A stretch of DNA of 22,695 bases from Candidatus Micrarchaeota archaeon. GTDB taxonomy: Archaea > Micrarchaeota > Micrarchaeia > Anstonellales > Anstonellaceae. The stretch is from NCBI GenBank assembly GCA_013331805.1, contig DUFS01000020.1, forward strand, positions 8,715-31,409, in the 5' to 3' direction. The notes beneath the pieces were generated by a model. The model made no database searches and was not told where the DNA came from. It worked only from the letters and a program-made list of their open reading frames with translations. Made by a program: the position numbers and the translations under genes. Below, piece by piece: positions 1-22,695 of this stretch (the first letter of the stretch is position 1; the number at the start of each line of letters is the position of its first letter).

Positions 1-29
1 ATGAAAGCTGCACCGGCACCCAACTGGCA

Positions 30-44
30 AAAAACTTTTAAATT
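30..44 (+). promoter_or_regulatory. BRE/TATA-like promoter (AAAAACTTTTAAATT) upstream of tnpB; contains candidate TAM TTTAA (37-41)
   Basis: A-rich run followed by TTTTAAA about 30 nt before the ATG at 73; resembles other TATA boxes in the window. Confidence 0.6.
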
Positions 45-1214
45 AACAAATATGAAAATTGGAAGTGAAAATATGAGGATGTATCGTTTTCGACTCTATC
101 CTTCCAAGGCACAGGAGAAGCAGATGAATACAAACTTCTGGCTTGCAAAGAATCTGTGGAACGATCTGCTTGAGCATAGTAAAACCATCTATCAGAACTT
201 TGATAAATTTCCAACTAAATCCACCATTGCAGCCATGACAAAGGATTCTGGGCTGTATTCTCAGGTTGCGCAAGAGATAGGCTCCAGAGTTGAGAATGGC
301 ATCTGGCGCTATGTCAAACTAAGAAAATCAGGGAACGGGAAAGCTGGCTTTCCCCGCTTCAAGTCCATTGACAGGATGAAGAGCCTGGACTATCCGCAGT
401 TTGGTTTCTCCATTGGCAAGAAACTCAAAGTCACTCCGTTTGGTGAAATCTCAATTGTCCAGCACAGGGAGATAAAAGGGAAAATAAAGACCCTCACTCT
501 CAAGAAGGAAGCTTCTGGGAAGTGGTTTGCCTGCTTCGCTGTTGAGAAAACTCCAACAACCAGAGCCTCCAACGGCAAGCCAACAGTTGGAATTGATTTT
601 GGTCTGAAGACACCTGCAACCCTTTCAGATGGCAATGTAATTAAGAATCCGCGGCACATGAAAAAGCATGCTGACCGCCTTGCCAGGCTGCAGCAGTTTC
701 TCTCAAGAAAGAAGAAAGACAGCAAAAACCGAAGAGATGCAAAAAGAGAAGTTGCCATTGTCTATGAGAAGATTGCCAACACGAGGGCTGACTTCCTGCA
801 TAAGGCAACCATTTCACTAGTCAATTCATATTCCCTTATAGCAATGGAGAAACTTGCAAGTCAGGAGATGTCTGAGCAGAACTTTGGCAAGTCGATAAAT
901 GATGCCGGTTGGAGGATGTTTGCAAACATGCTGCGCTACAAGGCTGAGAGTGCCGGTTGCCAGGTCGTGTTTGTAAATCCAGAGAATACGACAAAAATGT
1001 GCAGCAAGTGCGGCGGCCTGCAGGGCATGCCGCTGGAAGTCAGGGTATATGAATGCCCTTGTGGCAATGTGATGAACCGGGACCTAAATGCTGCGCACAA
1101 CATACTCACAAGAGCTACCCAAGGACATTGGGGAAGTAACGCTTCTGGAGATGTTCAACAAGGAACATCATTGAAGGAAGAAGCCCACGCCCTTTAGGGA
1201 TGGGAGCATGTCAC
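42..1214 (+). mobile_element. IS200/IS605-superfamily non-autonomous element (IS1341-like, tnpB only)
   Basis: tnpB CDS plus right-end hairpin CCCACGCCC-TTTA-GGGATGGG (1184-1204) and terminal TCAC (1211-1214). The left boundary is inferred from TTTAA at 37-41 and is less certain. No tnpA within these bounds. Confidence 0.75.
73..1197 (+). CDS. tnpB: RNA-guided endonuclease TnpB
   Basis: N-terminal YRFRLYPSKAQ, GFPRFKS, RuvC-I VGIDFG, RuvC-II IAMEKL, Zn finger CSKC...CPC, RuvC-III RDLNAAHNIL. Start moved from 1 to ATG 73, where the family N-terminus begins. Confidence 0.96.
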   Translation: MRMYRFRLYPSKAQEKQMNTNFWLAKNLWNDLLEHSKTIYQNFDKFPTKSTIAAMTKDSGLYSQVAQEIGSRVENGIWRYVKLRKSGNGKAGFPRFKSIDRMKSLDYPQFGFSIGKKLKVTPFGEISIVQHREIKGKIKTLTLKKEASGKWFACFAVEKTPTTRASNGKPTVGIDFGLKTPATLSDGNVIKNPRHMKKHADRLARLQQFLSRKKKDSKNRRDAKREVAIVYEKIANTRADFLHKATISLVNSYSLIAMEKLASQEMSEQNFGKSINDAGWRMFANMLRYKAESAGCQVVFVNPENTTKMCSKCGGLQGMPLEVRVYECPCGNVMNRDLNAAHNILTRATQGHWGSNASGDVQQGTSLKEEAHAL

Positions 1215-1234
1215 GAAGCTTTGTTGGGGAATTT
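1110..1234 (+). ncRNA. putative TnpB omega-RNA (reRNA): scaffold overlapping the tnpB 3' end plus guide from 1215
   Basis: Stems: CCCAA/TTGGG (1118-1122/1128-1132), GCTTCT/AGAAGC (1141-1146/1179-1184), GATGTTC/GAACATC (1150-1156/1163-1169), terminal hairpin 1184-1204, TCAC. Exact RNA ends unknown. Confidence 0.72.
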
Positions 1235-1239
1235 TATCT

Positions 1240-1653
1240 ATGGAAAAGTCCTGCGGCGCTGTTGTATACAGGCTTGAGGCTGGAAAGAGACTCTATCTTC
1301 TCCTGCACTATGAGGAGGGGCATTGGGACTTCCCCAAGGGGCACGTTGAGGAAAACGAGAGCGAGGAGGAGACTGTGAGCCGGGAAGTCGAGGAGGAGAC
1401 GGGAATAATCGGACTCCGGCTGAATATAGCTTTCAAGGAAAAAATATCCTACTCGTTCAAGCGGGGAAGCGACATGGTGCCGAAAGAGGTCGTATTTTTC
1501 GTGGGGGAAACGCAACAGAAGGAGGTGCGGCTCTCACTTGAGCACGTTGGGTTTGTCTGGCTGCCTTACGAGTCTGCGCGAAAAAAGCTCACCTATAAAA
1601 ATGCAAAGGAACTGCTGCAAAAGGCGGAAGAGAACCTATCGCATAAGGCTTGA
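1240..1653 (+). CDS. Nudix hydrolase, Ap4A hydrolase (bis(5'-nucleosyl)-tetraphosphatase)-like
   Basis: EKSCGAVVY N-terminus, HWDFPKGHVEENESEEETVSREVEEETG Nudix box, LSLEH motif. Confidence 0.92.
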   Translation: MEKSCGAVVYRLEAGKRLYLLLHYEEGHWDFPKGHVEENESEEETVSREVEEETGIIGLRLNIAFKEKISYSFKRGSDMVPKEVVFFVGETQQKEVRLSLEHVGFVWLPYESARKKLTYKNAKELLQKAEENLSHKA

Positions 1654-2343
1654 AATCAGCTTATGAAGCGCCCTTGAACTGAAATCCCTCACGACCAGCG
1701 CTGCTTTTCCCCTGAGCGCATTTTTTGGGACTGTGGTGGTGAGCGCAATGCAAGACATTCCAGCTCTTTTTGCCGCCTCCACGCCTGCAAGGGAGTCCTC
1801 GAAAATTATGCATTCGGAAGGCTTTGCCTTGAGTTTTTCTGCGGCAAGCAAAAAAATGTCCGGAGAGGGCTTTCCGTGTTTGACGTCCTCCAGGCCCACG
1901 AATGGCATGCGTGCAAGCCCGATTGAGCGCAATGAGGCAGCTATGTGCGGCTTATGGCCGCCCGAGGCCACGGCAATGTGCACCTTATGCCTCTTCAGAA
2001 GTGCATAAATCGAATGAAATCCCTTTATTGTCGGAAGCCCCGCCGACTCTACGTATTCCTGGTATAGCGCAGCTCTTTTTTTCACCCATTTTTTCACGTC
2101 TTCCTTGATGCCATTTCTCAAAAAGACGTCTTTCATTATGGCGTAGGATCCTATTCCGGTGTAATTCCTTTTCCAGAAGCTTGACTTAATGCGGATCCCA
2201 AAGCCTGAAAGTGCCTGGTTGAAGGTAAAAAGATGGGCTTTCTCGCTGTCCACCATCACGCCATCAAGGTCAAAGATGGCTGCCTTGAATCTTTTCAATG
2301 AAGTCAGTTGTACGGGCATGCTTGCAACCTTAGGATGCTGCAC
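1636..2343 (-). CDS. HAD-superfamily phosphatase (beta-phosphoglucomutase/CbbY-like)
   Basis: Motif I IFDLDGVMVDS, motif II VASG, GKPSPDIF, FEDSLAGVEAAKRAGM. Start could be ATG 2319. Confidence 0.92.
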   Translation of the reverse strand: MQHPKVASMPVQLTSLKRFKAAIFDLDGVMVDSEKAHLFTFNQALSGFGIRIKSSFWKRNYTGIGSYAIMKDVFLRNGIKEDVKKWVKKRAALYQEYVESAGLPTIKGFHSIYALLKRHKVHIAVASGGHKPHIAASLRSIGLARMPFVGLEDVKHGKPSPDIFLLAAEKLKAKPSECIIFEDSLAGVEAAKRAGMSCIALTTTVPKNALRGKAALVVRDFSSRALHKLISSLMR

Positions 2344-3274
2344 CGGCAGGGCAATCGACGGAGGAACGGGCGGTTTCCAAATTTCGCATCATCAGCGCTT
2401 CAAGCTGCAATCCTCGCTTGAGAATGTCCTCTTCCAGTGAGGCCAGCTTTTCCTTTTCGTTGGCCGTGGCCCTTGGCCCCAGTTCTTTCAGCTTTGCCCG
2501 TTCCTTTTTCACCTGCCCTGCCGATGAATGCAACGTTGCAGCCCTTGCAAGAATATGTATTGGCGCTGATGGCATGTCTGGCGAAACGCTGAACGACAGA
2601 AAGAACGAGAGCTCGGTTCCGGTCTGCTGGTCAATATCTCCTTGATCTTCATCCATCCCGTCTGAGGACGAGATCATGCTGCGCCGCAGAGCTGAGGACA
2701 GCATCTTTTCCACATACAGGTCGCGCAGCCTCCTATGCGGCATTTTGGACTGCAGCAGGAGCTGCTGCAGCAAGTAATCGGGCAAACGCCCGAATTCGGA
2801 TGCCGCTGCTTTTGCCACCATGCTTCCGATCTTTTTTTGCAGAGAGGATATTTCGTGCAGGCGGAAATCCGAATAGCAGCCGTCAATCTCGCCTGCCACT
2901 GAATTCGAAAGGTCTGAGCAGCACGAAACCACAGTTATGCGGATTTCGATTCCGTCAAGCGAAGAGGAAAGCTGCATGTTGCGCAGGTCAAGGTAGGCGC
3001 GCTTGCCGCTTGGAAGCCGGATGAATGGCATGCCTTCCTTCTCTTCCCCTTTCCTCTTAACGAAAAAATGGAACCACTCAGAATTGATTCCGTCAACCGA
3101 CACTATCTGCTCACCGAATTCTGTCGGCTTTGTCTTGATGTCCGCGGCCTTCTTGAGCGCGTCGATTGCCGGCTCGCCGTCCAGGAAAGGCACGAACTTC
3201 CTGGATATGACCCTGCCTGACCTGTCGCTGAGGGAGAAGACCGCCGTCCCTGCTTTTTTTGAAGCAACTTTCAC
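2330..3274 (-). CDS. hypothetical protein with N-terminal DUF4430/beta-grasp-like segment
   Basis: 314-aa ORF with GTG start, upstream GGTG and TTTATAA. DALKKAADIKTKPTEFGEQIVSVDGI...WFHFFV resembles the DUF4430 pattern (by eye). Confidence 0.65.
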   Translation of the reverse strand: MKVASKKAGTAVFSLSDRSGRVISRKFVPFLDGEPAIDALKKAADIKTKPTEFGEQIVSVDGINSEWFHFFVKRKGEEKEGMPFIRLPSGKRAYLDLRNMQLSSSLDGIEIRITVVSCCSDLSNSVAGEIDGCYSDFRLHEISSLQKKIGSMVAKAAASEFGRLPDYLLQQLLLQSKMPHRRLRDLYVEKMLSSALRRSMISSSDGMDEDQGDIDQQTGTELSFFLSFSVSPDMPSAPIHILARAATLHSSAGQVKKERAKLKELGPRATANEKEKLASLEEDILKRGLQLEALMMRNLETARSSVDCPAGAAS

Positions 3275-3337
3275 CGCACCACCAGAAGGAAAGACGGGTG
3301 CGAAGGGAAATTATAAAAACCAGGAAGAATGGGAGTT

Positions 3338-3913
3338 TTAGTAGTCCACCCCTGCCCTTGAAAGGATTCCCTTGTCAAACGGGTGCTTTACCTTGCCGAC
3401 ATAAGTGACGTAGTCGGATGCCTCCTCGATTCCCTTGGTTGCGCCCCTGCCAGTCAGGACCAGTTCGCAGTTGCGGGACTTGCCTTCAATGAGACCGAGA
3501 AGCTCCTTTTCGCTGACAAGCTTTTCCAAAATTGCCCAGAATATTTCGTCGAGTATTACCAGGTCATATTCTCCTGAAGAGGTAAGCGACTTTGCCTTCC
3601 CGAATGCATCCTTGGTAAGCAGCTTGTCCTGCTCGTTTATCACAAAGCAGTCCTTGCAGAATATTGCAAATCCTTTCTCTGCAAGCTGTTGCTCGTGCTT
3701 TTGCTGGTTTGGGCAGTGCTTGGTGCCTGTGATTACCTCCACCCCTAGCTTGCGAAGAGAGGGAAGCTCGCCTGAAAGCCCACCTTTCAGGAACTGTATG
3801 AAGGCAACGCGAAGACCCCTGCCTGACGCACGCACGGCTATGCCCACTGCAGAAGTGGTCTTGCCATTGCCATCGCCGGTAAGTACGTGCACCAGCCCGT
3901 GGTCCCGCTGCAT
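3338..3913 (-). CDS. cobO: cob(I)alamin adenosyltransferase, CobO/BtuR/CobA type
   Basis: GLVHVLTGDGNGKTTSAVG, FIQFLKG, YDLVILDEI, ELVLTGR, KHPFDKGI..RAGVDY. Start trimmed to ATG 3913 because the longer ORF overlaps the radical SAM gene. Confidence 0.92.
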   Translation of the reverse strand: MQRDHGLVHVLTGDGNGKTTSAVGIAVRASGRGLRVAFIQFLKGGLSGELPSLRKLGVEVITGTKHCPNQQKHEQQLAEKGFAIFCKDCFVINEQDKLLTKDAFGKAKSLTSSGEYDLVILDEIFWAILEKLVSEKELLGLIEGKSRNCELVLTGRGATKGIEEASDYVTYVGKVKHPFDKGILSRAGVDY

Positions 3914-3964
3914 GGATGGAAATTTGTAGAAAAGGCTATTTACTCCTTTGCCCCAAATCCCATC

Positions 3965-4990
3965 ATGCGAGAAGCCGAACTTTGGAAGAGCATGCCCGAT
4001 GGGGCGGTGTCCTGCTTTTTGTGCCAGAGAAGATGCTACCTGAAGGAAGGAGAGGTTGGATTTTGCCATGTTCGGCAGAATGTGAAGGGAAAGCTCCTCA
4101 CCTTGAACTATGGCAGGTGCGTCTCCCATGCAGTTGACCCAATAGAAAAAAAGCCCTTCTACCACTTCATGCCTGGCTCGCGGGCATTCTCATTTGCGGC
4201 GCCGGGCTGCAATTTCCGCTGCGAGCACTGCCAGAATTGGGAGATCTCCCAGCCAGCGAAAATATTCGGGCAGGATATTCCCCCTGAACAATTGGTCGGC
4301 ATGGCGTTGCGCACTGCATCTAATGGAATCGCCTATACCTACACCGAGCCCACCATTTTTTTCGAATACGCAAAGGATACCGCAGTGCTCGCCAGGAAAA
4401 AAGGGCTGTACAACGTATTTGTGAGCAATGGCTACATGACCCCTGAGGCAATCAAAGAAATGGGCTTTTTGGATGCTGCCAGGCTCGACTTGAAGGCATT
4501 TGATGACAAATTCTACAAGAAAATTTGTGGCGAAGCGCACCTTGAGCCTGTGCTGCAGTCAATCAAGCTCCTGCACAGGAAAATGCACATTGAGATAATC
4601 ACGCTTCTGATACCAACGCTGAACGATTCTGACGACGAAATTCGCGCACTTTCAATATGGGTAAGGGAACTGGATGCGAAAATTCCACTGCATTTCACCG
4701 GCTATTACCCTGCAAACCGCATGACATTGCCGCCCACGCCCGTAGAGGCGCTTTCCCGCGCGAGGAAAATTGCATTAGAGGAGGGGTTGCAATATGTTTA
4801 CACAGGGAACCGCCCTGGCGAGGAAGGGGAAAGCACCTTTTGCCCCAAATGCAAGGAAAAAGTGATTGAAAGGTTTGGGATGGAAATGGTGAGTAATCGG
4901 CTTATTGACGGGGATAGGTGCCCGGAATGCGGCACAAGATTGCCAATAATTTTCGATTGGAAGGAACTGAACGAAAAGAAAGAAGCCTAA
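3965..4990 (+). CDS. amrS: AmmeMemoRadiSam-system radical SAM enzyme (PFL-activase-like)
   Basis: CFLCQRRC...GFCHVR, VDPIEKKPFYHF, GCNFRCEHCQNWEISQ (CxxxCxxC), YTYTEP, C-terminal CPKC/CPEC. Start at ATG 3965. Confidence 0.92.
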   Translation: MREAELWKSMPDGAVSCFLCQRRCYLKEGEVGFCHVRQNVKGKLLTLNYGRCVSHAVDPIEKKPFYHFMPGSRAFSFAAPGCNFRCEHCQNWEISQPAKIFGQDIPPEQLVGMALRTASNGIAYTYTEPTIFFEYAKDTAVLARKKGLYNVFVSNGYMTPEAIKEMGFLDAARLDLKAFDDKFYKKICGEAHLEPVLQSIKLLHRKMHIEIITLLIPTLNDSDDEIRALSIWVRELDAKIPLHFTGYYPANRMTLPPTPVEALSRARKIALEEGLQYVYTGNRPGEEGESTFCPKCKEKVIERFGMEMVSNRLIDGDRCPECGTRLPIIFDWKELNEKKEA

Positions 4991-6330
4991 AGCACTCCAA
5001 GCGCCTTCATGTGATCCACCCTTCTTTTCACGAGCGCGTCGGTGCCTATGTCCTTCCTGTGCCAGACCTTGCCTATTACCGAACCGCAGGCGCCTTCGGC
5101 AATCCGCTCTGCGTCGGAAATGGTGTCAGCCATGCCCACCAATGCTATGGAGCGCGAGCTTTGCGTGTAAATTATGCCGTCCTCCTCGTAGACTGCAGCA
5201 TAGTATGCCTTTGCTCCAAACGAGCCTATTGCCTGCGAATTGATCTGCAGCGGCTGGTTGGTGAGCGCTTTTCCAGGGTAGCCTTCTGGCGCCAGGTACT
5301 TGCAGACAGTCGCCTTTTTCTCAAATAAGGGGCTTTTCCCGATTTTTCCCGCTGCCATCTGCGAAAGGATTTCCGCCAGGTCGTCCTTAAGCAGAGCAAG
5401 AACATTCATTGACTCGGGATCGCCGAAGCGCGCGTTGTACTCCAGAAGCTTGGGCCCCTCGCGCGTGAGCATGAAGCCCCCGTAAAGGATTCCCACGAAC
5501 TTGTTTCCTGTTTTTTTCCTGAAAGCCTCGATCGTCTTTTGCATGATTCCCAGGGCTTCCTCGTAATGCTTTTGCCTGGTAAAGGGAAGCAGGTTGCCTG
5601 TTCCTGAGTAGGATCCCATGCCTCCTGTGTTCGGCCCCACGTCATTTTCATATGCCCGCTTGTGGTCCTGCACCATGGGCATGCCGTGCACTTTGCTCCC
5701 GTCGGAAAATGCCTGCAGCGAAAACTCCTCGCCTTCAAGCTTCTCCTCCACCACTATGCTGTTCAAGCCGCCGTGCCTGGTTGCAAGAAGGTCCCGGGAA
5801 TACTCCTTTGCCTCTGCGCCGTCCTTGAGCTGGTATCCCACCACCTTCACGCCCTTGCCGCCGGTGAGCCCGGCTGGCTTGACTGCCACGCTCCCCTGCA
5901 GGGAATCTATGAACTGCGAGGCCTCTTGCGCGTTTTCGAATATGCCGAATGCGGGTGAGCCTGGCACCTTGTAGTCGCGAAGCAGGTCCCTGCAGTATGA
6001 CTTGTCCCACTCCAGCCTGGCTGCCTCCAGGGTCGGCGAGGCGCATAAAATGCCCTGTGCCTGCAGGGCATCTGTTATGCCTGCGGCAAGGACTGCGTCA
6101 GGCGAGGGGAACGCAAGGGTGATGCCATACTGCTTTGCGAAGGAGACAACCTGGCTGGAAGAATGTATGTCGCCTATCCCGTATTTGCCGTCCGACTCCC
6201 TGGCAAGCCTGGCTATGCCCGGGTTGTTCGCAGACATGAAGGCGAACAAGCGGGCATTGCCCCCCCTGCAAACTGCCTCAGCAATGGAATGCTCGCGCGC
6301 GCCGTTGCCAACAAGAAGGAAGTTCTCCAT
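4987..6330 (-). CDS. purD: phosphoribosylamine-glycine ligase
   Basis: VGNGAREH, GLTGGKGV, QDHKRAYENDVGPNTGGMGSYS, EYNARFGDPE; GGAGTGG upstream of ATG 6330. Confidence 0.97.
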   Translation of the reverse strand: MENFLLVGNGAREHSIAEAVCRGGNARLFAFMSANNPGIARLARESDGKYGIGDIHSSSQVVSFAKQYGITLAFPSPDAVLAAGITDALQAQGILCASPTLEAARLEWDKSYCRDLLRDYKVPGSPAFGIFENAQEASQFIDSLQGSVAVKPAGLTGGKGVKVVGYQLKDGAEAKEYSRDLLATRHGGLNSIVVEEKLEGEEFSLQAFSDGSKVHGMPMVQDHKRAYENDVGPNTGGMGSYSGTGNLLPFTRQKHYEEALGIMQKTIEAFRKKTGNKFVGILYGGFMLTREGPKLLEYNARFGDPESMNVLALLKDDLAEILSQMAAGKIGKSPLFEKKATVCKYLAPEGYPGKALTNQPLQINSQAIGSFGAKAYYAAVYEEDGIIYTQSSRSIALVGMADTISDAERIAEGACGSVIGKVWHRKDIGTDALVKRRVDHMKALGVL

Positions 6331-6416
6331 ATGAACCACTCCGGGATCAGTGACGTATTTTTCCGGGCAGCATTTATAACTTTTCTATCAGCACTTCCAT
6401 CCATAAGGTGGTTAGA

Positions 6417-7373
6417 ATGGCTAAGGCGCTGGTCATCGGGGCAGTGGGCCAGATCGGGAGCGAGCTCACTTTGGCGCTCCGGAAAAAATACGGCGGCAAC
6501 AACGTGGTCGCAGCAACCAGGAAGAGCGAATTCCCCCCTGAAATCGCTGCCAGCGGACCCTGCGAATACCTTGACGTGGCTGACAAGGCGAAAATGAAAC
6601 TCTCCATGCAAAGGCACGGAATAGACACGATATACCAGCTTGCCGCGCTGCTTTCGGCAACTGGCGAAAAAAATCCCGATCTTGCGTTTGAAATCAACCT
6701 GCTTGGCTTGAAAAATACGCTGGACGCGGCTCGTGAAAGCGGGGTGAAAAGGGTATTCTGGCCATCGTCCATCGCAGCCTTTGGCCCTACCACGCCGCGC
6801 GAAAACACTCCCCAGAGAACGGTGCTTGAGCCATCCACCATGTATGGCGTGACCAAGGTGTCAGGCGAGCTTTTGTGCCAGTATTACTTTCTCAGGTACG
6901 GACTGGACATACGTTCGGTCAGATACCCTGGGCTGGTTTCATGGAAAGCCGAGCCCGGGGGAGGCACCACCGACTATTCGGTTGCCATTTTTTACGAAGC
7001 TATAAGGAACAAGACATACAAGTGCTTTGTCGGCCCGGATACCGTGCTTCCCATGATGTACATGCCTGATGCGATCAGGGGCACGATCGAGCTGATGGAG
7101 GCTCCTGCTGAGAAAATCAGCGTCAGGACGAGCTACAACCTTGCTGCCATGAGCTTTTCTGCAAGGGAATTGGCTGAAGAGGTTGCCAGGCTGGTCCCGG
7201 ATTTTTCCTGCACATACGAACCAGACTCCAGGCAGAAAATTGCGGATTCCTGGCCAAAGTCGATCGACGACTCACAGGCAAGGCGCGACTGGGGCTGGGC
7301 GTCTAAGTACGATTTGAGGAAGATGTCTGAGGACATGGTCAGCAATTTAAGGCTGAAGCTTCTTGGGAAATAA
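6417..7373 (+). CDS. NAD-dependent epimerase/dehydratase family, SDR-type L-threonine 3-dehydrogenase
   Basis: GAVGQIG Rossmann motif, LSATGE, PSSIAAFG, YGVTK, GGGTTDY, RQKIADSWP; RBS AAGGTGG. Confidence 0.88.
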   Translation: MAKALVIGAVGQIGSELTLALRKKYGGNNVVAATRKSEFPPEIAASGPCEYLDVADKAKMKLSMQRHGIDTIYQLAALLSATGEKNPDLAFEINLLGLKNTLDAARESGVKRVFWPSSIAAFGPTTPRENTPQRTVLEPSTMYGVTKVSGELLCQYYFLRYGLDIRSVRYPGLVSWKAEPGGGTTDYSVAIFYEAIRNKTYKCFVGPDTVLPMMYMPDAIRGTIELMEAPAEKISVRTSYNLAAMSFSARELAEEVARLVPDFSCTYEPDSRQKIADSWPKSIDDSQARRDWGWASKYDLRKMSEDMVSNLRLKLLGK

Positions 7374-7397
7374 AAAAGGGAAAGAAAAGAAAAAAAG
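7372..7397 (-). terminator. oligo-T tract between convergent genes, probable archaeal terminator of the DUF350 gene
   Basis: Minus strand reads CTTTTTTTCTTTTCTTTCCCTTTTTT just after the stop at 7408. Confidence 0.5.
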
Positions 7398-7407
7398 CAA
7401 GTCGCTC

Positions 7408-7941
7408 TCAAGCCCAGCCAATTGCGGCTGCCACGCTTTGCGGCGAAACTGCGTTTGATATTCCGGCAACCGCGCCCCTGATCACAAAGGAGACTGCGAT
7501 GAGGACCGCGGCCATCATTATTGCGACAGCAACATTGCCTTTGCGAAGCTCCTTGAACTCGTCTATCCCTACTGTTATCTTGTCCAGCATGTTGACCGCT
7601 ATGTAGATCGAGAAGATCGAGAACACCACCCCGATTGCCAGGTTCACAAGGCCTATGAAGAGAGCCGCTACGGTCTCCAAGTAGGAAAGGCCGGAGTTGA
7701 AGACCCCGGTAAGTCCGGACACGCCCCCTTCCATGATGTTTGCAATAGACAGGATAATTGCGCCCAGGAGAATGGCTATTGCGACGTTGCCTTTCTTGAG
7801 CTCTGCCATCTCGTTGGTGCCCTCTGTCAGTCGGTCAAACATCTTCAGCCCCAGATAGACTGATCCCATGGCAAGCGCCAGGCCCACTATGAGCTGGATG
7901 ATCGCGATTCCCAAACCTAGAAGTATGTTTTCAATTCCCAT
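7408..7941 (-). CDS. membrane protein with two DUF350 repeats
   Basis: Hydrophobic; repeated FDRLTEGTNEMAELKKGNVAIAI / LDKITVGIDEFKELRKGNVAVAI; RBS GAGGTGA. Confidence 0.85.
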   Translation of the reverse strand: MGIENILLGLGIAIIQLIVGLALAMGSVYLGLKMFDRLTEGTNEMAELKKGNVAIAILLGAIILSIANIMEGGVSGLTGVFNSGLSYLETVAALFIGLVNLAIGVVFSIFSIYIAVNMLDKITVGIDEFKELRKGNVAVAIMMAAVLIAVSFVIRGAVAGISNAVSPQSVAAAIGWA

Positions 7942-8005
7942 TTCTTCACCTCAGAAGGCGATTGGCAGGCAAGTAATAAAAAGGTTTTTCGACGGATAGG
8001 CAAGT

Positions 8006-8995
8006 ATGGCTACCTACTCCTCGTCTGGCGTGGACATCCGGAAAGTGAAGGGGATGCACACTTTGATAAACGATGCCATTTTCCAGAAGCTGCCGAATTA
8101 CGTTCTGCCCATTAAGGGGCACTATGCAGGGATTTTCAGGTCAGGCAAGGAGACGCTTGCAGTCCACTGCGACGGGGTGGGAAGCAAGGTGCTGGTCGCA
8201 GGCGAGCTTGGGAAGTTCGACACAGTGGGAATAGACTGCGTGGCAATGAACGTGAATGACCTCATTTGCGTAGGGGCAAGGCCGCTTGTGCTGGTGGACT
8301 ACCTTGCGCTTGCAAAGGAGGATGCGCAACTTGTTGGCGAAATAATGAAAGGCCTTCAAAAAGGCGCTTCTGAAGCGCTTTGCGCAATTGTCGGGGGCGA
8401 AACCGCGATATTGCCAGACATGATCAAAGGGGGCAGGAGGCCCTTTGACCTTGCAGCCACTTCGGTTGGCGTGATAAAGGGTGAGCCCCTGACCGGGGCA
8501 TTGATGAACGAAGGAGACGTGATTGTTGGCTTGGAAAGCTCGGGCATACACTCCAACGGCTACACGCTTGCCAGGCGAGTCCTTGATGCGAAGAAGTGGG
8601 GAAAGGAGATGCTGGAGCCCACCAGGATTTACGTCAAGCCTGTGCTGGAAATGCTTGCTGTTTGCGAAATTCACGGGTTGGCGCACATCACCGGAGGAGC
8701 CTTCTCCAAGCTAAGGCGCATAGGCGACTATGCCAATGTGGGGTTCCTGCTTGACAGCATGCCAAAAACATCAGGGGTGATGGCAGAGCTTGAGAAAAAG
8801 GTCGCTTCGGACTATGAATTTTACCGCACATTCAATGCAGGAGTGGGCATGTGTGTGGTCTGCCCGAAAAAAGATGCGGCAAACGTCATCGCCATTGCCA
8901 AAAAACATAAAATTGGCGCGCAAATTGTCGGAAGGATTGCGGAAGGGAATGACGTGGTGCTTCAGAAGGGCGGAAAAAAGATTTCTCTTCTTTAG
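8006..8995 (+). CDS. purM: phosphoribosylformylglycinamidine cyclo-ligase (AIR synthetase)
   Basis: TYSSSGVDI, DGVGSK, GIDCVAMNVND, GGETA, SSGIHSNGYTL, AHITGG, RTFNAGVG. Confidence 0.97.
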   Translation: MATYSSSGVDIRKVKGMHTLINDAIFQKLPNYVLPIKGHYAGIFRSGKETLAVHCDGVGSKVLVAGELGKFDTVGIDCVAMNVNDLICVGARPLVLVDYLALAKEDAQLVGEIMKGLQKGASEALCAIVGGETAILPDMIKGGRRPFDLAATSVGVIKGEPLTGALMNEGDVIVGLESSGIHSNGYTLARRVLDAKKWGKEMLEPTRIYVKPVLEMLAVCEIHGLAHITGGAFSKLRRIGDYANVGFLLDSMPKTSGVMAELEKKVASDYEFYRTFNAGVGMCVVCPKKDAANVIAIAKKHKIGAQIVGRIAEGNDVVLQKGGKKISLL

Positions 8996-9003
8996 AACGC
9001 CCA

Positions 9004-9657
9004 TTAGCGCTCGGAGTGACCGACCAGGGGAACGAAAACAACGGGCAGCAAGGTCTTTATCATCACATCATCCGCAGTTTTTTCGACGAGCAGCAACTCC
9101 TGGAAATGCATGCCAACCGGGATGAGCATCTTGCCTCCAGTTTTCAGCTGTTTTATCAGTGCCGGGGGGATGCTTTCTGATGCGGCTGTGACCAGAATCT
9201 TGTCATAGGGCGCTCCGGCAGCATAGCCCTGCCTTCCGTCCGACTCGATGACTGATGCTTCCAGCCCCGCCTTTGCAATGTTCCTCCTGGCAGATTCTGC
9301 AAGGGAATGCACGACCTCCAGAGAGTAGACCTTGCCTGCCTTGCCGACCAGGAAGGAAAGAAGCGCTGCCCCATAGCCTGACCCGGTCCCGATTTCAAGC
9401 ACCCGCTCGCCAGCCAACACATTGGCGTTCTCCAGCATGATCGCATACATGTGGGGGGCGGATATTGTCTGGTTGCAGCCTATGGGAAGCGGGTGGTCGC
9501 CCCATGCATAAGGCCTCATCTGAAGGGGAACGAAATCCTCGCGCCTTATTGCCCTCATTGCCTTGATCACCCTGTCTGATTTAAGGTAGCCATCTGAAAT
9601 GAGCCGTGCAATCGTTTCATCGTATGACAAGTCGGTTGCCCCGTGCGAGCCTCCCAT
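9004..9657 (-). CDS. pcm: protein-L-isoaspartate O-methyltransferase
   Basis: QTISAPHM, VLEIGTGSGY, APYDKILVTAA, QLKTGGKMLIPVG, VVFVPL. Confidence 0.95.
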   Translation of the reverse strand: MGGSHGATDLSYDETIARLISDGYLKSDRVIKAMRAIRREDFVPLQMRPYAWGDHPLPIGCNQTISAPHMYAIMLENANVLAGERVLEIGTGSGYGAALLSFLVGKAGKVYSLEVVHSLAESARRNIAKAGLEASVIESDGRQGYAAGAPYDKILVTAASESIPPALIKQLKTGGKMLIPVGMHFQELLLVEKTADDVMIKTLLPVVFVPLVGHSER

Positions 9658-10638
9658 TCAGGCGACTTCGTCAATTCTCCAGCAGCCATTAGGCTTTAGT
9701 GCATCAACCTTTTCCCTCTTTCCCCTGTTCCACTCGGATTGCGCGGTGTAGGCTATCATGGCGCCGTTGTCCGCGTTGTATTCTGGCGCAATCACGCCGA
9801 AGACTGCCCCCTGCTCCTTGCATAAAAGCGAGAGCATTTTGCAGAAGCGCGCATTCTGCGCCACCCCTCCGCACACCGTGACCTCTTTTTTTGAAGTGAG
9901 GCACAATGCGCGCTCGGCAGCCTCGCAAAGCTCGGCAAAGGAAGTTTCCAGAAGCGAGCGGCAGATGTCCTCCTTGCTTTGTTTCCCCATGGAGCGGACA
10001 GCCGAGGTGAGCAGGCCTGCGAATGCGAAGTTCATGCCCTTCACCGTGTAGGGTAGGGGGAAGTACCGCCCGCGACTGGCAAGCTTGGCGACCTCGGATC
10101 CGTGCGGGTACTCGAACTCCGCCTCGCGCGCGAATACATCGAAGAGGTTGCCCAATCCCATGTCAAGCGTTTCGCCAAGCACTCTGAAGCGTGAATGGCC
10201 CTTTGCAATCTTCCTGTTTTCGGTAATGATTTGCGTGTTGGCGCCGCTCACGTAAACGTAGAGAGGGTCTTCCATGCCCAATAAGCCGCGCGAAATTTCA
10301 AGGTGCGCATGGCAGTGGTTTATCCCAAGCAGGGGCTTATCGTAAAATGATGCAAGGTATTTTGCCCCTGCACAGGAAACGCGGAGGCACTGGCCTATGC
10401 CAGGCCCCTGAGAAAAGGAGAAAAGGTCGATGTCGGCAAGCGAGACTTTTGCCAGAGACAGCGCTTCGCGCAGGACCAGGCCGAACGCATCTGCGTGGTG
10501 GTCCGCAGCAGCCCTGGGGAGTATGCCCTGCCCAGAAGGAGGCTTGTACATGCGCAGGGCATTGGAGAGTATTTCCCCCCCTTTGACTATGCCGATGCCA
10601 AGCGTGTGCGCAGTGCTCTCGATGCCAAGGCTGATCAT
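9658..10638 (-). CDS. kae1: tRNA N6-threonylcarbamoyladenosine synthase Kae1 (KEOPS), not fused to Bud32
   Basis: LGIESTAHT, SQGPG, NHCHAH, SGANT, GETLD, LPYTVKGM, GGVAQN, DNGAMIA. Start at ATG 10638 overlaps the upstream stop (ATGA). Confidence 0.95.
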   Translation of the reverse strand: MISLGIESTAHTLGIGIVKGGEILSNALRMYKPPSGQGILPRAAADHHADAFGLVLREALSLAKVSLADIDLFSFSQGPGIGQCLRVSCAGAKYLASFYDKPLLGINHCHAHLEISRGLLGMEDPLYVYVSGANTQIITENRKIAKGHSRFRVLGETLDMGLGNLFDVFAREAEFEYPHGSEVAKLASRGRYFPLPYTVKGMNFAFAGLLTSAVRSMGKQSKEDICRSLLETSFAELCEAAERALCLTSKKEVTVCGGVAQNARFCKMLSLLCKEQGAVFGVIAPEYNADNGAMIAYTAQSEWNRGKREKVDALKPNGCWRIDEVA

Positions 10639-11270
10639 AGAAACACCGTGGAGACAATGGACAGGAAGTTGAAGGTGGAATGGGCGATTATTGCTGGAAT
10701 GAGCGAGCCTGTCTTTTGCGTAAACGCGCAGAACACCAGCGCGATCAGGAAGGCGACGATTATTTCCGCAACAGAGCCGTAAAGCAGGTGCAACGAGGCA
10801 AAAATGGCTGAAGACAGCAGAGCCCCCAGGATCCATGAACTTGATTTGTCAGATATCTTCCTGAACAGGTAGCCCCTGAAAAGCGCCTCCTCGCCCACCG
10901 GGGCGATTGTGAACGCCAGGACCAGCGCAAGCGCAGGAAGCGATGCTATTTTTTCCCCGACCAAGCCTGCGTCAAGGTAGCCAAGAAAATAAAGCGCAAC
11001 AGTTGCTGCCGCAGTCACAGATATTGAAACGGCAAGAGCCGCGATGCCCCAGAGAAAAAGCCCTGGCAGATCCTTTCTCCGCGGGTTCAATCGCAGGTAG
11101 GAAAGCCCTTTTGCAAAGCCCTTGCCATAGGAGGAAAGGAAAAGAGCGGCCATGAAGAATGAGACTGAAGTGTAGTAGATGCTGGAGCCGGTTTTGCCAA
11201 AAGGAAAAACGGTTATGGACGCAAGAAGGAAAACAAAAAGGGCGAGCAATGTTTGAGCAGGGTTGCCCAC
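10635..11270 (-). CDS. CPBP (CAAX/Abi) family intramembrane metalloprotease
   Basis: APVGEEALFRG, FASLH, IIAHSTFN, several TM segments; GTG start at 11270 after AGGTG. Confidence 0.9.
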   Translation of the reverse strand: MGNPAQTLLALFVFLLASITVFPFGKTGSSIYYTSVSFFMAALFLSSYGKGFAKGLSYLRLNPRRKDLPGLFLWGIAALAVSISVTAAATVALYFLGYLDAGLVGEKIASLPALALVLAFTIAPVGEEALFRGYLFRKISDKSSSWILGALLSSAIFASLHLLYGSVAEIIVAFLIALVFCAFTQKTGSLIPAIIAHSTFNFLSIVSTVFL

Positions 11271-11280
11271 GGCAGCACAC

Positions 11281-11427
11281 CTATTTTCTCTCAAAATAGC
11301 CGCATTTCCCGCATGCGCGCCTGTCCTTGTGTTCAGCCAGCCTAACGCCCGGGCCGCACTTTGGGCACAGCCTTCCTGGGGAGAATTTCTTGAACGATTT
11401 TGCCGTTTTTGCTTTTGGATCAGACAT
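11281..11427 (-). CDS. rps27ae: 30S ribosomal protein S27ae (48 aa; absent from the ORF track)
   Basis: Hand translation [48 protein letters not shown]; follows S24e as in the conserved operon. Confidence 0.95.
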
Positions 11428-11441
11428 GGAAAATCAACCCC

Positions 11442-11759
11442 TTACTTTTTCCCCTTGGACTTTGCCTGCGATTTTTTCTGCTTCTCGGCAAGGCCGTCCC
11501 GCACCAGCAGGTGCTTGCGCTCCACTGAAAAGGCTTCCTTGCTTTTGTAGGCATGCGCCTTTACCTCCGCCTTGCAGGTCCCAAACCCGCCCTTTGCAGA
11601 AACTATCACCAGAAGCTCCAGCGGGGAGCCTGAGGCAGCCGCAATTGCTTCGCGAAGCTCCTTCCTGGAAGGCATAGCCTTTTCGAATGACACCTCGCAG
11701 AACAGCTCCTGTCTTTGGAGCGATGGATTTTCCCGTTTTTCCTTTATTGTCACGTCCAT
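11442..11759 (-). CDS. rps24e: 30S ribosomal protein S24e
   Basis: ENPSLQRQEL, PSRKELR, GGFG, AHAY; adjacent to S27ae. Confidence 0.92.
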   Translation of the reverse strand: MDVTIKEKRENPSLQRQELFCEVSFEKAMPSRKELREAIAAASGSPLELLVIVSAKGGFGTCKAEVKAHAYKSKEAFSVERKHLLVRDGLAEKQKKSQAKSKGKK

Positions 11760-11768
11760 GGCAGCACC

Positions 11769-12158
11769 CTAATGAATCCTTGTTATCGTTTTCCTGTCCA
11801 TTGCGCACATCAGGTCGGCTTCCTTGCCCGCAGCAGCGTCCTTCAGAAGCTCAGGGGGGATGGTGAGCTCGAACACCTCGTATGTCGTGGTGTCCATGAG
11901 CTGCGCGGTGTTCCCGTTGACTGCGACTATCTGGGCGGTTTGCCGCTCGATTATGGGCACCTCCACGTCCGCGTCCGAAGGGACCAGGAGCTGCTTTTTC
12001 TGCCCGTCGAAAACCCCAATGCCCGTAACCCGCATCTTTGCAGCCCCGTGCTTTCCCGGCTTTGAAGAGTCGATGTTGACTATCCTGCAGGGAATGTCCT
12101 CGATTATTACGTACTTGCCCTCCTTCAGTTCCTTTGCTGAAGAGAATATCTTGCTCAT
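11769..12158 (-). CDS. eif5a: translation factor aIF5A
   Basis: Hypusine motif SKPGKHGAAK; start at ATG 12158 after AGGCGGTG. Confidence 0.96.
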   Translation of the reverse strand: MSKIFSSAKELKEGKYVIIEDIPCRIVNIDSSKPGKHGAAKMRVTGIGVFDGQKKQLLVPSDADVEVPIIERQTAQIVAVNGNTAQLMDTTTYEVFELTIPPELLKDAAAGKEADLMCAMDRKTITRIH

Positions 12159-12314
12159 GGATGCACCGCCTTTCTCCGCAGAATGAAGAGAACGCACCTT
12201 ATTGCCCCGAATTGTTTAAAAAGCCATTTCCCAAGTCTTTGCCTTTCAAATCTGTCTTATTTATCCCTTTTTAACCACCATATTTAAATACCCTATGTTA
12301 TATAAAATGGAAAT

Positions 12315-12494
12315 ATGGTAGACGAATCCGAACACGGACCTTCACTGGCATTCGAATGCAGGGGAGGCGGGCTTAAGGTAAAGCTAGAGGACGCTTCGCT
12401 TCGCGTCAAATACAGGGGAGTAACCTACTTCGTGTCAGAGGCTCCCTCGGTCACAACCGGGGGCAAGAAGCACTTCGTTCAGGAGATAGTCTAA
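12315..12494 (+). CDS. 59-aa small protein, degenerate YHS/TRASH-like (absent from the ORF track)
   Basis: MVDESEHGPSLAFECRGGGLKVKLEDASLRVKYRGVTYFVSEAPSVTTGGKKHFVQEIV; TATTTAAATA at 12281-12290; fills the gap and stops 3 nt from the convergent gene. Confidence 0.65.
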   Translation: MVDESEHGPSLAFECRGGGLKVKLEDASLRVKYRGVTYFVSEAPSVTTGGKKHFVQEIV

Positions 12495-12497
12495 TTT

Positions 12498-13472
12498 TCA
12501 GGCCTTTTTCAGCGCTCCATATGCCGGCATCCAACCCTCTTCGGAAAAGAGCACATGCTCGCAATTTTTCACAACGTTCGGGAAGCGCTCACGGAGCTCG
12601 GAAATTATCTGGTTGAACTGCTGATAATTCTCCACCACGAACTCGAACTCCGCCTCCCAGGGGGCAAGGCTTCGGATGTAATAGACCGAATTCTTGTGCT
12701 GGCGCATCCATTCGCGCAAGGAAAGCTCCTGCCTCCTGGAAAGCGACTTGAAGTAGATAATGGCCTTGAAGAACATGTAGCCAAGCTTGTTCAAGTCTAC
12801 TGAAATCCGGTATGAGAGTATAATTTCACCCTCCTCCATGGACTTCATGCGTCTGCGCACCGATTCTACGGAAGCTCCGGTTTTTCTTACAAGCTGGACC
12901 ATTGGGATCCGCGCGTCATTTGCGATTATATCCAGTATCCCCAAGTCTATTTCATCAAGCGTGTTGGAATAAGTGTTTCCTCCAAACCCCCCATTCTCAC
13001 GCGGATCGGTTTCGCAGAAGTATTTCTTGTTGTACTGGATCGTATCCACCATCACGCCCAGCACCTTGCGGATGATAAGGTGCCTCCACTGCGAGCAGAT
13101 TGAGTTTATTTCATCGTAGTATTCTGTCACGTTCCTGGAGAGGATGGCGAATATGCAGTCAAACGCCCCGTCGCAGATTCCGTACCAGTAAATGCGCCTG
13201 CTGCTGCGGAGAAAGGAGTAGAACTTCTGTCGCTCAGAGGGCAAGTTCTCAAGCTGGAGGTAAACCTTGAACATGTGCCAGCCAAACCTGTTGGGGTTTA
13301 TTGCAGTCAGGTAGCCAGTGATCACGCCGTTCTTCTCAAGCTGGCGTATGCGGTAGCGCACCGTTTCCCGGCTTTTCCTCACCCTCTTCGCAAGCTTGGT
13401 GTCGGAAATGCGGCAGTTGACATCAAGCTCGGCAAGTATGCGCCTGTCGGTAAGGTCCAACAATTCAGCCAT
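12498..13472 (-). CDS. Lrp/AsnC-family transcriptional regulator with two tandem HTH + effector units
   Basis: LDLTDRRILAELDVNCRISDTKLAKRV...TVRYRIRQLEKNGVI and LDEIDLGILDIIANDARIPMVQLVRKTG...SVRRRMKSMEEGEII. Confidence 0.9.
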   Translation of the reverse strand: MAELLDLTDRRILAELDVNCRISDTKLAKRVRKSRETVRYRIRQLEKNGVITGYLTAINPNRFGWHMFKVYLQLENLPSERQKFYSFLRSSRRIYWYGICDGAFDCIFAILSRNVTEYYDEINSICSQWRHLIIRKVLGVMVDTIQYNKKYFCETDPRENGGFGGNTYSNTLDEIDLGILDIIANDARIPMVQLVRKTGASVESVRRRMKSMEEGEIILSYRISVDLNKLGYMFFKAIIYFKSLSRRQELSLREWMRQHKNSVYYIRSLAPWEAEFEFVVENYQQFNQIISELRERFPNVVKNCEHVLFSEEGWMPAYGALKKA

Positions 13473-13567
13473 ATTTTTCCTATTTGTATTGAAAAATATA
13501 TAAATTCACATTTTTCGGTCAAATTTTGCCAAGAATTTTAATATATGTTCAGTGGCAAATGGAAATC
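13471..13567. promoter_or_regulatory. divergent promoter region with two TATA boxes and inverted repeats (candidate operator)
   Basis: TTTATA on minus (13499-13504), TTTTAATATA on plus (13536-13545), each 26 nt from its ATG; IR ATATTTTTC-N11-GAAAAATAT (13471-13499). Confidence 0.6.
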
Positions 13568-15148
13568 ATGGAAAGTGGAAAATTCAACTACGAATCAGTC
13601 GACTCTGCTTGGAGGGCGACCTGCAAGGTGCTCTTCGGAAGGGAAGTTGGCAGCCTTAGGGGATTCGAGCCATATTTGAAGGAGGCAATGCTGCCCTGGA
13701 CAGTGACGAAGTCGAGTTTTTCCGGAAAAGACGTCTATCTTTCCAACCCCCACTACGAGAAGGGCGCTAGATTTGCAACTCCAGACGAAGCAAAGGCGAA
13801 CAAGCAAAAAACATTCAGCATAAACGACATAAAGGACATCGACTCGCTATTCCGCGTTGCATCCGAAAACATGGTCTACTGCGGCAACAAGGTTTTTGGC
13901 AAGAACCTGAACATCGAATTGGTGGACAATGCGATTGACTGCGTGGACGTATACCACGCGCACAATGTTAGGAATGTGAAAAAGAGCGCATATATTTCGC
14001 ACGTAAGGGAATCCGAGCATGTGTTCGGCATACCGGCCTTCCCGAAAATTCAATTCTCCATCCGCTGCTTCGAGGGCATAAACGCGCAGAGGATGTTCGA
14101 GTCGTTCTACACCAACTATTCTTCGGACATGTACTATTCGTTCAACTGCTCCAACTGCTCTGACTGCATGTTTGGGTTCAACCTGCGGGGCAAAAGGCAT
14201 GTAATTGGCAACTTGCAGCTGCCGCCGGACAAATACTCCATCCTTAAAAGGAAACTTCTTTCCGAGCTCGCAGAAGGGCTTGAGAAAAAAAAGAGGCTGT
14301 TTTCGATTTGCGATTTTGCCAGGATGAATGACGGGATTGCCTTGCAGGATGTTGAGCCCGGCGAGCCCATACCAACGCAACCTGCTTCTGCCGGAGTGCA
14401 AAGGGCTTTTTCTGAGACCACTAAAATAGTGCTTGGCGCAGAGCAGAGGAAAATCGAGGATTTTGCGCCTTATCTTATGCGGCACGCACTGCCTGTCTGG
14501 AAGGTTAAGGGCAAATTCGGTTCGAAAACCTATAGGCTGGACATGCCCTTGGTGAAGGATTTGCCCAACTGTTGCCTGTGCACGCTTCAGGAGGCGCTCA
14601 ATAACAACAGGCCATATATCGCCAAATCCGATGCAGAGCTTCCTATCCGTGCGCTTGCCAAAAAAGTATCGCAGAAGGCGGCAATTACACTTGAGATGCT
14701 GGAGGGATCCTGCAGGGACATTGTGGATGTCTCGCAGGCAATAGATTCGACTGACATATACTGCATGTGGGATTGCACCACTTCCACGCGCTCGGGCTGC
14801 TACACCGCAGTCATCCAGTCGCAGTACATTTTCGGCGGCTATCTGCGGGCCCTTGACTCGGAATTCTGCATAAACCTGTACGATTCAACCAAAGTGAAGC
14901 GCTGTTTCGAGGTCGACTCCTGTTCCCAGTCAAACTCCTGCTACTTTTGCCACAATGTCGAGGGCTGTGAGGACTGCATCTTCTGCTGCAACGTGAAGGG
15001 CTTGCATTACGCGGTGTTCAACAAGGAGCTTCCGAAAGAGGAGTACCTCCGCATAAAGAGGATGCTGCTGGACTACGTGAACCTCGAGCTTTCGAAGAAG
15101 AAAAGGCTGGAAAGGTCAGTTTTCAGCTTGGATAAGAAAATGGGTTAA
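13568..15148 (+). CDS. hypothetical Cys-rich protein with internal two-fold duplication (probable beta-helix repeats)
   Basis: Long ORF; paired motifs NCSNCSDCMFGFNLRGKRHVIGNLQLPPDKY / NVEGCEDCIFCCNVKGLHYAVFNKELPKEEY. Start chosen by TATA spacing (13559 is the alternative). Confidence 0.85.
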   Translation: MESGKFNYESVDSAWRATCKVLFGREVGSLRGFEPYLKEAMLPWTVTKSSFSGKDVYLSNPHYEKGARFATPDEAKANKQKTFSINDIKDIDSLFRVASENMVYCGNKVFGKNLNIELVDNAIDCVDVYHAHNVRNVKKSAYISHVRESEHVFGIPAFPKIQFSIRCFEGINAQRMFESFYTNYSSDMYYSFNCSNCSDCMFGFNLRGKRHVIGNLQLPPDKYSILKRKLLSELAEGLEKKKRLFSICDFARMNDGIALQDVEPGEPIPTQPASAGVQRAFSETTKIVLGAEQRKIEDFAPYLMRHALPVWKVKGKFGSKTYRLDMPLVKDLPNCCLCTLQEALNNNRPYIAKSDAELPIRALAKKVSQKAAITLEMLEGSCRDIVDVSQAIDSTDIYCMWDCTTSTRSGCYTAVIQSQYIFGGYLRALDSEFCINLYDSTKVKRCFEVDSCSQSNSCYFCHNVEGCEDCIFCCNVKGLHYAVFNKELPKEEYLRIKRMLLDYVNLELSKKKRLERSVFSLDKKMG

Positions 15149-15173
15149 AAATCCCTGCTCCGAATTCATACGC

Positions 15174-16733
15174 ATGGCACAGGTAAACTTCCCATTTTCA
15201 GACCTTCGCGAGCTTCTCAGCGTCAAAAAGGAATGGGCAATGGAAACGCTCACCATGCTGGGCTTTCCTGCAGAGGTGACCGAAACTGGGGAGCTTTCGG
15301 TGGAAGTCACCCCCAACAGGCCGGACTGCCTTTGCGTGGAGGGGCTGGCAAGGACTCTGCGCTGCTACATGACTGGCAGGCCAGCCAAATTCATTGTGTC
15401 AGGGGTGAAAGTGGCAGTCACCGTGGATAAGACAGTATCAGATGTGAGGCCTTTTTTCGGAGCAGCTGTTGTGCACGACATTAAAATGACCGAAAGTTTC
15501 CTCCGCTCACTAATGCAGGTCCAGGAAAAGCTGCATGAGACGCTTGGAAGGAAGCGAAAGAAAGTGGCAATAGGCATACACGACATGGACAGGGTGGAAA
15601 TGCCGTTCCGCTACTTTGCCTGCGGCAGGAAGGACATTTCTTTCGTGCCACTTGAAATGGAAAAGAAGATGACTCCTGAGGAAATCCTGCAAAAGCACCC
15701 CAAGGGAACGGAGTACGCTCACCTGGTGGGCAAGCTCTGCCCCATGATAACTGACAGGAACGGCCTTGTGCTCTCATTCCCGCCGATAATAAACGGGGAG
15801 CTGACCAAGCTCACTTTGAAAACCAGGAACCTTTTCATCGACTGCACCGGAACTTCGGAAACTGCTGTGAGGCAGGCAGTCAACATACTCTGCGCCATGC
15901 TGTCCGAGCGCGGCGGAAAAATCGAGGAAGCCAAGATAAACGGCAAGCCCTATGACTTGCTTCTGGAAACGAAATGGGTTTTGCCGCTGAAAAAAACAGA
16001 GCAGCTTCTCGGCACCAGGATGGGAAGCGCAAAACTGAAGGGGCTGCTTGCAAAAATGGGCTTTCGGCCAAGCGGAAATGCGATTTTCGCGCCAGGCTAC
16101 CGCGCGGACGTTATTGACGAGGTGGACCTCATTGAGGATGCGGCAATTGCATTTGGCTTCAACAACTTCGAGCCGAGCTTTCCTGAATTTTCATCTTTCG
16201 GATCATCAAGTGCCGAAAAGCCCCTGCACGAGCTTTTGGTCGGCCTCGGGTACGACGAAGTGATGACCTGGACGCTTTCCAACAGGGAATTGGAAAGAAA
16301 AGCATGCCTCCCGGCTTCCCGGCACGTGGAAATCGAAAACCCCCTTACCGAAGATTTCACCATTTTCAGGCCCAGCCTGCTCCCCAACCTGCTCGCTGTG
16401 CTTTCGGAGAGCAGGAACGAAAAGCTGCCCATCAGGATATACGAGGCAGGCCCGGTTGCCGCCCCCGCACTCGAGGATTCGGTTTGCATGGCCTCAATGC
16501 ACGCCCGCGCCTCCTTCTCTGAAATTAAGGGCGCTGTGCTTTCGCTTGCAGAAGCATTGGGCAGGAAGGCAGAAATTAAGGCAAAGGACTTTCCATGCTT
16601 TATCCCCGGCAGATGTGCCGAGCTTTTGCTGGATGGGAAACCCTGCGGCTTTTTCGGGGAAATTTCGCCAGAGGTGCTTTCGAACTTCAGCCTGGAGCAG
16701 CCCGTTTGCGCGGCCGTATTGAAAGGAGCCTAG
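15174..16733 (+). CDS. pheT: phenylalanyl-tRNA synthetase beta subunit (archaeal type)
   Basis: EVTPNRPDCL, QEKLHETLGRKRKKVAIGIHD, LSFPPIIN, YRADVIDEVDLIEDAAIAFGFN, NPLTEDF, FIPGRCA. Confidence 0.97.
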   Translation: MAQVNFPFSDLRELLSVKKEWAMETLTMLGFPAEVTETGELSVEVTPNRPDCLCVEGLARTLRCYMTGRPAKFIVSGVKVAVTVDKTVSDVRPFFGAAVVHDIKMTESFLRSLMQVQEKLHETLGRKRKKVAIGIHDMDRVEMPFRYFACGRKDISFVPLEMEKKMTPEEILQKHPKGTEYAHLVGKLCPMITDRNGLVLSFPPIINGELTKLTLKTRNLFIDCTGTSETAVRQAVNILCAMLSERGGKIEEAKINGKPYDLLLETKWVLPLKKTEQLLGTRMGSAKLKGLLAKMGFRPSGNAIFAPGYRADVIDEVDLIEDAAIAFGFNNFEPSFPEFSSFGSSSAEKPLHELLVGLGYDEVMTWTLSNRELERKACLPASRHVEIENPLTEDFTIFRPSLLPNLLAVLSESRNEKLPIRIYEAGPVAAPALEDSVCMASMHARASFSEIKGAVLSLAEALGRKAEIKAKDFPCFIPGRCAELLLDGKPCGFFGEISPEVLSNFSLEQPVCAAVLKGA

Positions 16734-17793
16734 ACTTCTTCGGCGGAGGGGGAAGCTCGGCAGAGGCCATCCTTTTCCCTTTCAGATTTGAAAGAATGGA
16801 CCTGATGATTCCTTTTGATTCGGTCCTGCTGCCGCAGGTCCGCTTTCCCAGTATGAGCCTGCGCAGCTTGTCATCGTATTTGTAGCCAAGCTTCACAAGG
16901 CACTCCTGGGTGTCCATCTCATGATAGGACTTGATTTCGGCAAGTATGAGCTGCGCAAGCGCAAAGGAGCCTATTTCCGCAATCTTTCGGGCAAGGGCGT
17001 CCTGGAAGCTCTCGCTTTGCTCAGGCAGGCCGGCATCCAAGTCGAGGACCTTGGAAATGGCCCGGTGGTATTCCCGCGGGTTCCTGTCAAAATAATAGCG
17101 GAGCATCTCGCGGACCGAAGCCAGCCTGATCTGGACCGACTGCCTTGCGTCCTCCTTCAGGATTTCAGGAATCGCCATCTGCCTTGGAGACTGGGGCTTT
17201 GGTTCAGCAGGAGATGCCGGCTCATCCTTCTGATTTTCAATTGCAAGCGCCTGGAGCACTGCCTGAGGCGCGCCCTTGCCCTCTGGGCGCGAAGGCTCGG
17301 GCTTTTCTTTGCCCTCCCAGGCGATGTCCTCTATTGAAAGGAGCAGGACAGCCATAAGGTCATCTGGCTTGTAATTCTGCTCTTTGAGGCGGCTTTCAAA
17401 ACGCTGCATAGCAACCTGCGCCTTTCCCTCACCCCCCCTGGAATAGTCGCTGATCACCATTGAGAGGCCTTCCTGGGCGTGCCGGAATTCGGGAAGGTCG
17501 GACCAGTAAGATGACGAATAAAGCTGCCTGGAAACGCGGGGAGAGCCTGGCTCAAGCCGGCTTGGCTTTTCCAGCATCACTTTGGAGGAGGAATTCTTGG
17601 ATTCGTTTTCCTTGATTGGCGGCTTGAAGGAGCGCGCAAGACCATCGAAAAAACGCTTCCTTTGGGCCTCTGTTGCCTTGAGTAGCGGATTTCCAACGGG
17701 CTCGTAGGTGACGGCTGACACCAGGGGAAGCTCCTTTTCCCCAAACTCGCCCCTTCTTTCCATTTTTGCAAAAGCAGAAGTACCCGCAGGCAT
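16687..17793 (-). CDS. hypothetical protein
   Basis: 368-aa ORF filling the pheT-ftsY gap; TATTTAA about 21 nt upstream; no recognised motif; 47-nt convergent overlap with pheT. Confidence 0.7.
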   Translation of the reverse strand: MPAGTSAFAKMERRGEFGEKELPLVSAVTYEPVGNPLLKATEAQRKRFFDGLARSFKPPIKENESKNSSSKVMLEKPSRLEPGSPRVSRQLYSSSYWSDLPEFRHAQEGLSMVISDYSRGGEGKAQVAMQRFESRLKEQNYKPDDLMAVLLLSIEDIAWEGKEKPEPSRPEGKGAPQAVLQALAIENQKDEPASPAEPKPQSPRQMAIPEILKEDARQSVQIRLASVREMLRYYFDRNPREYHRAISKVLDLDAGLPEQSESFQDALARKIAEIGSFALAQLILAEIKSYHEMDTQECLVKLGYKYDDKLRRLILGKRTCGSRTESKGIIRSILSNLKGKRMASAELPPPPKKSRLLSIRPRKRAAPG

Positions 17794-17830
17794 GATGTGA
17801 ATTCGGTTGCAAGATTAAATAGGCTGCGCC

Positions 17831-19153
17831 TCAAGCCATGATTTCCTCGGCAATCTTGTGCGGGTCGAAAGGCTCAAGGTCCGCGTAATCCTGACCCACG
17901 CCGAGGAAAAGCACGGGCGCGCCTGTTGCCTTTGCGACGGATATTGCTGTCCCGCCCTTTGCGTCGCAGTCTATCTTGGTGAGTATGGCCCCGTCTATCC
18001 CAATGGCTTCGTTAAACCCCTTTATCTGCTCTATTACCGCATTGCCCCCGATAGACTCCCCAATGTATATTTTCAGGTCAGGCTTGGATATGCGCACGAT
18101 TTTCTTGAGCTCCAAAAGGAGGTTGGCATTGGTATCCTGCCTTCCTGCAGAGTCAATAAGCACCACGTCGATGGAGTGAGAGGTTGCGTAATTTATTGCG
18201 TCAAAGGCAACTGACGCCGGGTCTGCCCCGTATTTGCTTTTTATCGCCTTCACGCCCAGCCTTGCCGCGTGCACCTCGGTCTGCTCTATTGCGGCAGCCC
18301 TGAAGGTGTCTGATGCGGAAAATACCACGGTCAAGCCGTTGTCCAGAAGCAGCCGCGCGACCTTTGCCATTGTGGTGGTCTTTCCAGCCCCGTTCGGGCC
18401 CACAAATAGGATTTTGGCGGGCTTTTGCATTCCCTTGACCCTTTCCACGAGCGAGAATTTCCTTTCGCTGTACATGACTGACTCGAGGATGGATGCGATT
18501 TTGCCCCTGGTGCGCTTTTCCACCTCGCCTTTGGGCACCTTGAGCCCGACCAGCTCCTTGCGGAGCTGCTGCACGACTTCAAGCGCAACATCGTACGCGA
18601 CGTCCGACTCAAGAAGGGAAAGCTCCAGCTCCTCAAGAAGGTCTGACACCTCGGATTCCCCTATTGTGATTTCGCTTGAGAATATGGATTTGAGCGTGGT
18701 GCCAATCCCGATTTTGGGAGCCATTTCCTTCCTTTCGTCAGTTGCTTTCCGCTCGAGCCTGGATATGTCGGCTGCCTGGATTTCTGCCTGCTTCTTGTGA
18801 GAAAAAATCCCGGCCACTGATTCGAGAATGGACTTTTTTTGGGACTGAGCTGACTGCTGGGCAGGAAAACCAGGGGGCATTTCCCCGGGTTTTTTTTGAA
18901 CAGGCACATCTTGGGCTTTCTTTTCTGCAGGCTTAGCTTCTGGTTTCCTTTCGGCAGGCACGGCTTTTTCTTCAATTTTTTCTTCAGAAGGCTTAAACGG
19001 CTCAGGGGGCGCAGCTTCAGCTATCTTCGATTCTTGGACCGGCTCGGGCGGCTTTTCTTTTTCCTGCAAGGCTTGCGCTTGGGTTTTTCCCTCTTCCCTG
19101 CTCGTCAGCCCCTTGATGAAGGAGGTGAGCTTATTCTTTAGCAGGCCGAACAT
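17831..19153 (-). CDS. ftsY: signal recognition particle receptor FtsY
   Basis: GPNGAGKTTT, DTFRAAAIEQ, DSAGR, TKIDCDAKGG, GVGQDYADL; long low-complexity N-terminus. Confidence 0.97.
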   Translation of the reverse strand: MFGLLKNKLTSFIKGLTSREEGKTQAQALQEKEKPPEPVQESKIAEAAPPEPFKPSEEKIEEKAVPAERKPEAKPAEKKAQDVPVQKKPGEMPPGFPAQQSAQSQKKSILESVAGIFSHKKQAEIQAADISRLERKATDERKEMAPKIGIGTTLKSIFSSEITIGESEVSDLLEELELSLLESDVAYDVALEVVQQLRKELVGLKVPKGEVEKRTRGKIASILESVMYSERKFSLVERVKGMQKPAKILFVGPNGAGKTTTMAKVARLLLDNGLTVVFSASDTFRAAAIEQTEVHAARLGVKAIKSKYGADPASVAFDAINYATSHSIDVVLIDSAGRQDTNANLLLELKKIVRISKPDLKIYIGESIGGNAVIEQIKGFNEAIGIDGAILTKIDCDAKGGTAISVAKATGAPVLFLGVGQDYADLEPFDPHKIAEEIMA

Positions 19154-19565
19154 TCTTTCCCTCCGCCGCCGCTATGCTGCTGGCGCGCTGGGACAGCTCG
19201 TCTATCGCCCGTATCACTTCGCCCATGTCCTCCTGCGCCGATCCGATGGCGTCGGATATTTTCTTCTGCCTCTCCTCGAGGAGCTTCACAGCTTCCTCGG
19301 GCTTTTTGGAGACCATCACATTGGCGCCGATATTGAGGACGACCCTGTCCGGGTCGGGTTTGGGGCAGGAGATGAACACGCCCGCGCCCACTGGCACCAG
19401 GGCGTCTGCCTTTGCCTTTTTCAGGTTCTGTATGGTGTCGACTGCCGCGCTGATTTCGAGTATGGTGGCTTCCATCTGCTGGATCTGGTTCCTTATGGCC
19501 TCGCCTTTTGCCTGCTGCACCTGCAGGCTGGATGCTATCCTGTCAAGCTCGGAATCATTTGCCAT
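19131..19565 (-). CDS. pfdA: prefoldin alpha subunit
   Basis: Coiled coils flanking LVPVGAGVF...VVLNIGANV; conserved position before ftsY. Confidence 0.93.
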   Translation of the reverse strand: MANDSELDRIASSLQVQQAKGEAIRNQIQQMEATILEISAAVDTIQNLKKAKADALVPVGAGVFISCPKPDPDRVVLNIGANVMVSKKPEEAVKLLEERQKKISDAIGSAQEDMGEVIRAIDELSQRASSIAAAEGKNVRPAKE

Positions 19566-19607
19566 GTGAGCACCCCCTAAACGCGCGGATTTTCTGCCTG
19601 AAAGTCT

Positions 19608-19784
19608 TCAGGCTTTCTCGACAGAACTTATCTTGATGGCTGACCTTTTAATCCCTGCGTTCGAGCCGAAAAGCGACATAACCTTCTCCTTGGCCATTTT
19701 TTCGTTCTCTGCCTCCACCACTTTCTCGAAGGACCTTGCCGACCCTCCTGACCCCGAAATCCCGCTTACCACGAATTTTGCCAT
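19608..19784 (-). CDS. rpl18a: 50S ribosomal protein L18a (LX)
   Basis: FEKVVEAENEKMAKEKVMSLFGSNAGIKRSAIKI; operon position; RBS AGGTGG. Confidence 0.92.
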   Translation of the reverse strand: MAKFVVSGISGSGGSARSFEKVVEAENEKMAKEKVMSLFGSNAGIKRSAIKISSVEKA

Positions 19785-19803
19785 ATGCACCACCTATGAG
19801 AAT

Positions 19804-20130
19804 TTACCTGACCCTCGAGCCGTTTTGCACCTTTTTGTCAGGGGAGAGTATTGACACGGCCCCTGATTCGCCCTCTGCCGCAAGAAGCATGCCCTGCGAG
19901 ATTATGCCGCGAAGGGCACGCGGCGCAAGGTTTGCGACCACCACGATTTGCCTGCCGACCAGTTCCTCGGGCGAGTACTGCTGCGCGACTCCGGCAACCA
20001 GCGTCCTTTTTTCGCTTCCCATGTCAACCGAAAGCTTGTAGAGCTTGTCTGCGCCAGGCACCCTTTCAGCCAGGACCACGGTGCCCACCTGGAGCTCCAG
20101 CTTCATGAATTCGTCGAATGCGATTTCCAT
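19804..20130 (-). CDS. stand-alone tRNA-binding OB-fold protein (Trbp111/CsaA/MetRS C-terminal domain)
   Basis: FDEFMKLELQVG, GADKLYKL, VVANLAPR, SQGMLLAA, NGSRVR. Confidence 0.93.
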   Translation of the reverse strand: MEIAFDEFMKLELQVGTVVLAERVPGADKLYKLSVDMGSEKRTLVAGVAQQYSPEELVGRQIVVVANLAPRALRGIISQGMLLAAEGESGAVSILSPDKKVQNGSRVR

Positions 20131-20145
20131 CCTTCCCAATCCTTC

Positions 20146-20805
20146 CTAAAGGCAAAGTGCGCCCGAAACCCTGCCAATCTCGAACCCTGTGGAGGATTCC
20201 CCGAAAATCGCGGCCTTGGAATTGGCAACCGCGCCGATTGCGACAAACGGTATGCCCGTGTTCAGGGTGCAGTTCTCCCCAGGCACACCAAGTATTGACT
20301 GAAGCTCTTTTAACTCTTCGCCGGTGGCGCGGTTGTGCGCTGCAAAGCCCTTGTTGGTTGCAAGCAGGCAGCTTCCCACGGTATCGTAGCCTGCAATGCC
20401 CCTTGGCACCACTTCCACTCCGAGGCAATCGGATATTCTCTTAAGCGAGCTTTGGGGCATCTTCGGATTGGCAACCGCGCCGAAATCATTGGCTGCTATG
20501 TTGTTGCCTGCCGCAGAGAATTGGGCAGGCGCAAGGCACACGTCGAGCCCGTGCGACTTCAAGAGAGCGACCTCGTCCTTGGTGCAGTTCGGGCTCACCA
20601 CAGCGCCCTTGGAATTCATTGCAAGGAAAATGCCGGAAAGCCCAGATCCCCCGAAAGTGGCTTTCACCACAGGCACCCCTAGCCCCCCCAGGGAAAGCAG
20701 GAATTTTGGGGATGAGGAGATGTCTGCCGTAACCAATTTGTCAGACGCCCTGGAGAATAGGCCGATGTGCGGATTGCCGTAATTGTGGGTCTTTGAATCT
20801 AGCAT
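20146..20805 (-). CDS. eif6: translation initiation factor 6 (aIF6)
   Basis: GNPHIGLF, AGNNIAAND, TVGS, TLNTG, STGFEIGRV; TTG 20811 is an alternative start. Confidence 0.95.
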   Translation of the reverse strand: MLDSKTHNYGNPHIGLFSRASDKLVTADISSSPKFLLSLGGLGVPVVKATFGGSGLSGIFLAMNSKGAVVSPNCTKDEVALLKSHGLDVCLAPAQFSAAGNNIAANDFGAVANPKMPQSSLKRISDCLGVEVVPRGIAGYDTVGSCLLATNKGFAAHNRATGEELKELQSILGVPGENCTLNTGIPFVAIGAVANSKAAIFGESSTGFEIGRVSGALCL

Positions 20806-20811
20806 GGGCAA

Positions 20812-21255
20812 CTACTTCTTTGCAGGCGCGGCCTGTGGCTGAGGGGCGGGCTTTTGGGCAGGGGCTGCGGCTGATGGCTTTTGCGCCTCTTTTTTAGCGG
20901 CTTCCTCTTTTTTCTTGGATTCCTCAGCCTTTTTCTCCTGCTCCTTCTTCGCCTCGTCCACCTTCTTTTTCTTTTCAGCCATTTCTTTTTTCTTTTCCTC
21001 CTCGCCTATGAGCCAGACCTTTGCCATGCCCTTTTCGTCCTTGACAATCCTGACTTTTACCCTGCGCGGGGGCTTTTGTATCCCGTCGCGGAGCACGAGG
21101 CTGTTCAGCCCCTGCGATATTTTCACTTCGTCTGCCTTCATGTGGCGCAGCGCAAAGGCCTTTATGAACGAGATTGCCCGCTTTCCCCGCTTCTGCCTCA
21201 CGATCTCGTAAATGTGGCCCAGCGGTATGGTGTAGATCCTTTCGAGATTAGCCAT
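20812..21255 (-). CDS. rpl31e: 50S ribosomal protein L31e with long charged C-terminal tail
   Basis: ERIYTIPL, KRAISFIKAFALRHMK, GIQKPPRRVKV. Confidence 0.95.
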   Translation of the reverse strand: MANLERIYTIPLGHIYEIVRQKRGKRAISFIKAFALRHMKADEVKISQGLNSLVLRDGIQKPPRRVKVRIVKDEKGMAKVWLIGEEEKKKEMAEKKKKVDEAKKEQEKKAEESKKKEEAAKKEAQKPSAAAPAQKPAPQPQAAPAKK

Positions 21256-21277
21256 GCAAATCTTCCTCCTCCATCAC

Positions 21278-21460
21278 TCAGTTCAACCTGTGCCTCTTCT
21301 GGGAGCGCATTTTCAGCTTCTGTGAGCGCCAGCTTCGCCGCTCTCGGTTCTGCACCACGCGGCGGTTGGTCTTGGCAATCACGAACAGAGGCATTCGCCT
21401 GTTCCTCTTCATCATCTTCCCAAGCGTGGATTTTGTCCTTGTTGTCTTGTTCCTGCTCAT
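21278..21460 (-). CDS. rpl39e: 50S ribosomal protein L39e
   Basis: MSRNK...KRNRRMPLFVIAKT...RRSWRSQKLK; RBS AGGTGA. Confidence 0.95.
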   Translation of the reverse strand: MSRNKTTRTKSTLGKMMKRNRRMPLFVIAKTNRRVVQNRERRSWRSQKLKMRSQKRHRLN

Positions 21461-21475
21461 GAGTTTCACCTGTTG

Positions 21476-21826
21476 TCAGCCTATGTAGGACTGCTGCGCC
21501 TCCTTTTCTCGCTTCTCGTGGCCCTTCCTCTTTTCGTGGACCTCCCTGTAGGTGGCCCACATCTTATCCGCGGAATTGCCGCGCAGAATCTTGACGATTG
21601 TGTTCCTCGGGACAGGGACCGACATTCCCTTTTCCGGCCTGTAGTCCGCAAGCACGATGTCACCCACGCGGATCTTTGGGGCGATCTTGGGCTCGACTGC
21701 CATGGTGAGAACGTTGTCGTCCCACATCTTCATTGTCGCCTGGACGCTGGAATCTGAGGAGAGCACACCTTTTTCCTTGGGCGAAAGGACTGCAATGACT
21801 TTTCCTGGGTGGTACATGGGGATCAC
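21476..21826 (-). CDS. hypothetical protein inside the ribosomal operon
   Basis: 116-aa ORF tightly packed between PDCD5 and L39e; start GTG 21826 or ATG 21817. Confidence 0.8.
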   Translation of the reverse strand: MIPMYHPGKVIAVLSPKEKGVLSSDSSVQATMKMWDDNVLTMAVEPKIAPKIRVGDIVLADYRPEKGMSVPVPRNTIVKILRGNSADKMWATYREVHEKRKGHEKREKEAQQSYIG

Positions 21827-21844
21827 GCTCGCACGAACAACTGA

Positions 21845-22159
21845 TCATTTCCTCCTGAATTCTATGCTGGTTTCCCTCTTTTCGGTCATTTTCCCAAGCA
21901 GCGAGTAGAGCTGCCCGTCCGATATTTTATCCATCCGCTTGCCGGACTGCGCGACATACGCAAGCGACTGGACGACCTTCTCATAAAGCTCCGGGTTGGA
22001 GAGCCGCACATTCATCATGCGCTCGTATGCCGGGTCTGAAAGCATTCTTCTCAGAAGCTCCTTCTTTTTCATCTCCATCTGCAGCTGCTGCATCCTTTGC
22101 TGGTAGAGCCTTTGCCGCGGGTCCTGCGCCTCTTCCCCGCCCTCGTCCTCAGGAGCCAT
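21845..22159 (-). CDS. PDCD5-like DNA-binding protein
   Basis: LLRRMLSDPAYERMMNVRLSNPE, ISDGQLYSLL, IEFRRK; conserved position after S19e. Confidence 0.92.
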   Translation of the reverse strand: MAPEDEGGEEAQDPRQRLYQQRMQQLQMEMKKKELLRRMLSDPAYERMMNVRLSNPELYEKVVQSLAYVAQSGKRMDKISDGQLYSLLGKMTEKRETSIEFRRK

Positions 22160-22170
22160 TTCACTCCCCC

Positions 22171-22581
22171 CTAGGAGGCAACCTCCTTTGCTGCTGCATC
22201 AAGGAGCTTCTTTCCTGCGGCCGAAATCTCCCTCCCCTTCTTCTTCTTGACCATGAGGCCCGCTGCTTCGAGCGCCTGGAGCCCCTTGCGTATGATTGAG
22301 CCGCCTGCCTTGCGCTTTTCCTCGGGCTTCACCCCCCGGATTTTCTTGCCTCCGAAGTGGGTGCGAAGCTTGCCCACGCCGACGTTTCCGTGGACGTATG
22401 CGTTCCGCAGCAGGGCTGCCAGCCTCACATACCAGAAGTCCTTTTGCTGGGGGAGCCTGGAGCGGTTGGGGCCTGACTTCACCGTGCCTATGAACAGAGG
22501 CTGCGCTATGCCAAGGTTTTTCAGCTTCTCGGCAACCTTCTTCACCAGCTTATTAGGGGTCACGTCGTAGACTGTCACCAT
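22171..22581 (-). CDS. rps19e: 30S ribosomal protein S19e
   Basis: MVTVYDV, DFWYVRLAALLR, GVGKLRTHFGG, GGSIIRKGLQALEAAG; RBS GAGGTG. Confidence 0.97.
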   Translation of the reverse strand: MVTVYDVTPNKLVKKVAEKLKNLGIAQPLFIGTVKSGPNRSRLPQQKDFWYVRLAALLRNAYVHGNVGVGKLRTHFGGKKIRGVKPEEKRKAGGSIIRKGLQALEAAGLMVKKKKGREISAAGKKLLDAAAKEVAS

Positions 22582-22665
22582 CAGAACACCTCATGTAGGA
22601 GTATATTTATTCATGAACGGAATCTGAAATTCGAGAATCCGGCTTCGTCTAATAAGCCGACAAGG

Positions 22666-22676
22666 GTATTTAAAAC
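22666..22676. promoter_or_regulatory. TATA-like element (TATTTAAAAC) upstream of the S19e operon; could serve either strand
   Basis: Reads TTTTAAATA on minus and TATTTAAAA on plus. Confidence 0.45.
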
Positions 22677-22695
22677 TATGGTCAGGGAAGGGTTG

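Follow-up and report, generated by a model that had tools for sequence, protein, structure and literature searches.

Results

Organization of the element

The window (the whole stretch of DNA analysed here, 22,695 nt) comes from Candidatus Micrarchaeota, and the feature at its left edge is a known kind of element. Paralogue alignment, together with empty sites in 12 genomes of the same genus, assigned positions 1–1214 of the forward strand to an IS200/IS605 tnpB-only element, which is followed on the same strand by a Nudix hydrolase gene (1240–1653; Pfam NUDIX, E 1.5e-15) with orthologues at 14 loci (48–72% identity). The tnpB gene (73–1197, forward strand) encodes 374 amino acids from ATG 73, or possibly 79, and its product matched the Pfam families OrfB_IS605, Cas12f1-like_TNB and HTH_OrfB_IS605 above cut-off. 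The ISDra2 TnpB structures (PDB 8bf8, 8h1j and 8exa) were matched at E 3e-38 with their acidic residues aligned, and the RuvC residues D175, E259 and D337 were invariant across 8 copies, so that the protein is, on its sequence, apparently catalytically intact. Its second zinc knuckle is one residue shorter than usual, reading CP-CG and not CPxCG. ORF and Pfam analysis detected no tnpA between the element ends; the genome holds three Y1_Tnp matches, two of which look fragmentary while the third runs into masked sequence. TnpB loci numbered 7 in the source genome and 18 across 6 of the 23 genomes of the genus. Bacterial relatives were also observed (12 loci, 31–40% identity) and were kept out of the analysis.

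The element begins 41 nt upstream of window position 1, at position 1459 of L001 (equivalent to G000:C47:8673), and is directly preceded by TTTAT at L001 1454–1458, that is, 42–46 nt before the window. The homology between the C47 and C65 copies extends over these approximately 41 nt, up to TTTAT|TAAAGGTGCCGCGAG in one and TTTAT|CAAAAGTGCCGCGAG in the other, with the C65 copy alignable from query position 1. Two contigs span the left junction, one from a public run (X10 record 3) and the other, L134, from a metagenome; the element measures 1256 bp with the NN of L001 and 1254 bp as read in L134. At the right terminus, TCAC (1211–1214, forward strand), the sequence-only reading of this DNA proved correct: in this genome, the paralogues of four contigs each finish with CAC, after which they diverge at once, the flank 3' of CAC differs in every copy compared, and the empty site places the cut after 1214.

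Similar subterminal hairpins were found near both ends. The right-end imperfect hairpin CCCACGCCCTTTAGGGATGGG (1184–1204, forward strand), identified by DNA folding and conserved among copies, lies with its foot 10 nt before the cleavage site, and the left-end cleavage site lies approximately 18 nt before the left hairpin. Left-end hairpins were recovered by DNA folding in the C65 and L062 copies; they resemble those of the right end, and the left-end profile also matches the right-end regions of other copies. In the copy at the Nudix locus the left hairpin is degenerate (-1 kcal/mol, z +1.4, versus -10 to -11 kcal/mol in two other copies), and given this and the shorter zinc knuckle, this copy may be immobile or impaired.

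Internal promoter and predicted omega-RNA

Upstream of tnpB, the element carries a CACCGGCA box (11–18, forward strand), conserved ahead of the internal TATA in most copies, and the word TTTTAAAT (36–43, forward strand), located 31 nt before ATG 73. This word aligns with CATATAAAG, CTATATAAG and ATTTATAAAG in other copies whose flanks are unrelated, and this conservation in the same place means that the 36–43 TATA belongs to the element, as its putative TATA box for tnpB. The module of CACCGGCA box and TATA was also observed upstream of several host genes. We considered whether the box and TATA of G021:C33 represent a captured host helicase promoter, with a very short left end, and rejected this idea because the same module, with near-identical spacing, is present in G021:C25 at an unrelated site.

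A predicted omega-RNA scaffold (1081–1214, forward strand) overlaps the 3' end of tnpB. RNAalifold analysis of 13 copies predicted 32 pairs, half of which (16) show compensatory double changes, and an Rfam search of window positions 1–1400 at E values up to 1 matched no family. The presumed guide GAAGCTTTGTTGGGGAATTT (1215–1234, forward strand; length assumed from other TnpBs) adjoins the right end. Its sequence is orthologous to the stretch that follows TTTAT in relatives, and equals what was, before the insertion, the interval between TATA and start codon in the Nudix promoter.

Insertion between the Nudix promoter and its start codon

In 12 genomes of the same genus, the uninterrupted site reads AAAAAGGTTTAT|GAAGCTTTG, followed after 24 nt by the start codon. 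The intact promoter takes the form ...AAAAAG-R-TTTAT|GAAGCTTTG... in 12 of the 14 orthologous loci, all 12 belonging to the same genus; the pentamer itself is TTTAT in 9 of them and TTTTT or TTTTA in 3. The left flank at these empty sites is orthologous, including the divergent upstream gene, and the element is missing from all 14 orthologous Nudix loci examined. As read from these alignments, the element is inserted directly 3' of the Nudix BRE/TATA core TTTAT, without target duplication, and TTTAT behaves as its TAM. Nudix, a leaderless gene, is now split from its own BRE/TATA by the element. The proposal that the element had landed behind a host TATA used as TAM thus stands at this locus once its boundary and its TATA are corrected, the latter to the TTTAT upstream of the window; its suggested check, an empty Nudix locus, returned an uninterrupted BRE/TATA-to-ATG arrangement whose junction is TTTAT|GAAGCTTTG and not TTTTAA. 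The absence of the insertion from the 12 same-genus loci indicates that it is recent and is not a conserved regulator. Neither a joint nor an empty allele was seen in 4 public DNA runs over L001:900-3400; the comparison used Logan contigs, which were fragmentary and of low depth, so that absence is not thereby shown.

The right end is separated from ATG 1240 of the Nudix ORF by 25 nt (1215–1239), as had been proposed, and no TATA-like word is present 19–37 nt before this ATG, in line with the earlier statement that Nudix currently has no TATA at promoter distance. Transcripts presumably now reach Nudix by read-through out of the element; a search for RNA runs covering window positions 1–2400 found none. 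We also examined an outward promoter in the right end as a candidate source of transcription. In some copies the loop of the right-end hairpin resembles a TATA (TTTAG or TTTAT), and at the Nudix locus it sits 42 nt from the ATG. No such loop is present in the promoter-inserted copies G000:C66, G017:C66 and G021:C33; this candidate was rejected.

TAM motif and promoter enrichment

All 10 left ends of the same type were preceded by TTTAT (6) or TTTAA (4), located a few nucleotides ahead of a conserved box and a hairpin, and further upstream the copies have nothing in common; the anticipated TTTAA flank therefore holds for 4 of the 10, the other 6 having TTTAT. Among independent metagenomic left ends, with boundaries judged by eye, TTTAT or TTTAA was found in 13 of 22 and NTTAW in 5 more. 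Exact empty sites were obtained for three insertions, TTTAT|GAAGC (Nudix), TTTAA|CTTAAC and TTTAT|AAAC, all in conserved TATA boxes. The second concerns a 170-aa gene of G017:C88, for which relatives show TTTAA|CTTAACGCGAGC, and the third a glycosyltransferase gene of G000:C65, for which G018 shows CATCTTTAT|AAAC; the left flank is orthologous in both. Two of five right-junction comparisons, G017:C66 and G021:C33, came without a matching left flank. The left ends of the element family start with YAAA or AAA, so that a TATA-like word is kept at the junction.

In the source genome (GC 53%), the spacing between the end of TTTAW and the ATG peaks sharply at 22–26 nt genome-wide, which agrees with the TATA-to-ATG spacing claimed from the sequence alone. 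Six of the 12 insertions counted in the genus are located 19–26 nt ahead of a verified co-oriented start codon. The corresponding null share, derived from the source genome alone with crude ORF calls, is 3.7% of all TTTAW sites (P = 2e-6) and 9.9% of non-genic TTTAW sites (P ~5e-4). The count of 12 excludes four copies that lie next to tRNA genes and share their flanks, as well as G014:C28, at a contig end, and G021:C9, for which no right end was found. The insertions before presumably indispensable genes include those of RpiA (25 nt), topoisomerase VI B (22 nt) and LeuRS (28 nt), and that of a helicase (23 nt); several others lie 50–150 nt from any gene or have no co-oriented gene.

Among 29 independent metagenomic insertions with flanks of 250 nt or more, and with ORFs taken without a family check, the enrichment did not recur: 1 lies at 19–26 nt and at most 5 at 19–37 nt. 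Excluded from this set were 28 of 80 loci without a right-end match reaching the model end and 13 of 42 new insertion groups with flanks below 250 nt. Two putative ORFs close behind a right end, one of 257 aa at 1 nt in L049 and one of 288 aa with a GTG start at 25 nt in L059, lacked a Pfam match and were not counted as genes. When all 54 insertions were pooled, P was 0.16 against the non-genic null. That the enrichment fails outside the genus shows the effect to be tied to the composition of the genome and to its promoter architecture, which limits general claims.

Discussion

Collectively, these findings describe an ordinary IS200/IS605 tnpB-only (IS1341-like) element of approximately 1.25 kb whose TAM is the TATA core, with landing in promoters as a by-product, a reading to which we assign a probability of about 85%. 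TnpB domains, insertion 3' of a motif without duplication, similar subterminal hairpins in place of terminal inverted repeats, and a predicted structured 3' RNA are the IS200/IS605 features found. Since the TAM coincides with the TATA core and TTTAW is concentrated 22–26 nt before starts, insertions often fall between TATA and ATG, and this frequent landing is most plausibly a by-product of the TAM combined with local promoter architecture, and not a family-wide strategy.

The sequence-only reading had placed the left end at 41|42 and taken TTTAA at 37–41 as the Nudix TATA, serving both as TAM and as the sole promoter of tnpB. TTTAA is indeed present there, within AAAAACTTTTAA, and joining 41 to 1215 yields a BRE/TATA, 25 nt and ATG, a spacing that fits the genome-wide peak of 22–26 nt. 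This match is a coincidence, because the element's internal promoter resembles a host promoter. Paralogue homology continues upstream of window position 1, which that reading had itself named as evidence against its boundary; the 36–43 TATA and the box preceding it stay conserved among copies whose flanks are unrelated, identifying TTTAA 37–41 as part of the internal promoter and not a host TATA or TAM; and the empty sites in 12 genomes, with their orthologous left flank, put the host TATA at TTTAT, 42–46 nt before the window. A left end at 41|42 is accordingly the least probable of the alternatives weighed here, and we regard it as virtually eliminated. The gain of expression from a host promoter that it assumed is not required, as every copy has its own conserved box and TATA promoter. 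Movement of an IS607-type element by a serine recombinase is hardly more credible. TnpB occurs in both families and no intact TnpA adjoins the Nudix-locus copy; against this stand the similar imperfect hairpins at both ends, whose cleavage sites lie outside them at distances of approximately 18 nt (left) and 10 nt (right), the conserved pentamer 5' of the left end without target duplication, and the existence of Y1_Tnp matches in the genome. We give equally little credence to a domesticated, promoter-bound TnpB that regulates Nudix through its RNA in the manner of TldR and is no longer a transposon. Such a regulator would fit with the guide-adjacent sequence being core-promoter DNA, with the decay of the left hairpin and with the change in the zinc knuckle, whereas the RuvC D/E/D triad is intact, many paralogues with intact ends occupy unrelated loci, and the insertion is missing from all 12 same-genus Nudix loci examined.

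A more serious alternative, although still an unlikely one, is dedicated promoter parasitism, in which the family has evolved to target core promoters through context beyond the pentamer, is itself driven by the host BRE/TATA and passes transcription on to the displaced gene. With its A-rich opening bases, the left end would rebuild the retained host BRE/TATA into TTTATTAAA-like words, and the YAAA or AAA left ends do keep a TATA-like word at the junction. The genus data speak for it, with 6 of 12 insertions at 19–26 nt against 9.9% expected (P 5e-4) and all 3 exact empty sites in conserved TATA boxes. Insertions before the presumably indispensable genes for RpiA, topoisomerase VI B, LeuRS and the helicase are tolerated, and therefore some transcription must pass through or leave the element. 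By contrast, the 29 independent metagenomic insertions show no enrichment (1 of 29 at 19–26 nt), an internal promoter is present in every copy, several insertions lie 50–150 nt from genes or without a co-oriented gene, and the right ends have no consistent outward promoter. The earlier proposal of core-promoter parasitism is thus borne out within the genus as promoter insertion, while family-wide promoter parasitism is not supported.

For the ordinary IS200/IS605 element that we prefer, a mechanism can be sketched by analogy with the IS605 systems described in the literature. The element would have been moved as single-stranded DNA by a Y1 TnpA supplied in trans, with TTTAT/TTTAA serving both as the transposase target and as the TnpB TAM. 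The element's own promoter (CACCGGCA box and TTTTAAAT) would serve tnpB, the structured 3' RNA would end with TCAC at 1214, and the omega-RNA guide would consist of the 16–20 nt after the right end. TnpB would then cut the unoccupied Nudix promoter (TTTAT followed by GAAGCTTTG...), favouring retention of the element; the predicted target next to the TAM is GAAGCTTTGTTGGGGA.

The element itself being ordinary, the point of lasting value is the documented coincidence of a TnpB TAM (TTTAT/TTTAA) with the core of the archaeal TATA box. Three clean empty-site pairs place the transposon exactly between TATA and a leaderless start codon, offering a test bed for gene expression after the core promoter has been displaced by 1.25 kb, for competition of TBP/TFB with TnpA or TnpB for the same motif, and for promoter-directed guides as a pre-adaptation of TnpB to regulatory roles. 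A broader proposition, which we hold to be improbable and a shade less probable than dedicated parasitism, is that in archaea with leaderless genes IS605/TnpB elements with a TATA-core TAM are promoter-inserting elements: they would split TATA from the start codon, keep a TATA-like left junction and carry transcription on into the gene behind them, which would let even indispensable genes (LeuRS, topoisomerase VI B, RpiA) tolerate such insertions, and every guide would match the TATA-to-start interval. If this were true, guides would be complementary to the core-promoter interval by construction, and RNA-guided repression of archaeal promoters would have a ready-made starting point.

Comparison with known systems

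A full-text literature search found no paper linking a TnpB TAM to the archaeal TATA-box core. The TTTAT TAM of archaeal solo tnpB is already published: for Sulfolobus islandicus IS200/IS605 elements, the main text of PMC10640517 gives predicted TAMs of TTTAA (tnpA with tnpB) and TTTAT (solo tnpB). As with those elements and SisTnpB1, the host here is archaeal, the predicted TAM borders the left end on its 5' side, and conservation of the right end reaches its 3' tip, after which the variable guide begins (PMC10640517, main text). The differences are that the present host belongs to the DPANN Micrarchaeota and not to the Sulfolobales, and that empty sites identify its TAM as the TATA core of leaderless genes; the words TATA and promoter do not occur in the main text of PMC10640517. 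TldR proteins are reported to be domesticated, nuclease-dead, TnpB-derived RNA-guided transcription factors whose guides address promoter DNA (bioRxiv 10.1101/2023.11.30.569447). Unlike TldR as described there, the present TnpB retains D/E/D and belongs to a multi-copy mobile family with ends, and its locus is empty in 12 genomes of the same genus.

The best natural structural relative by sequence is the ISDra2 TnpB (E 3e-38), which shares the domain order, the RuvC acidic residues and an omega-RNA, here predicted, that overlaps the tnpB 3' end and extends up to the right end. ISDra2 uses TTGAT as its TAM and carries tnpA, whereas the present element has TTTAT/TTTAA as its predicted TAM, lacks tnpA and reads CP-CG in place of CPxCG. 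IS608 (ISHp608), the single-strand "peel and paste" element, has TTAC as its target, and in contrast to it no tnpA adjoins the element at the Nudix locus. The two have in common insertion 3' of a motif without duplication and similar imperfect hairpins near both ends, with cleavage-to-hairpin distances of 19 and 10 nt in IS608 and approximately 18 and 10 nt here.

Structure and boundaries of the element

The source genome (G000; 1.19 Mb, 52.9% GC) contains seven TnpB loci; contig handles given alone below refer to this genome, C47 being the contig of the present copy (the window is C47:8715-31409), and L handles denote individual loci. A single open frame spans window positions 1-1197, within which tnpB runs on the forward strand from ATG 73 (MRMYRFRLYP...) to the stop at 1195-1197, encoding a protein of 374 aa with Pfam matches to OrfB_IS605, Cas12f1-like_TNB and HTH_OrfB_IS605. 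This TnpB matches ISDra2 TnpB structures (E 3e-38), and the RuvC acidic residues D175, E259 and D337 are invariant in the eight copies compared. The Nudix gene (Pfam NUDIX) follows on the forward strand from ATG 1240 to 1653, converging with a reverse-strand HAD hydrolase gene that ends at 1636; their 3' ends share 18 nt (1636-1653).

Copies in C47, C65, C40 and C66 finish in ...GGGAG(C/T)ATGTCAC or ...GGAGGATCAC and diverge from the next base, a pattern that recurred in 18 genus, 13 further archaeal and 52 metagenomic copies. This shared end with immediate divergence therefore places the right terminus at TCAC 1211-1214, as the sequence-only reading had proposed. A hairpin at 1184-1204, with the cut 10 nt beyond it, resembles that of the left end, and a profile made from left ends also matches the right-end regions. 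The last ~134 nt (1081-1214) share a conserved fold in which 16 of the 32 pairs show compensatory changes (13 copies); the modelled structure fits an omega-RNA scaffold, and a search of Rfam gave no match for it.

The left boundary and TAM (the motif 5' of the left end) had been placed at TTTAA 37-41, a proposal that failed because paralogue homology runs upstream of window position 1. The alignment with the C65 copy begins at query position 1 of the window, and upstream the homology extends to TTTAT followed by TAAAGGTGCCGCGAGAAAAC in C47 and by CAAAAGTGCCGCGAGAAAAC in C65, beyond which the flanks are unrelated. The left end thus lies 41 nt before window position 1, at 1459 of L001 (this locus with its upstream sequence), directly after TTTAT at 1454-1458. 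The word TTTTAAAT at 36-43, previously taken for the host TATA box, aligned with CATATAAAG, CTATATAAG and ATTTATAAAG in copies whose loci are unrelated and has a conserved CACCGGCA box upstream; judged from these alignments, it is the element's own predicted tnpB promoter, 31 nt before ATG 73.

Ten left ends of this type begin after TTTAT (six) or TTTAA (four). After the pentamer come 6-10 bases of variable sequence, then a G(A/C)GCGGGAAA box, then a hairpin (CCCACAC-loop-GTGGG) and finally ATGARAGCGA. By its predicted hairpins at left and right, this arrangement is the IS200/IS605 layout; in IS608, the cleavage-to-hairpin distances are 19 and 10 nt. The letters NN occur in L001 at 1499-1500, just before window position 1, whereas metagenome contig L134 and a public-run contig are continuous without them, and the element is therefore 1254 bp long (1256 bp counting NN). 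NN also occurs in L002 at 1457-1458, where metagenome contig L154 has ~150 more bases. Given this ambiguity, positions given for the element ahead of the window may carry an offset of 2.

A module of CAC(C/T)GGCA, ~15 nt and TTTAWA (TTTAW being TTTAA or TTTAT; window 11-43) lies upstream of tnpB in the elements and also upstream of several G000 host genes (contigs C6, C10, C14, C23, C45, C74 and others), among them a DNA methyltransferase gene (C45) and an AbrB-like gene (C74). Helicase promoters of eight relatives (L125-L133) carry it as CCAC(T/C)GGCAT.CTAC, near the elements' extended box. The module could be a shared transcription-factor site, or such promoters could have been left by old elements.

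Insertion at the Nudix promoter and other empty sites

Same-genus genomes were searched with the Nudix region and the sequence upstream of each orthologue was inspected (14 loci); no element was present at any of the 14. At 12 of these, comprising all the same-genus ones, we observed ...CAAAAAAG-G/A-TTTAT directly joined to GAAGCTTTGC..., with 24 nt before the start codon; the pentamer is TTTAT in nine and TTTTT or TTTTA in three. The corresponding flanks in G000 are ...CACAAAAAAGATTTAT on the left and GAAGCTTTGTTGGGGAATTTTATCT-ATG on the right. As read from these comparisons, the insertion is exact, without target duplication, and inside the Nudix BRE/TATA. The empty sites thereby uphold, at this locus, the idea of insertion right behind a host TATA box and supply the uninterrupted promoter, but the junction is TTTAT with GAAGCTTTGC rather than the proposed TTTAA one. 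The earlier statement that Nudix now lacks a TATA box at promoter distance also stands, no TATA-like word being found 19-37 nt before its ATG.

Two further insertions form exact pairs with empty sites. The element of contig G017:C88 lies between GGATTTTAA and CTTAACGCGAGC, and relatives have GCTTTTAA joined to CTTAACGCGAGC, with the start of a conserved 170-aa gene 22 nt further on. That of C65 lies between CATCTTTAT and AAAC, where genome G018 has CATCTTTAT joined to AAACCC with an orthologous left flank; the target is a TATA (CTTTATAAAC-like) upstream of a glycosyltransferase gene, kept in seven relatives. At the PIN gene (GCTTTAA joined to AACCTT) and the helicase gene (AAGTAAATAA joined to ACCCTGCGCC), the right junction alone matches and the left flank is unlike that of relatives. 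Compared with G022 (L125), ~95 nt of host DNA are missing from the left side of the helicase locus with the element (G021:C33, L040). Its right junction is exact, and the pattern suggests an adjacent deletion or rearrangement.

Promoter insertion is enriched within the genus

In G000 ORFs of 100 aa or more, the spacing between the last base of TTTAW and the first ATG has its peak at 22-26 nt, 24 being the commonest value; this is leaderless-promoter geometry. As null expectations, a co-oriented gene start from crude calls follows at 19-26 nt for 123 of 3290 TTTAW sites in G000 (3.7%); the share is 9.9% when the 1244 sites that do not lie wholly within genes are taken. The genus set comprised 12 insertions with a defined right end, omitting G014:C28, which meets a contig end, G021:C9, whose right end was not located, and four copies that adjoin tRNA genes and have flanks in common. 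In half of them (6/12; P 5e-4 relative to the non-genic sites), a start follows at 19-26 nt: Nudix 25, RpiA 25, the 170-aa gene 22, PIN 23, helicase 23 and a 487-aa gene 19. Pus10 follows at 32 nt, and the others at 65-158 nt. Among 13 further archaeal copies, one is at 22 nt (topoisomerase VI B) and four are at 28-37 nt (LeuRS, TPR-AAA, a permease and an unnamed 609-aa ORF), giving 7/25 at 19-26 nt for both sets (P 0.009).

An independent set was drawn from 80 metagenomic loci, in 52 of which the profile-located right end reached the model end; removing duplicates of the earlier sets reduced these to 42 new groups, of which 29 had a flank of 250 nt or more. With ORFs being uncurated calls, 1/29 lies at 19-26 nt and at most 5/29 at 19-37 nt, with no excess over expectation. 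Pooled, 8/54 insertions are at 19-26 nt, for which P is 0.16 when the non-genic sites serve as null and 9e-4 when all TTTAW sites do. Promoter enrichment is thus real in this genus but not family-wide, and the suggestion that the element is a general parasite of archaeal promoters holds only locally. The TAM was reproduced among 22 new left ends located by a left-end box profile, with boundaries set by eye 4-10 nt before the box: 13 have TTTAT or TTTAA, five CTTAT, ATTAT or GTTAA, and four TTTTA, CTTAG, TTTAG or TTTAC.

Copies of a distant TnpB subfamily (56-58% identity) are found at a common position with matching flanks in four genomes (G021:C45, G017:C138, G000:C50 and G019:C2; L043, L041, L030 and L035), adjoining an apparent tRNA gene with its own TATA; this insertion appears to be old and vertically inherited. 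In two genomes, beta-CASP ribonuclease genes are preceded at 65-68 nt by elements that differ from each other and occupy different sites (G000:C16, which is L031, and L051; their TnpBs share 54% and 60% identity with the present one).

State of this copy and proposed mechanism

The left hairpin of this copy (L001 1478-1497) is degenerate, its 5' arm being altered relative to the C65 copy; it fails to fold (-1 kcal/mol, z +1.4), compared with -10.1 and -11 kcal/mol for C65 and L062. The second zinc knuckle (window 1059-1064, ECP-CG) reads CP-CG here and in the C40 copy (L028), and CPxCG in the other six. On sequence grounds, this copy may be decaying and the element may no longer be mobile. G000 has three Y1 transposase matches (C56:3022-3243, C28:24389-24514 and C42:1532-1690), two of which look fragmentary; the C42 match is broken after the HUH motif and the C56 match enters masked sequence. 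The C28 remnant adjoins a distant TnpB (29% identity).

Around the observed element structure, insertion site, TAM-like motif and conserved 3' RNA structure, a mechanism can be proposed by analogy with published IS605 work (PMC8612924, bioRxiv 10.1101/2023.03.14.532601 and PMC10640517). A Y1 TnpA acting in trans would mobilise the element; the 16-20 nt that follow 1214, corresponding to the former TATA-to-start interval, would serve as guide, and TnpB would cleave the unoccupied promoter allele. Nudix would putatively be transcribed by read-through from the element; no T5 run occurs from the tnpB stop to the Nudix ATG.

Comparison with known elements

A literature search found no paper linking a TnpB, IS605 or IS1341 TAM to the archaeal TATA box, and passages of PMC4615843, PMC12558985 and PMC12817955 make no such link. 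The words TATA and promoter are absent from the PMC10640517 main text, which gives, for Sulfolobus islandicus, TTTAA as the predicted TAM of tnpA+tnpB elements and TTTAT as that of elements with tnpB alone. The ten left ends compared here follow these same pentamers, TTTAT and TTTAA, and the element belongs to an already known kind.
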